Below, in pieces: positions 1 to 64,000 of a stretch of 64,000 nt of DNA. How positions within the stretch are numbered: the stretch's first letter is position 1; the number at the start of each line of letters is the position of its first letter. The position numbers and the translations under genes were made by a program. The notes under the pieces are model-generated. The model made no database searches. It was not told where the DNA came from and saw only the letters and a program-made list of their open reading frames with translations. The DNA comes from Gemmatimonadales bacterium (GTDB taxonomy: Bacteria; Gemmatimonadota; Gemmatimonadetes; Gemmatimonadales; GWC2-71-9), in NCBI GenBank assembly GCA_035699205.1, contig DASSBA010000222.1, forward strand, positions 33,988-97,987. The letters are read 5' to 3'.

Positions 1-22
1 GTCACCGCCGCCCATCCCGCAT

Positions 23-697
23 GTGAGGACCACCGTGACCGAACTCGAGCGCTTCTTCCGGCGGCTCGTGGCCAACCTCGTGGCGGACGACCCGGCGCGC
101 CTGCACCAGCCGCTCCCGCTCGAGGAGATCCACGGTTCCATCGTTCCCTACCGCTCCAACCGCCGCGCGCTCGGCCTCGAGAGCAGCGAGGATTACGAGC
201 TGGTGCTGCTGCGCCTCTGCGCGGGCGAAGGCGGCTTCGTGCGCACCGAGCCCGAGGAGGCGCGCGCCGGGTTCGCCGAGGAGCTCCGGAGCCCCAACCC
301 CGATCTCGGGGTCCTGCACCGGTTCGAGCACGTCGTGCTTTCCCTGCGCCCCACGCCGCTCGCGCGGGCGCTCGCACCCGAGCCGGATCCCCATCTGCCG
401 TACGCGCCGCCGTTGCCGCCGCCGATCGCCGGCATCGCCGAGCCCGCGCTCGACCTGCCCCCGCCCGAGCCGCTCGACCAGCCTGCGGTCGGCGGCGGCG
501 CGGAGCCCGAGGGGGTAGCTTCCGGGGAGCCCCGCTGCCTCCACTGCGACGGAGTCCTGCCGGCAGACCGGCCGGCCCGGTTCTGCCCCCACTGCGGGCA
601 GCGCCAGGCGCCGCCCGAGTGCCCGCGCTGTCACAGCGCGGTGGAGGCCGGCTGGCGGCACTGCGTGAACTGCGGGACGGCGCTGGGCGCCGGGTAG
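23..697 (+). CDS. hypothetical protein with C-terminal double zinc-ribbon
   Basis: ORF track 224 aa. The C-terminus has two CxxC...CxxC pairs (CLHC..CPHC, CPRC..CVNC) after a Pro/Ala-rich linker. The frame is open to the window edge, so the true start may lie upstream. Confidence 0.5.
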   Translation: MRTTVTELERFFRRLVANLVADDPARLHQPLPLEEIHGSIVPYRSNRRALGLESSEDYELVLLRLCAGEGGFVRTEPEEARAGFAEELRSPNPDLGVLHRFEHVVLSLRPTPLARALAPEPDPHLPYAPPLPPPIAGIAEPALDLPPPEPLDQPAVGGGAEPEGVASGEPRCLHCDGVLPADRPARFCPHCGQRQAPPECPRCHSAVEAGWRHCVNCGTALGAG

Positions 698-712
698 CCG
701 GGAGGTGCATCC

Positions 713-1969
713 ATGCTCTGGGATTCCACGGTGCGGCCGCAGGACGTGCTGGCGGTCATCATGGGCGGCGGTGCGGGAACGCGGCTCTTCCCCCTGACGA
801 AGGATCGCGCCAAGCCGGCCGTCCCACTGGCCGGCAAGTACCGGCTGGTGGACATCCCCATCAGCAATTGCCTCAACGCCGATCTTCGCCGGATCTTCCT
901 GCTCACCCAGTTCAACAGCGGCTCGCTGCACCGGCACATCCAGGAGAGCTACCGGTTCGACAGCTTCTCGCCCGGGTTCGTGGAAATCCTCGCCGCCGAG
1001 CAGCGGCCCGACCGCACCGATTGGTATCAGGGCACCGCCGACGCCGTGCGGCAGAACCTGATCCACCTGAACTCCTACCAGCACCGGCTGGTGCTCATCC
1101 TCTCGGGCGACCAGCTCTTCCGGATGGACTGCCGCGCGCTGCTCCAGCAGCACGTGGCCAGTGGAGCGGAGGTGACGGTGGCCACCACGCCGGTGCATGC
1201 GGGCGTGGCGGGCGCATTCGGCATCATGGAGGTGGCGGAGGACGGCCGGATCACCCGGTTCGTGGAGAAGCCGAAGGACCCCGCCGTGCAGGCCACGCTC
1301 CGCGGCTATCCCGACGCGCTCCCCGCCTCGATGGGGATCTACGTCTTCAGCCGTGAGTCGCTGGCCGACGCGCTTTCGGGGAGCGAGGTGGACTTCGGCA
1401 AGCACGTCATCCCCCGGCTCATCGAGAGCCGGAGGGTGCACGCCTTCCGCCACGAGGGCTATTGGGAGGACATCGGTACGATCCGCGCATTCTACGAGGC
1501 CAACCTCGATCTCTGCGAGCCGCTCCCGCAGTTCAACTTCTACGACGCGAGCGCGCCGATCTTCACCCACGCGCGCTACCTGCCGGCCACCAAGATCATC
1601 AAGAGCCGGATCGAGCGCTCGGTCATCTCCGACGGCTGCATCATCAACGACGCCGTGATCGAACACTCGCTGCTCGGCATCCGGAGCCGGATCCAGGCCG
1701 GCGCCACCATCCGCGACAGCCTCATCATGGGCCAGGACTACTACGACAGCCCCGAGCGGGTGCCGGTGCCCGGGGCGCCGACGATGGGGATCGGGCACGA
1801 AAGCTGGATCGAGCGCACGATCGTGGACAAGAACGCACGGATCGGCGATGGCGTCCGCATTACCCCCGACGGCAAGCCCGCCTATTTCGACGGCCCCAAC
1901 TACTACGTCCGCGACGGGATCGTGATCATCCCGAAGAACGCGATCATCATGGGCGGCACGATGATCTGA
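713..1969 (+). CDS. glgC: glucose-1-phosphate adenylyltransferase (ADP-glucose pyrophosphorylase)
   Basis: 418 aa. N-terminal GGGAGTRLFPLT and KPAVPLAGKYRLVDIP motifs, EKP, WEDIGT, and a C-terminal beta-helix region typical of GlgC. Confidence 0.9.
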   Translation: MLWDSTVRPQDVLAVIMGGGAGTRLFPLTKDRAKPAVPLAGKYRLVDIPISNCLNADLRRIFLLTQFNSGSLHRHIQESYRFDSFSPGFVEILAAEQRPDRTDWYQGTADAVRQNLIHLNSYQHRLVLILSGDQLFRMDCRALLQQHVASGAEVTVATTPVHAGVAGAFGIMEVAEDGRITRFVEKPKDPAVQATLRGYPDALPASMGIYVFSRESLADALSGSEVDFGKHVIPRLIESRRVHAFRHEGYWEDIGTIRAFYEANLDLCEPLPQFNFYDASAPIFTHARYLPATKIIKSRIERSVISDGCIINDAVIEHSLLGIRSRIQAGATIRDSLIMGQDYYDSPERVPVPGAPTMGIGHESWIERTIVDKNARIGDGVRITPDGKPAYFDGPNYYVRDGIVIIPKNAIIMGGTMI

Positions 1970-2110
1970 CTGTCGCGTTTGCGACGCGGCCTGCCTGATT
2001 TGCGGCACATCCCTACATCGGAATACGGCCATCGGTCGGAGGGGAATGGGACTTGCCTGTGGGGCGGCGACCCCGCGCAAAGCCGAACCCCGCACCCCGC
2101 AAAGGACGCC

Positions 2111-3073
2111 ATGGCGACCCTGCGACCGGTCCTCGCGACGACCTGTCTTGCAATCCTCCTGACGGGCACCCTCGGGGCCCAGGACGCAGCGCCCGCACCG
2201 GCCGCACCGGCGCTCGATACCACCGCGGATATCCTGGTGCTGGATCGCGACTTCACCAGCGGCGCGCAGGAGTTCGCCCGGGTCTTCCTCGAGCGTGGAC
2301 AGGTCTACCGCGGTGAGCTGAACTCCGCCGACGTGACGCTCGAGATCCGCTCGCTCGGCGGCAGGATCGCGGCCCCCCGCGTGTACCCGCTGCTGGGCCC
2401 CGAGTCCTCGAGCGAGGCCTCGGTCGTCGAGCTCTATCCCGACGTGGACGGGGTCTACGAAATCCGCACGGTGACGGGAACCGGGTCGGGCGTCGGGGCC
2501 CGCCTGCGGCTCTATCGTGATGTCCGGGAGTCGCACCGCAGGATGGCGGTTCTCGCCAGGCCCGGATGGGGAATCGGATTCGAGCTCGGCACCGGATGGC
2601 ACAGCGGGTTTGCCCAGCGCGCCGGGACTCTCCCGGCGCCCACGGCCGACCCGCATGCCGGCACGGATGTGGAAGCCTGCTTCTCCGCGCGAGCCCCTCG
2701 CGGGGCCAGCCTCTGCGTCTTCGGTGTGGGCTACCAGAGCCAGGCCGCGGCCCGGAGCATTCTCTGGTTCTACACCGAACCGCGGATACGGCTGATTGGA
2801 CGCGGTGCCCCCGGGCGGTCCAACTGGGAGCTCGGCGCGCTTTTTCGGTTCGGCCTGGGGAGCATCGAACGGACCTCCACCACACCCGCGATGCTCGCGC
2901 CCGGCGCCTACATCGCGCGGCAGATCCGGTCCAACGACCACGGCGGCGGCTGGAGCATCCAGGGCTCCTATAGCCATGCTTTCTACAACGGATTTCGGAC
3001 CCCCCTGGGAAGCACGGGCGACGAGCATCCGCACAGCGACCGCCTCGCCCTCGGACTCGGCTGGTACCAATAG
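2111..3073 (+). CDS. hypothetical secreted / outer-membrane-like protein
   Basis: Start moved to the internal ATG at 2111, which gives the signal peptide MATLRPVLATTCLAILLTGTLGAQD. Gly/aromatic-rich C-terminal half ends in LGLGWYQ. No family recognised. Confidence 0.5.
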   Translation: MATLRPVLATTCLAILLTGTLGAQDAAPAPAAPALDTTADILVLDRDFTSGAQEFARVFLERGQVYRGELNSADVTLEIRSLGGRIAAPRVYPLLGPESSSEASVVELYPDVDGVYEIRTVTGTGSGVGARLRLYRDVRESHRRMAVLARPGWGIGFELGTGWHSGFAQRAGTLPAPTADPHAGTDVEACFSARAPRGASLCVFGVGYQSQAAARSILWFYTEPRIRLIGRGAPGRSNWELGALFRFGLGSIERTSTTPAMLAPGAYIARQIRSNDHGGGWSIQGSYSHAFYNGFRTPLGSTGDEHPHSDRLALGLGWYQ

Positions 3074-3127
3074 ACTCTGCCGTTTCCTTGAAGTAGGTCT
3101 CCCGCACGGGCATATTCCCCCCAGAAT

Positions 3128-4375
3128 GTGCCGCGCCCGTTCCACCCCCCGGAGCTCCGCCGCGTGATCTCGGCCGGCCGCGAGCTCGGTGTCGTATTCC
3201 TTTCCGGAGTGCGCACCGGTTTCGGCGCATTCGGCGGTGCGCTCAAGGATCTGTCCGCAACCGATCTCGGCGCCACGGCCGCGCGCGCCGCCCTCGACCG
3301 GTCGGGGCTCGAGCCCGCGGCGGTCGACCACGTCGTCTTCGGCAACGTCCTCCAGACCAGCGCCGACGCCCCGTACCTCGCCCGCCACATCGGATTGCGC
3401 GCCGGCCTGCCGGTCGAGACGCCCGCGCTCACGGTGAATCGCCTGTGCGGCTCGGGATTCGAGGCCGTCATTCAGGCGGCCGGGCAGATTCTGCTGGGCC
3501 AGTCGCGGGTGGTGCTCGCCGGCGGCACCGAGTCGATGAGCCAGGCTCCGCACGTGGTGCGCGGAGCGCGGTGGGGGCTGAGGCTGGGCCCGCCGGCGCC
3601 GCTCGAAGACACCCTCTGGGAGGCGCTTCGCGACTCGGCCTGCGGCCTCTCGATGGCCGAGACGGCCGAGAAACTCGCCGAGCAGTACCGGATCGGGCGT
3701 GAGGCGGTGGACTGCTACGCCGCCCGGAGCCAGATGTGCGCGAAGGCCGCCTGGGACGCGGGGGCCTTCGCCGACGAGGTAGTTCCGGTCACGGTCAGGG
3801 ATCGGAAGACCCGCCAGGAGGCCGCATGGGCGGCGGACGAGCACATGCGCCCGGGCACCACCGTCGCCGCGCTGGCCAAGCTGCCGCCCTATTTCCGGAA
3901 GGACGGAGTCGTCACGGCGGGGAATGCATCCGGCATCTGTGACGGCGCGGCCGCGCTCGTGGTGGCCGGCGAGGGGTACGCGCGGGAGCGCGGGCTGCGG
4001 CCGATCGGCCGGCTGGTGGCGTGGGGGGTGGCCGGCGTGGACCCGGCAATCATGGGCATCGGGCCGGTCCCCGCCTCCCGCCGCGCGCTGGCGGCCGCGG
4101 GGCTCACGCTGGACGACATGGATCTGGTCGAGATCAACGAGGCGTTCGCCGCCCAGTACCTGGCCGTCGAGCAGGAGCTCGGGCTCGACCGCGAGCGCAC
4201 CAACACCGACGGCGGCGCCGTGGCGCTCGGCCACCCGCTCGGCGCGAGCGGCGCACGCCTCACCCTGCACCTGCTCCACGCGCTCCGCCGCCGCGGCGGC
4301 CGCTACGGCCTGGGGGCCGCGTGCATCGGCGGCGGGCAGGGCGCGGCCGTCGTGGTCGAAGCCCTGCCCGCCTGA
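3128..4375 (+). CDS. acetyl-CoA C-acetyltransferase (thiolase)
   Basis: NRLCGSG (nucleophilic Cys), [12 protein letters not shown], and C-terminal [12 protein letters not shown] thiolase signatures. Start is GTG 3128 or GTG 3164. Confidence 0.9.
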
Positions 4376-4385
4376 GGAACGCATC

Positions 4386-5264
4386 ATGGACCTGCTGCTG
4401 CCACTCCTGCTCGTCGCCGTCCTCTACTCGTTCGTGAGCCTGCGTGTCATCCGGCAGTACGAGCGCGCGGTGGCCTTCTTTCTCGGACGCTACTGGGGCA
4501 CCAAGGGACCGGGGCTGATCTTCCTGCCGGCCGGTTTCGCCGCGCAGAAGCGCGTGTCGCTCCGGATCATGGCGCTGGACATCCCTCCGCAGGACGTGAT
4601 TACCCGCGACAACGTCTCGGTCAAGGTCAACGCCGTGCTCTACATGCGGGTGACGGACCCCGCGAAGGCCATCATCGAGATCGAAGATTACATGTACGCC
4701 ACCAGCCAGCTGGCGCAGACCACGCTCCGCTCGGTCCTGGGCGAGGTGGAGCTGGACGAGCTGCTGTCCGACCGCGAAAAGATCAACGCGGTGCTCAAGA
4801 AGATCATCGACGAGCGGACCGAGGCCTGGGGCATCGAGGTCTCGGCAGTCGAGGTGAAGGATGTCGACCTCCCCGACCAGATGAAGCGGGCCATGGCCCG
4901 CCAGGCCGAAGCGGAGCGCGAGCGCCGGGCCAAGGTCATCGCGGCGCAGGGCGAGCTTCAGGCGTCGGAGACACTGGCGGAGGCCGCCCGCAACCTCGCC
5001 GCCGAGCCGAGCGCCATCCAGCTCCGCTATCTCCAGACGGTCACCGAGATCGCCGCGGAGAACAATTCGACGACGATCTTCCCCATCCCGATCGAGCTGT
5101 TCCGCCCGTTCCTGCAGACGCAGGCCGCGCGCCCGGCCGCCGCGCCGGCCCCCGCGCCGGCCCTCGAGGCGGAGCCGCCCGATGCCGCGCTCCCGGCCGC
5201 CGACCTCTCGGCCCTGATGTCCTCGCTCCGCCTGAACGCGGCCCGGACTCCGCCGCAGGAATAG
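4386..5264 (+). CDS. SPFH/band-7 (stomatin-like) membrane protein
   Basis: ATG at 4386 inside the longer track ORF. N-terminal TM helix, then [10 protein letters not shown]... band-7 core and an [20 protein letters not shown] coiled-coil. Ala/Pro-rich tail. Confidence 0.85.
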
Positions 5265-5265
5265 C

Positions 5266-6093
5266 ATGACGGAGGGGACCCCGGCCCGGATCGATCGGGC
5301 GGCACTCGAGCGGATCATCCAGCGGGCGGCCGAGCTGCAGACCGCGGAGCACGGCCCCGGCGAGGAGTTGACCTCCGACCAGGTCCTGGCCCTCGGGCGC
5401 GAGGTGGGAATTCCGGGACGCTACCTCCAGCAGGCGATGCTGGAGGAGCGGACGCGTCTGGTGACGGTGCAGCCGGCGGGAGCCTGGGAACGGATCGCCG
5501 GGCCCCCGCGGGTCAGCGCCCAGCGGGCCGTACCCGGGACGGTGGCGGAAATCGAGAGCGCACTGGTCAGGTGGATGGAGGAGAAGGAGCTGCTCTGCAT
5601 CCAGCGCCGCCAGCCGGGCCGGATCACCTGGGAGCCGCTTGGCGGGATGGCGGCCGCCGTGCGCCGCGGCGCCGCGGCCCTCAACCGCGGCACCGCGGCG
5701 ATGATGCTCGCCCGGTCGGACACCGTCTCGGCCACGGTGCTCGCGCTCGAGCCGGGGCGATGTCACGTCACGCTGGTGGCCGAGGCTCGGCGCGCTCGCG
5801 CGGAATATGTCGGCGGCGGGGTGGCGCTTGCCGGGGCGGGAGTGCTGGGCGCCGGGGTGATGGCCGTGCTTGGCGCGCTCCTGCCCGTGATGCTCATCCC
5901 CGTGCCGCTGGCCCTGGGGCTCGGATACGGAGTGGCCCGCCAGTACCGGCCGGCGCTGGCCCGCATCCAGCTCGGGCTCGAGCGCGCGCTGGATCAGCTC
6001 GAGCAGGGTGGGATGCAGATCCAGCGCCAGTTGCCCCGCAGGCAGGGGCTGATCGGCATGGTGGCGGAGGAGATCCGGCGGTCGTTGCGCTAG
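5266..6093 (+). CDS. hypothetical membrane protein coupled to the SPFH gene
   Basis: ATG lies 1 nt after the SPFH stop. Soluble N-terminal half, then two Gly/Ala/Leu-rich TM segments near the C-terminus. Not NfeD-like by eye. Confidence 0.5.
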   Translation: MTEGTPARIDRAALERIIQRAAELQTAEHGPGEELTSDQVLALGREVGIPGRYLQQAMLEERTRLVTVQPAGAWERIAGPPRVSAQRAVPGTVAEIESALVRWMEEKELLCIQRRQPGRITWEPLGGMAAAVRRGAAALNRGTAAMMLARSDTVSATVLALEPGRCHVTLVAEARRARAEYVGGGVALAGAGVLGAGVMAVLGALLPVMLIPVPLALGLGYGVARQYRPALARIQLGLERALDQLEQGGMQIQRQLPRRQGLIGMVAEEIRRSLR

Positions 6094-6116
6094 CGGGGCT
6101 TCCGAAGAGGAGAACC

Positions 6117-7004
6117 ATGCCCGAGATCTCCCGCGTCGGCGTCCTGGGCTGCGGCCTGATGGGCAGCGGCATCGCCCAGACCGCCGCAACGGCGGGATTC
6201 GCGACGCTCGTCCGGGACGTCGAGGACGGACTGCTCGCCCGCGGGGAGGCCGCGATCCAGCAGTCGCTGGACAAGCTGGTCGAGAAGGGGAAGCTCGAGG
6301 CCGCGGCGCGTCAGAGCGCACTCGAGCGGCTCACCTTCACGACAGCGCTCGCCGACTTCACCGGGTGCGACCTCGTCCTGGAAGCGGTCACCGAAGAGCT
6401 CGGGCTCAAGAACGATCTCTGGCGCGCCCTCGACGGCCTCTGCCCGCCCCACACCATCTTCGCGTCCAACACGTCCAGTCTTTCCATCGGCGACATGGCG
6501 GCGGCCACCGGGCGGTCGGATCGCTTCGTCGGCCTCCATTTCTTCAATCCCGTGCCGCTCATGCCGTTGGTGGAGGTCGTGCGGGCGGTCACCACCTCGC
6601 GGGAGGTGTTCGAGCACGCCATGGCGTTCGCGCGGCGGCTGGGGAAGGAGCCGATCGCGACGCGCGACCGCTCGGGCTTCGTGGTGAACCGGCTGCTGGT
6701 GCCGTACCTGCTGGACGCGGTCCGGGCGTTGGAGCAGGGCGTGGCCTCCGCCGCCGACATCGATCGCGGGATGCGGCTCGGCTGCGGGCATCCGATGGGC
6801 CCGCTGACGCTGCTGGATTTCGTCGGACTGGACACCGTGAGCCGGATCGCGGAGATCATGTTCGACGAGTACCGGGAGGCGCGATACGCCCCGCCCCCGC
6901 TGCTGCGGCGGCTGGTGACGGCGGGTCACCATGGCCGGAAATCGGGCCGGGGGTTTTATGATTATGCGTCCGACCCCCCGATTCCCATCGATCCCGGACT
7001 CTGA
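6117..7004 (+). CDS. hbd: 3-hydroxybutyryl-CoA / 3-hydroxyacyl-CoA dehydrogenase
   Basis: ATG 6117 preceded by GAGGAG. Contains VLGCGLMGSGIA (GxGxxG), SNTSSLSI, HFFNPVPLMPLVEV, GFVVNR. Confidence 0.9.
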   Translation: MPEISRVGVLGCGLMGSGIAQTAATAGFATLVRDVEDGLLARGEAAIQQSLDKLVEKGKLEAAARQSALERLTFTTALADFTGCDLVLEAVTEELGLKNDLWRALDGLCPPHTIFASNTSSLSIGDMAAATGRSDRFVGLHFFNPVPLMPLVEVVRAVTTSREVFEHAMAFARRLGKEPIATRDRSGFVVNRLLVPYLLDAVRALEQGVASAADIDRGMRLGCGHPMGPLTLLDFVGLDTVSRIAEIMFDEYREARYAPPPLLRRLVTAGHHGRKSGRGFYDYASDPPIPIDPGL

Positions 7005-7013
7005 GGAGACTCG

Positions 7014-7631
7014 ATGCTCGGCTACGACTGGCCGCGTCTGCACGCTGCCCTGAACGACCTGCCCGCCGCCCTGCTCCTGATCGCGGTGCTGTTCGACCTG
7101 GCCGCCGCCCTCGCGCGCCGGCCCGCGCTCCGGGTCATCGGGTTTGCCGTCATGCTGGTCGGCGCGGTCGGCGGCATCCTGGCCGTGGTGTCCGGGCTGC
7201 AGGCGGAGGAGCACATCGCCCACGGCGAGGCGGTACACCGGATAATGGAAACCCACGAGACGCTCGCCCTGGTCACGCTGGGCATCTTCGGGGTGCTCGC
7301 CCTCTGGCGGGTCTTCCGGGAGCGGCGGATGGGGGCGACCGAACGCGGCGTGACGCTCGCGCTCTCGCTGGGTGGCGTGGGGGTCCTGATCGCGACGGCG
7401 GTGTTGGGCGGCCGGCTGGTGTTCGAGCACGCGGCGGGGATCCCGACGGAAGTGCTGCAGGAGGAAATGCACGAGCGGGCGGAGGGCCATCACCATCACG
7501 GAGGTGAAGCGGACGAGGCCGACCACGATCACGACGCCGACCCGACGGCTCCGAGCTCCTCGGCCGCGCCGGATTCCGCGGAGCCTGCCGGGCACACGCA
7601 CGCCCCCGGCACGCCGCCGCATCAGGACTGA
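7014..7631 (+). CDS. DUF2231-like membrane protein with His/Asp-rich tail
   Basis: Four predicted TM helices in a DUF2231-like arrangement (family recalled from memory). C-terminal tail is HHHHGGEADEADHDHDAD...GHTHAPG. Confidence 0.6.
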   Translation: MLGYDWPRLHAALNDLPAALLLIAVLFDLAAALARRPALRVIGFAVMLVGAVGGILAVVSGLQAEEHIAHGEAVHRIMETHETLALVTLGIFGVLALWRVFRERRMGATERGVTLALSLGGVGVLIATAVLGGRLVFEHAAGIPTEVLQEEMHERAEGHHHHGGEADEADHDHDADPTAPSSSAAPDSAEPAGHTHAPGTPPHQD

Positions 7632-7635
7632 TACG

Positions 7636-8253
7636 ATGCGTTTCGGGGCGGCGGTGTGGCTGATCGGAGCCGGGCTCGTGGCCTGCCAGCCCCTGACCAC
7701 CAGGCCGCCGTATCCGCCCGTGCCGGAGGCCGCGACGACCGAAGTCCGCCTGGTGCCCCGGGAGGCCACCCGCCTGCTGGCCGACGGGCTCCAGCGGGAC
7801 TCGATACCGATGTCCCGCGTCGAGCTGCGAGACGCATGGCTCGAGACCGGCTGGTTCGATACGGCGACCGGCAGGCGCACCAACCACCGCCGCGTCGGCC
7901 CCGGCGTGGTACGGGTTCACGCGTGGTCCGACCCTACCCGTCCCGGGTTCAGCAAGATCACCGTCGAGACGACCTACCGGCCGGTGGCGGACCCGTCGCT
8001 CCCCGACCGCGCGCTCGACCGTCAGGTGCCGCGGGACCATCCGGTCGCGGTAAAGATGCGGGCGGCGCTGGCTGATCTCGTGAAACAGTACGGCGGGCCG
8101 CCGGTGCCCACCGCCCAGCCGCGCGCGGCGCCGGAGGCGGGCGAGGAGGCCGGCCCACCGGCGCCGGGGGAGGTGTCGCCCGCGGACGAGGCGCCACCCG
8201 AGGACGACTTGCCCGCCGACGACGCTCCGCCGACGGAGCAGGTGACGCCATGA
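7636..8253 (+). CDS. hypothetical lipoprotein
   Basis: ATG 7636. Lipobox-like N-terminus MRFGAAVWLIGAGLVAC. Acidic Pro-rich C-terminal tail. Confidence 0.5.
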   Translation: MRFGAAVWLIGAGLVACQPLTTRPPYPPVPEAATTEVRLVPREATRLLADGLQRDSIPMSRVELRDAWLETGWFDTATGRRTNHRRVGPGVVRVHAWSDPTRPGFSKITVETTYRPVADPSLPDRALDRQVPRDHPVAVKMRAALADLVKQYGGPPVPTAQPRAAPEAGEEAGPPAPGEVSPADEAPPEDDLPADDAPPTEQVTP

Positions 8254-8272
8254 GCGGGGCCAGGCTGCCGTT

Positions 8273-8286
8273 TACCGCTTACCGCT
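8273..8286. repeat. tandem heptamer TACCGCT x2 in a convergent intergenic gap
   Basis: taccgcttaccgct lies between the stops at 8253 (+) and 8307 (-). The 13-mer accgcttaccgct recurs at 21214-21226. Confidence 0.6.
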
Positions 8287-8306
8287 GATCCCCAGCCGCG
8301 CTCCCC

Positions 8307-9101
8307 TCACACCACATACGCCCGCACCCACTCCTCGAGCTGCCCGAGGTTCAGCACCGCGTCCTTGCACGGCCCCGACGGCAGCGTCATGGTGAGGCCG
8401 AGCACCGGGATTTTCCCGGCCACGTCATGCAGTCCGCTGACCATGTCCCGCTCGCAGGCCACCGCTACCACCGCGCGCGGCCGGCGCTCCCGGATGACCC
8501 GCCGGGCAAGCTGCCCGCGCGTGGCCACGAACACCGGCACCCCGTATCTCCCGGCGATGCCGAGTACGCCGTCCAGCGTCTCCTTGGAGAGGCACCGGGG
8601 GATGAGCAGCAGCAGCTCGCCCGTCCCGACCTTCCGTCCGCGGAGCAGCGCCAGCGCGTTGTACACCTTCACCGACGCGTTCTCCACCCAGTCCCGGCGG
8701 CCGAACCGCCCGGCCACCCGGGACGTGAGCCGCATCAGCCGAAGGAACGGCCCGCGCTCGGCGAGGCGCTCGGGGAGCAATGCGCGGCCGGTGGCGTATG
8801 AGAGAAAGAGCACGCCCCACCAGATCCAGAGCACGACCGCCGCGCCGGCGAGCACCGCCCAGAGGACGCGGGGAAGCCCGGCGTGGAGGTCGGCAAGCCG
8901 GGGGCCGAAGAGATAGAGTCCGAGCGCCACGAAGCCAAGACCCGCCACCAGCGCGAGCGCGGACCAGCTGAAGAAGAGTACCGGCGAGGCGTCGTAGTTC
9001 CCGCGGTTCGGCAGCGGCCGTCCGTCCCACTCGTCCCATTCGTGGCCGAGCCGGCGGTCCACGTCGATGTGAATGAGTTGCGCGCGGGGAGTCTCCGACA
9101 T
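8307..9101 (-). CDS. DUF116 domain-containing membrane protein
   Basis: 264 aa. Two to three N-terminal TM helices. C-terminal LLLLIPRCL...VAVACERD...PCKD pattern resembles DUF116 (from memory). Confidence 0.65.
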   Translation of the reverse strand: MSETPRAQLIHIDVDRRLGHEWDEWDGRPLPNRGNYDASPVLFFSWSALALVAGLGFVALGLYLFGPRLADLHAGLPRVLWAVLAGAAVVLWIWWGVLFLSYATGRALLPERLAERGPFLRLMRLTSRVAGRFGRRDWVENASVKVYNALALLRGRKVGTGELLLLIPRCLSKETLDGVLGIAGRYGVPVFVATRGQLARRVIRERRPRAVVAVACERDMVSGLHDVAGKIPVLGLTMTLPSGPCKDAVLNLGQLEEWVRAYVV

Positions 9102-9129
9102 ACGGAGACAAGATAGTTACCTTTGGCCC

Positions 9130-10731
9130 ATGCTGCCTCCCCCGCCGATCCGGGGCCTCTTCCGAACCGACCATCGCGCGCGCGCCGCCTATGCCGAAGG
9201 CGCCGGGATCTTCCGGATCCTGCCGTCGGCGGTGGGCGTCCCCCGCGACCGCGAGGACGTCGCGTCGCTGGTCCACTGGGCGTCGGCACACCGCGTAGCG
9301 CTGGTGCCGCGCGGCGCCGGCAGCGCCATGGGCGGCGGCAACGTGGGCGACGGAGTGGTGGTGGATCTCACGACGCTCCCACGCCGCTTGGAGGTAGACG
9401 GCGGGGCACGGCGCGCGCGCGCGAGTGCGAGCGTCACCCTCGCCGAGCTGAACATCGGGGCCGATCGCGCGGGGCTACGCCTGCCGCCCGACCCCTCGAG
9501 CGGCCGGTGGGCCACACTCGGGGGGATGCTCTCGACCAACGCGGCCGGCGCGCGCAGCGTGCGCTACGGCAGCGTTCGGCGCTGGGTGGAGGCGGTCGAG
9601 CTGGTCACGGCCGACGGCCAGGTAACCGAGCTCCGCCGCGGCCGCGCCGCCGAGCCCCGCGCGCTCGCCGTCGACCGGTTCGAGGCGGAGGCCGCACCCG
9701 CGATCCGCGCGGCCGCCGAGCTCGTGCGCGCGCGGTTCCCCCACACCCGCAAGAACGCATCGGGCTACGCGCTCGACGCCTGGCTCGAGTCGGGCGACCT
9801 GGTAGACCTCGTGATCGGCGCCGAAGGAACGCTGGGCCTCGCCACCGCGGCGGAGTGGCGGCTCGATCCGCTGCCCGCGGCCCGCGCCGGACTCCGCATT
9901 GCGCTGCGCACGCTGGATGCCCTGGGCGACGCCGTGACCGCGCTGCTCGAGCACGAGCCGTCGGCCGTGGAGCTGCTGGACCGCACTTTCCTCGAGCTGG
10001 TCGGCGAACGGGGCGCCGAGGCGGTGCTGCTGGTCGAGGTGGAGCGTGGCGACGCGGCCGCCGCCCGCGCAGCGGTCCAGCACGCCGCGCGGGCGGTGGC
10101 GCCCTGGGCCCTGAGCACGGACACGGGGCTCACGCCCGCGGCGGCCGAGCGGCTCTGGGCGCTGCGCCACGCGGCGAGCCCGATCCTGGCGGGACTGCCC
10201 GAGACGCGCCGCTCGCTGCAGGTCATCGAGGACGGCTGTGTGCCGGTGCCGCGGATGGGCGAGTACATCCGGGCAATCCGAGAGGCGGCGGCGGCGCGGG
10301 GACTCGCGGTGGTGATCTTCGGCCACGCGGGCGACGGCCACATCCACGTCAACCTGCTCCCCGAAGTGGGCCGCGCCGGCTGGGAGGACGCGGTGACCGG
10401 CTTGCTCGACGCCGTCACCGACACCCTGGTCCGGCTGGGCGGCACGCCGTCCGGCGAGCATGGCGACGGCCGGCTCCGCGCCGGCCTCCTCTCGCGGATC
10501 TATGGGCCGGAGGTGGTGGGACTCTTCGAGCGGGTCAAGCGCGCCTTCGATCCGCTGGGCATCCTCAACCCCGGCGTTATTCTTCCCTCCGGCGAGCCGC
10601 CGGTGAGCCGGCTCAAGCTCGGCGCCGCCGCCCTCGCGCTCCCCGACGACATCGCGCGCGAGCTCCGGCGCATCGAGCAGCGCGGTGGCTACGCACAGAG
10701 CCGGCTGGAGCTGGCGGACGGACAGTCGTAG
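9130..10731 (+). CDS. FAD-binding oxidoreductase (GlcD / D-lactate dehydrogenase-like)
   Basis: ATG 9130. FAD_binding_4-type VPRGAGSAMGGG motif. C-terminal GEHGDG and FDPLGILNPG. Confidence 0.85.
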   Translation: MLPPPPIRGLFRTDHRARAAYAEGAGIFRILPSAVGVPRDREDVASLVHWASAHRVALVPRGAGSAMGGGNVGDGVVVDLTTLPRRLEVDGGARRARASASVTLAELNIGADRAGLRLPPDPSSGRWATLGGMLSTNAAGARSVRYGSVRRWVEAVELVTADGQVTELRRGRAAEPRALAVDRFEAEAAPAIRAAAELVRARFPHTRKNASGYALDAWLESGDLVDLVIGAEGTLGLATAAEWRLDPLPAARAGLRIALRTLDALGDAVTALLEHEPSAVELLDRTFLELVGERGAEAVLLVEVERGDAAAARAAVQHAARAVAPWALSTDTGLTPAAAERLWALRHAASPILAGLPETRRSLQVIEDGCVPVPRMGEYIRAIREAAAARGLAVVIFGHAGDGHIHVNLLPEVGRAGWEDAVTGLLDAVTDTLVRLGGTPSGEHGDGRLRAGLLSRIYGPEVVGLFERVKRAFDPLGILNPGVILPSGEPPVSRLKLGAAALALPDDIARELRRIEQRGGYAQSRLELADGQS

Positions 10732-10773
10732 GTCGAAGGTCGACCTGCGACCCACGACCCACGACCCACGACC
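10725..10773. repeat. inverted arrays of tandem heptamers (imperfect hairpin)
   Basis: Left arm gtcgtag/gtcgaag/gtcgacc. Right arm gacccac x3 (10749-10769) plus gacc. The arms are imperfect reverse complements. The element fills the gap between the oxidase stop (10729-10731) and the thyX ATG (10782). Confidence 0.7.
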
Positions 10774-10781
10774 AGACACCC

Positions 10782-11534
10782 ATGGACATCCTCCGCGAGC
10801 CCCGCGTCACCCTCATCGCCCGCCCCCAGTTCCTCGAGCCGGGTCACCTGCCGGTCCAGTGGAAGGGCGAGGCGAGCGACGGCGAACGGATCGCCGAGTT
10901 CGCCGGCCGGCTCTGCTACATGAGCCAGGGCAACCCGGCCGGCCGGACGACGGGCGAGTACCTGCGGAACATCCTCAAGCAGGGCCACGGCTCGGTGTTC
11001 GAGCACGCGACCTACGTGATGTTGATCGAGGGGATTTCGCGGAGCTGCAGCCATGAGCTGGTGCGCCACCGGGCGGGCTGGGGCTACTCGCAGCTCTCCC
11101 AGCGCTACGTGGACGAGTCCCACGCGGCCTTCGTGATGCCGCCCGCCATCCTCGGGGATTCCGAGCTCGAGGCCGAGTGGACGCGGCAGGTCGAGGCGGC
11201 CCAGTCGGCCTACGTGGCCGCGGTGGAGCACCTGATGGCGCGCTACCAGTGGGTGGAGAACAAGGTGCACCGCCGGAAAATGGCGCGCGAAGCGGCGCGA
11301 AGCGTCCTGCCCAACGCCACCGAGGTGAAGATCGTGGCCAGCGCCAACGTCCGCGCCTGGCGCACCATGCTCGAGCTTCGTCTCGGCGAAGGCGCCGAGC
11401 TGGAGATTCGCCGGATGGCCGTCGCCTGCCTCCGCGTGCTCCAGCGCGAGGCGCCGTCGCTGTTCGATGACTTCGAGATCTTCCGCTCCGCCGACGGGAG
11501 CGAGGCGGGTCGGGTGGGGTTTCACAAGGTCTAG
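10782..11534 (+). CDS. thyX: FAD-dependent thymidylate synthase
   Basis: ATG 10782. ThyX motif RHRAGWGYSQLSQRY (RHR-x8-SxR) and overall ThyX-like sequence. Confidence 0.9.
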   Translation: MDILREPRVTLIARPQFLEPGHLPVQWKGEASDGERIAEFAGRLCYMSQGNPAGRTTGEYLRNILKQGHGSVFEHATYVMLIEGISRSCSHELVRHRAGWGYSQLSQRYVDESHAAFVMPPAILGDSELEAEWTRQVEAAQSAYVAAVEHLMARYQWVENKVHRRKMAREAARSVLPNATEVKIVASANVRAWRTMLELRLGEGAELEIRRMAVACLRVLQREAPSLFDDFEIFRSADGSEAGRVGFHKV

Positions 11535-11538
11535 TCGG

Positions 11539-11570
11539 AGTCGTGAATCATGGCCGGACTCACGACTTTC
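11539..11570 (+). terminator. hairpin just downstream of thyX
   Basis: 8-bp stem agtcgtga / tcacgact (11539-11546, 11560-11567) with a 13-nt loop, followed by ttctcc. The U-tract is weak. Confidence 0.35.
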
Positions 11571-11640
11571 TCCCCAAAAACTATTGTGCTCCCGAAACCT
11601 TTTCCTTACTTTAGTTTCGTCGAAGCACCTAACTCGTCGC

Positions 11641-11668
11641 GGCTCGTCTCTCGTGGACGGCCTTTTTT
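11641..11668 (+). promoter_or_regulatory. terminator-like hairpin plus T6 inside the leader of the ATP-grasp operon (candidate attenuator)
   Basis: ggctcgtc (11641-11648) pairs with gacggcc (11656-11662): 7 bp with one bulge and a 7-nt loop, then tttttt (11663-11668). GAGGGG and the TTG start at 11683 follow within 15 nt. Confidence 0.45.
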
Positions 11669-11682
11669 GTAGAGGGGCGCTC

Positions 11683-12789
11683 TTGGCAGTTCGGATCGGA
11701 CTCGCCTTCAATCTCAAGCCCGACGCACCGGCAAACACAGCGGCCGGGGCCACGACCGACCCCTCATCTCCGGACGAGCCCGACAGTCGGGCACTCCGCG
11801 ACGACCTTCCCCAACCCGATCTCTACGCCGAGTGGGACGAGCCCGCCACCATCGATGCGGTGGAGCGCGCGCTGAGCACCGTCGGCCGGGTCTACCGCCT
11901 CGAGGCCAACGCCAGCTTCGCCGCCAGGCTCGCGCTGGTCCGGCCGGACTTCGTCTTCAACATTGCCGAAGGGCTCTACGGGCCGAACCGCGAGGGGCAC
12001 GTCCCCGCCATCTGCGAGTTCCTCGGCATCCCCTGTCACGCCTCCGACCCGCTCACCCTCGGGCTCGCGCTCGACAAGCGGCGCGCCAAGGAAGTGATGT
12101 CGTACCACGGCGTGCCCACGGCGCCATTCGTCCTCGCCCGGAGCCCCGACGACGCCCGGAAGGTGCGGCTTCCCTTTCCGCTCTTCGTCAAGCCGGCGTT
12201 CGAGGGCTCGGGCAAGGGCGTCAGCGTGCGGAGCGTCTGCAAGACCCGGAGTCAGCTCGTAAAGCAGGTCTCGAAGCTGCTCGCGACGTATGCCGAGCCG
12301 GTGCTCATCGAGACCTATCTGCCGGGACCCGAGTTTACCGTCGCGGTGCTCGGCAACGGGAGCGAGGCGCGCTGCCTGCCCATCGTCGGCATGGACTTTG
12401 AAACGCTGCCGCGGGGTGCGCCGCCGATCTACGGCTACGAAGCGAAGTGGCTGTGGGATTCGCCGAGCCATCCACTGGAGATCTTCGACTGCCCGGCCAG
12501 GATTCCCGAGGCACTGGCCGAGGATGTTCGCGCCGCCGCGCTGGCGGCGTATCACGCGCTGGACTGCCGCGACTGGTGCCGCATCGATATCCGTTGCGAC
12601 GCCGCCAATCGCCCCATGGTCGTCGAATTGAACCCGCTTCCGGGCATTTTGCCCGACCCGCGGGACAATTCCTGCTTCCCGAAGGCCGCACGGGCCGCCG
12701 GGATGAGCTACGACGAGCTGATCCGTACCGTCGCCGACATCGCCTGGCGTCGGATCAGCGGCCGTTCACTTCTGGCGGAGGTGGCGTGA
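11683..12789 (+). CDS. D-alanine--D-alanine ligase-family ATP-grasp enzyme (paralogue 1)
   Basis: TTG 11683 preceded by GAGGGG. The N-terminus RIGLAFNLK aligns with KVAILYDAG of the next gene. Contains PLFVKPAFEGSGKGV, EPVLIETYLPGPEF, MVVELNPLPG. A low-complexity insert follows the first strand. Confidence 0.8.
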   Translation: MAVRIGLAFNLKPDAPANTAAGATTDPSSPDEPDSRALRDDLPQPDLYAEWDEPATIDAVERALSTVGRVYRLEANASFAARLALVRPDFVFNIAEGLYGPNREGHVPAICEFLGIPCHASDPLTLGLALDKRRAKEVMSYHGVPTAPFVLARSPDDARKVRLPFPLFVKPAFEGSGKGVSVRSVCKTRSQLVKQVSKLLATYAEPVLIETYLPGPEFTVAVLGNGSEARCLPIVGMDFETLPRGAPPIYGYEAKWLWDSPSHPLEIFDCPARIPEALAEDVRAAALAAYHALDCRDWCRIDIRCDAANRPMVVELNPLPGILPDPRDNSCFPKAARAAGMSYDELIRTVADIAWRRISGRSLLAEVA

Positions 12790-13799
12790 TGAAAGTGGCG
12801 ATCCTGTACGATGCCGGCAGCGACGAGTGGAGCCCGCAGGACGTCGCGGCGGTCGTGGGCAACGTCCACGAGGTCCGCGACGTCCTCCGGCGGCGGGGGC
12901 ACGAGGTCGAGCTGCTCCCGGTCCGCCTGGGCGACTTCCGCTGGCTCGGCCGCGTTCGCCGGGTCGACCTCGTCTTCAATCTCTGCGAGGGGATCAACGG
13001 CCACGCCCGGTACGAGGACCTGGTCGTCGGGACGCTCGAGCTTGCCGGCGTGGCCTTCACCGGCTGCCGCACCTGGCCCACCACCATCTGCCACCGGAAG
13101 CACGTCGCCAACACGCTGCTCTCGGCGGCCGGGCTGCCGGTTCCCGCGTTCATGCTGGCGCAGGCCAACAAGACGCCGGCCGAATTTCCGCTCCCGGCCA
13201 TCGTGAAGCCGTCGGCCGAGGACGCCAGCGTCGGCATCGACAACGGCGCGGTCTGCACCTCGAAGCGGGCGCTCAAGAAGCGGGTCGCCCTCATGCTCGA
13301 GCAGTTCGAGGAGGTGCTGGTCCAGGAGTACGTGGCCGGCCGCGAGTTCAATGTCGGCTTCGTCGGCAAGCGCATGCTGCCGATCGCCGAGATCCGCTTC
13401 GACGGGATGCCCGACGGCACCTGGCCGATCGTGAGCTATGCCGCCAAGTGGATTCCCGGAAGCCCCGAGGACGAGGGTACCGTCCCCATCTGCCCCGCCG
13501 ACGTGCCGGACGAGCTGGCCAGGCGCATCGGAGAGGTGGCCCGGCAGGCCTGGCTTCACATGGCGGGCGGCGAGGGCTACGGCCGAGTGGATCTCCGGGT
13601 CAACGAGGACGGCCAGCCCTACGTGCTCGAGGTCAACCCCTGCCCCGATCTTTCGAGCAACGCCGGCCTGGCCCGGATGGGCCGCTCGTTCGGCTGGAGC
13701 TACGACGATCTCGTCATGCACATCGTGGACGAGGCGCTGATGCGCTCCCAGACCCACACCGCCGCCGCGGCCCTGGTCAGCGGGGTGTCGGCCGCGTGA
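12789..13799 (+). CDS. D-alanine--D-alanine ligase-family ATP-grasp enzyme (paralogue 2)
   Basis: ATG 12789 overlaps the upstream TGA. Contains AIVKPSAEDASVGI, EEVLVQEYVAGREF, YVLEVNPCPD. Confidence 0.85.
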   Translation: MKVAILYDAGSDEWSPQDVAAVVGNVHEVRDVLRRRGHEVELLPVRLGDFRWLGRVRRVDLVFNLCEGINGHARYEDLVVGTLELAGVAFTGCRTWPTTICHRKHVANTLLSAAGLPVPAFMLAQANKTPAEFPLPAIVKPSAEDASVGIDNGAVCTSKRALKKRVALMLEQFEEVLVQEYVAGREFNVGFVGKRMLPIAEIRFDGMPDGTWPIVSYAAKWIPGSPEDEGTVPICPADVPDELARRIGEVARQAWLHMAGGEGYGRVDLRVNEDGQPYVLEVNPCPDLSSNAGLARMGRSFGWSYDDLVMHIVDEALMRSQTHTAAAALVSGVSAA

Positions 13800-14320
13800 G
13801 CGGCACGCTCACCCTGGCATCGCTCCGGAACCTCACCGCGGCCGACCGCGGCCGCATCGAGGAGATCAGCCGTGCGGTCGGTCTCTTCCGCCCGGACGAA
13901 ATCGCGGTCGCCCTCGAGGTCCTCGAGGGAGCCGTGGCGGGCTCGCCCGACTACATCGCTCTCGGCGCGGAGCACGAGGGTCGCCTGGCGGGTTGGATCT
14001 GCTGGGGCCCCACTCCGTGCACCCTCGGTACCTTCGACCTCTACTGGATGGCGGTGGACCCGGCGCTCCACGGCACCGGGATCGGCACCGCCCTCCTCCA
14101 TGCGATGGAACGGCGGCTGGCCGGCGTCGCCCGACTCATCGTCGTGGAGACCGCAGGCCGTCCGGACTACGCGCCCACCCGCGCATTCTACGAGCGGCGG
14201 GGGTACCGGGTCGCGTCCAGAATTCCCGAGTTCTACGCCCCGGGCGATGATCAGGTCGTTTACGTGAAGTCCCTCGGCGGCGAGGCCCGGGTCCCGAAGC
14301 CGCTCCGTGAGTCACCCTGA
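13796..14320 (+). CDS. GNAT family N-acetyltransferase
   Basis: GTG 13796 in a GTGA overlap. The acetyl-CoA loop-like LHGTGIGTALL and FYERRGY are typical of GNAT. Confidence 0.8.
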   Translation: MSGTLTLASLRNLTAADRGRIEEISRAVGLFRPDEIAVALEVLEGAVAGSPDYIALGAEHEGRLAGWICWGPTPCTLGTFDLYWMAVDPALHGTGIGTALLHAMERRLAGVARLIVVETAGRPDYAPTRAFYERRGYRVASRIPEFYAPGDDQVVYVKSLGGEARVPKPLRESP

Positions 14321-14367
14321 GCGAAGCGTGGGGACATGCGATCGGGCATGGCTCCTACGCTTCCCGC
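14311..14367. repeat. degenerate REP-like palindromic element
   Basis: gtcaccctgagcgaagcgtgggga (14311-14334) faces tcctacgcttcccgc (14353-14367) around an inner palindrome catgc...gcatg (14335-14350). It resembles the GTCATCCCGAGCGGAGCGAGGGATC unit at 37889. Confidence 0.55.
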
Positions 14368-14418
14368 TGGACGGCTCTACAATGGAATCGTGCTCTAGGC
14401 AGGAGGACGGGTAGCGTC

Positions 14419-15543
14419 ATGGAAACCTGGCAAGAGGTTCTCAAGAACAACTCGATCAAGTCCCTCGACGCGCTCGCGGCCAAGTTCGGCCCCGAGCACT
14501 TTCCCGACCTCGACCGCCTGCGGCAGGCGGCCGAGAACTTCGAGTTCCGGATCTCGCCCGCCATGGTGGACCTGATCAGGTCGCCCGACGACCCGATCTG
14601 GCGGCAGTATATCCCTACGGTGGACGAGCTGGACATCGTGGACGGGATCGTGGACTCGCTCAACGAGGACGCCGACAGCCCGGTCCCCAACATCACCCAC
14701 CGCTATCCCGACCGGGCGCTTTTCCTGGTGAGCCCGGTCTGCGCCAGCTACTGCCGCTTCTGCACCCGGCGGCGCAAGGTGGGCGACCCGGAAAAGATCC
14801 CGATGTCGCAGTTCGAGAGTGCGTTCCAGTATCTCGAGCAGCACACCGAGATCCGGGACGTCATCATGTCGGGAGGCGACCCACTGCTGCTCAACGACCG
14901 GCGGCTCGAGGCCATCCTCACCCGGCTCCGGGCCATCCCGCACCTCGAGATCATCCGGGTCGGAAGCCGGGTGCCGTGCCACCTTCCCGAGCGGATCACG
15001 CCCGAGCTGTGCGCCACCCTCAAGCGGTTCCACCCGCTCTGGATCAACACCCACTTCAACCACCCCGACGAGCTCACCCCGGCCGCGGTGAAGGGCCTGG
15101 GCATGCTGGCCGACGCGGGCATCCCGCTGGGCTGCCAGACGGTGCTGCTCAAGGGCGTGAACGACGATCCCGAGGTCATGAAGCGGCTGATGCAGCGGCT
15201 GCTCGTGGCGCGGGTGCGGCCTTACTACATCTACATGGCCGACCAGGTGGCCGGTGCCGAGCACTTCCGGACCAGCGTTCAGACCGGCATCAAGATCATG
15301 GAGGCGCTCCGGGGCTGGACCAGCGGCCTGGCCAACCCACACTTCGTCATCGACGCGCCGGGCGGCGGCGGGAAGATCCCGCTCCTGCCGGAGTACGTCG
15401 TGAGCATGAGCGACGAGGAGGTCGTGCTCCGCAACTTCCGCGGCCAGCAGTACGTGTACCGCCAGCCGCGGGAGGAGCCCGGCGTGATCACTCTCAAGCA
15501 GGAACGCAAGCGCGCCGCCCGGCGGGGGCGCCGGAGCGCGTGA
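14419..15543 (+). CDS. kamA: KamA-family radical SAM aminomutase, lysine 2,3-aminomutase type
   Basis: 374 aa. CASYCRFC (CxxxCxxC), SGGDPLLL, HFNHP, VIDAPGGGGKIP (PLP lysine). Full-length resemblance to clostridial LAM. Confidence 0.9.
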   Translation: METWQEVLKNNSIKSLDALAAKFGPEHFPDLDRLRQAAENFEFRISPAMVDLIRSPDDPIWRQYIPTVDELDIVDGIVDSLNEDADSPVPNITHRYPDRALFLVSPVCASYCRFCTRRRKVGDPEKIPMSQFESAFQYLEQHTEIRDVIMSGGDPLLLNDRRLEAILTRLRAIPHLEIIRVGSRVPCHLPERITPELCATLKRFHPLWINTHFNHPDELTPAAVKGLGMLADAGIPLGCQTVLLKGVNDDPEVMKRLMQRLLVARVRPYYIYMADQVAGAEHFRTSVQTGIKIMEALRGWTSGLANPHFVIDAPGGGGKIPLLPEYVVSMSDEEVVLRNFRGQQYVYRQPREEPGVITLKQERKRAARRGRRSA

Positions 15544-15555
15544 GAGCCATTCGGG

Positions 15556-16069
15556 TTACGCGCCGGCGGCCGCCACCTTGACGGGCGCCAGGCGGTTCCT
15601 CGTAGTGCCGTCGCCGAGTTGTCCGTGGGTGTTGAGCCCCCAGCAATAGCCCACAGTGGGGTTTGCTTCCGTCCGTCCGCAGGTATGGTCCCTCCCAGCC
15701 GTAATGCGGCGATCTGCAGATCGCCAGCGATCGGCACCGGGATCAGGCTCCCCGCAGCCCCCGCGCTTCGGGGGCACAGGTGTGCTCGCCCGGGGCCGGG
15801 AACAAGTAGATGCGTGAGCCGCTCACCGGGGTCGGCAGGTACCGGTCGGCCAGGGTGCCGTCCCCGAGCTGCCCGACCTGATTCGCGCCCCAGCAGTAGG
15901 CCGCCATTCCGGTCTCGCTGTGACCGCAGCTGACGTCTCCCCCCGCGCGAGTGACCGTGACGGCTACCCCCGGACGCGGTCCGGTCCCGCCCCCGTCGCC
16001 GCACACGGCCTGGGCTACCACCGCCGCGCTGATCGCGACGGGCACTACGCACCGGCGAACGCTTCGCAT
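15556..16069 (-). pseudogene. RCC1-repeat lipoprotein gene disrupted by frameshifts
   Basis: Two overlapping track ORFs (15743-16069 and 15556-15777) in different frames both carry YCWGxNxxGQLGDGT RCC1-like motifs. The span of 514 nt is not a multiple of 3. Good SD (GGAGG) and a lipobox (AQAVC) sit at the 5' end. Confidence 0.45.
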
Positions 16070-16134
16070 GCCGCCTCCTCTGGAGAGTGGATGGGAGACG
16101 GCATGAGGAGTACCCGATCCGAATCAAGCCACGG

Positions 16135-17739
16135 TCAAGCGGTGTGGTGTGCGCCCACGAACGCTTGGTAGACGTCGTCGCGCCACCACGCCTTGGACTC
16201 GGCCATGCGCGCCAGCGCCTCGACCGGGGTCATGGCGGGACGGTAGCTCCGGGTGGTCGTCAGCGCATCGTATACGTCGACGATACAGATGATCTGCGCG
16301 TTCAGGGCGATCTCGTCCCCGCGCAGGCGGTCCGGATACCCCGTCCCGTCGTACTTCTCGTGATGCCACCGGATGATCGGCTTGATATCCCACGGAAATT
16401 CGACCGTGGCGAGCATCTCCACGCCCCACACCGGATGCATCTGGATCACCCCGAACTCCTCGTCGGTCAGCTTCCCCGGCTTGTTCAGGATCTCGTGCGG
16501 GACCTTCACCTTGCCGAGGTCGTGCAGGTACGCCCCGATGCGGATCGTGGTCTGCTGGTCTTCGTCCAGGGCCAGCGCCCGGGCCAGGCGGACCGCGTAG
16601 CCGGCCACCCGCTCGCAGTGACCGAAGGTGTAGCCGTCCGACGATTCGATCGACTGGCCCCACTCGCGCACCACCGCGAAGTACGTCTCTTCCAGCCGGT
16701 GCACCTTGGTCGAGACGTCCACCAGGTCCACCCGGGCATCGAGCCGGCCGAAGAGGCGGTGCGCGACGTTGAGCAGGCCCAGCGCCTCCTGATTCCGGCT
16801 CATCGCCTGGTAGAGCAGCGCCAGCTCGCGCGAGGCCTCGGCCTCGCTCAGCACCGAGCCGGTGCTCACCGCCAGCTCGACCGCCGACCGGAGCCGGGCC
16901 TCGGCCAGGGCGTGCCGGCCGGTCTCCCGGTAGGTCCGGCCGATGACCTTGTAGGCGTCGGCCTTGTCGAGCCTGGAGCCCAGCCGGTCGAAGATGCTCA
17001 GGGCGGCTTCGGCGTTCTGCCGCGCGAGCTCGTAGCGCTGGCGGGCGAGGTGAACCTCGGAGTGGTTGAGCAGGCCGAGTCCCTGGAGGTGAATGTCCCC
17101 GATGGATTCGGCCACATCGAGACTCCGCCGGAAGTACTCGTCGGCGTCGTCCCACAGCTCACGGTCGGCGCTCACCATGCCCAGGTTGTGATACGCGATG
17201 GCGCGCCCGCGGTCGTCACCCACCGCCTCGAAAGCGAACAGCGACTGCTGGTAGTGCGCCAACGCCTCCGCCACCGCGCCCTGCATGTTGGCCAGGATGC
17301 CGAGGTTCTGCTCGATGCGGCCGCGCAGCTCGGCGCTGCCACCGCCCAGGGCCAGCGCCTCGTAGAAGCCTTCGCGAGCCGCTTCGATGGCTCCGCTCTC
17401 GAAGTCGAAGCCGGCGAGCGCGTTGATCGCCTCCGCGGCCAGAACGGCGTGCCCGTGCCGGCCCGCGATCTCGCGGCTTCGGGCGCAGAGCCGGCGGGCC
17501 TCCGCCGGCTCGTCGCGAAGATGGTGCACCACGCCGCGCCGGCGCAGCGCCTCCGCCAGCACCGCGGTGTCGCCCGCCGCCTCGGCCGCGCCGATGGCGG
17601 CATCATAGCACTGCACGGCCTCCACGATCGCGCCGCCCCGCTCGTGGGCGCGCGCCTCCTGCAGCAAAGCGCCAGCGCGGGACGGCCCGGTGTTCTGGGC
17701 CGCCCCGCGCTGAGAGACCGAAACGGGGTCCGGGTGCAA
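16135..17739 (-). CDS. TPR-repeat protein with C-terminal HD-GYP domain (putative c-di-GMP phosphodiesterase)
   Basis: Contains HDLGK and HHEKYDGTGYP motifs, with TPR-like helical repeats upstream. The start is uncertain: I chose TTG 17739 just after the upstream stop, because the longer track ORF overlaps the neighbouring gene. Confidence 0.8.
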   Translation of the reverse strand: MHPDPVSVSQRGAAQNTGPSRAGALLQEARAHERGGAIVEAVQCYDAAIGAAEAAGDTAVLAEALRRRGVVHHLRDEPAEARRLCARSREIAGRHGHAVLAAEAINALAGFDFESGAIEAAREGFYEALALGGGSAELRGRIEQNLGILANMQGAVAEALAHYQQSLFAFEAVGDDRGRAIAYHNLGMVSADRELWDDADEYFRRSLDVAESIGDIHLQGLGLLNHSEVHLARQRYELARQNAEAALSIFDRLGSRLDKADAYKVIGRTYRETGRHALAEARLRSAVELAVSTGSVLSEAEASRELALLYQAMSRNQEALGLLNVAHRLFGRLDARVDLVDVSTKVHRLEETYFAVVREWGQSIESSDGYTFGHCERVAGYAVRLARALALDEDQQTTIRIGAYLHDLGKVKVPHEILNKPGKLTDEEFGVIQMHPVWGVEMLATVEFPWDIKPIIRWHHEKYDGTGYPDRLRGDEIALNAQIICIVDVYDALTTTRSYRPAMTPVEALARMAESKAWWRDDVYQAFVGAHHTA

Positions 17740-17744
17740 GGCCC

Positions 17745-18308
17745 TCAGTACGCCACGGCGTAGCGCGAGAAGTGATCGATCGGGCTGGTCACCGTCTTGG
17801 TGCGGGTCGCGTCCTTCGTCTGGAGAATGTTCAGGATCTTGAGCAGCTCGTTGGTATACACGATCCGCTTCGAGCCCAGGACCACCAGGCAGTTCTGGTA
17901 GCTCATCGTGAGCTGCGCCGGCTTCTCGAACCGCAGGCCTTCGGGGCTGAAGCGGACGGAGTTGACCGAGCCCCGTACCTGCTCCGCCGTGATCGTCACG
18001 CTGCTGCGGAGCGCACCGCGCGGGATCACCAGCTTGTGCTGGCCGACGACGATGGTGCCACCCTTCGGCCCGATGACACTGCTGGTCACCGCGTACGGCT
18101 GAGCCTGGCACACCAGCAGGTCCACCGTCGACGACACCAGCGTTGTTACCGGCGACAGCAGCGTGCCGATCGGGGCCAGCAACTGGGACGGCGGCTGGAC
18201 CGCCGGCGCCGCCGGGGCCAGCGGGTCCTCGCTCGAGGTACAGCTCACACCCCCGGTGAGTGCCGTGATCAGGGCGAGCGCGAAGAACCTGCGGTTCCAC
18301 TTGGACAT
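17745..18308 (-). CDS. hypothetical lipoprotein
   Basis: ATG 18308 with GGAG upstream. N-terminus MSKWNRRFFALALITALTGGVSC is a lipobox. Confidence 0.55.
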   Translation of the reverse strand: MSKWNRRFFALALITALTGGVSCTSSEDPLAPAAPAVQPPSQLLAPIGTLLSPVTTLVSSTVDLLVCQAQPYAVTSSVIGPKGGTIVVGQHKLVIPRGALRSSVTITAEQVRGSVNSVRFSPEGLRFEKPAQLTMSYQNCLVVLGSKRIVYTNELLKILNILQTKDATRTKTVTSPIDHFSRYAVAY

Positions 18309-18612
18309 TTCACGCACTCCGGCTGGGGTGGACTCCATGCGACGATACCGCGACCCGGAATCGGGTCGCCGGAGGACGCCGGAGACCGCCAGCCCGGACG
18401 GGCGGCGGATCATCTGACGTCTTCCGGTACGCGGGACACCAGAACTCGATGCGGCGAGGAGGCAATCGTCGTGCCCGCCGAGGCACGCTCTGTCAACGAG
18501 TTGGACGGTCAACTTCCATACATCGATAGCGCGCTATGCGTGCCCGGGATACGTCCGGTGCAACATTTCGTCGGACCTGAATCGGCGGCCGACTGCCAGG
18601 TTCTGCATCGGC

Positions 18613-20334
18613 TCACCGTGCCGCAATCGGGGTGTGGCCGCGCGAAATGCGCGAACTTCGGAGCCCGCTCAACCAGCTGTAGGGATCGATATCGAGGCCC
18701 TGAATCCGCCGCGACACCGCGGCAAGATTCGCCGGCGCGTAGAGGAAGAGCGCGGGCGCGTCGGCGTTCAGGGTGTCCATGGCTTCCCGGTACAGCCGGC
18801 GCGATTCCGCCACGTCGCGGCTGCGGCCGGCCCGGGCGAACAGCGAATCGAACGCCGAGTTCGCATAATGGCCGAAGTTGAGCGCGTCCCAGCCCGCTCG
18901 AGTCCACTGATCGGCAAGGCCGCGGGGGCTGGGCTCGTCCAGCCAGGCGCCGATGAACGCGTCGAATTTGCCGTGCCCGAGTCGCTCCTGGAACACCGGG
19001 AAGTCGACTGCCGTCACGGTGACCGCTGCCCCCACCGCCTGCCACATCGCCTGGAGCGCCACCGCGAGCTGCCGGCGGGTCGGGCTGGTACTCGGCACGA
19101 GGATGTCGAACGCCAATGCCCGGCCGCCCCGCTGCCGGGGCTTCCCAGGCGCGGCCCGCCTCCAGCCCGCCGCAACGAGCGCGCGGCCGGCCTCCGCGGT
19201 GTCGAACGGAATGGTGCGGATGCCCTCGTCCCAGATCCACAGCAACTGCGACATCGGCCCGGGCGGTGCCTTCGCGTCCGGCCCGAAGGCCGATCGGGCC
19301 AGCGTTGCGCGGTCCACAGCGAGCGCGAGGGCACGCCGGGTCGCCACATCGCCGAACACCGGGTGCGGCTGAGCGCGCGGCCCGCCGGAAATCCTGAAGC
19401 CCAGGAAGCCGTAGGTCGCCGAGGGATAGCGGACGAGGCGGAGCTCCGGGTCGTGTGACACGCGCTCCCCCCGATTCGCTGCTCCCACCGTCTCCAGCAG
19501 ATCGGCCTCGTGGCTCAGCACCAGGTTGAGCGCGGCATCCGGATCGCTGGTGAAGCGCCAGATCACCCGGCGCAGTGCCGGCGGCTGCCTCGCAGCGCTG
19601 TCGGCAACCAGGCGCAGAAACTCCCCGTGTTTCCAGGCCTCCACCCGATAGGGTCCGCTCCCCACGAGATCTCCGATCGCCGTGTCGGCCGCCCAGGTCT
19701 CCTTCGGCTTGCCGGACCAGATGTGCCTGGGGATGACCCGGACGTGGTACGTCGCATCGTACAGCTGTTCGGAGGACGGCTGGGCGAACCGAACCAGTAC
19801 CGTGGCCGAGTCCTCGATGCGCACGGCGACGCGGTTCGCGAGGTACGGCCGGGCGGGAGCATCGAGCTGCGAGTCGCTGAACGCTTCGAACGAGAACCGC
19901 ACATCCTCGGCGGTGACCGGGACGCCGTCCTGCCAGCGCGCGCCCGGGCGCAGGTGGAACCGCCAGGTGAGGGAATCGAGCCGCTCCCAGCGCGTGGCCA
20001 GCGCCGGCCGATACGCGGTGCTGTCGATCGGAGCAGCGCCCGGGGCCAGGTCGGCCAGGCGCTCGTAGACCTGGTCGCCGATGTCCCGCGCCACGGTCTC
20101 GACCGCAAGCGGCGGCAGCAATTGACTGGGGTCTCCGGTCGCCGCAATCACGACCGTATCGCACTTCTCGCAATTCGACGCGCCCGGCCGGCAGCCGGCC
20201 GCCATGGCGATCGCCACGCCAGCGATCGCCTGAGGCCACCGTGCGCGAAGTTGCACGGCACGGAATCGAGCTCGGCGCGCACATTGCGGCAAACCGCGGA
20301 TCGTCACGGCGGAATCCGGTACCATCGTGTGCAT
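18613..20334 (-). CDS. ABC transporter substrate-binding protein, family 5 (peptide/nickel type)
   Basis: Family-5 SBP-like core (WRFHLRPGARWQDGVPVTAEDV...). The N-terminus has RRARF (Tat-like) followed by AMAAGC. Start lies between 20256 and 20334. Confidence 0.8.
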   Translation of the reverse strand: MHTMVPDSAVTIRGLPQCARRARFRAVQLRARWPQAIAGVAIAMAAGCRPGASNCEKCDTVVIAATGDPSQLLPPLAVETVARDIGDQVYERLADLAPGAAPIDSTAYRPALATRWERLDSLTWRFHLRPGARWQDGVPVTAEDVRFSFEAFSDSQLDAPARPYLANRVAVRIEDSATVLVRFAQPSSEQLYDATYHVRVIPRHIWSGKPKETWAADTAIGDLVGSGPYRVEAWKHGEFLRLVADSAARQPPALRRVIWRFTSDPDAALNLVLSHEADLLETVGAANRGERVSHDPELRLVRYPSATYGFLGFRISGGPRAQPHPVFGDVATRRALALAVDRATLARSAFGPDAKAPPGPMSQLLWIWDEGIRTIPFDTAEAGRALVAAGWRRAAPGKPRQRGGRALAFDILVPSTSPTRRQLAVALQAMWQAVGAAVTVTAVDFPVFQERLGHGKFDAFIGAWLDEPSPRGLADQWTRAGWDALNFGHYANSAFDSLFARAGRSRDVAESRRLYREAMDTLNADAPALFLYAPANLAAVSRRIQGLDIDPYSWLSGLRSSRISRGHTPIAAR

Positions 20335-20356
20335 GATCCCCTCGAGGAGAAAACCC

Positions 20357-21157
20357 ATGAGCATCCTTCGACCCCGATACCTGCCCCTCTTCGCGTTGGT
20401 CCTCGGCCTCTCGGCCTGCGGCGATTCGAGCGGGACCGGACGGGTCACCTTTCAACTCTCGAGCCGCGCCTCCATGCCCATGAGCGCGTCAATTGCCGGA
20501 CCGCGGTTCTCCTCGGGCGCGGCAGACCAGGCCGCCATCTCGCTCGGCGGGGACCAGATCGTGATCGACCAGGTCGAGCTCGTCCTGCGGAAGATCCGGT
20601 TCGAGGGAATTGGAGCGGGCGCGTGCGAAGGCGGTGGGACCGGGGTCTCGGGGGAAGCAGAGGAGTGTGGGGAATTCCGCGCCGGCCCCGAGCTGTTCGA
20701 CCTGCCGCTCGGTGAGGGGGTCCTCCAGACCTTCACGGCCACGGTCCCCGTGGGCGCTTACCGGGAGGTCCAGTTCCAGATCCACCGCCCTACCGACGAG
20801 AACGGTGACGCAGCGTTCCTCGCCGGCCACCCGGACTTCGGGGGCGCCAGCATCCGGGTCACCGGCACCTACCAGAGGGCGGGCGATCCCACTGTCGTCC
20901 CGTTCACCTATGTCTCGGACCTCACGGAGGTGCTGAACGTGGCACTGGCGCAGCCGATCGAAGTGGCCGAGGGCCAGACACTGGCGCTCACGCTCTCCAT
21001 CGACCTGTCGGGCTGGTTCACCAACGTCGGCGGCACCGGGTTGGTCGATCCCGCCCAGGCCCTCGACGGCCAGCCGCTGGAGACCATGGTGGAGCAGAAC
21101 ATCCGGAGCTCGTTCCACGCCTTCGAGGACGACGACGGAGACGGCACGGCGGACTGA
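20357..21157 (+). CDS. hypothetical lipoprotein
   Basis: ATG 20357 with GAGGAG 7 nt upstream. Lipobox LVLGLSAC. Acidic tail DDDGDGTAD. Possibly DUF4382-like (weak recollection). Confidence 0.55.
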   Translation: MSILRPRYLPLFALVLGLSACGDSSGTGRVTFQLSSRASMPMSASIAGPRFSSGAADQAAISLGGDQIVIDQVELVLRKIRFEGIGAGACEGGGTGVSGEAEECGEFRAGPELFDLPLGEGVLQTFTATVPVGAYREVQFQIHRPTDENGDAAFLAGHPDFGGASIRVTGTYQRAGDPTVVPFTYVSDLTEVLNVALAQPIEVAEGQTLALTLSIDLSGWFTNVGGTGLVDPAQALDGQPLETMVEQNIRSSFHAFEDDDGDGTAD

Positions 21158-21163
21158 ACAGCC

Positions 21164-21233
21164 GCGAGCGGCGAGCGGCGAGCGGTGAGCGGTGGCTTCC
21201 GGAACGACCGCACACCGCTTACCGCTTCGCGCG
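21164..21233. repeat. hairpin built from tandem heptamers (GCGAGCG x3, GTGAGCG vs CACCGCT/TACCGCT)
   Basis: The left array 21164-21195 pairs with 21213-21229, giving a 16-bp stem with two G-U pairs on the + strand RNA and an 18-nt loop. It lies between convergent stops at 21157 (+) and 21235 (-). Confidence 0.7.
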
Positions 21234-21234
21234 T

Positions 21235-23277
21235 TCATGCGACCGCGTGCTCCTTTTCGTTCTCCGCCGCCACTCTGGCCGCCACTTCCGGCGGCGCCTC
21301 CGCGTACCCGTGGAACTTCTCCCGGTGGGTGCCCCGACCGTGGGTGATGGAGTGCAGCGTCGTCGAGTACCGGTAGAGCTCCGCCTCCGGCACGATGGCC
21401 CGCACCTTGGTGAGCCGGCCGTCCGGCTCGGTGCCGAGGATCTGCCCCCGCCGGGCGCTCAGGTCGCCCATCACGTCGCCGAGGAGCTCGTCGGGCGCCC
21501 AGACGGTCACTTCGATCAACGGCTCGAGCAGGACCGGGCGGGCCTTCGCGGCCACGTTCCGGAACGCCAGGATACCCGCCATCTTGAACGACATCTCGTT
21601 GGAATCCACGTCGTGGTAGGACCCGTCGAAGCACTCCACCTGGAAGTCCACCATGGGGTACCCCGCCACCACCCCCCGCTCCGCCGACTCCTGGACGCCC
21701 CGGTCCACCGCCGGAATGAACTTGTTGGGGATCACGCCGCCGACGATGCTGTCCACGAACTCGTAGCCCGCCCCGCGCGGACGGGGGGAGATCCGGATCC
21801 AGCAGTCGCCGTACTGCCCGCGGCCGCCGCTCTGTTTCTTGTGCTTGCCCTGGCCCTCGGCCTTCCCCCTGATCGTCTCGCGGTACGCCACGCGCGGACG
21901 CGCCAGCTCGGCGTGCACGCCGTACTTCCGCTCCAGCCGCTGCAGGATGGTCTCGAAGTGCCGCTCTCCCATGCCATGAATCAGCGTCTGGCCGAGCTCG
22001 GAACTGTACTCGAAATGAAAGGTGGGGTCCTCCTCGTGCAGCTTGTGGAGGCCCGCGGCCAGCTTGTCCTCCTCACCCCGCTGCTTCACCACGACGGCCG
22101 AGGTGGCCTCGGAGGCCGGCAGCGGGATCGGCGGGAGCCGGACCGGCGCGTCGCGCCGGCAGAAGGTGTCACCCGTATGGGTGTCCTTGAGCTTGGCGAC
22201 CGACCCGATGTCCCCTGCGCAGAGCTGCTCCACCTCGATTCGCTCCTTGCCCTGCTGGATCGAGAGGTGGTTCAGCTTCTCGGCCACGTCGTGCTCGGCG
22301 TTCCAGACCTCGTCCCCGTTCCGGAGCTCGCCCGTGTAGAGCCGGAACAGGCTCACATCGCCCACATGCGGCTCGGACATCGTCTTGAACACCCGACCGA
22401 CCAGCGGCGCGTCCACCGGCGGCGTGCGCTCGGCGGGTGACGGGAACAACTCCACCATCTTCCGGAGCAGTGTCCGGAGCCCATAGGTCAGCGTGGCGCT
22501 GCCGCAGAAGAGGGGGACGACCTGCCCCCCCAGCATCGCGTTCTTGACCGCACCGATGAACTGCTCGCGCGGGATCTCCTCCCCCGCGAGATAGCGCTCG
22601 ATCAGGTCGTCGTCGGTCGAGGCGACCGCCTCCGTGAGGTGCTCGCCGTATTCCCGGTAGCGCGCCTCATATTCCGCGGGGATCGGCACCACCTCGTTCT
22701 CGCCCTTGAGCGCGCCCTTCTGGTAGAGGTGGCAGTGACCGGAGAAGAGGTTGATGATCCCGTGGAAGTCGGGGCCGTCGCCGACCGGAATCTCCACCGG
22801 CACGACCCTGGACGTCAGATGCGCCCTCACGTGGGCGAAAACCCGCTCGAAGTCCGCGTGCTCCTTATCCATGAGCGAGACGAACAGGGCGCGGGGCAGA
22901 TGCAGCCGGTCGAGGACCTCCCAGGCCTTTTCGGTGCCCACCTCGACCCCGCTGGTGCCGCTCACCACGACCACGGCGGCGTCGGCGGCATGCAGGCCGG
23001 TGACGACTTCACCGAAGTAATCGAGGTAGCCCGGGGTGTCGATGAGGTTGAGCTTGGTGTCCATCCACTCGGCGAAGCCCAGGGCCAGATTGATGGAATG
23101 CTGTCGGGCGATTTCGTCGGGGGAGTAATCGGTGAGGGTGGTACCGTCCTTGATGCCGCCATGGCGGCGGCTGCTGCCGGATACCCAGGCGAGGGCGTCC
23201 ACGAGCGACGTCTTGCCGCTGCCTCCATGACCGACGAACGCCACGTTGCGGATGGCGCTGGAGCCATAGACCTTCAT
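21235..23277 (-). CDS. elongation factor G family GTPase (stand-alone paralogue)
   Basis: ATG 23277 about 9 nt after AAGGAGG. Contains G1 GHGGSGKT, G3 DTPG, and EF-G domains II-V. It is not in an rpsL-rpsG-fusA-tuf context. Confidence 0.9.
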   Translation of the reverse strand: MKVYGSSAIRNVAFVGHGGSGKTSLVDALAWVSGSSRRHGGIKDGTTLTDYSPDEIARQHSINLALGFAEWMDTKLNLIDTPGYLDYFGEVVTGLHAADAAVVVVSGTSGVEVGTEKAWEVLDRLHLPRALFVSLMDKEHADFERVFAHVRAHLTSRVVPVEIPVGDGPDFHGIINLFSGHCHLYQKGALKGENEVVPIPAEYEARYREYGEHLTEAVASTDDDLIERYLAGEEIPREQFIGAVKNAMLGGQVVPLFCGSATLTYGLRTLLRKMVELFPSPAERTPPVDAPLVGRVFKTMSEPHVGDVSLFRLYTGELRNGDEVWNAEHDVAEKLNHLSIQQGKERIEVEQLCAGDIGSVAKLKDTHTGDTFCRRDAPVRLPPIPLPASEATSAVVVKQRGEEDKLAAGLHKLHEEDPTFHFEYSSELGQTLIHGMGERHFETILQRLERKYGVHAELARPRVAYRETIRGKAEGQGKHKKQSGGRGQYGDCWIRISPRPRGAGYEFVDSIVGGVIPNKFIPAVDRGVQESAERGVVAGYPMVDFQVECFDGSYHDVDSNEMSFKMAGILAFRNVAAKARPVLLEPLIEVTVWAPDELLGDVMGDLSARRGQILGTEPDGRLTKVRAIVPEAELYRYSTTLHSITHGRGTHREKFHGYAEAPPEVAARVAAENEKEHAVA

Positions 23278-23415
23278 GGCCTCCACCTCCTTCGGAGAGT
23301 TGGATTTTCAAGGTGGAGAGGGGGGAAGAAGTTGTCAAATCAGGCTGGCGCGGCCGGCGCCCGGGCTGTAGCATAGTGCCGCATGCCGGTCCTCCCCCCA
23401 CACTCAGGAGCCCTC

Positions 23416-23898
23416 ATGTCACGCCCGTCGTGCTTCCGCCTGGCTGCTCCGCTGGTGTTGGCAGTGACCCTCGTCGGCACCGCGGCCGCTCAGGGAGTCG
23501 AGACCCCTCACATTCCCCTCCGCACGGTGATCGACCAGCTCAACTCCACGCGAGCCTCGTACGAAGAGGCGTTCAACGCCAAGAACGCGGCCGCGGTCGC
23601 CGCCATGTACCTGGACGAGGCCATCGTGATCCGGCCGGACGGCAGCCAGCTCGTGGGGGCCAAGGCCATCGGTGAGGCGTTGAAGGCGGATGCGCCCACC
23701 TGGCCGCACATGGTGCTCACGTCGGATACCGTCCGGGTGTACGGCGGTACCGCGCTGGACTTCGGCACCGTGACGACGCACCCGAAGGATGGAGGCGAAA
23801 ACGTGAGCCACTACCTGGCCGTCCTGCGGCGGGGCCTGCGGGGCTGGAAGATCGCGGCGGTCTCGCAGGTACCCGTCACGGAGAAGAAGGGGGACTGA
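23416..23898 (+). CDS. SnoaL-like / DUF4440 (NTF2-fold) secreted protein
   Basis: ATG 23416 after CAGGAG. Signal peptide, then an NTF2-like pattern (YEEAFNAKNAAAVAAMY...HYLAVLRR..GWKI). Confidence 0.6.
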   Translation: MSRPSCFRLAAPLVLAVTLVGTAAAQGVETPHIPLRTVIDQLNSTRASYEEAFNAKNAAAVAAMYLDEAIVIRPDGSQLVGAKAIGEALKADAPTWPHMVLTSDTVRVYGGTALDFGTVTTHPKDGGENVSHYLAVLRRGLRGWKIAAVSQVPVTEKKGD

Positions 23899-24050
23899 GC
23901 AGGCGAGCGCCGCGGCGCTTGCGGCGCTGCATGGCCATCGGGCTTCGAAGAAACGGCCCCAGCCGCTCCAGCCGGCCGAAGGGCGTGAGCCATGCGTCCG
24001 GCCGGCGGAGCGCGGACTTGATCCCTTCGGCCGGCATGGTGGGCCGGCCG
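23876..24050 (-). pseudogene. orphan copy of the C-terminal tail of the 24689-25558 gene
   Basis: The minus-strand frame reads PTMPAEGIKSALRRPDAWLTPFGRLERLGPFLRSPMAMQRRKRRG. The true tail reads LTAPAEGLKSALRSPDVRLTPFGELERLGPFIRNQIAMQRRKRQRRKG. No SD is present, and the frame is bounded upstream by a stop. Confidence 0.55.
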
Positions 24051-24068
24051 CGGGGCCGGACCGAGACG

Positions 24069-24587
24069 CTATCTCACCCGCCCGAGCTGCACCGACAGCG
24101 TGACTCCCGCGAATGACCGTGTCCGGTTGAAGTCGGCGAAGCCGTATAAGCCGAAGCCGAGAAACGTCGCGGGTAGCCAGGCGAGTTGCGCCTCCAGCGG
24201 GAGGCCGACGACCGTACGCTGATTCTGGCAACTGCTGAAGACCGAGCCTCCCACGCAACCGTCGACAGCCGCGAGGCCGATGGCGGCCCCGGCGCGGTAC
24301 CGGTCCCTCGCGGTCCGCGTTGCGCGTCCGTACAGAACGGCGATGTCGCTGAACCCGTCCTCGAACAACCCGGCGCTCGCGGCCGCGCGCAGGGAGAACA
24401 GGTGTACGCCGTGCTGGTATGAGACCCCGGCGGCCCCGGCGAAGTCCTCGGTTCCGGCCCCGAGCCCGGCGGCAACCCAGAAGACGTCCCGGGGCGCGGC
24501 GGGCGTGTACTGCGCCAGCGCACACGCGAGGTGCGTCGGGACGACGCCTGCCAGGATCAGGAGGGTGCGGACGATCTGTCTCGACAC
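24069..24587 (-). CDS. hypothetical secreted, small beta-barrel-like protein
   Basis: GTG 24587 lies 7 nt after GGAGGG. Signal peptide MSRQIVRTLLILAGVVPTHLACALAQ. Gly/Ala/aromatic alternating sequence. No family recognised. Confidence 0.45.
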   Translation of the reverse strand: MSRQIVRTLLILAGVVPTHLACALAQYTPAAPRDVFWVAAGLGAGTEDFAGAAGVSYQHGVHLFSLRAAASAGLFEDGFSDIAVLYGRATRTARDRYRAGAAIGLAAVDGCVGGSVFSSCQNQRTVVGLPLEAQLAWLPATFLGFGLYGFADFNRTRSFAGVTLSVQLGRVR

Positions 24588-24688
24588 GCTTGATCCCTCC
24601 GGAAGGCGGGGCGGCAGATCGAAGAGAGCGAGCTTGCGACAGAAGATCGAACTTGGAGGCCGCGGAATGAGCCGTCAAGTCGTCGCGT

Positions 24689-25558
24689 TCATCGACCGAC
24701 GCCCCCGCCCTTGCGACGCTGCCGCTTGCGACGCTGCATGGCGATCTGGTTCCGGATGAACGGTCCGAGCCGCTCCAGCTCGCCGAAAGGCGTGAGGCGC
24801 ACGTCAGGGCTACGCAGCGCGGACTTGAGCCCCTCGGCCGGCGCGGTGAGATCGCCGGGCGCCTCCAGACGGAACCCATAGCTTCCCGGCCGCGTCACTT
24901 CACGCGGGAACGGCAGCGGGTCCGTGCCGGGCAGCACCCGGATGCCGTGCCTTGCCGCGTCGGCGAAGTGCCGAGGCGCCGTCCAGAAGGAGGGCCGCCC
25001 CGCGGCATCCCCCAGGAAGAATCCGTCGCCCGGCCTAGCCGCCTCAACGAGCTCGCTCAGCAGCCGACCTCGGCCGAAGAGCCATTTGCCCGCGCCCCAG
25101 GGGATCACCCGCAGGGCCCCGAGCCGCTCACCTTCCGCCAGGACCTCGCGAATGGGGAGGCGGTCGGGAACGGTGGCTCGGGTGGCCAGGAGCAGGACCT
25201 CGAGTCCCTCCCGGGTCACCACCTGCCGGCCCGACACCAGCAGCAGCCGCTCCGCCCCTCGGTGCGCCAGCAGCGCGCTCGGGTCCGGAGTGGCGGCCAG
25301 CGCCCACGAACCCAGCGGCAGGTCGCTCGCGCCCGCGGCCACCGCGGCAAGACGGCCGAACCAGTCCACCCCCGCCGACTCCGAGAGCAGGAGCACGCCG
25401 GGCGCTTGCTCCCACCCGTGCTCCCGGGCCACTCGCTCGAAATTGCCCGCGGCATGTTCCAGGAACCGCTGCGGCGCGTAGCAATCGTGCAGGTGCACGT
25501 GGGCATCGATCAGCAGCGCCGGAGGCGGCTCGAGCTCCAGGGCCAGGGCAGGCTCCAT
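24689..25558 (-). CDS. putative metal-dependent hydrolase (PHP/amidohydrolase-like) with basic C-terminal tail
   Basis: The N-terminal LIDAHVHLHD metal-binding-type motif is the only motif evidence. The family is not firmly recognised. Confidence 0.55.
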   Translation of the reverse strand: MEPALALELEPPPALLIDAHVHLHDCYAPQRFLEHAAGNFERVAREHGWEQAPGVLLLSESAGVDWFGRLAAVAAGASDLPLGSWALAATPDPSALLAHRGAERLLLVSGRQVVTREGLEVLLLATRATVPDRLPIREVLAEGERLGALRVIPWGAGKWLFGRGRLLSELVEAARPGDGFFLGDAAGRPSFWTAPRHFADAARHGIRVLPGTDPLPFPREVTRPGSYGFRLEAPGDLTAPAEGLKSALRSPDVRLTPFGELERLGPFIRNQIAMQRRKRQRRKGGGVGR

Positions 25559-25617
25559 ATGTCGGAAGCGGATCGAATCGGGTCGAATCGGGAGGGTACG
25601 TTACCGCAGGCGCCGGC

Positions 25618-27513
25618 TCAGCGGTACCCCGCGGCCTGCAACTGGAACAGCTCGGCATAGAGGCCCCCCTGCAGCACCAGGGCCTCGTGGGTTCCCTGCT
25701 CCACCAGCTCGCCGCCCTGGAGCACCAGGATGCGGTCGGCCATGCGCACCGTGCTGAATCGATGCGAGATTAGCACCGCCATACGCCCGGCCGTCAGCTC
25801 CGAGAATCGAAGAAACACCTCATACTCCGCCCGTGCGTCGAGCGCCGCCGTCGGCTCGTCGAGGATGAGGAGCTGCGCGTCCCGCATGTACGCGCGGGCC
25901 AGCGCCACTTTCTGCCACTCCCCGCCGGACAGGTCGACCCCGTTCTCGAACCGGCGGCCGAGCATCTGGTCGTACCGCCCGGTCAGCCGGGCCGCGACCG
26001 TGTCGGCCAGGCTCCGCTGCGCGGCGGTCTCGATCCGCGCCGCGTCCTCCCGCGCGGCGATATTGCCCACCGCGATATTCTCCCGGAGCACGAAATCGTA
26101 GCGCACGAAGTCCTGGAAGATGACGCCGACGTTCCGCCGGACGCTGTCGACGTCGTACTCGCGGAGGTCCACCCCGTCGAGCAGAATGCGGCCTTCACTC
26201 GGGTCGTAGAGGCGGGCCAGCAGCTTCACCAGCGTGGTCTTTCCCGCACCGTTCTCCCCGACCAGCGCGATCCGCTCGCCCGGGGCGAGCGAGAAGTCGA
26301 GGCCCCGCACCGCCCAGCGCTCGGAACCGGGATATCGGAAGCCGACGTTCTCGAACACGAAGCCGGTGTGGATCGGCACCGGCACTTGGCGGGCGCCGGG
26401 ATTCCGCCGGATCCTGGGCTCGACCGCGAGGAAGCTGAACAGGTCGTCGAGGTAGAGGCTCTGCTCGAACACCTGCGAGAGCGACAGCAGCACCCGCTGG
26501 ATGAGGTCGCGGCTCTGGCGGAACGAGCCCGCAAGGAAAGTCAGCACGCCGATGGTGAACAGACCGGCCGGTGAGCGGTAGCCCGTCACCGTCAGGTAGA
26601 TGATCACGGCGTACGCCCCGTAATACCCCAGGGTGCCGACGGCCGCGAGCAGCGTGGAGACGAAGCTCCGCCGGATGGCCAGGCGCTTGTTGGCTTCGTA
26701 GAAGTCGTTGCTCAGCCGGTCGTAGCGGTCGACCAGGAAGTCGGACAGCCCGAAGAGCTTGAGCTCTTTGGCGGAGACATCGCTCGCGCCGATGTAGCGC
26801 AGGTAGTCGAGCTGGCGGCGCTCGGGCGTCCAGGAGTAGAGCAGCGAGTAGCCCAGCGAGGCGAAGTGGGTCTCGCCTAGGAGCGAGGGCAGCACCGCCA
26901 TCAGGAGCAGCACCAGGAGCCACGGCACGTACACCGCGAGCGCCGCCGCCAGGGTCGCGAGAGTGATCGCGTCCTGCACCGACGAGAGCAGCATGGTGAA
27001 GAGCCCGATCCGGCCCACGGTCTGCCGCCGCGCGCGCTCCAGCTTGTCGTAGAGCTCCGCGTCCTCGAACTGTTCCAGGTCGAGCGTGGCCGCATGCCGC
27101 ATCAGCTCGACGCTCGTCTCGTTGGCGAAGAGATCACCGAGCAGGCTCTCGAGCAGGGCCGACAGCCGGGCCAGCCCCTCGCCGGAGAGCGCGATCGTCA
27201 GTTCGATGGCCACGAGCTCGCCCAACCGGGCCCAGTCGACGCCCGCGCCGCTCCCCGCCACACCCATCGCCACGACCACCTCGTCGACGATGAGCTTTCC
27301 GATCCACAGCACCGCCAGGGGCACCAGCGACCGCACGACGCGCAGCACCAGGATGCCCACCACGTAGCGCGGCTCGGTCTGCCAGACCAGCCCGAGCAGG
27401 CGGGGCACGTGCCGCAGCGCCTCCAGCCGCTCGCGCCAGCCCGGCGGCGGCTCGACGGGCTTACGAGACCCCCGGTTGGGCCGTACAATCGGGTGCTGCA
27501 GCGGAAGCGTCAT
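25618..27513 (-). CDS. ABC transporter ATP-binding/permease fusion (MsbA-like exporter)
   Basis: 631 aa. Six-TM N-terminal domain, Walker A GENGAGKTT, signature LSGGEWQ, Walker B LLILDEPT. Confidence 0.9.
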   Translation of the reverse strand: MTLPLQHPIVRPNRGSRKPVEPPPGWRERLEALRHVPRLLGLVWQTEPRYVVGILVLRVVRSLVPLAVLWIGKLIVDEVVVAMGVAGSGAGVDWARLGELVAIELTIALSGEGLARLSALLESLLGDLFANETSVELMRHAATLDLEQFEDAELYDKLERARRQTVGRIGLFTMLLSSVQDAITLATLAAALAVYVPWLLVLLLMAVLPSLLGETHFASLGYSLLYSWTPERRQLDYLRYIGASDVSAKELKLFGLSDFLVDRYDRLSNDFYEANKRLAIRRSFVSTLLAAVGTLGYYGAYAVIIYLTVTGYRSPAGLFTIGVLTFLAGSFRQSRDLIQRVLLSLSQVFEQSLYLDDLFSFLAVEPRIRRNPGARQVPVPIHTGFVFENVGFRYPGSERWAVRGLDFSLAPGERIALVGENGAGKTTLVKLLARLYDPSEGRILLDGVDLREYDVDSVRRNVGVIFQDFVRYDFVLRENIAVGNIAAREDAARIETAAQRSLADTVAARLTGRYDQMLGRRFENGVDLSGGEWQKVALARAYMRDAQLLILDEPTAALDARAEYEVFLRFSELTAGRMAVLISHRFSTVRMADRILVLQGGELVEQGTHEALVLQGGLYAELFQLQAAGYR

Positions 27514-27545
27514 TCCCCGAAAGCTAATCGCCGGAGAGCGAGCCC

Positions 27546-28154
27546 ATGCCCCAGGTCGACTGGCCCGCGCTGTGGGCCAACCTCATCCACTTCGGCGTGC
27601 TGGACAGCGCCACCCATCCCGTCTCGCTGCTCGAGAAGGTGGTGCGGCCGGTCGTCGTCTACCTGCTTCTCGTCCTGGGGCTCCGGGCCCTGGGCAAGCG
27701 CCTGCTGGCGCAGCTCAACCCGTTCGACTTCGTCGTGCTGCTGACCGTGTCCAATACGGTGCAGAACGCCATCATCGGCAATGACACCTCGCTGACCGGC
27801 GGGATCGTCGGCGCCGCCGCGCTGCTGGGCATCAACGCGCTGCTGGTCCGGTTGTTCTACCGCGGACCCTCGAGGGAGCTGCTCTTCGACACCGACCGCG
27901 ACACCTGCCTCGTCGCCGGGGGCAGAGTGGACGAGACGGAGATGCGCCGGCTCCGCATCAACGCGGCGGAGCTCACGGCCAAGGCGCACGAGCGAGGATT
28001 CGACTCGCTGGAAGAGGTCGAGAGCGCCACGCTGTACCCGAATGGCACCATCTACTTTCGCGGCCGGCCGGCCGAGACCGACGCCGCCCGGCACGCCGAG
28101 CTGCTCCGGCGTCTCGACGCGCTCGGCGCCGAGGTGGCCGCGCTGCGGCGGTAG
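27546..28154 (+). CDS. DUF421 (YetF-like) membrane protein
   Basis: LNPFDFVVLLTVSNTVQNAIIG and a C-terminal soluble domain are typical of DUF421 (from memory). Confidence 0.7.
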   Translation: MPQVDWPALWANLIHFGVLDSATHPVSLLEKVVRPVVVYLLLVLGLRALGKRLLAQLNPFDFVVLLTVSNTVQNAIIGNDTSLTGGIVGAAALLGINALLVRLFYRGPSRELLFDTDRDTCLVAGGRVDETEMRRLRINAAELTAKAHERGFDSLEEVESATLYPNGTIYFRGRPAETDAARHAELLRRLDALGAEVAALRR

Positions 28155-28174
28155 CGCTCCGTTAGATTGCCCAC

Positions 28175-28885
28175 ATGCCCGACACGACCACGGCGCTCGT
28201 CACCGGCGCCACGCAGGGAATCGGCCGCGCCACCGCGTTCGCCCTCGGACGCGCGGGATTCCGGGTGGCCGTCTGCGCGCGCACCGCGGCCAAGGTCGAG
28301 AGGCTCGTGGCGGAACTCGAGGCGGAAGGGATCGAGGCCGCCGGTGCCGCCGCCGACGTGGGCGACGTCGGCCAGGTGTCCCGGGCGGTGGAGCAGCTCA
28401 CCGGGGCGCTCGGGGAAGTGGGCCTGCTCGTGAACAACGCCGGTGTCATGATCGCGCGTCCCTTCGAGAAGCTGACCCTCGAGGACTGGGATACGACCAT
28501 GTCGACCAACCTCCGGAGCCTCTTCGTCGTCACCCGGGCCATCATCCCGGGCATGCGGCGCCGGCGCGGCGGGACCATCGTGAACGTGGCGAGCCTCGCC
28601 GGGCGGAACGGCTTCGTCGGCGGCGCCGCGTACTGCGCGTCCAAGCACGCGGTGCTCGGCTTCAGCCGCGCGCTGATGCTCGAGTTCCGGAAGGAGGGGA
28701 TCCGCGTGATCGCCATCTGCCCGGGGTCGGTGGACACCGATATGCTTCGTGACCAGCCGATGCTCAAGTCGAACCCCGAGCGCATCCTCCAATCCGAAGA
28801 CGTGGCCGACGCCATCCTGCACGCCGTCCGGCTCCCGGGGCGCGCCCTGGTCAGCGAGCTCGACATCCGCCCCACCAACCCCTAG
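28175..28885 (+). CDS. SDR family oxidoreductase
   Basis: Contains TGATQGIGRA (TGxxxGxG), NNAG, and YCASK (YxxxK). Confidence 0.9.
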   Translation: MPDTTTALVTGATQGIGRATAFALGRAGFRVAVCARTAAKVERLVAELEAEGIEAAGAAADVGDVGQVSRAVEQLTGALGEVGLLVNNAGVMIARPFEKLTLEDWDTTMSTNLRSLFVVTRAIIPGMRRRRGGTIVNVASLAGRNGFVGGAAYCASKHAVLGFSRALMLEFRKEGIRVIAICPGSVDTDMLRDQPMLKSNPERILQSEDVADAILHAVRLPGRALVSELDIRPTNP

Positions 28886-28887
28886 CC

Positions 28888-29103
28888 ATGGCCGGCGTCC
28901 AGGTGTCCATGTGCGTCTGCCGGCGCACGCCGTTCGCGCGCCTGCTGCCGCTGGCCCGTGCGGCCGGCTGGCACCTCGAGGGCCTGATTCGCGAGACCGG
29001 CTGCGGCGGCCAGTGCGGGCTCTGCCGTCCCTACCTGAGCCGCATGCTCGCCACCGGCGAGACCGAGTTCCACGAGTTGCTTCGGGACGAGGCCGCGCAA
29101 TAA
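28888..29103 (+). CDS. BFD-like (2Fe-2S)-binding small protein
   Basis: 71 aa with CVC...CGGQCGLC cysteine pattern, like bacterioferritin-associated ferredoxin domains. Confidence 0.6.
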   Translation: MAGVQVSMCVCRRTPFARLLPLARAAGWHLEGLIRETGCGGQCGLCRPYLSRMLATGETEFHELLRDEAAQ

Positions 29104-29143
29104 GGGTTTGCCTTGGCGGGGCGATCCGCTAACGTTCAGGGCG

Positions 29144-29482
29144 ATGCGATCCGTCCGCTCTCCCGGACCATTCTTCCTGGCTCTCCTGCTGGTGCTGGGC
29201 CTGGCCGGAGGCGTGGATCGCCATCCGCTCCCCATCGCTCCCACGATCTCCACCATCAGCGCGCCGCGGGAATCGCTTCCGCAGCCGGTGCATGACGAGG
29301 CCACCTGCGCCTTCTGCCAGGCCGCCATCTTCCCGCCCTGCGCGCCACAGCCCGCCGGGATCTCGCTCGGCGAGCAGGGTCTGGAACGGTTCGAGCAGTC
29401 GGTCCCCGACGCGCACCTTCCGAACTTCACGTCCCACCGCCCCGCCAGTTCCCGGGCCCCACCAGCGCTCCGATCGGTCTGA
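29144..29482 (+). CDS. hypothetical secreted Cys-containing protein
   Basis: ATG 29144. Signal-like FFLALLLVLGLAGG and a CAFCQA motif. No family recognised. Confidence 0.4.
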   Translation: MRSVRSPGPFFLALLLVLGLAGGVDRHPLPIAPTISTISAPRESLPQPVHDEATCAFCQAAIFPPCAPQPAGISLGEQGLERFEQSVPDAHLPNFTSHRPASSRAPPALRSV

Positions 29483-29533
29483 TCGACCGCGCACCCGCCG
29501 TGGGTGCGTGATCCTCACACATCGGAGACCCTC

Positions 29534-30946
29534 ATGCACGTCCGTGTCCGGACGGCCTCCGCCCTCGCCCTCTGGTGGCTGGGCGCGGCAACCGTCGCCT
29601 GGGCCCAGGTCCCTCAAGCCGCGGCCGACTCCGTCGGCCGGGCCCTGGGGGCGCTGACCGCCCGCCTCGACTCGCTCGAGGCGGGTACTTGCCCCGCGGG
29701 ACCCGCCGTCGCCGCTCCGGCGCCCACCGGCGAAGCCCGCACCGACAGCCTCATCGTCAACGTCGAGACGCTCAGCCGGCGGCTCGAGACGCTCCGCGCG
29801 AGCCGCTGCGCACCCGGCGCCGCCGGTGTCCCCGCCGCCCCTGCGGCCGCCGACACCACCGATGACCTCGCCGCGCTGCGCGCCGCGGCGGCGGAGGCGG
29901 CCGGCGGCGGCGCGCCCGGGGCGCCCGCAGCGCCGAGCCCGGCCGACACCGCCGCGCCTCCACGCACCGAATTCATCGGCCGGCAGCGGAACGCGTCGGC
30001 CCTGAACCCCGAGATCAGCGCCACCGGCGACATCCGGCTGGTGGCCCGCGAGGGGCGCCAGCGCGACAATGCCGTCGCCCGCGAATTCGAGGTCGCGCTC
30101 CAGTCGGCGCTGGACCCCTACTCCAGTACCAAGATCTTCCTCACCTTCGAGAACGAGGAGGTAGGGGTCGAGGAGGGATACATCTACTGGACCGGCCTTC
30201 CGGGGCGGCTGCGCGTGGACGTGGGCAAGTTCCGCCAGCAGATCGGCGACCTCAACCGCTGGCACCTCCACGCGCTGCCCGAGACCGAGTACCCGCTGGT
30301 CTACCAGCGGTTCCTCGGCGCCGAGGGGCTCACCGGCGTGGGCCTCAGCCTGTATACGGCGCTGCCGGTCTCGCTGGCCGGCGGCACCCACGAGGTCTGG
30401 CTCCAGGGCACCACCGCCGAGAGCGATCCGCTCTACGCGGGCGGGCGGCAGCCCACGCTGCTCGTCCGGCTGCAGAACTTCTGGCAACTGAGCCGCAGCA
30501 CCTACGCCCAGCTGGGCTTTACCGGTACGGGCGGCAACAACGACGGCGCCGGGCTCCGGAGCCGGCTGGGCGGGCTCGACTTCCGGCTCACCTACCGCCC
30601 GCCCCAGGCCGGGACCCGCCGCGAAATCACGCTTCGCGCCGAGGGATACCGGCTGCACGCCACCGAGCTCGGGACCACCACCAACCGGTACGGCACATTC
30701 GTGGATCTGAACGCGAAGCTCACCCGCCGCTGGGTGCTCGGCACCCGCTACGACTGGGTGGAGGCGCCCCGCGGGCCCAGCGACACGGAATGGCGCCTGA
30801 CGCCGTCGGTCACCTGGTGGCAGAGCGAGTTCGTCTATCTCCGGCTCGAGGGCGAGCACCGCCACACCGACGTCGATGGCTCGCACAACATGCTCTCGCT
30901 TCAGGCCGTCTGGGCCATGGGCCCGCACAAGCACGAGACCTACTGA
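29534..30946 (+). CDS. putative outer-membrane porin with Ala/Pro-rich coiled N-terminal region
   Basis: ATG 29534. Signal peptide ending AWAQ. The C-terminal ~300 aa show an alternating beta-strand pattern (NPEISATGDIRL..., ...LSLQAVWAMGPH). It sits next to the metal ABC genes. Confidence 0.55.
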   Translation: MHVRVRTASALALWWLGAATVAWAQVPQAAADSVGRALGALTARLDSLEAGTCPAGPAVAAPAPTGEARTDSLIVNVETLSRRLETLRASRCAPGAAGVPAAPAAADTTDDLAALRAAAAEAAGGGAPGAPAAPSPADTAAPPRTEFIGRQRNASALNPEISATGDIRLVAREGRQRDNAVAREFEVALQSALDPYSSTKIFLTFENEEVGVEEGYIYWTGLPGRLRVDVGKFRQQIGDLNRWHLHALPETEYPLVYQRFLGAEGLTGVGLSLYTALPVSLAGGTHEVWLQGTTAESDPLYAGGRQPTLLVRLQNFWQLSRSTYAQLGFTGTGGNNDGAGLRSRLGGLDFRLTYRPPQAGTRREITLRAEGYRLHATELGTTTNRYGTFVDLNAKLTRRWVLGTRYDWVEAPRGPSDTEWRLTPSVTWWQSEFVYLRLEGEHRHTDVDGSHNMLSLQAVWAMGPHKHETY

Positions 30947-30961
30947 CAGGGAAGGATACCG

Positions 30962-31990
30962 ATGATCACCGCACTGCTGGTCTCGGCCGCGCTGTTCGCG
31001 CCGCCGCACGAGGCGGCCCCGCTCAAGGTCGTCACCAGCCTGACCACCTACGGCGCCATCGCCCGCGAGGTGCTGGGCGACAAGGGCACCGTGACCTCGA
31101 TCGCCCAGGGCGACGAGGACCCGCACTTCGTGCAGCCGAAGCCGAGCTTCGTGGCCGTGCTGCGCGACGCGGACCTGTTCGTCACCACCGGCCTCGACCT
31201 CGAACTCTGGGTGCCGCCGCTGCTCGACCGGGCCGGTAACCGCAAGGTCTCGGAGGGCGGTCCGGGCTACGTCACCGCGTACACGGGCATCCAGCTCCTC
31301 GAGGTACCGACCTCGCTCAGCCGCTCCGAGGGCGACATCCACGCCGACGGCAACCCGCATATCCACACCGATCCGGTGAACGGCATCATCATCGCCCGGA
31401 ACATCCTCACGGGTCTCAAGCGGGTGTCGCCCGACAACGCCGCCTACTTCACGCAGCGGGAGCAGGATTTCGAGCGCCGGGTGCTCGAGGCGACCATCGG
31501 CGCCGATCTGGTCAACCTGCTCACCGCGCCGGTGGCCTATGACCTCCTGAAGACCGACAAGCTCTACGGCTTCCTGGGCCAGAAGCAGTACCAGGGCAAG
31601 CCGCTGCTCGACCGGATGGGCGGGTGGATGAAGGAGAGCGAGGTGTTCCGGGGCAAGGAGATCGCCTGCTACCACAAGGAATGGGCGTACTTCAGCAACC
31701 GCTACAAGGTCAACTGCGTGGAATACATCGAGGCCAAGCCGGGCATTCCGCCGACGCCGGGACACGTGCAGCAGGTGATCGCGCTCATGAAGGAGCGGAA
31801 GATCCCGGTGCTGTTCGCGTCGAATTACTTCGACCGCAACCAGATCCGCCAGGTGGCCCAGCGAACCGGCGCGCAGGCGGTGATCGTCCCGGAGAACACC
31901 AACGGCGCGCCGGGCGTCAATACCTACTTCGACCTGATGAACACCTGGGTGAACGGGCTGGCGTCGGCCTTCAAGGGAGGAGCCTCCTGA
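30962..31990 (+). CDS. metal (Zn/Mn-type) ABC transporter substrate-binding protein, ZnuA-like
   Basis: Cluster A-I SBP features: LKVVTSLTTYG, GDEDPHFV, DIHADGNPHIHTDP, YHKEWAYF. Confidence 0.85.
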   Translation: MITALLVSAALFAPPHEAAPLKVVTSLTTYGAIAREVLGDKGTVTSIAQGDEDPHFVQPKPSFVAVLRDADLFVTTGLDLELWVPPLLDRAGNRKVSEGGPGYVTAYTGIQLLEVPTSLSRSEGDIHADGNPHIHTDPVNGIIIARNILTGLKRVSPDNAAYFTQREQDFERRVLEATIGADLVNLLTAPVAYDLLKTDKLYGFLGQKQYQGKPLLDRMGGWMKESEVFRGKEIACYHKEWAYFSNRYKVNCVEYIEAKPGIPPTPGHVQQVIALMKERKIPVLFASNYFDRNQIRQVAQRTGAQAVIVPENTNGAPGVNTYFDLMNTWVNGLASAFKGGAS

Positions 31991-32850
31991 TGGATCTCAG
32001 CCTGTTCCTGCCGCCGCTGGTGGCCTGCCTGGTCATCGTGGCCATCCATTCGTACCTCGGGCTGCACGTCATCGCGCGGGAGGTCATCTTCGTGGACCTC
32101 TCGCTCGCGCAGATGGCGGCGCTCGGCTCGGCGGTGGCGGTGCTGGCGGGACGTCAGCCCGACTCCACGGCCGCCTTTCTCTACGCGCTCGGCTTCACCA
32201 GCCTGGGCGCCGTGCTCTTCGCCCTCACGCGAACGGAGGAGCGGGGCCGCGTCCCGCAGGAGGCGTTCATCGGCATCGTCTACGTGGTGGCGTCGGCGGC
32301 GGCCATCCTGGTGGCCGACCGCACCCCCCGCGGCGGCGAAGCGATCAAGGACATCCTGGTGGGAAGCCTGCTCTGGGTCACCTGGCCCACCATCGCCAGG
32401 CTGGCGGCCATCTACGCGGCGATCGGCGTATTCCACTGGTTCCTGCGGCGCCGGTTCCTCACGATCTCGTTTCAGCCGGAGACCGCGCTCGCGAACGGCT
32501 GGAGCATTCGCTGGTGGGATTTCCTGTTCTACCTGTCGTTCGGGATCGTGATCACCTTCTCGGTGCCGATCGCCGGTGTCCTGCTGGTGTTCTCGTTCCT
32601 GGTGGTGCCGGCGGCAATCGCCTTTCAGTACAGCCGGCGGCAGGGCGTACTCGCCGTCATCTCGTGGGTCGCGGGTGCGGTCGCGTCCGCGGCCGGGCTC
32701 TTCGTTTCGTTCAGGTACGACCTGCCGACCGGGCCGGTCGTGGTGTGCATGTTCGGGCTGGTGCTCCTCGTGGCGTTCGCGGTCCGGCGCCTCAGGGGGA
32801 CCACCGTGGCAGTCGCGGAGCGCGAGTTGCCGGAGCAGTTCATCACCTGA
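31990..32850 (+). CDS. metal ABC transporter permease, ZnuB-like
   Basis: ATG 31990 overlaps the upstream TGA by 1 nt. A multi-TM ABC-3 type sequence. Confidence 0.85.
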   Translation: MDLSLFLPPLVACLVIVAIHSYLGLHVIAREVIFVDLSLAQMAALGSAVAVLAGRQPDSTAAFLYALGFTSLGAVLFALTRTEERGRVPQEAFIGIVYVVASAAAILVADRTPRGGEAIKDILVGSLLWVTWPTIARLAAIYAAIGVFHWFLRRRFLTISFQPETALANGWSIRWWDFLFYLSFGIVITFSVPIAGVLLVFSFLVVPAAIAFQYSRRQGVLAVISWVAGAVASAAGLFVSFRYDLPTGPVVVCMFGLVLLVAFAVRRLRGTTVAVAERELPEQFIT

Positions 32851-34378
32851 CCTTCTTCCACCCGGGCAGGTAGGGCGGCGGGAGGAGCGCCGTCCGGCGC
32901 AGCAGCTCGAGGTGGGCGGCAATGATGTCCGCGAGCTGCTGCGCCGGACGCACGTGCACTTCGCGGAGGATCGCGGGGTGCTGTGCCGTGAGGACCAGGG
33001 CGCCGTGCACCCGTCCCGCCACCCGAAGCGGGACGATGAGGCGCGCCTCGCCGTGCACCAGCAGGAATGAATGCGGGAGCTCGCCCTGCAGCACCGCGGC
33101 GAGGGTCGTGCCGCCCACCGGCACCAGGGGCAGATCGGGAAGCGCCCGCCGCTCGCCGGGCTCCAGCAGCACGACGCGGTCCCCCTCACTCAGGCGGAGG
33201 GCGAAGTGCATCGCGTCGAACGGCAGGAACCGCGCGGCCAGGTCGGCCACCCGGAGGGTGGTTTCCGCGAACTCGGCGCCGGTGGCGAGCAGCTCGGCGG
33301 CGTCGAGCGCGTTGGGCGGCTCGGGTGCGGCCGGTGGTGGCGGGGCCGGCGCCGGCGGGGCCGACGACACCAGCACCGATACCTGGGCCGCGATGAGCCC
33401 GGCCACCCGAGCCAGCAGGGCCGCGTCCTCCTCGTCGTACAGGTCCGCGCTCACGCTGCCCGCGAGCAGGTAGGCGGTGAGCCCCCGCGGACCGCGCACC
33501 CGCGCCCCCACCACCGCCCGCAACTCCACCCCCGCGGGCTCCTGCGCCGTGAAGTAGCCGCGCGGCCAGCGCGACTCCTGGTACGTATCGGGGATGAGCG
33601 TCCTGTCGTCCTCCCCGAACAGCGCCTCGAGGTCGAGGTACTCCCGGCCGATCTCGATCGACGGGTCCGTCCAGAGGGGGCCGCCGGCGTGCTCACCCAG
33701 GCGGTACACCCGCGTACCCTCCGCGTCGGACAGGAGCAGCTCGAGCCCGTCGTGCGGCAGGAGCGGCTCGAGCGCCCGCCCCAGCTCGGCGACGTAGAGC
33801 TGCGGCGTACCCGCCTGCGTCCCGGCGAAGGCCACCGCGTCCACCAGCGCCGCGATGCGCGCCACCCGCGGCTCCGCGCCGCCGTTCGTGCTCCATTGGC
33901 GCGCCAGGCGTCCGAGCATCGGCGCCAGGCGCTGCGCCACCAGCTCGAGCGTCATGAGCTCGGCGTCGCCGTAGCGCGACGGTTCGAGATCGGCCGCGAG
34001 CAGCAGGCCGACATCGCGCCGGCCCGAGCGGATCGGAACGCCGGCTACCGAGCGGTAACCGGCCCGGCGGATGGTGGCTTCGAGTATCGCCAGTTGTCCG
34101 GGCTGTACTTGCGGGGTGGGGAGCGGCACCACCAGGCTGTCCTGCGCCAGCGCCTCGGGACCGAGCAGAACCGCCCCGCCATCCATCGGATAAAGCCACA
34201 GTCCCAGCAGGTCGATCGGGATATCGGCCGCGAGCGCGTTCGAGAGTGCCGCGTGCCAGGTGGCGAGGGCCTCCGGGTCGCTCAACGCCTGCTCGACCCG
34301 CAGCAGCGGGACGAGCGGCTCCCCGCGTGAAGCGGGGTCGCCTTCCTCAGGGGGATGGGAAGGATCGCCGGACGACAT
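32843..34378 (-). CDS. multi-GAF-domain protein without recognisable output domain
   Basis: 511 aa. About three repeats of a GAF-like pattern (...VPLxxxGRxxGxLxL...). No kinase, HTH or cyclase motif was seen. Confidence 0.65.
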   Translation of the reverse strand: MSSGDPSHPPEEGDPASRGEPLVPLLRVEQALSDPEALATWHAALSNALAADIPIDLLGLWLYPMDGGAVLLGPEALAQDSLVVPLPTPQVQPGQLAILEATIRRAGYRSVAGVPIRSGRRDVGLLLAADLEPSRYGDAELMTLELVAQRLAPMLGRLARQWSTNGGAEPRVARIAALVDAVAFAGTQAGTPQLYVAELGRALEPLLPHDGLELLLSDAEGTRVYRLGEHAGGPLWTDPSIEIGREYLDLEALFGEDDRTLIPDTYQESRWPRGYFTAQEPAGVELRAVVGARVRGPRGLTAYLLAGSVSADLYDEEDAALLARVAGLIAAQVSVLVSSAPPAPAPPPPAAPEPPNALDAAELLATGAEFAETTLRVADLAARFLPFDAMHFALRLSEGDRVVLLEPGERRALPDLPLVPVGGTTLAAVLQGELPHSFLLVHGEARLIVPLRVAGRVHGALVLTAQHPAILREVHVRPAQQLADIIAAHLELLRRTALLPPPYLPGWKKVR

Positions 34379-34530
34379 GCCGACGCTCGAGGGCAGGAGG
34401 TATGCCGCCCCCGGGTGACGACCATCTCGTTCGTGTTCAGCGGCTTAGCTGCCGCGTCCGGCCACTGTGGCACGCACGCGCACCTCGCTCGTGGCGTCCT
34501 GCCCGGCGGAAGTGCAGAATTCGGCCACTC

Positions 34531-34560
34531 TTGACATACCCCCACCCCCTATGCTACATC
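34531..34560 (+). promoter_or_regulatory. candidate copper-operon promoter and C-tract operator
   Basis: Perfect TTGACA at 34531-34536. The overlapping element CATACCCCCACCCCCTATG (34535-34553) has inverted CATA/TATG ends. The -10 is ambiguous (TATGCT at 13-nt spacing or TACATC at 18-nt spacing). It lies about 35 nt upstream of the copZ SD. Confidence 0.4.
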
Positions 34561-34592
34561 CCCTGCTGTCACCGCGCCGATGGAGGCAAATC

Positions 34593-34802
34593 ATGCGGGA
34601 TCTCACGTTGCATATCGAAGGGATGAGCTGCAGCCACTGCCTGGACGCGGTGAGCCGCGCGCTCGTCGATCTCCCGGGAGTCGAGATCGAGTCGCTGAGG
34701 ATCGGCCGTGCGGACCTCCGGTACGACGAGCGCGCCCTCGAGCCGTCGAGCATCGAGGCCGCGGTCACCGGTGCCGGGTACCCGGCCAGAGCCGCACCAT
34801 GA
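34593..34802 (+). CDS. copZ: heavy-metal-associated (HMA) copper chaperone
   Basis: ATG 34593 after GGAGG. 69 aa with GMSCSHC (MxCxxC). Confidence 0.8.
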   Translation: MRDLTLHIEGMSCSHCLDAVSRALVDLPGVEIESLRIGRADLRYDERALEPSSIEAAVTGAGYPARAAP

Positions 34803-35185
34803 CAGCCGCACAGGTGATCGTGACCGTGCTCGGTCTCGCCGCCGTGGCCTGGGTGAACTGGTACTTCTTCCTCGCGGGCCGCGGCGCCGCCGCGGTGGCG
34901 GCGAGCGATGGGTCGGGTCCGCAGCGGGTGCGTGTCGAGGTGAAGGGCGGCTATTCGCCCGCGGTCGTGCGGGTTCAGGCCGACCGGCCGGTGCGGCTGG
35001 AATTCCATCGCGACGAGACCGGCAGCTGCACCGAGGAGGTCGTGCTGCCGGACTTCGGCATCCGCGCTTTTCTGCCGGCGCACCGCACTACGCCGGTCAG
35101 CTTCACGCCCGCGGAGGGTAGCTACGAATTCACCTGCGGGATGGGGATGGTGCGCGGGAAGATCATCGCGGAGAGGGCCCGGTGA
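34799..35185 (+). CDS. membrane-anchored cupredoxin-like domain protein
   Basis: ATG 34799 in an ATGA overlap. N-terminal TM helix, then a ~100 aa beta domain ending FTCGMGM, as seen in proteins encoded beside copA. Confidence 0.65.
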
Positions 35186-37437
35186 CCGACTCGTGCACCA
35201 TCCCCGTGACGGGCATGACCTGCGCCGCCTGCAGCGGGCGGGTCCAGCGGACGCTGGAGAAGACGCCGGGCGTGGCTGAGGCCAGCGTGAACCTGATGAC
35301 GGGGGCGGCCACCGTGGCCTACGATCCGGTCGTCACGACGCCCGAGCGGCTGGTGGACTCGATCCGCTCCACCGGCTACGGCGCCGAGCTGCCGCTCCCC
35401 GGGGAATCGGGCGAGGAGCTGCTGGACGCGCGTGATGCCGCGCGCGCCGAAGAAGTGCGGGAGCTCCGGCGCAAGTTCGCCGTCAGCGCCGCTTCGGCGG
35501 TCATCTCGATGCTGTTCGGCACGCTGCACCAGACCATGTCCTCGGGCGCCAGATATCTGCTGCTCGCGCTGACGCTCCCCGTGGTCGGGTGGGCCGGTCG
35601 CCACTTCTATACCCGGGCGTGGGCGGCGTTCCGTCACCACGGCGCCGACATGAACACGCTGATCGCGGTCGGCACGGGCGCCGCGTTCCTCTTCAGCGCG
35701 GCGGTCACGCTGTTCGACCGGTGGTTCATGGCACACGGCGTGGAGCCGCACGTCTACTACGAGGCGGTGATCTGGATCATCGCCCTGGTGCTGCTCGGGA
35801 ACCTGCTGGAAGCCCGCGCCAAGGGTCACACGTCCGGCGCCCTTCGCCGGCTGATCGGACTCCGTCCCGCCACCGCGCGGGTGCTGCGCCAGGGACGCGA
35901 GGAGGACGTCCCGCTCGCGGCGCTCCGCCCTGGCGACGAGGTGGTCGTCCGGCCGGGTGAGACGGTCCCCGCGGACGGCACCATCCTCGACGGCGCCAGC
36001 AACGTGGACGAATCGATGCTCACCGGCGAGCCGATTCCGGTTGCCAAGCGCGCGGGGGACCCGGTCATCGGTGCCACCCTCAACCGAAACGGCGCCTTCC
36101 GCTTCCGCGTGGAGCGGGTAGGGCGCGACACGGTGCTCTCGCGCATCATCCGCCTGGTGCAGCAGGCGCAGGGCACGCGCGCGCCCATCCAGCGGCTCGC
36201 CGACCGGATCTCGGCGGTGTTCGTGCCGGTCGTGCTCTCGATCGCCATCCTCACCTTCGTCGTCTGGTTCGACCTGGGCCCGGCCCCGGCCTACCTCCAC
36301 GCGCTCGTCTCGGCGGTGACGGTGCTGATCATCGCCTGCCCCTGCGCCATGGGGCTCGCGGTGCCGACGGCGGTCATGGTGTCGACCGGCCGCGGAGCCG
36401 AGCTGGGCGTGCTCATCAAGGGAGGTGAGGCGCTGGAGCGGAGCCAGGCGATCGACACCATCGTGTTCGACAAGACCGGCACGATCACCGAGGGCCGTCC
36501 CACGGTGCGGTCGGTGCAGCTCGCGCCCGATCCCGACGTCGCGGCGCTTTTCGATGACGAGCGGCTGCTGGCGCTGGCCGCCGCCGTCGAGCGCCTCAGC
36601 GAGCACCCGTTGGCCGAGGCCATCGTCGCCGAGGCCGAGCGGCGTGGCGCGGCTGTCCCGCGCGCCACCGGATTCGAGAGCCGGACCGGCCGCGGCGTCG
36701 TGGGACGGGTGGATGGGCGCGAAGTCGCGGTGGGGAACGCCGCGCTGCTTCGCGAGCTCGGTGTGGACCCGGCGCCGCTGGCCGGGCAGGCCGATGCGCT
36801 GGCGTCGCAGGGGCGCACGCCGATGCATGTGGCCGTCGCGGGCCGTCTGGCGGGACTCATCGCCGTCGCCGATCCGGTCAAGCCCGCCAGCCGCGCGGCC
36901 GTCGGCGAGCTCGGGCGCCTCGGGCTGGAGACGGTCATGCTGACGGGCGATAACCCGCGCACGGCCGCGAGCGTGGCCCGGGCGGTCGGTATCGGCCGCG
37001 TCGTGGCCGGAATCCCGCCCGAACGAAAGCTCGAGGAAATCCGGGCACTGCAGGCCGAGGGCAGGGTCGTGGCCATGGTGGGTGACGGCCTGAACGACGC
37101 CCCGGCGCTCGCGCAGGCGGACGTGGGGATCGCCATGGGCACCGGGACCGACGTGGCCATGGAAGCGGGGGCGATCACGCTCATGCGCGGCGACCCGCTC
37201 GGCGTCGTGACCGCGATCCGGCTTGCCCGGCGGACCATGCGGATCATCCGGCAGAACCTGTTCTGGGCCTTCGTGTACAACGTCATCGGGATCCCGATTG
37301 CCGCGGGCGTGCTCTACCCGGCGTTCGGCCTCCGGCTCACCCCGGCGATGGCGGCCGCCGCCATGGCCGTGAGCTCGGTGAGCGTCGTCTCCAACAGCCT
37401 GCGGCTCCGCCGCTTCACGCCGGAAGGACAGCCATGA
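35182..37437 (+). CDS. copA: copper-translocating P-type ATPase
   Basis: Contains [10 protein letters not shown] (HMA), the CPC motif ([10 protein letters not shown]), DKTGTIT, and GDGLNDAP. Confidence 0.95.
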
Positions 37438-37775
37438 GCGAGCCCGTCGTCTCCTGCGCCTGCGGCGCCCGTCCAGGCGACGGCACCCACGCCGTGGCCG
37501 TCGACCCCGAGATCAAGCACGCCGTCCTCACCCGGCTTCGCCGGATCGAGGGTCAGATGCGCGGCCTGCAGAAGATGGTGGATGAGGAGCGCTACTGCGC
37601 CGACGTGCTGGCGCAGGTGTCGTCGGTGCAGGAAGCGCTCCGCGGCGTGAGCCGCTCGCTGCTGCATAATCATCTGAAACACTGCGCCAGCGAGGCCATC
37701 CGGTCGGCGGACCCGGAGCGCTCGGAGGCGATGTACCAGGAGTTGCTGGAGCTGGTGTTTCGGGCGAGCAGATGA
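37434..37775 (+). CDS. csoR: CsoR/RcnR-family metal-sensing repressor
   Basis: ATGA overlap with copA. Contains [22 protein letters not shown], and HLKHC (Cys-His-Cys ligand pattern). Confidence 0.85.
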
Positions 37776-37776
37776 C

Positions 37777-38016
37777 GGAAGGGCAGAAAGGCGGAAGGAC
37801 GGAAAGGCGGAAGGACGGAAAGGCGGAAAGGCGGAAAGGCGGAAAGGTAGACAAGTAGACAGACAGAACGTCGCATGGTGCCGAGACGGTCATCCCGAGC
37901 GGAGCGAGGGATCTGGCCGGGCCGAGCTCGGACTCGGGAGAGTAGATCCCTCGCTCCGCTCGGGATGACAGACTGGCTCGGCACGTCCTTCCGCCTTTCC
38001 GTCTTTCCGCCCTTCC
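37777..38016. repeat. composite palindromic element (MITE/BIME-like)
   Basis: Left octamer/16-mer array GGAAAGGC(GGAAGGAC) at 37777-37848. Perfect 26-bp inverted repeat gtcatcccgagcggagcgagggatct (37889-37914 / 37944-37969) around a ccgagctcgg palindrome. Right inverted array gtccttccgcctttccgtctttccgcccttcc at 37985-38016. It fills the csoR/MFS convergent gap exactly. Confidence 0.8.
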
Positions 38017-39516
38017 CTATCTCTCCACCAGCTCCCGATGCATGTCCCTCCCCAGCGTCCGCATCGCCCCCAGCACGACGGCCCCCCCGATGATCACCAC
38101 TACCGGCAGCAGCAGGATGGCGCGGTCGAGCCCGAACCGGTCGCTCAGGCTGCCCACCAGCGGCAACGCGATCGCATCCCCGGCGAGGTGAATGAACAGC
38201 AGATAGGCGCCCGCCACCGTGGCGCTGATGCGCGGGGGCACGACGTCGAAGATCACGGCCGTCATCGGTCCGGTGTACCACGAGAGGCAGAAGAAGGCCA
38301 CCGCGAATACCGCCTGGAAGAGCGCGGGATCGCGGATGGTGAGAAGCCAGAGCGCCAGCGGCCCACCGAGCAGCAGCCCGAGCGCCACCACGATCACGCG
38401 CGCCGTTTCCCACCGCCGCCGGAGCCAGTCGGCGAGCACGCCGCCGAAGAGTGTGCCCGCGGTTCCCGAGATGAGCCCCCACTTGCCCAGCAGCCCCGCC
38501 GCTTCGGCGGAGCTCAGGTCGAGCTCGCGGGAGACGAACGTGGGCCCCCAGCCCACGATGCCGTTCAGGCCGAAGGAGATCATCGCCCCGGCGAGGAAGA
38601 CGTACACCAGCGTCGGCGTGTGCAGCACCGTGCGCCCCGCGCGGACGATTTCGTCGAACGCCCCGCTGATCCCGCTGCCGAACGAGGTATCCGCCGCCAC
38701 GTCCGCGGGCGTGCGCCGCACCCAGCGGAAGATCGTGAGCGCGAGCCCGAGTCCCAGGGCTCCGCTGAAGACCGCGAGATCCACGGTGGAACCGGCGCCG
38801 TACTGGCGGTCCAGCCAGTAGGCCGCCGTGCCGCCGAGGGCCATTGCCACGAGCAGCGGCCACAGGTTCCGCACCAGCGGCATGACGCCGATGCCGAAGT
38901 CGCGCAGGAACGACCGGACCGTGAGGCGCGCGGGGGTCCGCGTCGGGTCGATCAGCCGGGAGACGAGCACCGCGAGGATGAAGCCGGGTACGCCCACCGT
39001 CATGAACGCCACCCGCCATCCGTACACGCCCTCGAGGTGCCCGCCGAGCAGGAGTCCGAGCACGCCGCCGAGCGCGATGCCGGAGGAGAGGATCCCCATC
39101 GCCACCGCGCGGCCGCGGGCCGGGAAGTAGTCGGCCACGAGCGACGCCGCCGCGGGCCCGTAGGCTGCCTCGCCCACGCCGACAGCCGCGCGGCAGGTGA
39201 AGAGCTGCCCGAAGGAGTTCACGAGCCCGCTCAGGAACGTGAACGCGCTCCACACCGTCACCCCGCCCGCGATGACCGCGCGGCGCGAGCGCAGGTCGCT
39301 CAGCACGCCGAAGGGCAGCGCGGAGACCGAGAAAACGAAGATGTAGGCGGAACCCAGCCAGCCGAGCTGCGAGTCGGTCAGCGCGAGGTCGCGCTTGATC
39401 GGCTCGAACAGGGCGTAGATGACGTTCCGGTCGACGTAGTTGAGGAGGTTGATGAGGGCGAGCAGTCCGAGCGCATACCAGCTGTACGCCCGGCCAGGCG
39501 GTGCCGGTGGGGTCAC
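38017..39516 (-). CDS. MFS transporter
   Basis: 499 aa with about 12-14 TM helices. N-terminal [15 protein letters not shown] is typical of MFS. GTG start in a GTGA overlap with the upstream gene. Confidence 0.85.
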
Positions 39517-40688
39517 CGGCGCGCCGCCGTCTCGGTTCCCCCGGCGCCCGGGTGCATGTGGGCCAGCGACTCCTCCGCGCGCTCGTCGCGGAAGGCGAGG
39601 GCCGCCTTGTACTCCTGCACCAGCCGGTCCATCATCGCCTGGCGCTTCCCATATAGGCGCTTGAGCGGGCGCGCAGCGTGCCGCTCCATGGCGTACGCCG
39701 TGAGCAGCGGCAGCGCGATCGAGTTGTCGGTGTACACGACCACCGTGCCCGGGAGCTGGTCGGGATCGATCTTGCCCCAGCTCACCGCCTCCGCGGGCGT
39801 GGCGCCGCTGAGGCCGCCCGTGTCGGGGCGTGCGTCGGTCATCTGGAGGAAGTAGTCGTGGCCGCGTTCGTCGATCCCCAGCACCTCCTGGATCTGGGGC
39901 TCGGTTTGCAGCATGAAGTTCTTGGGGCTCCCTCCGCCCACGATCAGCACCCCGCTCTTCCCGCCGGTACGCTTGGCCTCGAGTACGATGCTCGCCGTCT
40001 CGTTCACGTCGGCGCTGACGTCGAACCGGAGCTTGCTGCCGGCCAGCGCCTGCTCGGCCACGTTCATCCCGATCGAGCTGTCGCCCGGAGAGCTGGTGTA
40101 GAGCGGCACCTCGAGCTCGTGCGCCGCCGCCAGGACCGAGCGGCGCGAAAGGCCGAGGGCCCGCTCGCGCTCGCGTACGTAGCCGCCGAGGAGGTGATGG
40201 TACTCGGCCGAGCTCATGGGGCGCTGGAACTCGGGCCGGGCGGAGACTTCCCGGATGAACGCGTCGGTCGAGAGCAGCACGCTGTAGTCGAAGAAGATGT
40301 CGTAGATGCGGACCACACCTTTGTCGCGGAGCTCCACGTCGTCTGCGGTCGGTGTGCCGCGATGCATCGCCAGCCCGAGAGCGAAGTGCGCGTCGTGGTA
40401 GAGATTGGCCCCCGTCGAGATGACCCAGTCCACGAATCCCGCCTCCATGAGCGGGATGAGGCAGCTCATGCCCAGCCCGGCGGGTGTCATCGCGCCGGTG
40501 AGGGTCATTCCCACCGTGGTGTCCGGCTCGAGCATCCGCCGGGTGAAGAGCTGACAGCCTTCGCGGAGCCGGCCGGCGTTATAGGCCAGGAACGCGTCGT
40601 CGATCAGCGCGGCCGCCGTTTCGCCGCCCGCGATGGGCCTGGGCTCGATGCGCTGGCCGCGCAGAAACTGGTCCGAGGGTCTGGTCAT
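39513..40688 (-). CDS. deoxyhypusine synthase-family protein (bacterial DHS-like)
   Basis: 391 aa. Full-length DHS-like pattern ([47 protein letters not shown]...EAVSWGK). Confidence 0.85.
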
Positions 40689-40692
40689 CTGG

Positions 40693-41448
40693 TCATCCCA
40701 TGATGCGGGCGGCCGCGTCTTCGGGCTTCGCCGCGCGCGCCTCGATGACGATCCGTGCCGCCTCGGCCGGATCGTCGGTGACGCGGAACAGCAGCAGGTC
40801 CGTCGGGTTGATCTTGCGCTCCTCGGCCACCGTGCGGGTGAGCCACTCCACCAGCCCGGCCCAGTATGCGCTGCCGAATAATATCACCGGGAAATGCTTC
40901 ACCTTGCCGGTCTGGATCAGCGTGAGCGCCTCGAACAGTTCGTCGAGCGTGCCGTAACCGCCGGGGAAGACGATGAACGCGGTGGCGTACTTCACGAACA
41001 TCGTCTTCCGCACGAAGAAGAACTTGAAGTTGAGGCTGCGGCTGAGGTACGCGTTGGACCCCTGCTCGAACGGCAGCTCGATGTTGCATCCGATCGAGAG
41101 CCCGCCGCCTTCCTTCGCACCTCGGTTGGCCGCCTCCATGATGCCGGGCCCGCCGCCGGTGATGACCGGAATGCCGGCCTGCGCCAGGAGCATCGTCGTC
41201 TGCACGGCCTTCACGTACAACGGGTCCATCGGCGTGGTGCGGGCGGAGCCGAACACCGTCACCCCTTCGTACACGTCGGCCAGGTGATCGAATCCCCAGA
41301 CGAATTCGCCCATGATGCGGAGTACCCGCCACGAATCCGACTTCTGAAACAGCTGCTCCGGGCGCTGCGGCGACGGGCTCTCCAGCAGCTGCTCGTCCTC
41401 GGTGGGGAGCTTGTTATCGTCGAGCCGGCGGTAGGGGCTATTGGTCAC
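40693..41448 (-). CDS. LOG / TIGR00730 family Rossmann-fold protein (formerly annotated lysine decarboxylase-like)
   Basis: Contains GGGPGIMEA and PGGYGTLDE motifs. GTG 41448 overlaps the upstream gene by 11 nt. Confidence 0.85.
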
Positions 41449-42586
41449 GGGTGAGTCGCTCGATGGCCGCCCGGTGGTCGTCCGGGACATTGTAGAAGTA
41501 AGGGGAGATCCGCACGTGGCCGGGTCGGCTGTCGGCCACGATGCCGGCGGCGGCCAGGCGGCGGACGGCCGCCGCCGGATCGGCATTCGGCAGCATGACG
41601 ATGCCGGTGCGGCGATCGGGCTCCGCGGCGACCCGGGGCCGGAGGCCCGCCGCACGGGCCTGCTCGATCAGGTCCTCGGCCAGCGCCATGGTCCGGCGGC
41701 GGAGTTCCAGGTCACCCAGTTCTTCGAGCAGTTCGAGCCCGCCGAGCTGGGCGTAAACCGGCATGAGCGGTGGGGTGCCGGCTTCGAGCCGGCGCGCGTC
41801 GTCGTGGAGCTGGAGCGACCGGGGGTCGAAGCGGAACTGGTCCCGGTGCGCAAACCAGCCGCTCGCCCTCGGCGCGAGGGTGGGCAGCAGCTCGGGGCGC
41901 GCGTACATGAACGCCACCCCGGCGCCGCCGAGCAGCCACTTGAGGCCGCCGCTGCAGTAGAAGTCCACATCGAGCGCCCGTACGTCCACCGGGAGCTGGC
42001 CGGCGGCCTGGTAGCCGTCCACGAGGAGCAGCGCGCCGCGCCGGTGTGCCGCCTCGGCCACAGCGTGCACGTCCTGGATGGCCCCGGTGGCGTACCAGAC
42101 GTGACTGGTGGCGACGAGGGCGGTCCGGTCGTCCACCGCGCGGGTAATCGCCTCGACGGGCAGCGAGATCCCGTCGGGACTCTCCACCATCACCAGCTCG
42201 ATCCCCTCGCCCGCCCGCGCCAGCCACTGGTACGCGACAGTGGGAAAATCGAGGCTCGTCACGACCACCTTGGGCCGGCGGCGATAGTCGAGCGATTCGG
42301 CCACCGCCGCGAGGGCCGACGAAATGCTGGAATGCAGCGCGACCGAGCCCTCCGGTGCCCCGATCCAGCGCGCGTAGCGCGACCGCAGTTCGGCCAGCGC
42401 CGCCCACCATACGTCATACCACGCCGCGGCCCCGCGGGTCTCCCAGGCATCGAGGTACTGGTTGACCCGGGCGCGCGAGCGCGACGACAGCGGCCCGAGG
42501 GAGCAGCTGTTGAGATAGATGGCCTGGCGGAAAATCGGGAATTCCGCCCGATAGTCCCGGGGCGGCGCCGGGGCGGCGACGGGCAT
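41438..42586 (-). CDS. aminotransferase class V-fold PLP-dependent enzyme
   Basis: ATG 42586. Contains YLNSCSLGP and CSGGLKWLLGG (putative PLP lysine). Cysteine-desulfurase/kynureninase-like fold; subfamily not resolved. Confidence 0.8.
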   Translation of the reverse strand: MPVAAPAPPRDYRAEFPIFRQAIYLNSCSLGPLSSRSRARVNQYLDAWETRGAAAWYDVWWAALAELRSRYARWIGAPEGSVALHSSISSALAAVAESLDYRRRPKVVVTSLDFPTVAYQWLARAGEGIELVMVESPDGISLPVEAITRAVDDRTALVATSHVWYATGAIQDVHAVAEAAHRRGALLLVDGYQAAGQLPVDVRALDVDFYCSGGLKWLLGGAGVAFMYARPELLPTLAPRASGWFAHRDQFRFDPRSLQLHDDARRLEAGTPPLMPVYAQLGGLELLEELGDLELRRRTMALAEDLIEQARAAGLRPRVAAEPDRRTGIVMLPNADPAAAVRRLAAAGIVADSRPGHVRISPYFYNVPDDHRAAIERLTRDQ

Positions 42587-42654
42587 GGTGGACAATATAG
42601 GTGGGCCGCGGGCCGCGCTACGCTCGGGATGAGGGTGTGCATATACTTCGGCCC

Positions 42655-42909
42655 ATGTCATGGCCCTCCCTCGCGCTCCGGCTGTTCGGCCGCGGTCTCG
42701 TCAACCCGCGCCTGGGAATGGATCTGCTCAGGACCGCCTGGGCGTTCCGCCGCCGCGCCTGGTGGTCCCGCCGGCCGTTCCTGCCGCTCCCCGATCGGGA
42801 GTACCTGCGGTGGCGGATGTACACGGCCTACGCCGACGAATCCGCCGTGCCGCCGGCCGGTGATGTCATCCGCTTCGCGCGGTGGCGCCGAGAGACGATG
42901 GGGCTCTGA
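42655..42909 (+). CDS. hypothetical small Arg/Trp-rich protein
   Basis: ATG 42655, 84 aa. Its stop lies 2 nt before the ndh ATG. No family recognised. Confidence 0.4.
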   Translation: MSWPSLALRLFGRGLVNPRLGMDLLRTAWAFRRRAWWSRRPFLPLPDREYLRWRMYTAYADESAVPPAGDVIRFARWRRETMGL

Positions 42910-42911
42910 CG

Positions 42912-44207
42912 ATGAGCGCACCCCATGTGCTCATCCTCGGCGGCGGGTTCGCGGGAATCTACGCGGCCAAGGCGCTCAGGAACGTGCCTGTCCGGGTCAC
43001 GGTCATCGACCGGCGCAACCATCACCTCTTCCAGCCGATGCTCTACCAGGTGGCGACCGCCGGGCTCAACCCGAGCGACATCGCCTCGCCGATCCGGTCG
43101 ATCCTCCGCGGCTCCGCCAATACCGAGGTGCTGCTCGCCGAGGCCGACGCGATCGATGTCGAGCGGCGGGAGGTGCGGCTCGGTGATGGCACGGCCATGT
43201 CCTATGATTATCTGATCGTCGGCACCGGCGCGCGGCACTCGTATTTCGGGCACGACGAGTGGGAGCCGCTCGCCCCGGGGCTCAAGAGCCTCGAGGACGC
43301 GCTCGACATCCGCCGGCGCGTGCTGCTCGCCTTCGAGCGCGCCGAACGGGAGAAGGACGCGGTCCGCCGCCACGCGTTTCTCACGTTCGTCATCGTGGGA
43401 GGCGGACCGACCGGCGTCGAGATGGCCGGCGCCGTCGCCGAGATCCGGCGCTACGCGCTCCGCCGCGACTTCCGGCACATCGACCCCGCGGAGGCCACGG
43501 TCATGCTGCTGGAGGGCGGCCCCCGCCTCCTGCCCTCCTACCCCGAGAGCCTGAGCACCGAGGCCAAGCACGAACTCCGGCGGCTCGGGGTCGAGGTACG
43601 GACGGAAACCCTCGTGACCGACATCCGGCCGGGCTGGGTGTGCGCCGCGGGCTGGACCATCCCCACCCAGACGGTCGTGTGGGCGGCCGGCAACACGGCA
43701 AGCCCGTTGCTCCGGAGCCTGGGCACCCCGCTCGATCGAATGGGCCGTGCCATCGTCGAGCCCGACTGCACCATCCCGGGCCATCCCGAGGTCTTCGTCC
43801 TGGGCGATGCCGCTCATTTCGACCGGCCGGGCGGTGAGCCGCTCCCGGGGATCTCGCCCGTCGCGATCCAGATGGGCGAGTACGCGGCGCGGACCATCGA
43901 GGGCGACCTGGCCGGCCGGCCGCGCCGCGCGTTCAGCTACTGGGACAAGGGGCAGCTCGCGGTCATCGGCCGGGGTCGGGCGGTGGCGGACATCTGGAAG
44001 CTCCACTTCGGCGGCTTTCTCGCCTGGATCGTCTGGATCTTCGTGCACGTCTTCTTTCTCATCGGCTTCCGCAACCGGGTGCTGGTGCTGCTGCAGTGGG
44101 CCTGGTCCTACGTCACCTACCGCCGGGGAGCGCGGCTGATCACGGCGGAGGTCCAGCCGCCGGTCACCTCCCCGACACCGGCCGGCGCCCGCGCCGCGTC
44201 GCCGTGA
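42912..44207 (+). CDS. ndh: type II NADH dehydrogenase (NDH-2)-like FAD oxidoreductase
   Basis: Two dinucleotide folds, ILGGGFAGIY and VIVGGGPTGVEMAG. C-terminal membrane-associated helices. Confidence 0.85.
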   Translation: MSAPHVLILGGGFAGIYAAKALRNVPVRVTVIDRRNHHLFQPMLYQVATAGLNPSDIASPIRSILRGSANTEVLLAEADAIDVERREVRLGDGTAMSYDYLIVGTGARHSYFGHDEWEPLAPGLKSLEDALDIRRRVLLAFERAEREKDAVRRHAFLTFVIVGGGPTGVEMAGAVAEIRRYALRRDFRHIDPAEATVMLLEGGPRLLPSYPESLSTEAKHELRRLGVEVRTETLVTDIRPGWVCAAGWTIPTQTVVWAAGNTASPLLRSLGTPLDRMGRAIVEPDCTIPGHPEVFVLGDAAHFDRPGGEPLPGISPVAIQMGEYAARTIEGDLAGRPRRAFSYWDKGQLAVIGRGRAVADIWKLHFGGFLAWIVWIFVHVFFLIGFRNRVLVLLQWAWSYVTYRRGARLITAEVQPPVTSPTPAGARAASP

Positions 44208-45145
44208 GCCTCGCGGAGGACATCAAGGCGCGGGCCGCGGCGCTCGGTTTCCTGGCCTGCGGCATCACGGACCCGGGGCCGCCGCCGCACGCCGACCGGC
44301 TGGATGCATGGCTGGCCAAGGGCTACGGCGGCACCATGCGGTATCTGCACCGCCAGGCCAGGCGCCGGAAGGACCCACGCCTCACCGTCCCCGAATCGCT
44401 CGCCGTCGTGGTCCTGCTCGAGAATTACTATTGCCCCGAGGTCGAGGCCGACCTCGACGCCCCGCGCATCGCCAAGTACGCGCGCGGAGCGGATTACCAC
44501 CACGTCACCATGCGGCGACTGGAGACGCTGGCCGCGTTTCTGATGGAGCACGGCGCCCGCGTGGCGCGCCCCTACGTCGATGCCGGGCCGATCCCCGAGC
44601 GCGAGCTGGCGCAGCGCGCCGGGCTGGGCTGGATCGGCAAGAACACCATGCTCATTCGTCCCGGCGCCGGCTCATTCTTCTTCATCGGTTCGATCTTCAC
44701 CGACCTCCCGCTGCCGTCCGATCCGCCGTTCACGGCCGACCGCTGCGGCACCTGTACCCGCTGCCTCGATGCCTGTCCCACCGCCGCGTTCGTCGAGCCG
44801 CACGTGCTCGACGCCACCCGCTGCATCTCCTATCTCACGATCGAGCAGCGCGGGCCCATTCCGGAGCCGTTCGCCGAGCGGATGGAGGGGTTCGCCTTCG
44901 GCTGCGACATCTGCAACGACGTCTGCCCCTGGAACCAGCGGTTCGCCGAGGCGACAATCGTGCCCGGGCTGCAACCGCAACACTCGCTGGCTGGGATAGA
45001 CGAGGCGTACTTCGAGGCGATGGACGACGAGGAGTTCCGGCGGCGCTACGGCGGCACCGCGTTCGAGCGGGCCGGTCTCGCCGGCATGCGGCGGAACGTG
45101 CGGGCGGCGCTCGCGTCGGTCCACCCGCAGGAGCGTGAGCCATGA
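44204..45145 (+). CDS. queG: epoxyqueuosine reductase
   Basis: GTG 44204 in a GTGA overlap. Contains CGTCTRCLDACP, CISYLTIE, and CDICNDVCPWN. Confidence 0.9.
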   Translation: MSLAEDIKARAAALGFLACGITDPGPPPHADRLDAWLAKGYGGTMRYLHRQARRRKDPRLTVPESLAVVVLLENYYCPEVEADLDAPRIAKYARGADYHHVTMRRLETLAAFLMEHGARVARPYVDAGPIPERELAQRAGLGWIGKNTMLIRPGAGSFFFIGSIFTDLPLPSDPPFTADRCGTCTRCLDACPTAAFVEPHVLDATRCISYLTIEQRGPIPEPFAERMEGFAFGCDICNDVCPWNQRFAEATIVPGLQPQHSLAGIDEAYFEAMDDEEFRRRYGGTAFERAGLAGMRRNVRAALASVHPQEREP

Positions 45146-45612
45146 GCGCGGAGCTCCGCCGGTTTCGCCGGCTGTTCGAGCACGACGGCTGGGCCAACGC
45201 CGCGGTGGTGGTGTCGCTCCGGGAGGGGCCCGCGCCGGACACGGCGCGGAAGTGGATGGCGCACATCGTCGCGTCGGAGCGGCTCTGGCTGGCCCGGCTG
45301 CGGCAGGAGCCCTCGTCCCTGCCGGTCTGGCCGGACCTCGACCTCGACGCCTGCGCGGCGGAGCTCACCGAGCTCCAGGACGAGTGGATGAGCTGCCTCG
45401 AGTCGCTGGGTGACGAGGATCTCGAGGATGGCGTAGCCTACCGCAACAGCTTGGGCGAGTTCTGGACCAGTACCGTGGGCGACATCCTCACCCACGTCGT
45501 ACTCCACTCCGCCTACCATCGCGGGCAGATCGCCTCTGCCGTGCGCGAGGCGGGGGGCGCGCCGGCGTACACCGACTTCATCCACGCGGTGCGGTCGGGA
45601 TTGATCGAATGA
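45142..45612 (+). CDS. DinB family protein
   Basis: ATGA overlap. Four-helix DinB pattern with HSAYHRGQI. Confidence 0.75.
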   Translation: MSAELRRFRRLFEHDGWANAAVVVSLREGPAPDTARKWMAHIVASERLWLARLRQEPSSLPVWPDLDLDACAAELTELQDEWMSCLESLGDEDLEDGVAYRNSLGEFWTSTVGDILTHVVLHSAYHRGQIASAVREAGGAPAYTDFIHAVRSGLIE

Positions 45613-45833
45613 GCCCGCAGGGTGGGTCCGGGCCGCTGCTGGTGGGGGTGGGCGTGGTGTGCGTCCTGGTGGGCCTCCTGGTCTGGTCGGGCGCACTCGC
45701 CTGGTTGGGCCGGCTGCCGGGCGATATCCGGATCGAGCGGGAGTCGGCGCGGGTGTACTTCCCCATCGTGAGCATGCTGGTGGTGTCGGCGGTGCTGAGC
45801 CTGGTGCTGTATCTGGTGCGGCGGTTGTTCTAA
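45609..45833 (+). CDS. DUF2905 small membrane protein
   Basis: 74 aa with two TM helices flanking LPGDIRIERE...YFPI. Confidence 0.7.
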   Translation: MSPQGGSGPLLVGVGVVCVLVGLLVWSGALAWLGRLPGDIRIERESARVYFPIVSMLVVSAVLSLVLYLVRRLF

Positions 45834-45844
45834 CTTTCACCGCC

Positions 45845-46366
45845 ATGGACGCACTCCCGACCTCTCCCGCGATGGCCCCCGAGGTGGGCACCATCGACCA
45901 GCGGCGGCTCGACCACCTCCACCGCGTCGGTTACCTGCTCGACAACTCCATCGGCATCCCGGGCACCCGCTTCCGGCTCGGCCTCGAGAGCCTGATCGGA
46001 CTGGTGCCGGGCATCGGCGACGCCGTCGCCGGCCTGCTCTCGCTCTACATCATCGTCGAGGCGCACCGGCTGGGCGTGCCGCGCGCGCTGCTGGCGCGCA
46101 TGGGCTGGAACGTCGCGATCGACACCCTGGTGGGCGAGGTGCCCATCCTGGGCGACCTGTTCGACATCGGCTTCAAGGCCAACCTGCGGAACCTGGCGCT
46201 GCTCGACGGCTTCGCGCAGCGTCCGGTCGCGGTGCGGCGGTCGAGCCGGCTCCTCCTGGCGCTCATCATCCTGGGCGTAGTGCTGGTCACGGCCGGCGCA
46301 ATCGCCCTCGCCGTCCTGCTCGTGCAGTTGATGTCGGCGCAGCTCCGGTCGGGGCTCTTCCAGTGA
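45845..46366 (+). CDS. DUF4112 membrane protein
   Basis: ATG 45845. GLVPGIGDAVAGLLSLYII and PILGDLFD are typical of DUF4112 (from memory). Confidence 0.7.
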   Translation: MDALPTSPAMAPEVGTIDQRRLDHLHRVGYLLDNSIGIPGTRFRLGLESLIGLVPGIGDAVAGLLSLYIIVEAHRLGVPRALLARMGWNVAIDTLVGEVPILGDLFDIGFKANLRNLALLDGFAQRPVAVRRSSRLLLALIILGVVLVTAGAIALAVLLVQLMSAQLRSGLFQ

Positions 46367-46776
46367 CCGCGCCCGCCCCGGCGGTGTACAGCATCGCCAT
46401 CTTCGTGAACGACATGGGCCGGGCGCTCGAGTTCTACCGCGACAAGCTGGCGTTGCCGCTGGCCAAGCAGGGGTCGTTCGGCGCGGAGTTCTTCGGGGAG
46501 GGGACCCGCCTCGGCGTGCACCCTGCGGTCCACCGGGACGCGCGCGCGCTCGTCGGCAGACACACCGGAATCACCCTGTTCGTGCCCGATCTGCTGCACT
46601 ATTGCGGTGAGCTCCACCAGCGCGGCGTCCGCTTCGTCACCGAGCCCACGCAACAGGCGTGGGGGATCATGGCGCTGGTGGCGGACCCCGACGGGAACGT
46701 GCTCGCGCTGTGGGAGGACCGGCTGCCCGAGACCGCGGAGCACGCACCCCTGGACCAGGCTGACGGCGCGGCCTGA
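46363..46776 (+). CDS. VOC (glyoxalase/bleomycin-resistance fold) family protein
   Basis: GTGA overlap. Paired beta-alpha-beta-beta-beta modules, ending DPDGNVLALWE. Confidence 0.8.
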   Translation: MTAPAPAVYSIAIFVNDMGRALEFYRDKLALPLAKQGSFGAEFFGEGTRLGVHPAVHRDARALVGRHTGITLFVPDLLHYCGELHQRGVRFVTEPTQQAWGIMALVADPDGNVLALWEDRLPETAEHAPLDQADGAA

Positions 46777-46783
46777 CGGCGGG

Positions 46784-47257
46784 TCAGGCCAGATCTCGCG
46801 GCGGCCGGTACGGTGAGACCGCGAGCGCGGCCGGGTCGCCGCGATACGAGTCTTCCACGATCTGGCCCTGCTGCTCCATTCCGTAGGATTCGAACGACTT
46901 CCCCAGCTCCAGCCGATAGCGGTACGGACTCGGGCCGATGCCGAACGAACGGTGCAGCAGATCGCGGAGCTGCGCGGCGGCGCCGCGGCTGAAATACCGC
47001 CACCGGCCCCACGCCTGGTACTGTCCGCAGTGGGTGAGCTCATGCGCCAGGATCGCGAGGTCTCCGGCGCAGCGGTCGGGCAGGAAGACGTGGTTGCCGA
47101 GCGCGACGGCGCGGCCTCGGCTGACCCACAGGACCATCCGGCGGAGCGCGCCCGCGGCACCGGGCCGCGGCACGCGATGCAGCCGCACGCGGCCGCAGTC
47201 CACCCGCGCAGCCAGGCTGCCCAGCCGGGCGCACTCATCGACGGTCAGCCGGTCCAC
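46784..47257 (-). CDS. DUF4157-like protein with HExxH motif
   Basis: 157 aa. ILAHELTHCGQ (HExxH). Family assignment from memory. Confidence 0.55.
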   Translation of the reverse strand: MDRLTVDECARLGSLAARVDCGRVRLHRVPRPGAAGALRRMVLWVSRGRAVALGNHVFLPDRCAGDLAILAHELTHCGQYQAWGRWRYFSRGAAAQLRDLLHRSFGIGPSPYRYRLELGKSFESYGMEQQGQIVEDSYRGDPAALAVSPYRPPRDLA

Positions 47258-47273
47258 CGTTCCGCCGTAGCGC

Positions 47274-48449
47274 TCACTTGCCGAGAAACTCCCCGATCGG
47301 GGCCAGCGACTCGATGTGGTCGCAGAAAATCTTGAGCGTGGCGAGCAGCGGCACCGCGATGAACGCCCCGCCCACGCCCCAGAGCCACCACCAGAAGACG
47401 AGGCCCACCAGGATCGCCACGGGATTGAGCGTGAGCCGCCGGCCCAGCACCATCGGCGAGATGAAGTTGGCCTGAATCAGGTTCACCGCAAGATAGGCCC
47501 CGGGCACCAGCAAGGCGTGCCCCATGGTCGGGAAGTTCACGATGCCGGCCATCGTCAGCAGCGCGATCATGACCGTAGCGCCGACATACGGGACGAACTC
47601 CGCCAACGCGGCCAGCGACCCCCACAGCACCGCGTTGGGCATTCCGATCAGCGTCATCACCAGCGTCACCACGAGGCCCAGACCGATGTTGACGAAGGTG
47701 AGAGTGAACAGATACGTCGAGATGGACGCCTCGGTCTCCCGCGCGATCGCCACCGCCTTCTTCTTGTCCCGGAGCAGCGGCAGCACCTTGATCAGCTTCT
47801 GAAGGAAGAGGTCGCCGGCGGCGAGCAGGAAATAGAGCAGGATGACCGTCTCCATCGCGCCCGTGAGCAGGCTCTGGGTGGTGCCGAAGAGCCGCTCGCT
47901 GAGCCTGGGCCCCCGCACGACCACCTCCTGGGGGCCGCTCTTCTCGACTTCCGTCGCCGCCTCCACCCGCTCCGCCGTCCGGGTCACCTGCTCCACCGGA
48001 CGTTGCAGCGCCTCGAGCCGCGACTGCACCCTGGCGATGCTCTCCGGCGCTCGCGCCATCCAGTCTCGCGCCGGCTCGGCCAGGCTGTAGACGCCCGCGC
48101 CCAGCGCGCCCAGCAGCACCAGGATGACCAGCGCGGCGCCGGCGGGCTCCGGGATCCGGATGCGCTTGAGCAGCCGGATGATCGGGCTGAGCAGGAAATC
48201 GAGCAGGACGGCCAGGACGATGGGCAGGAGAAATGCGCGCGCGAAGTAGAGCGTGTACAGCACCGCCAGCACGAGCAGCCCGGTGATGGCGATCGACCGG
48301 ACCTCGATGCGGTCGCGGAGCGCCTCCCCCAGCTTGCGGAGGTCCGGCTGCTCGACCGCGCCGCCTTCCTCCGCGGGTCCGGCGGGCGCCGGCACCTCGG
48401 GCCGGAACGCCTCGCCCGGCGCCGAGTCTTCGGTGCTGCGAGTGTCCAT
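47274..48449 (-). CDS. AI-2E family transporter (PerM-like)
   Basis: 391 aa with about 8 TM helices. Contains EFVPYVG and FWWWLWGVGGAFIAVP. Confidence 0.85.
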   Translation of the reverse strand: MDTRSTEDSAPGEAFRPEVPAPAGPAEEGGAVEQPDLRKLGEALRDRIEVRSIAITGLLVLAVLYTLYFARAFLLPIVLAVLLDFLLSPIIRLLKRIRIPEPAGAALVILVLLGALGAGVYSLAEPARDWMARAPESIARVQSRLEALQRPVEQVTRTAERVEAATEVEKSGPQEVVVRGPRLSERLFGTTQSLLTGAMETVILLYFLLAAGDLFLQKLIKVLPLLRDKKKAVAIARETEASISTYLFTLTFVNIGLGLVVTLVMTLIGMPNAVLWGSLAALAEFVPYVGATVMIALLTMAGIVNFPTMGHALLVPGAYLAVNLIQANFISPMVLGRRLTLNPVAILVGLVFWWWLWGVGGAFIAVPLLATLKIFCDHIESLAPIGEFLGK

Positions 48450-48570
48450 GCGCTGACTCGAATCGAGGGAACCGCCCTTGTCCGCCCATCCCGGCAGGCG
48501 CTAAGGTTACGCGGCGCACGCCCGCGCGGCTGTGCGCCCCAGCACACCGGGCCCTCGGGACGGGAGACCC

Positions 48571-49335
48571 ATGTCGCGCGTCTGGCAAACCATCGTGTCG
48601 GTCTGGGCCTGGCTCGTGCTCATCCTGTGCACGCTGCTCTGGCTGCCGCTCATGGCGCTGCTCCGCCTGGCCACGGCGCCGTTCGACCGGGGCCGCTACG
48701 CGGTCGGGTACCTCTTCCGCCAGATCCCCGTCATCGTGGCGGCGGCCAATCCGCTCTGGCGATTCCGTTGTACCGGCACCATGCCGGCCGACCCGCGGCA
48801 CCCGTACGTGGTGGTCTCCAATCACGAGTCGTTCGTCGACATCCTGCTCATCAGCCACCTGCCCTGGGAGATGAAGTGGCTCTCCAAGGCCGAGCTGTTC
48901 CGGATCCCGGTCCTCGGCTGGCTGATGCGCCTCGCGGGCGACATCCCGATCAAGCGCGGCTTCGGACCGAGCGCCGTCGAGGCGATGTCCCAGTGCCGCG
49001 ACGCCCTGGCCAATCGGGTCTCGGTGATGATTTTTCCGGAGGGGACGCGATCCACGACGGCCGACCTGCTTCCGTTCAAGGATGGAGCCTTCCGCCTGGC
49101 CATCGACGCGGGCGTTCCGATTCTCCCACTGGTCGTGCACGGTACGTCCACGGCGCTCCCGAAGCACGACTGGCGGTTCGCGCGCTCCGACGCCGAGGTG
49201 CGCGTGCTCGAGCCGGTCGCGACCAGCGGCCTCACACCGGCGGACGTCGCGGCGCTCAAGGAACGGGTGCGGCGGGTGATCATCGAGGCGCGGGGCGAGC
49301 TCGCGAGTGCACCTGGAGATCGGACGCTGGGGTGA
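48571..49335 (+). CDS. plsC: 1-acyl-sn-glycerol-3-phosphate acyltransferase
   Basis: ATG 48571 after GGGAG. Contains NHESFVD (HX4D) and FPEGTRS. Confidence 0.85.
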   Translation: MSRVWQTIVSVWAWLVLILCTLLWLPLMALLRLATAPFDRGRYAVGYLFRQIPVIVAAANPLWRFRCTGTMPADPRHPYVVVSNHESFVDILLISHLPWEMKWLSKAELFRIPVLGWLMRLAGDIPIKRGFGPSAVEAMSQCRDALANRVSVMIFPEGTRSTTADLLPFKDGAFRLAIDAGVPILPLVVHGTSTALPKHDWRFARSDAEVRVLEPVATSGLTPADVAALKERVRRVIIEARGELASAPGDRTLG

Positions 49336-49355
49336 CTCGGCGCAGGGGCGGAGCC

Positions 49356-49380
49356 GTCATCCCGAAGAGAGGGAGGGATC
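49356..49380. repeat. half copy of the GTCATCCCGA...GGGATC REP-like unit
   Basis: gtcatcccgaagagagggagggatc in the convergent gap between plsC (stop at 49335) and the ABC permease (stop at 49475). The inverted partner is only degenerate (…ccatgac…). Confidence 0.5.
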
Positions 49381-49474
49381 CGGGCCGGCCATGACCCGGG
49401 CGCCGCAGGGAAGATCGCTCGTCCGCGTGGCCGTCGATCCGCCTGGCACCGGCCGCGCCCGCCTCACCCGCCCG

Positions 49475-50386
49475 CTACGCCCTGCCCAGATCCCCCGGCG
49501 CCCGTACCCGTCCCACCGCGCCGACCAGGGCGAGCAGCGTCAGCGCGTACGGCAGCATCAGAAAGAGCTGGTACGGCACCGCCAATCCGAGCGACTGGAA
49601 CACGTACTGCAGGGCCGTGGCGCCGCCGAAGAGGAGCGAAGCCACCAGGATGCCCGCCGGATGCCAGCGCCCGAGCACCACGATCGCGATCGCCACATAG
49701 CCGCGACCCGCCGTCATCCCCTCGGCAAAGGTACCCACCTGCGCCAGCACCAGCGTCGCGCCCGCGAGCCCGCCGAAGCCGCCGCCCACGAGGATGGCCC
49801 CTGCCCTCATGAGTCGCGTGCGCACGCCGGCCGCGCGCGCCATCGCGGCGGCTTCGCCGGTGGCCCGGAGCGCGAGCCCGAGCCGCGTGCGGAAGAGCAC
49901 CCACCAGACGAGCGGCAGCGCGAGGAAGGCGAGGTACGTCGGTGCCGGCTGTTCGAAGAGCGCGGGCCCGAGGAGCGGCACGCGCGCGAGCCCCGGGACC
50001 GGGAGCGCGGCGAGCGTCGGAAGCGCCAGGCCCGCGCCGCCCGTCCCGAACGCCTGGCGGTAGATCGTCCCGGTGAGACCGACGGCGCCGAGCGAGATCG
50101 CGGTGCCGGCGATGATCTGGTCCGCCCCTGCGCCGATCGCGACGGCCGCGAAGACCACGGCGAGTGCCATCCCCGCCAGCACGCCGGCCGCGACGCCGGT
50201 CCACGGCCCGACCGCGCTGGCCCCGAGCGTCGCCGCGAGCGCGCCGGCCAGCATCATCCCCTCGAGCCCCAGGTTGATCACACCGGCCCGCTCGGTCACC
50301 GTCTCGCCCGTGGCGGCCAGCAGGAGCGGCGTCGCCACCCGCACCGCCGCCGCGAGAAAGCCGCCGACGACGGCGGTCTCGATCAC
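49475..50386 (-). CDS. ABC transporter permease (BMP/nucleoside-sugar type, second)
   Basis: GTG 50386 in a GTGA overlap. Contains TERAGVINLGLEGMM and multiple TM helices. Confidence 0.85.
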   Translation of the reverse strand: MIETAVVGGFLAAAVRVATPLLLAATGETVTERAGVINLGLEGMMLAGALAATLGASAVGPWTGVAAGVLAGMALAVVFAAVAIGAGADQIIAGTAISLGAVGLTGTIYRQAFGTGGAGLALPTLAALPVPGLARVPLLGPALFEQPAPTYLAFLALPLVWWVLFRTRLGLALRATGEAAAMARAAGVRTRLMRAGAILVGGGFGGLAGATLVLAQVGTFAEGMTAGRGYVAIAIVVLGRWHPAGILVASLLFGGATALQYVFQSLGLAVPYQLFLMLPYALTLLALVGAVGRVRAPGDLGRA

Positions 50387-51405
50387 GACGACGCGCGCTC
50401 CGCCGGCGTCCGGCGCGCCGCCGCCTCGGCCAGCAGCACGACGATGAGCACCACCGCCTCGACCACGTAAACCGCCACCGCCGGCACGCCGGCGTCGCGT
50501 TGCATGGCACCGGCACCTGCTTCGAGGGCGCCGAACAGAAGCCCGCTGGCGAGCACTCCCAAGGGATGGAGCCGTGCCAGCAGCGCGACCGCGATTGCCG
50601 TGAAGCCGTACCCGGGCGACAGATTCTGAAACAGCGCGTAGGAGACCCCGCTGACCTCCACGCCGCCCGCGAGTCCGGCCAGCGCCCCGGATCCGAGCAG
50701 CGCGCCCGCGGCCACGCGGCCCGCGTCGATCCGGCCGCTGAGCTCCGCGGCGCGGGGACCCGCGCCTACGGCCTTGAGCCGGAACCCCCAGAGCGTACGG
50801 CGGAAGAGATACCAGAGCGCCACGGCGGCCACGAGCGCGAGCAGGAGCCCCGCGTGCAGCCGAGTGCCCGGCAGCAGCGGCAGCCGCGCGGCCGCCGCGA
50901 TGGGGTCGCTCTGGGGATAGATGTGCTGCGCCTCCTGCAGCGGGCCCTGCACCATCAGGCTGACCAGCGACTCGGCGACGAAGCTGAGGAGAAGTGTGCT
51001 GATCACCTCCATTACGTCGAACCGCAGCTTGAGCCAGACCGGCACCACGACCCAGGCCGCGCCGGCCAGCGTTGCCGTGGCGAGCACCAGGGCGACGGCC
51101 GGCACGGGGGGCCACCCCGCGACGTGCAGGCCGACCCATGTCGCGGCGATGGCGCCGGCGTAGAACTGGCCTTCCGCCCCGATGTTGAATGCACCGGCCC
51201 GGAACCCGAGCGCGACACCCAGCCCGATGATGATGAGCGGGATGGCCCGGACGAGGGTGGCGGAGGTGAACGCGTACCAGGAGCCGGCCGCGCCGCGCCA
51301 CAAGGCCGCGAGTGCCGCCCCCGCGTCGTACCCGGCCGCCTGAAGGCCCCCCGCGAGAACGGCGAGACCGAGCGCGAGCGCGAGCGCCGCGGTTCTAGTG
51401 CCCAC
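50383..51405 (-). CDS. ABC transporter permease (BMP/nucleoside-sugar type, first)
   Basis: 340 aa. Contains FNIGAEGQFYAG. GTG start overlaps the ATPase gene by 11 nt. Confidence 0.85.
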   Translation of the reverse strand: MGTRTAALALALGLAVLAGGLQAAGYDAGAALAALWRGAAGSWYAFTSATLVRAIPLIIIGLGVALGFRAGAFNIGAEGQFYAGAIAATWVGLHVAGWPPVPAVALVLATATLAGAAWVVVPVWLKLRFDVMEVISTLLLSFVAESLVSLMVQGPLQEAQHIYPQSDPIAAAARLPLLPGTRLHAGLLLALVAAVALWYLFRRTLWGFRLKAVGAGPRAAELSGRIDAGRVAAGALLGSGALAGLAGGVEVSGVSYALFQNLSPGYGFTAIAVALLARLHPLGVLASGLLFGALEAGAGAMQRDAGVPAVAVYVVEAVVLIVVLLAEAAARRTPAERASS

Positions 51406-52885
51406 CGGTCACCATCAACTCACCCACGTATGCTCGCCCGGCTCCCGTCGGCACCTCGATCAGGATCCCGCGGGCGGCCACGAGCACCCGGTCCGCCAGG
51501 GCGAGCACCTCGTCCAGGTCGCTCGAGTACACCAGCACGGCACCGCCGGCAGCCGCCGCGCCGCGGAGGCGGGCGTGGATGCCCGCCGCCGCACGGATGT
51601 CCAGCCCCCGCGTCGGATTCTCCGCCACCACCACGCGCGGCACGCGGGCGAGTTCGCGCGCCACGAGCAGCCTCTGCTGGTTGCCGCCGCTCAGCGCCGC
51701 CACCCGCGTGTCCGGACCCGGGGCCACGATCCCGAACTCCCGGAGCAGCGTCGCCGTGCACGCCCGGGCCGTACGCCAGTCGATGCGGCCGCGCCGGATC
51801 CATGGTTCATTCGCGCGCGAGCCGAGCACGACGTTCTCCGTGAGCGTGAGCTCGGGAATGAGCCCTTCGGTCGAGCGGTCCTCCGGCACGAATCCGACGG
51901 GCTCCGCGACCGCGCGCCGGCCGCGGAGCAGTCCGATGCGGCCGGCCACCGCGCGGAGCAGCTCCCGCTGCCCGTTCCCTTCCACCCCGGCCACCCCCAC
52001 GATCTCGCCGGCGCGGACGCTCAGTGAAGCCCGCCGCACGGCGATGCCGCGGCCGGCTTCGCGCGGGATCACCGCGTCGTCGAGCCGCACCAGAGCAGGG
52101 CCGGTCGTCGAAGCGTCACCGCGATCGCCGGCAGGACGGCCCGCCGGAGGGCTCGCCGAGGAGTCCACGCCCCCGCCGCCGATCATCGCCGCCGCCAGCG
52201 TGGCCGCGGTCTGCCCCTCCACCGGTCCCGCGAACACCACCTCTCCCTGCCGCAACACGGTCACCCGGTCCGCCGCCGTGAGCGCCTCGTCGAGCTTGTG
52301 GGTGATGAGCACCGCCGACCCGCCGCGCGCGGTGAACGCGCGGATCACACCGAGCAGGTCGTCCGCTTCGCCCGGCGCCAGCACCGCCGTGGGCTCGTCG
52401 AGGAGCAGGATGCGCGCGTCGGAGGCCAGTGCCTTCACGATCTCGAGCCGTTGCTTGAGCGAAACGCTCAGATCGCCGGCCCGGGTGTCCGGATCGAGCG
52501 GCAGGCCCGCCCCCTCGGCCAGCGCACGCACTCGCTCGCGCAGCCGGCGGGGGTGCGCGCTCCAGCCCGACGCGAGCGCCACGTTCTCCGCCACGGTCAG
52601 CGCCGGGACCGAAGTGGAGTGCTGGTGCACCATGCCGATCCCGAGCGCGCGCGCAGCACGCGGCGAGGCGATCGCGCGCGGCGTTCCGTTCACTTCGATC
52701 TGCCCGGCGTCCGGCCGCAGCAGACCGTACGCCATCTGCATGAGCGTCGTCTTGCCCGCGCCGTTCTCGCCGAGCAGCGCGTGCAGCTCGCCGGACATCA
52801 GCGTGAAATCGGCTCCGTGCAGTGCCTGCACGGAGCCGAAACGCTTGCCGATGCCGCGCAGTACGAGCGCGGGCGGAGCGGTCAC
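51395..52885 (-). CDS. ABC transporter ATP-binding protein with duplicated ATPase domains
   Basis: GTG 52885 in a GTGA overlap. Domain 1 has GENGAGKTT and LLLDEPT. Domain 2 has GVEGNGQ and LSGGNQQ. Confidence 0.9.
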   Translation of the reverse strand: MTAPPALVLRGIGKRFGSVQALHGADFTLMSGELHALLGENGAGKTTLMQMAYGLLRPDAGQIEVNGTPRAIASPRAARALGIGMVHQHSTSVPALTVAENVALASGWSAHPRRLRERVRALAEGAGLPLDPDTRAGDLSVSLKQRLEIVKALASDARILLLDEPTAVLAPGEADDLLGVIRAFTARGGSAVLITHKLDEALTAADRVTVLRQGEVVFAGPVEGQTAATLAAAMIGGGGVDSSASPPAGRPAGDRGDASTTGPALVRLDDAVIPREAGRGIAVRRASLSVRAGEIVGVAGVEGNGQRELLRAVAGRIGLLRGRRAVAEPVGFVPEDRSTEGLIPELTLTENVVLGSRANEPWIRRGRIDWRTARACTATLLREFGIVAPGPDTRVAALSGGNQQRLLVARELARVPRVVVAENPTRGLDIRAAAGIHARLRGAAAAGGAVLVYSSDLDEVLALADRVLVAARGILIEVPTGAGRAYVGELMVTGGH

Positions 52886-53679
52886 AACCCGGTGGGATGG
52901 TCGTGGAACTCCCAGTCGAGGCCGAATCGCTCGGCGACATGGGAGGCGAGCGCCTGGACGCCCAGCGTCTCGGTGGCGTAGTGCCCGGCGAAGATGACGT
53001 TGAGGCCCCACTCCATCGCGTCGAAGTAGGTGTAGTGCGCGCCCTCGCCCGTGATGAAGGTGTCGAGGCCCGCATCGCGCGCGGCGCCGATCATGCCGCC
53101 CGCTCCGCCGGTGATGATACCGATGCGCGCCACACGTTCGGGGCCGCCTTCGATCAGCCGGGCGCCCGGCTGGAGGGTACCGAGCGCGTGGTTCACATCG
53201 GCCAGCAGCACGTCCCGCGGCACCAGGCGCGCGGGTGCGTGGCCCCACACACCGATCGGTACGCCCTTGTAGTCGCCGAACCAACCCTCGACCGCGAGCC
53301 CCAGCCGCTCCGCGAGCACGACATTGTTGCCGACGGCCGGGTGCAGATCGAGCGGGATGTGCGCGGAGTAGAGCGCGATGTCGTGCTCCAGCAGCGCCGC
53401 CACTCGCCGGTACCGGCGGCCCGTGAGAGGGACGTTGCCGTCCCAGAACAGACCGTGATGCACGAGCACGAGCGGCGGAGCGTCGTCCTCGCCGGAACGA
53501 TTCGCGAGGACGCCGTCGATGGTCGCCTGCGATGCGTCCACCGCCGCGACGATCCCGCCGATCAGGCCCCGGTTCTCCACCTGCAGGCCGTTGACCGCAT
53601 TGCGCTCGTCGGGGATCTCGCGCACGCGCAGGTAGCCGTCCAGGTACTCGACGATCTCGGACAGCGGAACGGCGGTCAC
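52882..53679 (-). CDS. Nif3-like dinuclear metal centre protein (YbgI/YqfO family)
   Basis: NGLQVEN, LVLVHHGLFW, and a C-terminal GHYATE are typical of NIF3. GTG 53679 is preferred (GGGAGGG upstream); GTG 53706 is the alternative. Confidence 0.8.
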   Translation of the reverse strand: MTAVPLSEIVEYLDGYLRVREIPDERNAVNGLQVENRGLIGGIVAAVDASQATIDGVLANRSGEDDAPPLVLVHHGLFWDGNVPLTGRRYRRVAALLEHDIALYSAHIPLDLHPAVGNNVVLAERLGLAVEGWFGDYKGVPIGVWGHAPARLVPRDVLLADVNHALGTLQPGARLIEGGPERVARIGIITGGAGGMIGAARDAGLDTFITGEGAHYTYFDAMEWGLNVIFAGHYATETLGVQALASHVAERFGLDWEFHDHPTGL

Positions 53680-53699
53680 GTTGGTGCCACCCTCCCGCT

Positions 53700-54800
53700 T
53701 CACCACGGAGGCACGGCGGGCGCGGCGAACGCAACGGATTTCCGGTTGTCTCCGTGTACCTCCGTGCCTCCGTGCCTCCGTGGTGAAGCGGACCCCGGCG
53801 AATTCCCCGATGCCTGCATGGACGCGGGTCGCGGCGCCGCGACCAGCGTCCCCGCCGCGATCGAGTCCGACGCGGCCCGCACCCGCGCCGCGAGCGCGCC
53901 CGGCACCAGCCTTCCGAGCCCCGGGTTGGGCTCGTAGCGGACGACACCGCTCGAGAGCCCGAATGCTTCTACTTTCGGCGTGAACGTGCCCTGTTTCACC
54001 TCCTGCGCCACGAGCAGGAATGCCCGCGGCAGGTCGATGACCGCGTTTCCGAGGACGTGGTCCGGCGCCAGCGACGACTGGTCCGCGTTGGCGCCGAACA
54101 CATACACCCCTGGCGACTCCTTGGCTGCCTGGAAGACGCCGAGCGCGGCGGCATCGGCGTTGTGATGGAGCATGTCGGCGCCGATCCGGATCAGGGCCAG
54201 CGCCGCCTCGCGGCCGGCCGCGGCATCGTCGAAGCTGTTGAGATAGATCTTCCGGCTCTCGACTCGGGGATTCACCGCCTTGGCGCCGTTCACCCAGCCT
54301 TCGTACGCAGCCTCGATCGGCGGCAGCTCGATCCCGCCCACGAAGCCCAGCACGTTGCTGCGCGTGAGCCCTCCCGCCACCATGCCGGCCAGGTAACTCG
54401 CTTCCTCCAACCGGAAAATCAGGGGCGCCACGTTGCCGTGCGCCCGCGAGCCGGACGTGACGATGAACACCGTCCCTGGGTATTCCGCCGAGACCCGCTC
54501 CGCGGCGCCCTGGAATTCGAACCCATGGGCGAAGACCAGCTCATAGCCCTGCGCTGCGTAGGTCCGGAGCGCCTCATCCTGCTCGGCCGGCGTGCGTGCT
54601 TCGACGTGGCTGATGGCAAGGCCGAGCGAGTCGTGAATCCGTTGGAGTCCGGCGAACGCACCCGAGTTCCAGGCCGCATCGGCGACGCTCCCGGGCGTGA
54701 TGAGGCCAACGCGAATTCCTGCCACGGCGGCAGGCTTCGCGCACCCGACGAGCAACACCATGGCGACAGCATGGAGCCAGCTAGCAGGCAACGCGCTCAT
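53700..54800 (-). CDS. BMP-family (PnrA/Med-like) ABC substrate-binding lipoprotein
   Basis: ATG 54800. Lipobox LLVGC. Contains GLITPGSVADAAWN, FGANADQ. The last ~45 codons run through the repeat element at 53701-53785. Confidence 0.85.
   Translation of the reverse strand: MSALPASWLHAVAMVLLVGCAKPAAVAGIRVGLITPGSVADAAWNSGAFAGLQRIHDSLGLAISHVEARTPAEQDEALRTYAAQGYELVFAHGFEFQGAAERVSAEYPGTVFIVTSGSRAHGNVAPLIFRLEEASYLAGMVAGGLTRSNVLGFVGGIELPPIEAAYEGWVNGAKAVNPRVESRKIYLNSFDDAAAGREAALALIRIGADMLHHNADAAALGVFQAAKESPGVYVFGANADQSSLAPDHVLGNAVIDLPRAFLLVAQEVKQGTFTPKVEAFGLSSGVVRYEPNPGLGRLVPGALAARVRAASDSIAAGTLVAAPRPASMQASGNSPGSASPRRHGGTEVHGDNRKSVAFAAPAVPPW
53701..53785. repeat. hairpin with perfect 16-bp stem and CTCCGTGC octamer array
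   Basis: caccacggaggcacgg (53701-53716) is the exact reverse complement of ccgtgcctccgtggtg (53770-53785). The right arm is part of about four tandem ctccgtgN units (53748-53783). Confidence 0.8.
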
Positions 54801-54823
54801 TTTCCACAACTTAGGCTGGCTTA

Positions 54824-55243
54824 TCAACTCTTGTGGGAATCCTCTGCCGCCGTTCCGGCACCGGGGTCCATTTTCACTTCCCCGCTCACCTTGGCACCCT
54901 CGACCACGGCGATGCGGGGCGTGTGAATGTCCCCCGCCACGACGGCCGTCGCTTGGAGCTCGACCCGCTCGCGGGCGATGATGGCACCGCTCACCTGGCC
55001 GGCGACCACCGCCTCCTGGGTGTGCAGATCGCCCTCGATCACGGCGCCGGCCGCGACCAGGACCTGGCCGCCGACGCGCACCGTCCCGCGGACGCGACCC
55101 TCGACCCGGACCACGCCCTCGGTCTCCAGATCTCCGATCACGGTCATGTCGGCCGCGATGATCGAAAAGGGGATCTGGTCGGTGCGTCGGCGGCGGAGCT
55201 CGTTCCCCTCTTCGTCCCGCGCCGGGTTGGTGAAGAACCCCAT
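54824..55243 (-). CDS. bactofilin family cytoskeletal protein
   Basis: 139 aa. A repetitive beta-helix pattern (VIGDLETEGVVRVEGRVRGTVRVGG...) with AAGGAG upstream. Confidence 0.85.
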   Translation of the reverse strand: MGFFTNPARDEEGNELRRRRTDQIPFSIIAADMTVIGDLETEGVVRVEGRVRGTVRVGGQVLVAAGAVIEGDLHTQEAVVAGQVSGAIIARERVELQATAVVAGDIHTPRIAVVEGAKVSGEVKMDPGAGTAAEDSHKS

Positions 55244-56037
55244 CAGTTACTCTCCTTGATCATGGTTCGCGGATCGACCGAGACCCCCTTCTGCCGGATC
55301 TCGAAGTGCAGGTGCGGCGCGGTCGAGCGCCCGGTGTTGCCGCTGAGGCCGATCACCTGGCCGGGCGCGACCGATGCGCCCGGCGCCACCAGAATGCGGG
55401 AGAGATGGCCGTACATCGTCTGGTAATTGTCCGGGTGGTCGAGCAGCACGAACGAGCCGTACTCGGGATCCTCGCCGAGCTGGCGGACGGTCCCACCGCC
55501 GGACGCGCGGACGATGCTTCCGACCGCGACCGCGATATCGAGCCCCGGATGTGCCTCGTCGCTGGTTCCGGTCCCGACCTGCCCGCGGGTGATGTACCCT
55601 GGCTCGTCGAGCGGCCAGCGACGCGGGATCGAGAGCCCTACCGAGGGGCCGCGAGGCGCGTCCGCCACTCGGGCCTGGACCGAGGGAGCGACCGGCAGCG
55701 CTTCCCCGAGCGTCAGCGGGTCGCGCACGATATCCCCACCGATCATTTGACGCACCTGTGCATACCGTGACTCGACGCTGTCGAGAGCCGCGCTGAGCTG
55801 GCGCACCTTCGCATTGTCCGCCTCCAGCCGGGCGACGTCGTGCTCCAGTCCGGGCACCCGCGCCGCGGCGCGAACCAGTGGCGCATACAGCGCCGCGGAT
55901 ACCACGACCCCGACGACGGCAGTCCCCATGAAGCCGACCGCGGCCCGGAGCATCCAGTGCGGCACCCGGTATGTCTGCGACCGGGTGGCGCCGTCCGGCT
56001 GGACGACGATCGTCACCGCGCGGGCCGCGCGCTTCAT
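55243..56037 (-). CDS. M23 (LytM) family metallopeptidase
   Basis: N-terminal TM helix plus coiled coil. Contains HPGLDIA and HLHFEI metal-ligand motifs. ATGA overlap with parB. Confidence 0.85.
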   Translation of the reverse strand: MKRAARAVTIVVQPDGATRSQTYRVPHWMLRAAVGFMGTAVVGVVVSAALYAPLVRAAARVPGLEHDVARLEADNAKVRQLSAALDSVESRYAQVRQMIGGDIVRDPLTLGEALPVAPSVQARVADAPRGPSVGLSIPRRWPLDEPGYITRGQVGTGTSDEAHPGLDIAVAVGSIVRASGGGTVRQLGEDPEYGSFVLLDHPDNYQTMYGHLSRILVAPGASVAPGQVIGLSGNTGRSTAPHLHFEIRQKGVSVDPRTMIKESN

Positions 56038-56933
56038 CCCTGAAAGGGCCGGCCGAGGATCAGCTCGAGAAGGCGGGCGAGATCGTCGTTGGAGTAGTAG
56101 CTGACGGTGAGAAAGCCGCGCCCGCGACGCCGGGTCGTGAGCCGCACATCGGTGCCGAAGTGCTTGCGGAGTGCGTCCTCGACGCGGCGCGCGTCGGCGG
56201 CAACGGCGCGCTGGGCAGGCCGGGCGCGCTTCGGGGCGGGTGCGCCTTCGGGGGATCCGCCGGCAGGGCCATCCCCCCGGACGCGCGCCTCGATCTCCCG
56301 CACCGACCAGCCCTCGTCCACCGCTTGGCGGGCCAGGCTGATCATCGCCTCCGACTCGGCGAGCGCGAGCAGCGCACGCGCGTGGCCTTCGGAAAGCTTG
56401 CGCTCGTGCACCAGCGCCTGCACCTCCGGTGGGAGTTGCAGCAGGCGGAGCAGATTCGCGACCGTGCTCCGGTTCCGGCCGACCAGGCGCGCGATCTCCG
56501 CCTGAGGCAACTGGAACTCCGTGCCGAGTCGCTGGTAGCCTCCGGCCTCGTCGATCGGCGAAAGGTTGTCGCGCTGGAGATTCTCGATGAGCGCCAGGGT
56601 GAGAAGCGTCGGGTCATCGACGTCCTTCACGACGGCGGGGATCCTGGTCCAGCCGAGCTTGGTGGCCGCGCGCCAGCGGCGCTCGCCAGCGATGAGCTCG
56701 TAGCCGCCGTTCCGCGGGCGGACGATCACCGGCTGCAGGAGTCCGGAGGCCCGGATCGATGCCACCAGTTCGTCGAGCGGCCCCTCGTCCATCCGCGTGC
56801 GTGGCTGAAACGGATTGGGCTTGATGCTCGACATGGCAAGTTCGCGCAGGGCGCCCGACGCCTCGGCCTGCTCGCGCGACACCGGACCGAGCAGCGCCTC
56901 GAGTCCACGCCCCAGCCGCTTCGTCTCGCTCAC
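56034..56933 (-). CDS. parB: chromosome partitioning protein ParB
   Basis: GTG 56933 in a GTGA overlap. Contains KRLGRGLEALL, GERRWRAA, and the HTH segment EIARLVGRNRSTVANLLRLL. Confidence 0.9.
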   Translation of the reverse strand: MSETKRLGRGLEALLGPVSREQAEASGALRELAMSSIKPNPFQPRTRMDEGPLDELVASIRASGLLQPVIVRPRNGGYELIAGERRWRAATKLGWTRIPAVVKDVDDPTLLTLALIENLQRDNLSPIDEAGGYQRLGTEFQLPQAEIARLVGRNRSTVANLLRLLQLPPEVQALVHERKLSEGHARALLALAESEAMISLARQAVDEGWSVREIEARVRGDGPAGGSPEGAPAPKRARPAQRAVAADARRVEDALRKHFGTDVRLTTRRRGRGFLTVSYYSNDDLARLLELILGRPFQG

Positions 56934-57745
56934 GTGGCCACCTCTGGCAGCGGCTCGGGGGTCTCGGAGACGGTGGCGCCCTCCAGCCGACGCATCAGCT
57001 CCTGCGCCACGGAGAGATAGCTCTTGGCGCCCACCGACTGGACGTCGTAGAGGAGGATCGGTTTGCCGAAGCTCGGCGCCTCGGCGAGGCGCACGTTCCG
57101 TGGGATCGGCGTGACGAACATCTTGCCGCCGAAGTACTCCTTGGCGTCCTCCGCCACCTGACGGCACAGGTTGAGGCGCGAGTCGTACATGGTGAGGAGC
57201 ACGCCGCTGATCGCGAGTCCGGGATTGAAGTTCTGCTGGACGAGGCGGACGGTGTTGAGCAGCTGCGAGATCCCCTCGAGTCCGTAGTACTCGCACTGAA
57301 TGGGGATGAGCACCGTGTTGGCGGCGGCGAGCACGTTGAGGGTGAGCAGGCCGAGTGAGGGTGGGCAGTCCACTACCATATAGTCGTAGTCGTCGTGCAG
57401 GGTGTCGAGCACGCTGCGGAGTGCCGACTCGCGGTTGTCGCGCTCGACCAGCTGCAGCTCGGCGCCCACCAGGTCCTGAGTCGCGGGGAGCACCGAGAGG
57501 TGGGGGAGCGCCGAGACGGGAAGGATCACCTCTCGCGGTGGCCGCCCTTCGACGATGGAGTCGTAGAGCGTGAGCTCCAGCTCGTGCTTGACGATACCAA
57601 GACCGCTCGTGGCGTTCCCCTGGGGGTCCGCGTCCACCAGCAGCGTACGTCGCTCGGCGATGGCCAGCGAGGCGGCGAGGTTGACTGCGGTCGTCGTCTT
57701 CCCGACGCCGCCCTTCTGGTTGGCGATGGCTACAATATGGGCCAT
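56930..57745 (-). CDS. parA: chromosome partitioning ATPase ParA/Soj
   Basis: 271 aa. Deviant Walker A NQKGGVGKTTT. Confidence 0.9.
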   Translation of the reverse strand: MAHIVAIANQKGGVGKTTTAVNLAASLAIAERRTLLVDADPQGNATSGLGIVKHELELTLYDSIVEGRPPREVILPVSALPHLSVLPATQDLVGAELQLVERDNRESALRSVLDTLHDDYDYMVVDCPPSLGLLTLNVLAAANTVLIPIQCEYYGLEGISQLLNTVRLVQQNFNPGLAISGVLLTMYDSRLNLCRQVAEDAKEYFGGKMFVTPIPRNVRLAEAPSFGKPILLYDVQSVGAKSYLSVAQELMRRLEGATVSETPEPLPEVAT

Positions 57746-57876
57746 GAATCCAGCCGAGCTGTAAGTTGTTTTGCGACAACGGCTTACAGTGATTCAAGCC
57801 GATTTGTCAGGCGGGCGGCGCGGGACTGCGATTGGGTCAATATAGAAGGTGAGACGTGGGGCGCCAACTGGCGAAC

Positions 57877-57892
57877 CGTTTCGCGTGAAACG
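57877..57892. promoter_or_regulatory. parS-like site (one core mismatch)
   Basis: CGTTTCGCGTGAAACG compared with the consensus TGTTNCACGTGAAACA. Confidence 0.6.
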
Positions 57893-57944
57893 GCGGCACG
57901 CTGGGGATGGAAGGCCGGCATGATCTTCGGCCAGGCTCGTTCAA

Positions 57945-57960
57945 GGTTTCACGTGAAACA
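57945..57960. promoter_or_regulatory. parS site
   Basis: GGTTTCACGTGAAACA matches 15 of 16 positions of the consensus TGTTTCACGTGAAACA. It lies 5 nt from the mnmG stop and about 200 nt upstream of parA. Confidence 0.8.
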
Positions 57961-57964
57961 CCCG

Positions 57965-59896
57965 TCAGGATGGATGTCGAAGCTTCACGACCTCCATGAC
58001 CAGGCTCTGAAGATCGCTGGGTGAGACGCCGGGCACCCGACCGGCCTGACCCAGCGATGCAGGCCGGAGTGCCGAGAGCTTTTCACGGGCCTCGAACGAC
58101 AGAGTGGCGAGGCGGCGGTAGTCCAGGTCCGGGGGGAGCACGAACGCCTCCATCTGCGAGAGGCGCGACGCCGCCGCACGCTCACGCGCGAGGTAGCCCG
58201 AATACTTCAGCTCGATGTTCGCCCACGTGGCGGTTCCCTGATCCACACACTCGCCCCCGGCCGCCAGCAGGGCACACAGCGAGGTGCCGGGACGCTTTGC
58301 CAGCTCCGCGGCCCGCTGACGCTGCCCCACCACGGAAGAACCAGCCGATTCCAGGATCACATTCGCCACCGCCGGATCGATCCAGGTGGCTTCGGCCAAT
58401 TCCAGGACTCTCTCTTCGTCTCCCAGACGCCGTTCGGCACTCCGCAGCTCGTCGTCGCTCAGCAACCCCAGCCGCTCGGCGAGCGGGAACAATCGCCGGA
58501 GTGCGTTGTCTTGCCGAAGCAGAAGTCGAAATTCGGACCGGGAGGTGAACAGCCGGTACGGCTCGTCCACGCCCCGAGTCACCAGATCGTCCACCAGCAC
58601 GCCGATCAACGCGATGTCACGCGGGAGCACCACCGATTCGCGCTCGAGCGCGCGCGCCGCCGCATTGAGCCCAGCCAGCGCGCCTTGTCCGGCCGCCTCC
58701 TCGTAACCCGTAGTGCCGTTGACCTGTCCCGCCAGGAACAGGCCCGGCGCCCCGCGGACTTCGAGCGTCGGGAGTAGCTGCGTCGGAGGGAAGTAGTCGT
58801 ACTCTATGGCATACCCTGGGCGGGTCATTCGCACCTGCTCGAGTCCGGGGACGGCACGGAGAAATTCGAGCTGAACCGCCGGAGGCAGCGACGTCGACAG
58901 ACCGTTCACGTACATCTCGGTCGTGTCGAGCCCCTCAGGTTCCAGGAATACCTGGTGCCCATCGACCTCCGGAAATTTTACGATCTTGTCTTCGATCGAC
59001 GGGCAGTACCGCGGCCCCCGCCCGCTGATCGCACCGCCATACAACGCTGACTCGTGGAGATGCCGCTGGATGATGTCACGCAGCCGGGCGTCTGACCGCG
59101 TGAGATAGCAGGGCCGCTGTTCGGGATGCTGGACCTGCGCGTGGAAGGAGAACCAGAACGGTACCTGATCCCCGTCCTGCCGCTCCAATCGCCCGACGTC
59201 CACCGAGCGGCCGTCAACTCGCGGTGGCGTACCCGTCTTGAAGCGAGCAACCGTAAGTCCAATGTATTCAAGAGCTTGCGCTATTTCTACGGCTGGGCTT
59301 TCGCCCGCCCGCCCCGCGGCGAGTTGAGTATCCAGTCCGAGGTGAATCCGGCCGCGGAGGAAGGTCCCCGCCGTCACCACCAGCGCGGACGCCTGGAATC
59401 GCCGACCGTCAACGGTTCCAATCCCGCATACGCGACCCCCCTCCATGATGAGAGTCGCGGCGGTGCCTTGGGCAAATTCGAGCGCCGAGATTCGTTCCAA
59501 CGATGAACGCACCGCACGCCGGTACAGCCCGCGATCGCACTGCGCTCTCGGGGACCACACCGCCGGCCCCTTGGACCGATTGAGCATCCGGAACTGGATT
59601 CGCGCCAGATCCGTCGCGCGGCCCATGATGCCGCCCAGCGCATCCACCTCGCGAACCACGGTGCCCTTGGCGATCCCTCCGATCGCCGGGTTGCACGACA
59701 TCTGCCCGATCGTCTCGAGGTTCTGGGTCAGCAGCAGCGTACGCGCGCCGGAGCGCGCGGCCAGGGCAGCGGCCTCGGTGCCCGCATGCCCGCCGCCGAT
59801 GACGATGACGTCGTAGTGGTTGTGCTTGCGAGGAAATGTAGGGAGAAACGCGTCGAGCGAGGGACGGCGGATGTCCGGCCCCCGGCGCCGAGGCAC
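57965..59896 (-). CDS. mnmG: tRNA uridine 5-carboxymethylaminomethyl modification enzyme MnmG (GidA)
   Basis: 643 aa. Contains YDVIVIGGGHAGTEAA and is GidA-like over its full length. Confidence 0.95.
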   Translation of the reverse strand: MPRRRGPDIRRPSLDAFLPTFPRKHNHYDVIVIGGGHAGTEAAALAARSGARTLLLTQNLETIGQMSCNPAIGGIAKGTVVREVDALGGIMGRATDLARIQFRMLNRSKGPAVWSPRAQCDRGLYRRAVRSSLERISALEFAQGTAATLIMEGGRVCGIGTVDGRRFQASALVVTAGTFLRGRIHLGLDTQLAAGRAGESPAVEIAQALEYIGLTVARFKTGTPPRVDGRSVDVGRLERQDGDQVPFWFSFHAQVQHPEQRPCYLTRSDARLRDIIQRHLHESALYGGAISGRGPRYCPSIEDKIVKFPEVDGHQVFLEPEGLDTTEMYVNGLSTSLPPAVQLEFLRAVPGLEQVRMTRPGYAIEYDYFPPTQLLPTLEVRGAPGLFLAGQVNGTTGYEEAAGQGALAGLNAAARALERESVVLPRDIALIGVLVDDLVTRGVDEPYRLFTSRSEFRLLLRQDNALRRLFPLAERLGLLSDDELRSAERRLGDEERVLELAEATWIDPAVANVILESAGSSVVGQRQRAAELAKRPGTSLCALLAAGGECVDQGTATWANIELKYSGYLARERAAASRLSQMEAFVLPPDLDYRRLATLSFEAREKLSALRPASLGQAGRVPGVSPSDLQSLVMEVVKLRHPS

Positions 59897-59945
59897 GGCT
59901 CGGCGCCACGGGCCGGATTTGAAGATCAGATGTGGACCCGACGGC

Positions 59946-60242
59946 CTACCGGACCGCGTCCACCAACCGGCTGATGCTTGTCACTTCGCTCGTCGGAACC
60001 AGCAGGTCACGGAGTTCCGCGCGGATGCCGAACCGGTCGCAGCGCCGCAGGAACTCCTGCTTCGACGTGCCCTCGGCCGACGTCTCGTGCACGCCCACGT
60101 CGTGGAGGTGCACGCCTTCCTCGTCCTGGCTGTGGAACCGGCCGACGTAGGTTCGCGAACCGCGCGTCTCCACCACCACCGTGACGCCGTGCAGTTCCTG
60201 ATGTCCTGGGTGGAAGACGTGGCCCGTCACGGGCGCGTCCAC
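59946..60242 (-). CDS. hypothetical small protein
   Basis: 98 aa. GTG start 1 nt after the bacilliredoxin stop. No family recognised; a beta-rich core (VTVVVETRGSRTYVGRF) loosely suggests an Sm-like fold. Confidence 0.4.
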   Translation of the reverse strand: MDAPVTGHVFHPGHQELHGVTVVVETRGSRTYVGRFHSQDEEGVHLHDVGVHETSAEGTSKQEFLRRCDRFGIRAELRDLLVPTSEVTSISRLVDAVR

Positions 60243-60243
60243 C

Positions 60244-60672
60244 TCAGACCGTCACCGCGAAGTGGCGGTCGAAGGCGGCCGCGAGGTCCGCCGCCACGTC
60301 CTGCGGCGGGCGGCCTTCGATCTGATGCCGGTGGACGAAGTGCACGACCTCGCCGTCACGCAGCAGGGCGATCGACGGGCTGCTCGGCTGGTAATCCGCG
60401 AAATACTGCCGCGCGCGCGCCGTGGCATCGACGTCCTGCCCCGCGAACACCGTCACGACCTGCTGCGGGCGCACCCCATGCTGCAGCGCGAAGCGCAGCG
60501 CCGGCCGGGCGTTCCCGGCGGCACAGCCGCACACCGAGTTCACGAAGACGAGCATCGTGCCCTTCTGGTCGCCGAGCGCGGCATCGACCTCCGCCACGGT
60601 GGCGAGCTCACGGGCACCCATGCTGATCATCTCTTCCCGCATGGGAGCGACTAGGGCGGGCGGATACGGCAT
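60244..60672 (-). CDS. BrxA/BrxB-family bacilliredoxin (YphP/YqiW, DUF1094)
   Basis: 142 aa. VFVNSVCGCAAGNARPA with the CGC redox motif. Confidence 0.8.
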   Translation of the reverse strand: MPYPPALVAPMREEMISMGARELATVAEVDAALGDQKGTMLVFVNSVCGCAAGNARPALRFALQHGVRPQQVVTVFAGQDVDATARARQYFADYQPSSPSIALLRDGEVVHFVHRHQIEGRPPQDVAADLAAAFDRHFAVTV

Positions 60673-60686
60673 TTCGGATTACTCCT

Positions 60687-61133
60687 TCAAATGGTTGGCT
60701 GGGCGGTACCGCGATCGAGCGCGGCCTTCAACGTATGCCACGACAGGCTGGCGCACTTTACCCGAATCGGAAACTCCGATACTCCCGAGAACACTGCGAG
60801 CTTGCCCAGGGTTTCCGCGTCTCCGGGCGCGAGCGCGCCGGTCACGAGCCGGTGGAATCGGTCGAACAGCAGCGCGGCCTCCTGGCGAGTCTTTCCCTTG
60901 ACCGCACTCGTCATGAGGGAGGCGGACGCCCGGGAGATGGCGCAACCGGAGCCCTGGAAGCTCACGTCCTCGATGACGTCGCCCTTCGTCCGAATCCAGA
61001 CCGTGAGCTGGTCGCCACACAGGGGGTTGTGGCCCTCGGCGTGCCGGTCGGCGTCGGCCATGGGCCGGTAGTTCCTCGGCGACCGGTTGTGCTCGAGGAT
61101 GACGTTCTGGTACAGCTCGCTGAGGCTCGACAT
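60687..61133 (-). CDS. sufU: SUF-system zinc-dependent sulfurtransferase / scaffold SufU
   Basis: Contains NPLCGD, GSGCAIS, and RVKCASL (three conserved Cys). Confidence 0.9.
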   Translation of the reverse strand: MSSLSELYQNVILEHNRSPRNYRPMADADRHAEGHNPLCGDQLTVWIRTKGDVIEDVSFQGSGCAISRASASLMTSAVKGKTRQEAALLFDRFHRLVTGALAPGDAETLGKLAVFSGVSEFPIRVKCASLSWHTLKAALDRGTAQPTI

Positions 61134-62371
61134 CAGGCGAACAGCGTCCGCACCCGGCGCAGCCCGCGCGCGAGCGCGTCGATCTCCTCACGGGTGTTGT
61201 AGAACGCGAACGAGGCGCGGACGGTGGCCGGCACACCGAACCGGCGCATGACCGGCTGGGCACAGTGGTGTCCGGCGCGAACCGCGATCCCCTCGTCGTC
61301 GAGCACGGCGCTCACGTCGTGGGGGTGCACGCCGTCGACGACGAACGAGAGCACGCCGGCCTTCCGCCGCGCGGTGCCGACGAGCCGGAGGCCGTCCAGG
61401 TCGCCGACCTGCTCGGTTGCGTACGCCAGCAATTCGTCCTCCCGCGCGCCGATCGGGCCGAATCCGAGTGAGCCCACGTAGTCGAGCGCGGCACCGAGCC
61501 CGATGACCGCGGCGATCATCGGCGTGCCGGCCTCGAACCGCGCCGGCGGCCGGGCGAATGTGCTCCCCTCCAGCGTGACGGTTTCAATCATGTCGCCGCC
61601 GCCCTGCCACGGCGGCATCCGCTCAAGCAGCGCCTCCCGCCCGTACAGCACGCCGACCCCGGTCGGCCCGAACACCTTGTGCCCCGAGAAGGCCAGGAAG
61701 TCGCAGCCGAGCGCCTGGACGTCCACCGGCAGGTGCGGGGCGGCCTGGGCGCCGTCCACCAGCGTCACCACGCCATGCTCGCGCGCCCGCGCCACCAGCT
61801 CGCGAACCGGATTGATGGTGCCGAGCGCGTTGGAAATGTAAGTCAGCGCCAGCAGCCTGGTGCGGTCGGTGAGCAGCCGGTCGAAGGCGTCGAGATCGAG
61901 CTCGCCGGAATCGGTGATGGGGACGGCGCGCACCGAGGCTCCCGTCTGGCTGGCGAGCAGCTGCCACGGGACCAGATTCGAGTGGTGCTCCATCCCGGTG
62001 ACGAGAATCTCGTCCCCGGGCTGGACCGTACTGCGTCCCCAGCTCTGGGCGACGAGGTTGATCGCCTCGGTGGTCCCCCGGGTAAAGACGATCTCGCCGG
62101 GAGATGACGCGTTGAGGAACCGGGCGATCCGCCCCCGCACCGCCTCGTACGCTCCGGTGGCGCGTTCGCTCAGGAAGTGTACCCCGCGGTGAATATTCGC
62201 GTTCTCGGCCGAGTAGAACCGGCCGACCGCATCGATGACGCTCCGCGGCTTCTGGCTGGTGGCGGCATTGTCGAGGTAGACGAGGGGCTTGCCGCGCACC
62301 CGCTGCGAGAGGATCGGGAAATCCTTGCGCAGCTGCTCGACGTCGAGTCCCGCGGTTGCGGTGGCCGTCAT
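61133..62371 (-). CDS. sufS: cysteine desulfurase SufS
   Basis: Contains FSGHKVFGPTG (PLP lysine) and RAGHHCAQP (catalytic Cys). Confidence 0.9.
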   Translation of the reverse strand: MTATATAGLDVEQLRKDFPILSQRVRGKPLVYLDNAATSQKPRSVIDAVGRFYSAENANIHRGVHFLSERATGAYEAVRGRIARFLNASSPGEIVFTRGTTEAINLVAQSWGRSTVQPGDEILVTGMEHHSNLVPWQLLASQTGASVRAVPITDSGELDLDAFDRLLTDRTRLLALTYISNALGTINPVRELVARAREHGVVTLVDGAQAAPHLPVDVQALGCDFLAFSGHKVFGPTGVGVLYGREALLERMPPWQGGGDMIETVTLEGSTFARPPARFEAGTPMIAAVIGLGAALDYVGSLGFGPIGAREDELLAYATEQVGDLDGLRLVGTARRKAGVLSFVVDGVHPHDVSAVLDDEGIAVRAGHHCAQPVMRRFGVPATVRASFAFYNTREEIDALARGLRRVRTLFA

Positions 62372-62377
62372 GCCGGA

Positions 62378-63685
62378 TCAGAGGGTGCCCAGCCGCTCGA
62401 ACACCAGCCGGTCGAGCTCCTCCCGGACCGGCAGGAGCGCCACCTCGTCCACCACTTCCGCCGCGAAGGCGTAGGTGAGCAGGCGCTCCGCGGCGGCAGC
62501 CGGGAGGCCTCGGCTTCGGGCGTAGAAGCGTGCCAGATCGTCAAGCCGGCCGACCGTGGCGCCGTGAGTGCATTTCACGTCGTCGGCGAAGATCTCGAGC
62601 TGGGGCTTGGTGTCTACTCGGGCACCCTCGCTCAGGAGCAGGTTACGGTTGGTCTGCTTGGCGTCGGTCTTCTGCGCTTCGGGCTTGACGAACACCTTGC
62701 CATTGAACACGGCCCGCGAGCGCCCGTCCAGGATGCCCTTGTAGACCTCCCAGCTCCGGCAGTTCGGCCGGTCGTGGTAGATGGCGGTGTGATTGTCTGC
62801 CACCTGGTCGCCGCGGGTGAGGTAGAGCCCGTACATGAGAGACTCGATGTTCTCGTCGTTCAGCCGGACGTGCAGATTGTGCCGGGCGAGCGCCGCCCCC
62901 ATGTCGAACGCGAACGAGCGATAATGGCTGTCACGCTCCTGATCCACGTGGGTGAGTCCGATGTGGAACGCGCCCTCGCTCTCCCGCTGGATCCGGGTGT
63001 GTTCCACCCACGCGCCCGCGGCCACCGCCACCTCGGTCACCGGGTTGGTCCAGTAATTCTGGCCCGGTGCAACGGTCACGTAGCTCTCGATGATCGACGC
63101 CCGGGCGCCGCGGTCCACCACGATCAGGTTCCGCGGATGGGCGACCGTGCCGGCCGCGTCCGCGGTAGTGACATAGAGCAGGTGTACCGGCATTTCGAGG
63201 TCCACGCCGGCACCGATGTGCACGACACCACCGTCACGCAGGAAGGCGGTGTTGACCGCGGTGAACGGGCTCCCGTCCGCCGGCGCGTGGCGGGTGAGAT
63301 GGCGCTCGAGCAGGGCGCCGTCCGACCGCAGCGTCTCGGCCAGGCCGGCCACCCGCACGCCGGCCGGCAGCGGCCCCACCGAGCTCAGCGCCTCATGATG
63401 GACGCCGTTCACGTAGACGAGCGTGGTCCAGTCGGGGTGGCCGAAGAGGAACGGGGCCAGCTGCTCGCGATGCAGTCCCCCGGCGCCACCTGTGGCCGGA
63501 CGCCAACTGCCCTGGGCGATCGGGCCGATCGGGGTGAAGCGCCACTCTTCGTCCCGCGCGCCCGGAAAGCCGGTACGCGCGAAGCGCTCCATGGCGGAGC
63601 GGCGAATCGGCTCGAGCCACTCGGGCCCGTCCGCGGTGGCCGTCCCGGCCCGCGCCTCGAACTCCTGCACGAACGTCTCGGTCAT
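62378..63685 (-). CDS. sufD: Fe-S cluster assembly protein SufD
   Basis: ATG 63685 in an ATGA overlap with sufC. The C-terminal beta-helix region ([19 protein letters not shown]) is typical of SufD. Confidence 0.85.
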
Positions 63686-64000
63686 GACGCCGCTCCCACC
63701 GCCTCCTCGAGCCATTCGTAACCCCGGGCCTCGAGCTCCAGCGCCAACTCCTTCCCGCCCGATTTGACGATCCGGCCGTTCGACAGCACGTGCACGTAGT
63801 CGGGCACGATGTAGTTGAGCAGGCGCTGATAGTGCGTCACCACGATGGCCGCGTTGTCCGGGCGGCGCAGCTTGTTCACGCCCGCCGCCACGATCCGCAG
63901 GGCGTCGATGTCGAGTCCCGAATCGGTCTCGTCGAGGATGGCGAGTTTCGGCTCGAGCACCGCCATCTGGAGAATCTCGTTGCGCTTCTTCTCGCCCCCG
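63682..64000 (-). CDS. sufC: Fe-S cluster assembly ATPase SufC (3' part; gene runs off the window end)
   Basis: [34 protein letters not shown]: the ABC signature/Walker B/D-loop region, and the characteristic SufC C-terminus. Confidence 0.9.

Follow-up and report, generated by a model that had tools for sequence, protein, structure and literature searches.

A conserved four-gene cassette in Gemmatimonadales as a candidate route to an N-acetylated, amide-linked beta-lysine derivative

We propose that four adjacent genes in a Gemmatimonadales genome constitute one biosynthetic cassette for an N-acetylated, amide-linked beta-lysine derivative, a reading to which we give about even odds (roughly 0.5). 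The genes lie in the window, i.e. the stretch of 64,000 nucleotides analysed here, and encode two Ddl-like ATP-grasp ligases (AG1 and AG2), a GNAT N-acetyltransferase and a KamA-family aminomutase. Cross-phylum conservation and gene fusions place this arrangement far beyond chance, and AG1-AG2-GNAT-KamA is a genuine functional unit.

11683..12789, plus strand: AG1, Ddl-like ATP-grasp ligase, 368 aa; PF07478; TTG start
12789..13799, plus strand: AG2, second Ddl-like ATP-grasp ligase, 336 aa; PF07478; ATG start in the TGATG overlap with AG1
13796..14320, plus strand: GNAT N-acetyltransferase, 174 aa; GTG start; PF13508 and PF00583
14419..15543, plus strand: KamA-family radical-SAM/PLP aminomutase, 374 aa; PF04055 and PF12544; predicted L-lysine 2,3-aminomutase

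Layout and conservation of the cassette

The genes occupy 11683-15543 on a single strand in the order AG1, AG2, GNAT, KamA, and Pfam and NCBIfam searches bear out the composition given by a first-pass annotation of this DNA, with two Dala_Dala_lig_C ATP-grasps, one GNAT and a protein with Radical_SAM and LAM_C domains, all co-directional. The first three genes had been described as translationally coupled, and the overlaps are confirmed: the AG1 stop (TGA, 12787-12789) and the AG2 start (ATG, 12789-12791) overlap in TGATG, and the AG2 stop and GNAT start in GTGA (13796-13799). AG1 begins with the TTG at 11683, 6 nt downstream of GAGGGG; the homologues are all ~368 aa long and the TTGGCAGTTCG start is common to them. 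Further elements lie upstream of AG1 and before KamA:

11576..11614, plus strand: promoter-like motif AAAAACTATTGTGC-N-TTTCCTTACTTTAG upstream of AG1; near-invariant in 14 Gemmatimonadales loci
11641..11668, plus strand: terminator-like hairpin and T6 run, downstream of the promoter-like motif and before AG1 (terminator scan, 11644-11660)
about 14319..14367, plus strand: REP-like hairpin in the GNAT-KamA spacer (fold; similar palindrome elsewhere in the window)

The upstream motif reads TTGTGC (11584-11589), a 17-nt spacer and TACTTT (11607-11612). It was missed by a strict sigma-70 scan, and it is nearly invariant in the alignment of the 14 loci irrespective of whether the upstream gene is thyX or folA; we infer that it is a putative promoter. 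In RNAalifold (9 loci), the hairpin before AG1 has an 8-bp stem, in which 3 pairs show compensatory changes, followed by T6-7; it has no matching Rfam family and may act as a leader attenuator or terminate thyX. The spacer before KamA has the 98 nt previously reported for it (14321-14418), and a 104-nt stretch here folds with -44.2 kcal/mol (z = -2.7 vs shuffles). Because the GAGCGRAGCGWGGG arms recur in another palindrome of the window, at ~37890-37965, the earlier label "REP-like" is reasonable; the short-motif count by itself (5 found vs 2.5 expected) is not significant. In most related loci the gap between GNAT and KamA is only 5-30 nt and, thus, the spacer hairpin is a local insertion outside the conserved cassette.

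The first-pass annotation had proposed a check of neighbourhood conservation. Of 81 related loci, 64 have the order AG1-AG2-GNAT-KamA, among them 19/19 from Ignavibacteria/Bacteroidota, in which identity to the respective window protein is 33-41% for AG2 and 52-59% for KamA. The four components are present in rearranged order in Desulfoferrobacter, a Spirochaetes MAG, a Gammaproteobacteria MAG and two further contigs, and the rearranged cassettes cover Desulfobacterota, Spirochaetota and Gammaproteobacteria; conservation, in places with fusion, extends across at least six bacterial phyla. Every neighbouring pair is linked by some natural "Rosetta-stone" fusion, i.e. AG1-AG2 (P0266, P0272 and others), AG2-GNAT (P0246, P0250, P0253 and others), AG-AG-GNAT (P0439, P0459) and KamA-AG1 (P0477, P0481, P0482, P0490, P0494, P0499). 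In 14 Gemmatimonadales loci, AG1-AG2-GNAT are present with no KamA within the fetched flank; either KamA has been relocated elsewhere in the genome or the ligase/GNAT triad works without it. The flanks consist of lineage-specific housekeeping genes (thyX/thyA-folA in Gemmatimonadota, recG in Ignavibacteria), and stress-related and transport genes show no consistent linkage across the related loci. An ornithine-cyclodeaminase/mu-crystallin gene lies downstream of KamA in loci L087 and L088. A search of open-access text, in which a description could be missed, returned no account of the cassette.

Predicted activities of the four proteins

By its enzyme class, cofactor motifs and lysine pocket, KamA is predicted to be an L-lysine 2,3-aminomutase. 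The motifs CASYCRFC, YMAD and VIDAPGGGGK are all present, with the GGGGK loop and the acidic residues noted earlier. In the alignment to the Clostridium subterminale lysine 2,3-aminomutase (PDB 2A5H; E = 4.6e-112), they fall on C125/C129/C132, D293, D330 and K337, while R117 of KamA falls on R134; the mapping to Asp293 and Asp330 proposed in the first-pass annotation was correct. The Fe-S ligands C125/C129/C132, the PLP lysine K337 and the lysine-binding residues R134/D293/D330 are kept in 66/66 cassette KamAs. KamA scores 281.7 with TIGR00238 (cut-off 199.2), and the lysine 2,3-aminomutase model is the best one for 10/10 cassette KamAs from different phyla (435-509 bits); KamA and these relatives also fall short of the glutamate- and arginine-aminomutase cut-offs. 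An assignment to the EpmB type was considered and rejected, since KamA reaches 228 bits with a cut-off of 369 (221-265 bits among the cassette KamAs tested), the Asp/Asp/Arg lysine pocket is kept and neither efp nor epmA is present in the window.

AG1 and AG2 share the fold and the ATP-grasp catalytic residues of the DdlA/DdlB/VanA family, and Ddl proteins are their best sequence and fold matches in the PDB (AG2 AF2 model, pLDDT 95; best folds Ddl, 20-28% identity). K97, K144, E187, K215, R255, D257, E270 and N272 show no variation across 74 AG1 and 65 AG2 sequences (numbering from alignment with DdlB of E. coli, whose sequence is provisional over residues 1-61) and, as judged from these residues, both ligases are catalytically intact. 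However, AG1 and AG2 are only 20-28% identical to DdlA/DdlB and remain below all NCBIfam Ddl cut-offs: AG1 scores 116 bits with PF07478 and 172.5 with its best Ddl model, NF002378, and AG2 96 and 136.8 bits, with an NF002378 cut-off of 243. Neither protein matches Dala_Dala_lig_N in Pfam. In the DdlB alignment, H63E and Y216W are invariant in both; AG1 (74 orthologues) keeps E15, S150, G276 and S281, while AG2 (65 orthologues) has S150A, G276D, S281A and L282G. Moreover, Ddl is normally encoded in the mur/fts cluster, whereas AG1 and AG2 lie beside KamA and GNAT in a window without mur/fts genes. We therefore rejected AG1 and AG2 as bona fide Ddl, in agreement with the first-pass distinction between these ligases and the cell-wall enzyme. 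They are 32% identical to each other and represent distinct, ancient orthologous lines.

The structure nearest to the GNAT is PDB 2R7H (DDE_3044; E = 4.7e-28, TM 0.82-0.90), a clear homologue with 36% identity over the structural alignment. DDE_3044 is a protein of Desulfovibrio desulfuricans/alaskensis G20; its structural genomics entry, 2R7H, bears the title "putative D-alanine N-acetyltransferase", a name that appears to have been guessed from Ddl-like neighbours. The AblB model gives no match, and in this comparison the cassette GNAT is unlike AblB. In two loci GNAT is fused to a PF00850 deacetylase.

Proposed pathway and alternatives

In the proposed pathway, KamA would turn free L-lysine into beta-lysine (3,6-diaminohexanoate). 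AG1 and AG2, probably as a heterodimer mimicking the Ddl homodimer, would each activate a carboxylate as an acyl phosphate and make one amide bond, resulting in two different amide bonds on or with beta-lysine. The substrates of the ligases are suggested by their pockets: AG1 keeps E15 and S281, which in Ddl hold the donor amine of an amino acid and the acceptor carboxylate, respectively, while in AG2 neither S150 nor S281 is retained and Asp invariably replaces G276. H63E in both ligases, together with the extra negative charge of G276D in AG2, would fit a cationic diamino-acid substrate. GNAT would then acetylate a remaining free amine with acetyl-CoA as donor. In lineages with the PF00850 fusion, acetylation would probably be reversible, serving as a neutral/cationic switch or a protecting group; these fusions speak against a plain end cap and in favour of an acetylation that can be undone. 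The first-pass proposal of beta-lysine formation, ATP-grasp ligation and GNAT capping is partly supported: those of its parts that computation can address were borne out, while its suggestion of a compatible solute or envelope modifier is a guess.

Mechanistic precedents, together with the intact ligases, support this logic. Ngg combines a GNAT and an ATP-grasp enzyme to make N-acetylglutaminylglutamine, and Ngg/AsnO make the osmoprotectant N-acetylglutaminylglutamine amide in Sinorhizobium and Pseudomonas. The coupling or fusion of GNAT and ATP-grasp for an N-acetylated dipeptide solute follows the same logic as the AG2-GNAT fusions; however, the Ngg ATP-grasp belongs to the RimK/cyanophycin-synthetase type, with glutamine as its substrate, and the system has neither an aminomutase nor a second, Ddl-like ligase. 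For pyrrolysine, the radical-SAM lysine mutase PylB is paired with the Ddl-like ligase PylC and, as proposed here, a rearranged diamino acid is joined in an amide bond by a Ddl-like ATP-grasp. By contrast, PylB is not a KamA-family/PLP enzyme, the cassette has no PylD counterpart and the pyrrolysine route has no GNAT; PylC is absent from the PDB sequence matches of AG1 or AG2 at E <= 1e-3. AblA/AblB, which make N-epsilon-acetyl-beta-lysine in methanogens and some bacteria, likewise couple a lysine-type KamA-family 2,3-aminomutase genetically to a GNAT. Their route is without ATP-grasps, while the cassette has two predicted intact ones as obligatory partners.

Protein or peptide tagging is a distinctly less probable reading. 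Here, the ATP-grasp pair would add beta-lysine, or build up a short chain, at a carboxylate or amine of a protein, either in a RimK/TTL-like mode or as a substitute for EpmA on EF-P, and GNAT would acetylate the tag or the target. EpmB/EpmA likewise use a KamA-family enzyme for beta-lysine, which is ligated via its carboxylate to an amine of EF-P, but with a class II aaRS paralogue instead of an ATP-grasp, and KamA is not of the EpmB type. After 2R7H, the nearest functional models and structures of the GNAT are RimI-type protein N-acetyltransferases, although its RimI score is far under the cut-off (38 vs 86 bits). AG2 and fused homologues have weak TTL-family matches, and the cassette behaves as a core, housekeeping-linked locus; the ligases are nevertheless Ddl-clade in sequence and fold, the known members of this clade use small molecules, and no candidate target gene adjoins the cassette consistently across phyla. 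The PF00850 fusions would also suit protein lysine deacetylation and, since proteins are also among the substrates of PF00850 domains and RimI-like GNATs, a protein target is conceivable.

We give similarly modest weight to a polycationic oligomer of beta-lysine or of mixed diamino acids, either secreted or stored, with antibiotic-like or polyamine-like properties, for which the ligases would be iterative and GNAT, with the deacetylase of some lineages, would provide self-protection or activation. Streptothricin contains epsilon-linked beta-lysine oligomers and is detoxified by GNATs through beta-amino acetylation. In Thioflavicoccus mobilis, a plasmid cluster encodes a lysine-type KamA and an ATP-grasp that also has the NxxEG and KW motifs, along with enzymes for two further diamino acids (a transaminase for DABA, and SbnA/SbnB-like enzymes for Dap); the acidic pocket residues and the GNAT-deacetylase fusions also suit such a product, and a divergent MFS transporter adjoins the cassette in two loci. 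However, in Gemmatimonadota and Ignavibacteria no transporter, regulator or resistance gene lies inside the cassette; the locus belongs to the syntenic core genome, and KamA identity within the Gemmatimonadales relatives listed is 78-96%, a pattern atypical of an antibiotic cluster; and the presence of two different ligases that diverged long ago points to two specific bonds more than to a single polymerase acting iteratively.

It is improbable that the cassette represents an ordinary AblA/AblB route to N-epsilon-acetyl-beta-lysine with the ATP-grasps as merely neighbouring cell-wall Ddl paralogues. GNAT lies directly 5' of KamA, and TIGR03820 (AblA) is the best model for KamA; yet its score of 441.8 is below the cut-off of 525.4, as are those of all 10 relatives tested, GNAT is not matched by AblB, and the ligases have altered pockets, are not Ddl by their scores and are fused to GNAT and to KamA in other lineages. 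Lysine catabolism, in which KamA would start beta-lysine degradation, as KamA-type enzymes do in lysine fermentation, and GNAT would feed an acetyl-beta-lysine branch, is the least probable reading: the cyclodeaminase-type gene of L087 and L088 would fit it, but no beta-lysine 5,6-aminomutase, 3,5-diaminohexanoate dehydrogenase, cleavage enzyme or CoA-transferase is present in the window or related loci, ATP-consuming ligases are anabolic, and Gemmatimonadales are mostly aerobic soil heterotrophs.

For the biosynthetic cassette proposed here, the product is most likely a small cytoplasmic or exported di-/tripeptide-like conjugate or short oligomer, with the adjacent MFS transporter and the PF00850-GNAT fusions as hints of a small molecule. 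From the high conservation and the core-genome location in Gemmatimonadales, we infer a physiological role, as a compatible solute or polyamine-like compound, rather than that of a strain-specific antibiotic. Thus, the product of the cassette is probably a small molecule that contains beta-lysine and has yet to be described.

Four genes conserved as one unit

The cassette consists of four co-directional genes with a total length of 3.9 kb, which code for two Ddl-like ATP-grasp ligases (AG1 and AG2), an acetyltransferase (GNAT) and a radical-SAM/PLP aminomutase (KamA):

11683-12789, + strand: AG1, with a TTG start and GAGGGG upstream; its homologues, all of ~368 aa, have the same start
12789-13799, + strand: AG2, with an ATG overlapping the AG1 stop as TGATG
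13796-14320, + strand: GNAT, with a GTG start inside the GTGA by which it overlaps the AG2 stop
14419-15543, + strand: KamA, preceded by a 98-nt spacer

The window has a G+C content of ~70%, and the closest relatives of its proteins are found in Gemmatimonadales MAGs. The first-pass annotation had described this layout with its two overlaps and its spacer, and all of it is confirmed here. The REP-like hairpin that it had placed in the spacer is likewise borne out by strong folding of the spacer into a hairpin at 14319-14367 (-44.2 kcal/mol and z = -2.7 for a 104-nt stretch) and by a second palindromic element at 37890-37965, both with arms of GAGCGRAGCGWGGG. Because the GNAT-KamA gap in orthologous loci is mostly 5-30 nt, and the spacer element is missing from most of them, the hairpin is best explained as a local REP-like insertion. 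The two palindromes possibly belong to a REP/MITE-like repeat family in the source genome.

Three independent lines of evidence, i.e. gene order, rearranged complete sets and gene fusions, establish that the four genes form one unit. A profile search with AG2 relatives, using one genome per species, yielded 80 loci and, together with the related locus L001, a set of 81. Queried by tblastn with the window's four proteins, 64 of these showed the order AG1-AG2-GNAT-KamA, including all 19 loci from Ignavibacteria/Bacteroidota MAGs, in which AG2 shares 33-41% and KamA 52-59% identity with its counterpart in the window. Complete sets in a different arrangement are present in other phyla: KamA-AG1 fusion, AG2 and GNAT in a Desulfoferrobacter (L082); KamA, AG1-AG2 fusion and GNAT in a Spirochaetes MAG (L084); a divergent MFS transporter gene followed by KamA, AG1-AG2 fusion and GNAT in a gammaproteobacterial MAG (L086) and in a 5.7-Mb genome (L083); and KamA-AG1 fusion, AG2 and a deacetylase-GNAT in a 204-kb ENA metagenome contig (L085). 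Rosetta-stone fusions span every junction of the cassette, with AG1-AG2 fusions of ~650-790 aa (invariably with AG1 first), AG2-GNAT fusions of ~500-540 aa, AG-AG-GNAT fusions of 834 and 944 aa and KamA-AG1 fusions of 746-826 aa. Overall, conservation of the combination, with physical fusion of its parts, extends over at least six phyla.

Three of the 81 loci stop at a contig edge. In the other 14 loci, all from Gemmatimonadales (L003-L006, L008, L010, L012, L014, L015, L018, L052, L055, L056 and L061), AG1-AG2-GNAT is intact and unrelated, locus-variable genes take the place of KamA. Either KamA has been relocated in these genomes or the AG1-AG2-GNAT triad can work with another substrate source.

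Flanking genes, the AG1 leader and other genes of the window

In Gemmatimonadota, the cassette is flanked by genes for DUF116, an FAD oxidase and ThyX (or ThyA-FolA). These are lineage-specific housekeeping genes, and we rejected thyX, the FAD oxidase and DUF116 as conserved partners. Clustering of the flanking ORFs in the non-Gemmatimonadota loci yielded no more than two genes, recG (upstream in 17 loci) and an M24 peptidase gene (downstream in 9 loci), and we judged recG (in Ignavibacteria) and the M24 peptidase to reflect lineage synteny and not to be core parts. The thymidylate synthase position (window 10770-11534; L001 3928-5225; L087 1834-3125; L089 1349-3184) is itself variable, with thyX of the window replaced non-orthologously by thyA and folA at the same position in other Gemmatimonadales; an HNH-domain intein is present in the ThyX of L089. 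Directly 3' of KamA, two Gemmatimonadales contigs have an ornithine-cyclodeaminase/mu-crystallin gene (L087 7255-8238 and L088 1589-2572), and the M24 metallopeptidase gene lies 3' of KamA in nine Ignavibacteria/Bacteroidota loci (L063 10657-11871); the products of both may be accessory or turnover enzymes. At L083 (11385-17974) and L086 (11610-15998), a second, different ATP-grasp system adjoins the cassette and encodes an ATPgrasp_ST ligase, a 7TM transglutaminase-like protein, a RimB-like retropepsin and an AstE/AspA-type deacylase, with M14 peptidases in addition at L083; L086 ends before that point.

The intergenic region between thyX and AG1 (11576-11668) contains the nearly invariant motif AAAAACTATTGTG-N16-TTTCTTACTTTAG, which we read as TTGTGC, a 17-nt spacer and TACTTT. 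This motif is akin to the TAnnTTTG -7 box of the Bacteroidetes-type consensus. It is followed, directly before the AG1 start, by a conserved 8-bp hairpin with T6-7. Over its full length, the leader shows no unusual stability (z = +1.3), and only this short terminator-like hairpin is conserved. The succession of a promoter-like element, a terminator-like element and a gene suggests that the leader is a candidate attenuator. Because Rfam gave no above-threshold match in the window, the AG1 leader or nine related loci, a lysine riboswitch is excluded at that sensitivity.

Two other regions of the window deserve mention. The region 39513-42700 (- strand) comprises a deoxyhypusine-synthase-family gene (39513-40883) beside a LOG/"possible lysine decarboxylase" family gene and a class-V aminotransferase gene, and may be a polyamine locus of the homospermidine type; its distance from the cassette is 24 kb. 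A full-length EF-G-family GTPase gene at 21235-23307 (- strand), which is not part of any ribosomal-protein operon, probably encodes an EF-G paralogue.

A lysine-type aminomutase, two Ddl-derived ligases and a GNAT

KamA has the Pfam domains Radical_SAM and LAM_C, and the only model that it passes is that of the KamA family (TIGR00238; 281.7 bits, cut-off 199.2). Among the specific models, that of the AblA-type lysine 2,3-aminomutase (LAM; TIGR03820) fits best and is nevertheless not reached (441.8 bits vs a cut-off of 525.4), and the window protein also stays below the cut-offs of the models for glutamate 2,3-aminomutase (385 vs 650 bits), arginine 2,3-aminomutase (318 vs 600), AblA-like-2 (316 vs 396) and EpmB (TIGR03821; 228.4 vs 369.3). 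The same pattern is seen in ten cassette KamAs from six lineages, for which the AblA model is again the best (435-509 bits) without its cut-off ever being reached, and EpmB scores are 221-265 bits. In the alignment to the Clostridium subterminale LAM structure 2A5H (E = 4.6e-112, core without gaps), CASYCRFC falls on C125/C129/C132 of the CxxxCxxC [4Fe-4S] motif and GGGGK, within VIDAPGGGGK, matches the PLP-binding Lys337. The lysine pocket is also matched, with R117 on R134, D275 (in YMAD) on D293 and D312 (in VIDAPG) on D330; we take Asp293/Asp330 to bind the epsilon-amine and Arg134 the carboxylate. The first-pass annotation had assigned the two aspartates to the same positions, and this assignment proved right. 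The three cluster cysteines, R134, D293, D330 and K337 are kept in all 66 cassette-linked KamAs that could be extracted. With both pocket Asp retained and both scores below cut-off, we discarded glutamate and arginine 2,3-aminomutases as identities, and the model scores likewise set the protein apart from EpmB and from the AblA equivalog. A Pfam scan of ~50 window ORFs detected neither efp nor epmA, and neither was found in the related loci. By model scores and conserved residues, the cassette KamAs are a coherent lysine-type subfamily beside, and outside, the curated LAM/AblA equivalog, and the predicted reaction is the conversion of L-lysine to beta-lysine.

AG1 and AG2, which are 32% identical to each other, have Ddl enzymes as their nearest solved relatives (E ~1e-25 to 1e-29). 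Pfam detects Dala_Dala_lig_C alone in both, with no match to Dala_Dala_lig_N, and the scores for the NCBIfam Ddl subfamily models (172.5 and 142 bits for AG1, 136.8 and 121.6 bits for AG2) are far from the cut-offs of 243-246 bits. The AlphaFold model of AG2 (pLDDT 95.3) resembles Ddl structures at 20-28% identity, and the fold search returned Ddl entries only and no closer functional analogue. For a comparison of the pockets, 74 AG1 and 65 AG2 orthologues were aligned to E. coli DdlB, for which residues 62-303 were verified and residues 1-61 are provisional. The ATP, Mg and acyl-phosphate residues K97, K144, E187, K215, R255, D257, E270 and N272 are invariant in all of them, which argues that AG1 and AG2 are both active and not a catalytic/dead pair; we predict from these residues that both are catalytically active ATP-grasp ligases. 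By contrast with these shared residues, the substrate site departs from Ddl: both ligases carry H63E (in an NxxEG motif) and Y216W without exception, and the GGxSxE loop of Ddl is replaced, in AG1 with an insertion of 35 residues. Beyond this, AG1 keeps S150, G276, S281 and, in the provisional part of DdlB, E15, with L282C changed, while AG2 has S150A, an invariant G276D, S281A, L282G and, again in the provisional part, D/E15. Across phyla, scores invariably assign the gene in first position to AG1 and the one in second position to AG2, so the duplication is ancient and the roles are distinct. We infer that two different amide bonds would be made and that the added acidic residues would suit a cationic diamino-acid substrate. 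A bona fide Ddl is excluded by the model scores, the missing Dala_Dala_lig_N match and the substituted substrate site, as the first-pass annotation had anticipated from the gene context, and the Pfam scan of ~50 ORFs found no mur/fts or ddl gene in the 64-kb window. The AG2 family has 816 cluster representatives at 50% identity (E <= 1e-30), with named members from Gammaproteobacteria, Spirochaetota, Planctomycetales, Omnitrophica and Deltaproteobacteria.

An ATP-grasp with the cassette-type motifs NLAEG (NxxEG) and HKW (KW) is also encoded beside a lysine-type KamA on plasmid pTHIMO01 of Thioflavicoccus mobilis (L090, NC_019941.1 6691-12172). The cluster also encodes a diaminobutyrate transaminase, SbnA and an SbnB-like cyclodeaminase. 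Its enzymes thus concern three different diamino acids, and it has the look of a route that links several such compounds. Within the plasmid collection, this case alone was informative; ATP-grasps of ~30% identity on rhizobial and Streptomyces plasmids lie in unrelated or unannotated contexts and were set aside.

The GNAT scores above cut-off for PF13508 and PF00583 (Acetyltransf_1/7), its HGTGIGTAL segment fits the acetyl-CoA-binding motif A, and the top structural matches of its AF2 model (pLDDT 90) are GNAT structures. At E <= 0.01, the NCBIfam scan gave only RimI, PRK03624 and AAC(6')-Ia, all sub-cut-off, and no match to the AblB model, so that an AblB-family partner was rejected. One solved protein is clearly homologous, the structural-genomics entry 2R7H (DDE_3044 of Desulfovibrio desulfuricans G20; E = 4.7e-28, TM 0.82-0.90), for which "putative D-alanine N-acetyltransferase" is a label only; after it, the fold search returned generic GNATs and no closer functional analogue. 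Dde_3047 encodes a Ser/Thr phosphatase and is unrelated to the cassette. At two loci (L085 10587-12872 and L086 9195-11447), fusion proteins of 750-761 aa combine the GNAT with a PF00850 domain (histone-deacetylase/acetylpolyamine-amidohydrolase). These fusions suggest that the acetylation is reversible and that some lineages have a cycle of acetylation and deacetylation built in.

A predicted route to beta-lysine amides

Based on these data, we class the cassette as a putative pathway for a beta-lysine-derived amide metabolite and suggest a general scheme, to which we assign a probability of about 0.5. In this scheme, KamA would convert free L-lysine to beta-lysine. AG1 and AG2 are co-translated and would probably act as a Ddl-like heterodimer, as also suggested by the AG1-AG2 tandem fusions; each ligase would form one amide bond via an acyl phosphate, and the remaining amine would be acetylated by the GNAT. 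The product would be an N-acetylated beta-lysine-containing di- or tripeptide-like compound or a short oligomer. The first-pass annotation had proposed a pathway to a beta-lysine-derived peptide or solute, and this interpretation held wherever it could be tested, i.e. in the conservation of the neighbourhood, the lysine-type KamA and the distinction from EpmB and Ddl.

Other outcomes can be envisaged for the same enzymes. The cassette could serve to tag proteins, which we regard as unlikely. Similarly improbable is a secreted or polycationic oligomer for which acetylation would provide self-protection. Another alternative is a plain AblAB system with the Ddl paralogues as bystanders; with KamAs outside the AblA equivalog, a GNAT without an AblB match and ligases fused to both partners, we give it very little credence. 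Lysine catabolism, for which the lysine-type KamA would be the entry point, is the least probable of all.

The beta-lysine amide scheme has precedents in parts. AblA/AblB combine an aminomutase with a GNAT, Ngg in NAGGN synthesis combines a GNAT with an ATP-grasp to give an acetylated dipeptide osmolyte, and PylB/PylC combine a radical-SAM lysine mutase with a Ddl-like ligase. The family tests place the cassette outside AblA/AblB, EpmB and Ddl, yet it would work like a hybrid of these systems. All four families are known, and in the full-text literature searched we found their combination in no described pathway, and neither a description of the cassette nor an experiment on any member. The cassette is a strong, well-delimited, broadly distributed and experimentally tractable lead: it is short enough to be tested directly, a crystal structure is available for one component (2R7H), and cultured, partly tractable organisms such as Desulfovibrio alaskensis G20 and Ignavibacterium album carry homologues.

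The cassette is part of the syntenic core genome of Gemmatimonadales, in a soil phylum that ranks among the most abundant and the least studied. If the prediction is true, an N-acetylated beta-lysine peptide or oligomer would be a widespread and overlooked metabolite, and a Ddl-derived ligase subfamily with hundreds of 50%-identity clusters would gain a function. Many members of this subfamily are now annotated as "D-alanine--D-alanine ligase", and this mis-annotation inflates metagenome counts of "ddl" and "vancomycin-resistance-like" ligases. More tentatively, the cassette may represent a third, hitherto unrecognised fate of beta-lysine in bacteria, beside osmolyte acetylation by AblAB and EF-P lysylation by EpmAB, in which a Ddl-derived heterodimeric pair would build a new class of N-acetylatable beta-lysine peptides or oligomers. 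Such a product would count among the core metabolites of Gemmatimonadota, Ignavibacteria and many Desulfobacterota, Spirochaetota and Gammaproteobacteria; it may be a polyamine-like solute that switches between an acetylated and a deacetylated form and bears on how soil Gemmatimonadota tolerate drought.

Follow-up and report, generated by a model that had tools for sequence, protein, structure and literature searches.

A probable relic of a hydrolase gene's 3′ end, separated from its gene by a predicted outer-membrane barrel gene and partly overwritten, in a Gemmatimonadales bacterium

How does the 3′ end of a gene come to lie a second time, without the remainder of that gene, on the far side of a small neighboring gene? 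This question is raised by a direct repeat in the window, i.e., the whole 64,000-nt stretch of Gemmatimonadales DNA that was analyzed, in which the two repeat copies bracket a gene for a putative outer-membrane (OM) protein (Table 1). The original prediction had aligned positions 23918–24041 with 24725–24848 without gaps and counted 98 identities among 124 bases, a count that was reproduced exactly; a repeat finder stretches the pair to 23916–24050 and 24723–24857 (78% identity). The right copy is indeed the genuine 3′ end of the hydrolase-like gene, the 172-aa gene between the copies has the good Shine-Dalgarno sequence that had been described (GGAGGG upstream), and the left copy, an orphan of 53 open codons, has none. 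Likewise, the internal duplication encoding QRRKRQRRK that had been seen in the right copy is a true 15-nt tandem duplication. The copies are collinear and share 76% of their amino acids (tblastn), with six, five and 15 differences at the first, second and third codon positions, respectively. They are separated by 683 nt of unique sequence (spacer and OM gene), which is not present twice. No third copy was detected in the 64-kb window, neither by sliding comparison nor by tblastn with the tail peptides, which returned the same two places only.

There is practically no chance that this repeat is an artefact, be it similarity by chance in G + C-rich DNA, as the original prediction had considered, or a chimeric metagenome assembly that fused the gene ends of two strains. 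The window does stem from a metagenome-assembled genome, and strains with both of the haplotypes described below occur in public metagenomes. However, when each copy was slid along the entire 64-kb window (both strands, 70.2% G + C), a mean of 36 identities (SD 5.4) was obtained and the top unrelated match reached 61, as compared to the 98 of 124 between the copies. Moreover, more than 30 contigs from JGI, ENA, and Logan samples, built by different pipelines, show this architecture independently of each other. As the exact orphan sequence of the window was also assembled from six further samples (L143–L148), it is not an assembly artefact, and these independent assemblies already refute such a reading.

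Table 1. Features of the locus, with positions counted from the first letter of the window.
Feature	Position	Strand	Description
EF-G-like GTPase	21235..23286	-	conserved right border of the variable slot
SnoaL/DUF4440-family gene	23383..23898	+	signal peptide; convergent; Pfam PF14534 and PF12680
Recombination tract	23500..24009	.	~500 nt, imported from a state-A strain similar to L001; comprises ~400 nt of SnoaL and the 3′ three-quarters of the orphan
Left (orphan) repeat copy	23916..24050	-	probable relic of the hydrolase 3′ end; 53-codon ORF 23876-24037 shares 23 nt with the SnoaL 3′ end
"Old orphan" part of left copy	24010..24050	-	100% identical to L132 over 24010-24041
OM 3′ flank	24042..24068	-	27 nt; 6-bp G + C hairpin 24044-24059; insert/orphan junction within ~24042-24052
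OM gene	24069..24587	-	172 aa; predicted secreted 8-stranded beta-barrel (OmpA/OmpX/Ail-like), two conserved Cys; separates the repeat copies
Hydrolase-OM spacer	24588..24688	-	GGAGGG ribosome-binding site ahead of GTG start; state-B-specific
Hydrolase gene end	24676..24722	-	polybasic tail, GGGVGR, stop codon 24689-24691 and ~13 nt of 3′ flank
Hydrolase	24689..25558	-	intact 289-aa gene, conserved unnamed family; predicted PHP-like metal-dependent phosphoesterase fold, N-terminal DAHVHLHDC motif
15-nt tandem duplication	24710..24737	-	13-nt CTTGCGACGCTGC at 24710-24722 and 24725-24737; encodes QRRKRQRRK
Right (functional) repeat copy	24723..24857	-	hydrolase codons ~236-280: helix 240-249, strand 254-258, helix 264-283
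ABC transporter (fused permease-ATPase)	25618..27513	-	Pfam PF00005; conserved left border of the variable slot
Junction sequences			hydrolase stop + ACGCGACGACTTGACGG; GGCCCCGCGGCCGGC + CACCATGCC

The loci of relatives reveal where the orphan belongs. The slot is bordered by the ABC transporter gene, whose product shares 87–96% of its amino acids over all locus types, and by the EF-G-like gene, and close relatives exhibit three arrangements of it. In state A (L001–L005, L016, L139, and L140), the genes for the ABC transporter, the PHP-fold hydrolase, the convergent SnoaL/DUF4440 protein and EF-G follow each other without an OM gene. In L001 and L002, for which the overlap was measured, the hydrolase gene is present once and its tail reaches 23 nt into SnoaL, exactly as far as the window's orphan ORF; L003–L005 and L016 were compared by gene order. 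State B is the arrangement of the window, which occurs in more than 30 independent contigs (among them L084/85, L132–L138, i.e., one protein from 25 contigs, and L143–L148). As the junction between OM gene and orphan is identical in all of these loci, it points to an origin of state B from one founding event. In other Gemmatimonadales (type 2), the OM homologue is located directly between ABC transporter and EF-G genes, and neither tblastn nor blastn unveiled any leftover hydrolase or tail sequence in these type-2 loci. The contents of the slot in related lineages are hydrolase and SnoaL, the OM gene, the OM gene with a response regulator, or all of them. The comparison across relatives, which had been proposed as a check, hence shows that the nearest relatives have no OM gene here. 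It also identifies the orphan as a duplicate of the 3′ end of the hydrolase gene itself, as the orphan sits where the intact hydrolase gene ends in relatives without the rearrangement. The possibility that the fragment is the end of a separate intact gene fails, since the relatives have the corresponding sequence at the end of their only hydrolase gene.

The hydrolase has 434 homologues, mostly from Gemmatimonadales, in a family that ranges from Gemmatimonadota to Cyanobacteria and Nitrospirota. It yielded no Pfam or NCBIfam match and, in a family-profile search, no useful PDB sequence match. Its AlphaFold2 model (pLDDT 91) was matched by Foldseek to PsfC (7rty), TM0559 (2anu), RNase AM and EndoQ, with E-values of 2.5e-6 to 1e-3 for the PHP matches (7rty, 2anu, 7ug9, and 5zb8) at TM-scores of just 0.36–0.6, and the D18-H20-H22-H24 motif is invariant in the family; a PHP-type metal-dependent phosphoesterase fold is predicted. 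The tail residues E262, F267, Q271, M274 and Q275 are invariant family-wide, and in the model the tail is packed as an integral part of the enzyme. The right copy is 94–95% identical to the same segment of the state-B relatives L083 and L132.

For the OM protein 99 homologues were found, so far only in Gemmatimonadales-like contigs, and no Pfam or NCBIfam match. Its AlphaFold2 model (pLDDT 72) comprises a signal helix and eight strands, and Foldseek matched it to OmpA, Ail, OprF, NspA and OmpX (E-values of 1.6e-5 to 8e-4), as befits the small eight-stranded OmpA-TM/OmpX/Ail-type barrel with signal peptide that it is predicted to be. The spacer upstream of the gene is 97% identical in L132. By eye, the printed ABC-OM spacers of type-2 loci did not exhibit any apparent similarity to that of the window, nor did their OM 3′ flanks resemble the flank found here. 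An Rfam scan over 23000–26000 gave no match, and a promoter scan found none.

The original prediction had suggested a search for further copies of a tail module, a notion that was not borne out on the protein level. The ancestral repeat unit measured ~180 nt and comprised the stop codon and part of the 3′ flank as well, so that the duplication took place at the DNA level. The gene end listed in Table 1 was part of this unit and is no longer repeated in the window; the matching "GGTCGGTGAATCGCGAC" is still present in the old orphan of L132, and the state-A alleles L139 and L140 share the same native gene end and flank motif. The 15-nt tandem duplication is a young polymorphism, being missing in L132-type alleles (P0220, "...MQRRKRGGVGR") and present or varied in P0223–P0227.

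The left copy itself is apparently what remains of a hydrolase 3′ end, without function and without any sign of constraint on the protein level. It had been described as an open frame with mostly conservative changes; the frame of about 53 codons is open, but it bears no sign of selection. At 70% G + C such a frame means little, as a spurious 486-aa ORF covers the same region too, and the ATG of the 53-codon ORF corresponds to an internal Met codon in the homologous allele of relatives ("LTMPAEG"). The dN/dS comparison of the copies, proposed as a test for selection on the orphan, does not indicate any: the copies differ by a dS of 0.63 with a dN/dS of 0.25, similar to two functional alleles of the whole gene (window and L001; dS 0.53, dN/dS 0.20). 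Besides, the orphan of the window has Q271P fixed at a residue that does not vary in the family, and R/W and K/E polymorphisms exist among orphans. Those of L132 and L084 read FSQLVRRG where the family reads FGRLERLG, with the invariant E262 changed to V, and have lost polybasic codons (RRKRGG) by a 19-nt deletion. Two deletions left just 31 nt of the orphan in L083, and in L084/85 hydrolase and SnoaL are pseudogenes as well, most of both being lost. These deletions in sister lineages and the substitutions at invariant residues argue against purifying selection. A terminator-like hairpin is located inside the orphan (23957–23981, minus strand); one such match equals the chance expectation of the scan.

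It is very improbable that the orphan is a functional small gene, that is, one for a selected basic peptide of 53 aa which matches the C-terminal helix-strand-helix of the hydrolase. An open frame is seen in L143–L147 and L132-type loci as well as in the window, and the concentration of copy-copy differences at third codon positions would fit this idea. However, this bias is inherited from the divergence of functional alleles, given their comparable dN/dS, and most of the window's orphan is a recent import from a functional gene (see below). The loss of Q271 (window) and E262 (L132, L084), the partial deletions in L083 and L084/85, the absence of a ribosome-binding site, and the tail's predicted role as an integral part of the enzyme speak against it, too. 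No annotation pipeline in the collection called the orphan, and its product is missing from the protein collection. Pfam and NCBIfam revealed nothing for it, and a search with the 53-aa protein returned no candidates, although the word index of this search also missed P0002, a clear match.

Comparison with one relative of each state shows that the orphan of the window is chimeric: only its 5′ ~30 nt are of the old orphan type, while the remainder was imported from an L001-like state-A strain. The state-B variant is present at all four discriminating sites between 24016 and 24041, and from 24002 to 23517 the window is of L001-type at 70 of the 75 sites which discriminate L132 from L001, placing the breakpoints at 24016–24002 and 23517–23490. 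Identity to L132 is 100% over 24010–24041, 79% over 23918–24009, 88–89% over SnoaL and 95–99% beyond, as compared to 97.5–97.7% to L001 through SnoaL and 93.5% over the orphan tail. In agreement with this, the dS to L001 is 0.038 for SnoaL versus 0.53 for the hydrolase. As three-quarters of the orphan, at its 3′ side, were copied recently from a functional allele, its open frame and its conservative-looking changes become understandable. The haplotypes continue to exchange sequence. Over a patch of 160 nt, the hydrolase gene of L132 shares 95% of its bases with L001, as compared to 81–86% for the window, and the distribution of haplotypes is at odds with the similarity of the flanks, the relatives being mostly short metagenome contigs whose strain phylogeny was built on a few hundred bases of the flanking genes. 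Judged by the difference in likeness to L001 between orphan (93%) and hydrolase (85%), an L001-like genome might instead have acquired a divergent allele comprising the hydrolase body and the right tail. This reading was dropped, as the old orphan of the L132-type shows that the likeness to L001 is secondary and stems from the later tract.

We consider it highly probable that the orphan is a relic of an old DNA-level rearrangement of single origin, which decayed and was later partly overwritten by recombination. One event would have put the OM gene, its upstream spacer and the 27-nt 3′ flank between hydrolase and SnoaL, with ~180 nt left on both sides of the insert, made up of the final ~46 codons, the stop codon and a short piece of 3′ flank. 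The upstream copy would have stayed joined to the hydrolase gene and remained functional, and the downstream copy would have lost everything upstream, including any ribosome-binding site, and would have been decaying since. In the sub-lineage of the window, homologous recombination with an OM-less L001-like strain later replaced ~500 nt, by one crossover within the orphan and another within SnoaL. Of the three histories originally offered for the repeat, a simple tandem duplication is excluded by the unique sequence between the copies, which leaves insertion with duplication and the remnant of a displaced copy. An insertion sequence or transposon was rejected as well, since the insert encodes the OM barrel only, lacks transposase, integrase and inverted repeats at its ends, and is flanked by a duplication of 135–180 nt. 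L001 was also considered as an excision product of recombination between the repeats, which is ruled out by its tail being 84.7% identical to both copies.

How the founding rearrangement came about can be answered less firmly. We favor homology-facilitated illegitimate recombination ("3′-end displacement"), to which we would give somewhat less than an even chance; here, incoming related DNA would have been joined by homology on one side and illegitimately on the other. Possible donors are relatives with OM homologues in the same ABC–EF-G slot of other Gemmatimonadales, and a survey of 82 genome and 40 metagenome loci did not reveal any donor-type adjacency of hydrolase and OM gene without an orphan. 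An origin in situ is a possible but clearly less probable alternative: a ~630-nt OM cassette would have been inserted ~25 nt past the hydrolase stop in a state-A chromosome, with simultaneous duplication of ~180 nt upstream. Staggered breaks with fill-in, or template switching, might have produced it, and from initially identical copies the orphan would then have drifted. Such an insertion with a long target duplication would fit with the native stop region and flank motif being common to both copies (the motif also occurs in L139 and L140), with the lack of a donor arrangement in the surveyed loci, and with a divergence of 19–23% between a constrained and a neutral copy that parted slightly before the radiation of state B. 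However, 180 nt far exceed any transposase-type duplication, the insert has neither transposase nor terminal inverted repeats, and the OM gene is long-standing in this slot elsewhere, its product sharing 65–71% of amino acids as compared to 87–91% for the ABC transporter. As the slot has long been occupied and the divergence of the OM gene is comparable to that of flanking genes, exchange between locus variants, rather than insertion of foreign DNA, is suggested. Integration of a circular fragment by a single crossover is a doubtful third route.

The tail sequences do not decide between these routes. Right tail, old orphan and L001 tail are about equidistant (81–85%), and as only 1 vs. 1 vs. 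0 sites are informative for the possible groupings, the tail tree is silent on whether the copies were initially identical and on the founding mechanism. A different history, which appears unlikely, would start from a full-length tandem paralogue of the hydrolase between OM gene and SnoaL, the 5′ five-sixths of which were deleted. The orphan is in fact a clean 3′ fragment with a 5′ boundary common to all state-B loci, and deletions are frequent at this locus, as seen for L083 and for hydrolase and SnoaL of L084/85. Yet, no locus with two hydrolase genes, or with an OM gene between full copies, was found among 82 genome and ~60 metagenome loci, and the single hydrolase gene of state A ends exactly at the position of the orphan, its overlap with SnoaL being 23 nt as well. 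Compared with the favored scenario, only the timing of the truncation is different, after instead of during the rearrangement.

The 53-codon ORF should not be counted as a gene in annotation, and an open, conservatively diverged frame at 70% G + C can be a freshly overwritten relic. The locus illustrates mosaicism on a fine scale among uncultured Gemmatimonadales from soil, with recombination tracts of 160–500 nt in the ABC–EF-G slot, and metagenome contigs alone sufficed to order its history from founding rearrangement via decay to partial overwriting. The orphan could conceivably, albeit with low probability, serve as a landing pad of 124–180 nt with homology to the intact hydrolase end of OM-less strains, through which the SnoaL side would continue to pass between haplotypes with and without the OM gene; one crossover within the orphan is seen in the window. 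The direct repeat that it forms with the functional tail could then also excise the OM gene, making it a gain/loss cassette and a long-lived polymorphism in Gemmatimonadales populations. Furthermore, two unnamed families, the predicted PHP-fold enzyme and the small OM barrel, could receive family models.

In rhs, CDI and T6SS effector loci, 3′-end displacement has been described to leave orphan 3′ fragments behind (Kirchberger et al., 2017; PMC5361080), where displacement was attributed to homology-facilitated illegitimate recombination (PMC5361080, citing Jackson et al., 2009; de Vries and Wackernagel, 2002; Meier and Wackernagel, 2003). As in those systems, a full gene is followed here by a small gene and then by a start-less, orphaned copy of the 3′ end, conserved flanks could anchor recombination, and relics are kept downstream. 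Unlike there, both ends are homologous and conserved instead of being polymorphic toxin tips, the main gene encodes a predicted PHP-fold enzyme without secretion or toxin features, the intervening gene encodes a predicted secreted OM barrel instead of a cytoplasmic immunity protein, and a single relic, not an array, is present; the mechanism here is an inferred one. An orphan array of polymorphic toxin and immunity genes was therefore rejected, the tail being conserved, toxin and secretion domains lacking and the small gene encoding a predicted OM barrel with a signal peptide.

Other known processes share single traits with the locus. Insertion sequences and transposons typically duplicate 2–14 nt of target; direct repeats flank the inserted gene here as well, yet over ~135–180 nt. 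In Campbell-type integration, a single crossover leaves the inserted DNA between two copies of the homologous region, which resembles the ~180-nt direct repeats around a unique insert; however, such integration would need a circular intermediate with tail and OM cassette, of which none is known, and no plasmid or phage genes are located nearby. Replacement-type genomic islets between conserved core genes are exchanged by homologous recombination in their flanks. The slot differs from these islets by its very small size (0.1–1.7 kb variable), its ordinary, housekeeping-like genes and the lack of any sign of phage or glycan selection, but resembles them in its alternative contents and short recombination tracts. 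The case is thus one of tidy but ordinary genome mosaicism, which leaves the known mechanisms unchanged.

Direct alignment of 23918-24041 with 24725-24848 yielded 98 identities over 124 gap-free positions, the same figure that the original prediction had reached by a manual count, and a repeat search extended the pair to 23916-24050 and 24723-24857 at 78% identity. Chance similarity of G+C-rich sequence, a caveat raised at that time, was checked by sliding each copy along both strands of the whole window (70.2% G+C), which gave a mean of 36 identities (sd 5.4) and a top unrelated score of 61. The ORF positions bear out the predicted layout: the right copy is the genuine 3′ end of the 289-aa hydrolase-like ORF, the left copy is an orphan in an open frame for which no Shine-Dalgarno sequence was found, and both bracket the 172-aa gene. 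No third copy was present in the window, either by sliding comparison of both strands or by tblastn with tail peptides, a search that had been proposed as a check. The internal duplication noted earlier at 24710-24737 is also real and consists of the 13-nt CTTGCGACGCTGC in two copies, spaced 15 nt. Close strains differ in this 15-nt tandem duplication, which encodes QRRKRQRRK in the polybasic C-terminus: it is missing from the protein variants P0220-P0222 (MQRRKRGGVGR) and varied in the homologous locus L083 (QRRKGRRRRRGGVGR), and the polybasic end is the most length-variable region of the 289-aa family.

Open reading frames around the repeat pair
Feature	Position in window	Strand
Convergent SnoaL/DUF4440 gene	23383-23898	+
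53-codon ORF containing the left copy	23876-24037	-
172-aa ORF between the copies	24069-24587	-
289-aa ORF, its 3′ end being the right copy	24689-25558	-

The window stems from a Gemmatimonadales MAG, in which the 289-aa protein is HET6579592.1 (VFG66_14825) and the 172-aa protein is VFG66_14820. The 289-aa family had no match in Pfam, NCBIfam or PDB sequences. Its AlphaFold2 model is confident (pLDDT 91), and the predicted fold resembles PHP-type metal-dependent phosphoesterases (PsfC 7rty, TM0559 2anu, RNase AM, EndoQ). The repeated tail, which forms a helix (240-249), a strand (254-258) and another helix (264-283) in this model, appears to be an integral, well-predicted portion of the fold and includes the family-invariant residues E262, F267, Q271, M274 and Q275. 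Further invariants of the family (L017-L082) are D18, H20, H22, H24, C26 and a PWG.GKW motif; beyond Gemmatimonadota its members occur in Cyanobacteria (including Moorena), Nitrospirota, Myxococcota, Desulfobacterota, Ignavibacteria and Gammaproteobacteria. The 172-aa protein is predicted to consist of a signal helix followed by eight strands and matches OmpA-TM, Ail, OprF, NspA and OmpX; no Pfam model matched this outer-membrane (OM) barrel family, in which C111 and C120 are nearly invariant and a GLYGF motif is invariant. One homologue of the barrel (L086) lies elsewhere in its genome, adjoining an IS110-family transposase.

Related loci, whose comparison had been suggested as a check, were set with the hydrolase on the + strand. 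In the nearest relatives (L001, L002, L003-L005, L016, L139, L140) the OM gene is missing at this position and the order is ABC transporter, hydrolase, convergent SnoaL, EF-G (state A). The hydrolase ends of these alleles vary. Those of L139 (4843-4940) and L140 (1435-1478) stop at '...AGR*', with a 43-97-nt spacer before SnoaL; in L001 (1135-1157) and L002 the stop region was apparently lost, and reading on for ~11 codons into the SnoaL 3′ end produces a 23-nt overlap of both genes, the same overlap as that of the orphan ORF in the window. Judged from protein ends, the alleles of L003-L005 apparently lost the stop region likewise. An OM homologue beside a hydrolase homologue was found in none of 82 genome loci. 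The arrangement of the window (state B) recurs in L083, L132-L138 (a hydrolase variant on 25 contigs) and L143-L148 and, degraded, in L084/L085. The OM/orphan junction '...TAG CGTCTCGG.CCGGCCCCGCGGCCGGC.CACCATGCC...' is identical wherever it is kept (window, L084/85, L132-L138, L143-L148) and was removed by deletion from L083; state B thus had a single origin.

In other Gemmatimonadales (L087, L089, L093, L094, L098, L099) the same ABC and EF-G genes directly enclose the OM gene, in some loci together with a response regulator, and tblastn and blastn found no hydrolase, SnoaL or tail remnants there. What lies between ABC and EF-G is thus a small slot of variable content, and the window holds both kinds of it. 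Across the window, L001-L005, L016, L087, L089, L093, L094, L098, L139 and L140, the slot (window 21235-27513) contains, depending on the lineage, hydrolase and SnoaL, OM alone, OM with a response regulator on either side, or hydrolase, OM and SnoaL; the genes for DUF421, SDR and a GAF-histidine-kinase are conserved upstream of it. State B is common to lineages with a flanking-gene dS of 0.2-0.36 (window versus L084), but L001, with state A, is nearer to the window in its flanks (dS 0.04-0.17). Haplotype and flank similarity are thus at odds, which again indicates recombination or long-lived polymorphism.

Window and L132 are 95-97% identical across the ABC gene, the OM gene and what lies between them, except for the hydrolase body (92%) and the short ABC-hydrolase spacer (88%). 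The orphan opens with 32 nt (24010-24041) that are 100% identical; its other 91 nt fall to 79% and SnoaL to 88-89%, before identity recovers in the next spacer (99%) and EF-G (96%). In this stretch of low identity, the window shares 97.5-97.7% with the state-A contig L001 in SnoaL and 93.5% in the orphan tail. Breakpoints were mapped at positions that distinguish L132 from L001. Between 24041 and 24016 the window is L132-like at all 4 of these; between 24002 and 23517 it is L001-like at 70 of 75, and from 23490 on most of them are L132-like again. L083 shares this tract. Such a run of L001-type sites between L132-type flanks shows that ~500 nt were imported from an L001-like, OM-less strain, with one breakpoint within the orphan and one within SnoaL; for its 3′ three-quarters, the orphan was thus copied recently from the end of a functional hydrolase gene. 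The low dS between window and L001 in SnoaL (0.038, against 0.53 in the hydrolase and 0.17 at the ABC end) fits with this import. A second short tract is a 160-nt hydrolase patch (window-equivalent 25206-25365), over which L132 (state B) and L001 (state A) share 95% and the window 81-86% with either; the hydrolase gene is a mosaic as well.

The differences between the two copies fall 6/5/15 on codon positions 1/2/3, a bias that stems from the divergence of functional alleles. The proposed dN/dS comparison of the copies, intended to reveal selection on the orphan, reads in the same way: dN/dS is 0.25 for the tails (dS 0.63) and 0.20 for the whole gene (dS 0.53), as for diverging alleles. After the import, the window-type orphan fixed Q271P at an invariant residue, and R/W and K/E polymorphisms occur among six independently assembled window-type orphans, which, on few sites, fits relaxed constraint.

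Other orphans are visibly eroded. That of L083 is down to 31 nt between two deletions, one of them bounded by short direct repeats. In L132-L138 and L084/85, whose old orphans predate the tract, the sequence reads ...TPFSQLVRRGPFLRSQ... versus ...TPFGRLERLGPF... in the family, G259 (nearly invariant) and E262 (invariant) are gone, and the RRKRGG codons fell to a deletion of 19 nt, a length not divisible by three. The L084/85 hydrolase (L084 669-945 and L085 573-849, corresponding to window 24680-25617) is a pseudogene that has lost ~126 codons from its start as well as several internal segments, with only the final codons 'RRKRGGPSR*' left of its tail, and SnoaL is cut down to a fragment of about 50 codons. 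One deletion extends from directly after the ABC stop to about codon 126, and the degraded locus looks as if it were on its way to the 'ABC, OM, EF-G' arrangement. Altogether, the orphan is best read as a decaying relic. Its ATG is the internal Met of an 'LTMPAEG' allele, and no pipeline in the protein collection called it as a gene. The open 53-codon frame is uninformative in this DNA: a spurious 486-aa ORF in another frame (23419-24879, -) covers the same region, spanning SnoaL (antisense), orphan, OM gene and hydrolase tail; long open frames at 70% G+C carry no information. Inside the orphan, ~90 nt 3′ of the OM stop codon, lies a terminator-like hairpin followed by CCGTTTCTTC (23957-23981, -); one such hit is what shuffled sequence is expected to give, and a deletion has taken the segment out of L083. 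Beyond the coding tail, the L132 orphan keeps a counterpart of the hydrolase stop codon and the next bases (GGTCGGTGAATCGCGAC versus GGTCGATGAACGCGAC after the functional copy, whose native end is shared by L139 and L140, both of state A). What was repeated originally was thus not a protein module but ~180 nt of DNA that reached past the stop codon into the flank.

For the founding event we favour displacement by homology-facilitated illegitimate recombination, a mechanism put forward to explain the orphan 3′ ends of rhs and T6SS loci (PMC5361080). Related DNA from outside would have paired through homology at one end (ABC/hydrolase or SnoaL/EF-G), with an illegitimate join at the other. We prefer it because the OM gene has long resided in the slot in other lineages, with a divergence commensurate with the flanks, because homologous exchange between haplotypes is directly visible at the locus, and because ORF and repeat searches found no mobile-element features in the insert; the lack of a donor-type locus among the loci compared counts against it. 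In-situ insertion of an OM cassette with a long duplication is a less likely rival, against which stands the long establishment of the OM gene in this slot in other lineages. Integration of a circular fragment by a single crossover is less likely still.

For the repeat in the window, an IS target duplication was rejected, and the partial tandem duplication offered in the original prediction fell, in its simple form, to the comparison of architectures. The right tail and hydrolase body had been regarded as a foreign allele on the ground that the orphan is far more L001-like than the hydrolase; this was dropped, as the old orphan of L132/L084 makes that likeness secondary. Right tail, old orphan and L001 tail are roughly equidistant (81-85%), and in a parsimony comparison of the tails that included the old orphan, the three groupings were backed by 1, 1 and 0 informative sites.

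It seems improbable that repeat pair and orphan homology make the OM gene a cassette gained and lost through recombination. The orphan adds another example to a well-known class of genomic scars; what is special to this locus is that the scar has acted as a crossover site and has been partly refreshed. At the DNA level the arrangement of gene, small gene and orphaned old 3′ end is like 3′-end displacement; unlike in polymorphic toxins, however, the tail is here conserved, the enzyme has a predicted PHP fold and the small gene encodes a putative OM barrel.

Follow-up and report, generated by a model that had tools for sequence, protein, structure and literature searches.

A GTC-headed hairpin doublet between csoR and an MFS transporter gene belongs to a dispersed repeat family found beside GIY-YIG nuclease genes

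Background

The closest described counterparts of the element reported here are the REPs and REPINs, which occur in extragenic DNA as singletons, dimers and clusters, form inverted doublets and carry an unpaired conserved head (Di Nocera et al. 2013, PMC3733652). A REP is an imperfect palindrome of 20-40 nt that forms a stem-loop, carries an unpaired GTAG or CGTC tetranucleotide and is associated with a RAYT gene (Y1/HUH) flanked by the same repeats; in a REPIN, two inverted REP units and a short spacer make one long hairpin. A second relevant group of structures is the DNA mini-hairpins of the type GCGNAGC. These have extraordinary stability and mark single-strand DNA recognition sites, including those of phage G4 priming and ssiA and, in the form GCGGAGC, of the N4 virion RNA polymerase promoters (Hirao review, PMC13037366).

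We analysed a 64-kb stretch of DNA from a Gemmatimonadales bacterium ("the window"), in which a preliminary description had drawn attention to a palindromic repeat filling the gap between csoR and a convergent MFS transporter gene. That description missed three things that are central to the account below: the single hairpin arm as the unit of the repeat, its occurrence in many phyla and in phages, and its tie to GIY-YIG nuclease genes.

Results

The stop codon of csoR lies at 37773-37775 and that of the MFS gene, on the minus strand, at 38017-38019 (sequence and open reading frames), and the 241 nt between them (37776-38016) are repeat throughout. The csoR product is a CsoR-family repressor (PF02583) whose gene is co-oriented with a copper P-type ATPase gene (copA). 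The MFS transporter gene on the other flank is convergent to csoR; its best homologues are 93% identical and are named Gemmatimonadales bacterium. Inspection of the sequence, repeat searches and TRF located every component of the composite that the preliminary description had listed.

On the csoR side, nine octamers, CGGAAAGG and the variants GGAAGGAC and GGAAGGGC, form a tandem array on the plus strand (37776-37847) that begins 1 nt past the csoR stop codon and, with 9.0 copies at period 8 and a TRF score of 102, is the top tandem array in the window. It is followed by an asymmetric 30-nt spacer (37848-37877, plus strand) that consists of two TAGACA units spaced 8 nt (37848-37863) and then GAACGTCGCATG. 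An outer stem extension, GTGCCGAG (37878-37885, plus strand), pairs with CTCGGCAC (37977-37984, plus strand) in the inverted-repeat search and in predicted folds. Inside it lie arm 1, the 26-mer GTCATCCCGAGCGGAGCGAGGGATCT (37889-37914, plus strand), and arm 2, the identical 26-mer on the minus strand (37944-37969), separated by a 29-nt loop (37915-37943) that contains the palindrome CCGAGCTCGG at 37922-37931. The arms form a perfect 26-nt inverted repeat, which the repeat search extends to 31 nt of pairing at 94%, with one GTC-head motif per strand and the heads pointing outward. On the MFS side, about four units of CGTCCTTC/CGCCTTTC make up a second array (37984-38016, plus strand; TRF score 52), whose last base is the base preceding the MFS stop codon.

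The outer arrays had been likened to terminal inverted repeats. They are indeed inverse complements, the right array being 94% complementary to 37786-37817 over 32 nt, but the palindrome is unequal: nine units on the left stand against four on the right, and the left spacer has no mate on the right. One segment of this spacer, CATGCGACGTT on the reverse strand, recurs at two other loci (loci retrieved for comparison carry L numbers), as CATTCGACGTT in L222 and AATGCGACGCTT in L159, and is therefore part of the dispersed unit; the 29-nt loop is partly conserved with the same two loci.

Chance is excluded as the source of these repeats. In shuffled sequence no match to the 25-mer core is expected, and the 16-mer array unit has 11 matches where 0.45 are expected. 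Folding calculations of the kind proposed in the preliminary description found the 241-nt stretch to be very stable, with -151.9 kcal/mol as RNA (z = -12 against shuffles) and -87.6 kcal/mol as DNA (z = -11.8).

The coding ends that flank the element also contain a perfect 10-nt inverted match, GGAGCTGGTG/CACCAGCTCC, at 37748-37757 and 38026-38035, so that the palindrome appears to extend into the two genes; the two proteins have ELV near their C-termini (CsoR ...ELVFRASR, MFS ...ELVER). This match may be due to chance, since a similar end, ...RELVGR, is found in the MFS protein of L121, a locus without csoR beside it. At its other end the MFS gene overlaps an upstream deoxyhypusine-synthase-like gene (PF01916) by 4 nt (39513-39516). 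The pairing of these two genes is kept in all relatives examined (L121-L128), which suggests that the transporter may be linked to a polyamine or homospermidine-type enzyme.

The functional unit of the family is the single 26-nt arm, whose own conserved fold has strong support from covariation. The motif is laid out as GTC-stem5-GA-stem2-GNA-stem2-GA-stem5-C, with the consensus GTC-ATYCY-GA-GC-GNA-GC-GA-RGRAT-C and the predicted fold ....(((((..((...))..)))))... over 26 nt. In arm 1 these parts are the unpaired GTC head, a 5-bp stem ATCCC/GGGAT, a tandem G.A/A.G mismatch, a GC/GC stem and a GGA triloop, the last two forming a GCGGAGC mini-hairpin. The GTC head is found in 385 of 392 arms and is followed by A, the first stem base. 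When two Y and two R positions were left free in the degenerate search pattern CATYCYGAGCGNAGCGARGRATC, 143 of 144 matches had Watson-Crick combinations, which are four out of the 16 possible. A set of 56 distinct arms was drawn from loci chosen by protein only, with a skeleton of ten fixed unpaired bases. In this set 92.6% of cells pair, and the 74 double-sided changes compare with 17.9 in shuffles (none of 500 as high); compensatory changes occur in six of the seven pairs, and slid controls score 5-16. In longer variants the outer stem and both GA dinucleotides are retained, and the inner stem is swapped for other complementary sequence. By nearest-neighbour DNA energy a single arm does no better than its shuffles (z = -0.1), and the fold therefore rests on covariation together with the published stability of GCGNAGC.

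Only one strand shows the conserved tandem G.A pairs and GNA loop, and its complement would have C.T mismatches. This leads us to infer single-stranded DNA or RNA of GTC polarity as the working form; in an inverted doublet each strand bears one such hairpin.

The preliminary description proposed a search for further copies. The window holds no second intact copy of the element, and its copy density is low, with one intact and one decayed doublet in 64 kb. The decayed doublet (49356-49440, plus strand; detector match and alignment to the main element) has the left arm GTCATCCCGAAGAGAGGGAGGGATCC and a degraded right arm (AGATCGCTCGTCCGCG...) and lies, in the region 49336-49463, between another convergent ORF pair. 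Beyond the window, the exact 26-mer GTCATCCCGAGCGGAGCGAGGGATCT was found in at least 116 stretches of one-genome-per-species contigs. Among the matches listed, its hosts are Gemmatimonadota, Acidobacteriota, Verrucomicrobiota, Chloroflexota, Alpha- and Gammaproteobacteria, Desulfobacterota, Binatia and one CPR genome, and it occurs on several contigs per MAG, up to seven in one MAG among the matches listed. The degenerate motif CATYCYGAGCGNAGCGARGRATC was found in at least 120 stretches of IMG/VR phage contigs, where fewer than one would be expected. Few stem and loop positions vary, and a 26-mer shared between phyla therefore does not by itself point to recent transfer. A blastn search with the hairpin gave no plasmid match in PLSDB. 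The motif sequence was not found in the literature searched, and RepRanger (PMC12306157) does not mention it.

It is not only the arm that is dispersed. The whole composite, comprising the octamers, the spacer segment CATKCGACG, the doublet and part of the loop, has homologues in L222 and L159, which come from two other Gemmatimonadales MAGs and have unrelated flanking genes; arrays of the CGGAAAGG type flank the element in both. Related composites in L158 and L213 lie between divergent gene starts (start codons assigned by inspection). The abundance of copies, the presence of the composite at unrelated loci and the variability of the junction described below all bear out the earlier characterization of the element as a non-coding, dispersed mosaic resembling a MITE or BIME.

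Some phage contigs in IMG/VR (L089, L030, L102 and L016) carry three to six motif copies each in separate intergenic gaps. The motif in these contigs is sometimes placed just 5' of a ribosome-binding site, and L102 has tandem triplets; a GIY-YIG gene of the UPF0213-type family was not found in these four contigs. In three other IMG/VR contigs (L019, L021 and L082) a distinct but related hairpin head, GTCATTGCGAGC...CTTCGC, adjoins a GTCATTCTGAGCG motif, which suggests that there may be a wider superfamily of GTCA-headed hairpins.

Orthologous csoR/MFS junctions were retrieved through MFS homologues that are 88-93% identical, and they display six states. The two genes overlap by 4 nt in L126-L128. 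They are separated in L336 by 7 nt and in L125 by the 13 nt ACGGAAAGACGCG, both gaps being free of any hairpin; the 10-nt core of the latter, CGGAAAGACG, is also present in the MFS-proximal array of the window. In L337 the junction is 103 nt long and consists of inverted GACGGAAC-type arrays without the hairpin, in L335 it is 167 nt long and consists of eight tandem CGTCATCC units followed by a collapsed arm, and the window has the complete 241-nt element. Comparison of these junctions had also been proposed in advance, and the spacer proves to be empty or differently filled in relatives, so that the element is not identical at all junctions. Neither outcome that had been named as refuting the earlier reading, a lack of other copies or an identical element in all relatives, is therefore observed. 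The element is not fixed at this position, and it shows insertion and decay polymorphism among relatives. Because close relatives with the same genes have a missing or decayed element, it is dispensable here. Both proteins keep normal C-termini, so the element is confined to the spacer between the stop codons.

In L335 (4503-4671) the eight copies of CGTCATCC correspond to the motif head and run straight into the collapsed arm GTCATCCCTCGCTGCGCTCGGGATTGACA, which shows that the motif itself can supply the units of the flanking octamer arrays. In the alignment with L337, the missing segment is exactly the one bounded in the window by the 5-nt direct repeat CTGTC, a pattern that fits a loss of the hairpin by slippage.

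The neighbouring copA-csoR module (35182-37775 in the window) is itself variable: L121-L124 have no cop genes, in contrast to L125-L128 and L335-L337. The genome of the closest MFS homologue lacks the module, and a GAF-domain gene follows in its place. A cupredoxin gene (PF13473) adjoins copA in L126-L128 and L336, and none was called in L125 and L337.

Tandem arrays are a recurrent companion of the hairpins. Within 120 nt of motif clusters they are 7.5-fold denser than elsewhere in the same loci (1.39 versus 0.185 per kb). A single array accompanies a quarter of the clusters, and a tenth are flanked by arrays on either side. Most periods fall at 7-9 nt, with a range up to about 30. Of 20 cases with arrays on both sides, 11 have units that are inverse complements and none has direct repeats; the other nine are mostly ambiguous, as TRF gave different periods for the two sides. 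The units vary by copy (CGGAAAGG, GGCGGACA, GGTCAGTG, GCAGAGA, TCAGCCA and others), and some derive from the motif head (L335, L216 and L209), which makes a sequence-specific binding role for the arrays unlikely. An origin of the arrays in a fixed 8-bp target duplication was considered and rejected, given periods of 7, 8, 9, 16-21 and more. The best reading of the arrays is that they are a recurrent by-product that extends the palindrome. Replication slippage or break repair beside a very stable hairpin would give rise to arrays of 7-9 nt, and intrastrand templating would copy them to the opposite side, so that the palindrome could grow outward while its sides stay symmetric.

Between motif pairs we found ORFs of about 100 aa with a GIY-YIG domain (PF01541, E about 1e-14). 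Two directly repeated doublets flank the GIY-YIG gene in L185, in L218 and in the P0134 locus, which adjoins recA. In L196 the gene lies within the loop of one doublet, in the order arm(+)-gene-arm(-), with complementary bases adjoining the arms. The association was tested on 80 metagenome loci (191 kb) that had been fetched by the UPF0213-type GIY-YIG protein alone. Within 350 nt of the gene, the motif occurs upstream in 66 of the 80 loci and downstream in 56, with 49 loci having it at both ends, and the remainder of the 191 kb has 17 matches only; on shuffled window sequence the detector gives about 1.8 false positives per 64 kb. The commonest layouts are a plus arm before and a minus arm after the gene (+, gene, -; ten loci) and a doublet on either side (+-, gene, +-). 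Two distant representatives of the protein family have hairpin variants of their own, which match on both sides of the gene.

The GIY-YIG family comprises 5,617 cluster representatives at E <= 1e-10. Its profile matches two solved UPF0213 proteins, 1ZG2 (BH0048; E = 1.7e-7) and 1YWL (EF2693; E = 9.4e-5), both of which are deposited in the PDB only as "Hypothetical UPF0213 protein". There is no GIY-YIG gene in the 64-kb window, and the named homologues belong to Acidobacteriota (Sulfotelmatobacter) and Dormibacteraeota, with no Gemmatimonadales among them. A GIY-YIG-like ORF in the Gemmatimonadales locus L129 was left out of the count, because it encodes a different and longer protein and lies 1 kb away from the motif. 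The literature searched contained no link of GIY-YIG or UPF0213 proteins to REP-like or hairpin repeats, and the association appears to be undescribed in that we could not find a description of it.

Discussion

We consider it probable that the csoR/MFS element is a non-autonomous, REPIN-like inverted doublet of a GIY-YIG-associated hairpin family; it may have been mobilised by the nuclease. The full-length relatives would be those that carry a UPF0213-type GIY-YIG gene, either in the loop of one doublet or flanked by two. The nuclease would recognise or nick the extruded hairpin, and hairpins would thereby be copied to new intergenic sites; doublets without a gene, such as the csoR/MFS copy, would spread or persist in trans, and this lineage would carry the gene. 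The element would have landed in the few bases between the convergent stop codons and left both proteins intact, and any effect on the host, such as a block to read-through or to 3' decay of the transcripts on either side (copA-csoR and MFS), would be secondary. The partner suggested by the data is a GIY-YIG nuclease and not a transposase with TIR/TSD behaviour.

A broader proposition can be put forward only tentatively, and we regard it as somewhat doubtful as a whole. The GTC hairpin and the UPF0213-type GIY-YIG nuclease of about 100 aa might together constitute an undescribed class of prokaryotic mobile element, a counterpart of RAYT/REPIN, in which a nuclease without a DNA-binding domain recognises a folded ssDNA hairpin and spreads both itself and gene-less doublets across phyla and phages, with the arrays as a by-product.

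The association might also be reversed. The hairpins could be structured sites useful to the host (stabilisers of RNA 3' ends, terminators, or ssDNA sites for replication or repair proteins) that are maintained by selection, with the nuclease genes as selfish, parasitic homing genes that target hairpins already present and settle within or next to them. The gene inside the doublet loop of L196 is what a homing insertion would produce, the fold is conserved across phyla with compensatory changes, intergenic genome copies are more often convergent than divergent (62 versus 18, with crude gene calls), and either transcript would carry at its 3' end a very stable hairpin made by the full element. 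Against this, the element is absent or decayed at the junction in close relatives that have the same genes, and composites also lie between divergent gene starts. Solo motifs show no orientation bias, with sense:antisense ratios of 24:31 in phage contigs and 10:15 in genomes, in a weak test that used crude longest-ORF calls and placed many motifs "inside" spurious ORFs. The matching hairpin variants on the two sides of each nuclease gene fit co-evolving partners better than a universal site of the host, and we judge a host-site origin to be unlikely.

Mobilisation by a RAYT, as in a classical REP or BIME-type element, is more improbable still. In its size (26 nt), imperfect palindromy and unpaired conserved head the arm agrees with a REP, and the two inverted arms with their 29-nt spacer form one long hairpin as in a REPIN; inverted doublets and clusters in extragenic DNA have likewise been described for REPs and REPINs (PMC3733652). 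The head, however, is GTC(A) and not GTAG or CGTC, and the genes bracketed by the motif encode GIY-YIG proteins. Clustering of ORFs from 236 motif loci returned phage structural and common housekeeping families only, with no recurrent transposase. As a control, tblastn with E. coli RayT over the 2.4 Mb of fetched loci gave one clear match, a RAYT-like Y1 gene in the IMG/VR contig L050 (1200-1800), which is flanked on both sides by a different, GTAG-tagged REP (GTAGCGCAGGCTTCAGCCTGTGG...CCACAGGCTGAAGCCTGCGCCAC). The same contig bears the GTC-headed motif elsewhere, so that two repeat systems occur there side by side.

A bidirectional terminator was one of the possibilities raised in the preliminary description. 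The exact fill between the stop codons and the extremely stable fold would suit a terminator or insulator that evolved locally to act in both directions on the convergent transcripts of copA-csoR and MFS, but such an origin is hardly credible: no T/U tract follows either side, no terminator-like site was predicted in 37300-38500, the hairpin is lacking where the two genes overlap or are 7-13 nt apart (L125-L128 and L336), the junctions of L335 and L337 differ, related composites are also found by inspection between divergent starts, and the composite occurs at unrelated loci and the arm in many phyla.

Thus the element fails the defining tests of a classical REP (tag and RAYT), of an intrinsic terminator (T-run and conservation) and also of a MITE, for the borders ...AGATGAC/GGAAGGGC and GCCCTTCC/CTATCTC contain no direct repeat that could be a target-site duplication. 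Rfam gave no match at the gathering score in the whole window, and locally only generic miRNA-hairpin models scored, far below that value.

If the link to the nuclease holds, it would provide a role for a very large orphan protein family whose solved homologues have been called hypothetical, and a second, mechanistically different nuclease partner for genome colonisation in the REP/REPIN style. It would also account for a sequence that contaminates gene predictions from soil and sediment metagenomes, its arms being translated into spurious peptides such as ...SSRAERGI... and ...RSLAPLGMT.... The conserved fold, with its tandem G.A pairs, its GNA triloop on GCGNAGC and its strand-specific GTC head, is a directly testable biochemical substrate. 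For the window itself the consequence would be modest: the csoR/MFS spacer would be selfish or neutral DNA and not a designed regulatory site.

The comparison with known systems can be drawn part by part. The core of the arm is shared with the d(GCGNAGC) mini-hairpins, being GCGGAGC here and GCGAAGC, GCGCAGC or GCGTAGC in other family members; the difference is that it is embedded in a larger fold (tandem G.A, 5-bp stem and GTC head) and is a dispersed repeat. The motif-bracketed genes resemble those of the stand-alone UPF0213 GIY-YIG proteins 1ZG2 and 1YWL in that they match PF01541 and, as a profile, both solved proteins, although the setting in this window, which is without such a gene, differs. 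As in enterobacterial BIMEs, which combine REPs with other motifs, inverted palindromic units with extra repeats lie 3' of genes; the extra motifs here are tandem arrays of 7-9 nt that are inverse complements and differ from copy to copy.

Like MITEs, the element is short and non-coding, has inverted ends and is polymorphic for presence and absence, and it resembles the gene-less form of a gene-bearing relative (arm-gene-arm, L196). Unlike MITEs, which are internal-deletion derivatives of IS elements, it has neither a target-site duplication nor a DDE transposase, and its ends are individually folded hairpins rather than simple TIRs. Foldback (FB) transposons of Drosophila have long inverted termini made of tandem short sub-repeats, which form a large fold-back structure. 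The inverted tandem sub-repeats of the present element are similar by architectural analogy only, since FB elements are eukaryotic, have far longer arms and lack a conserved mini-hairpin core.

The nearest parallel is with the REP/REPIN-RAYT system (Bertels and Rainey 2011, PMC3116915; PMC3733652). Both consist of short imperfect palindromes with an unpaired head that form inverted doublets, both occur in extragenic DNA as singletons, dimers and clusters that are often tandemly reiterated with flanking DNA, and both include a REPtron-like layout, in which a single-copy nuclease-type gene is bracketed by the repeats. They differ in the head, which is GTC(A) here in place of GTAG or CGTC, and in copy density, which in this window is lower than that of classical REPs. 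They differ further in the bracketed gene, a GIY-YIG nuclease of about 100 aa in place of a Y1/HUH transposase, and in range, as REPs are lineage-specific and the present family is represented by one kind of arm across many phyla and phage contigs.
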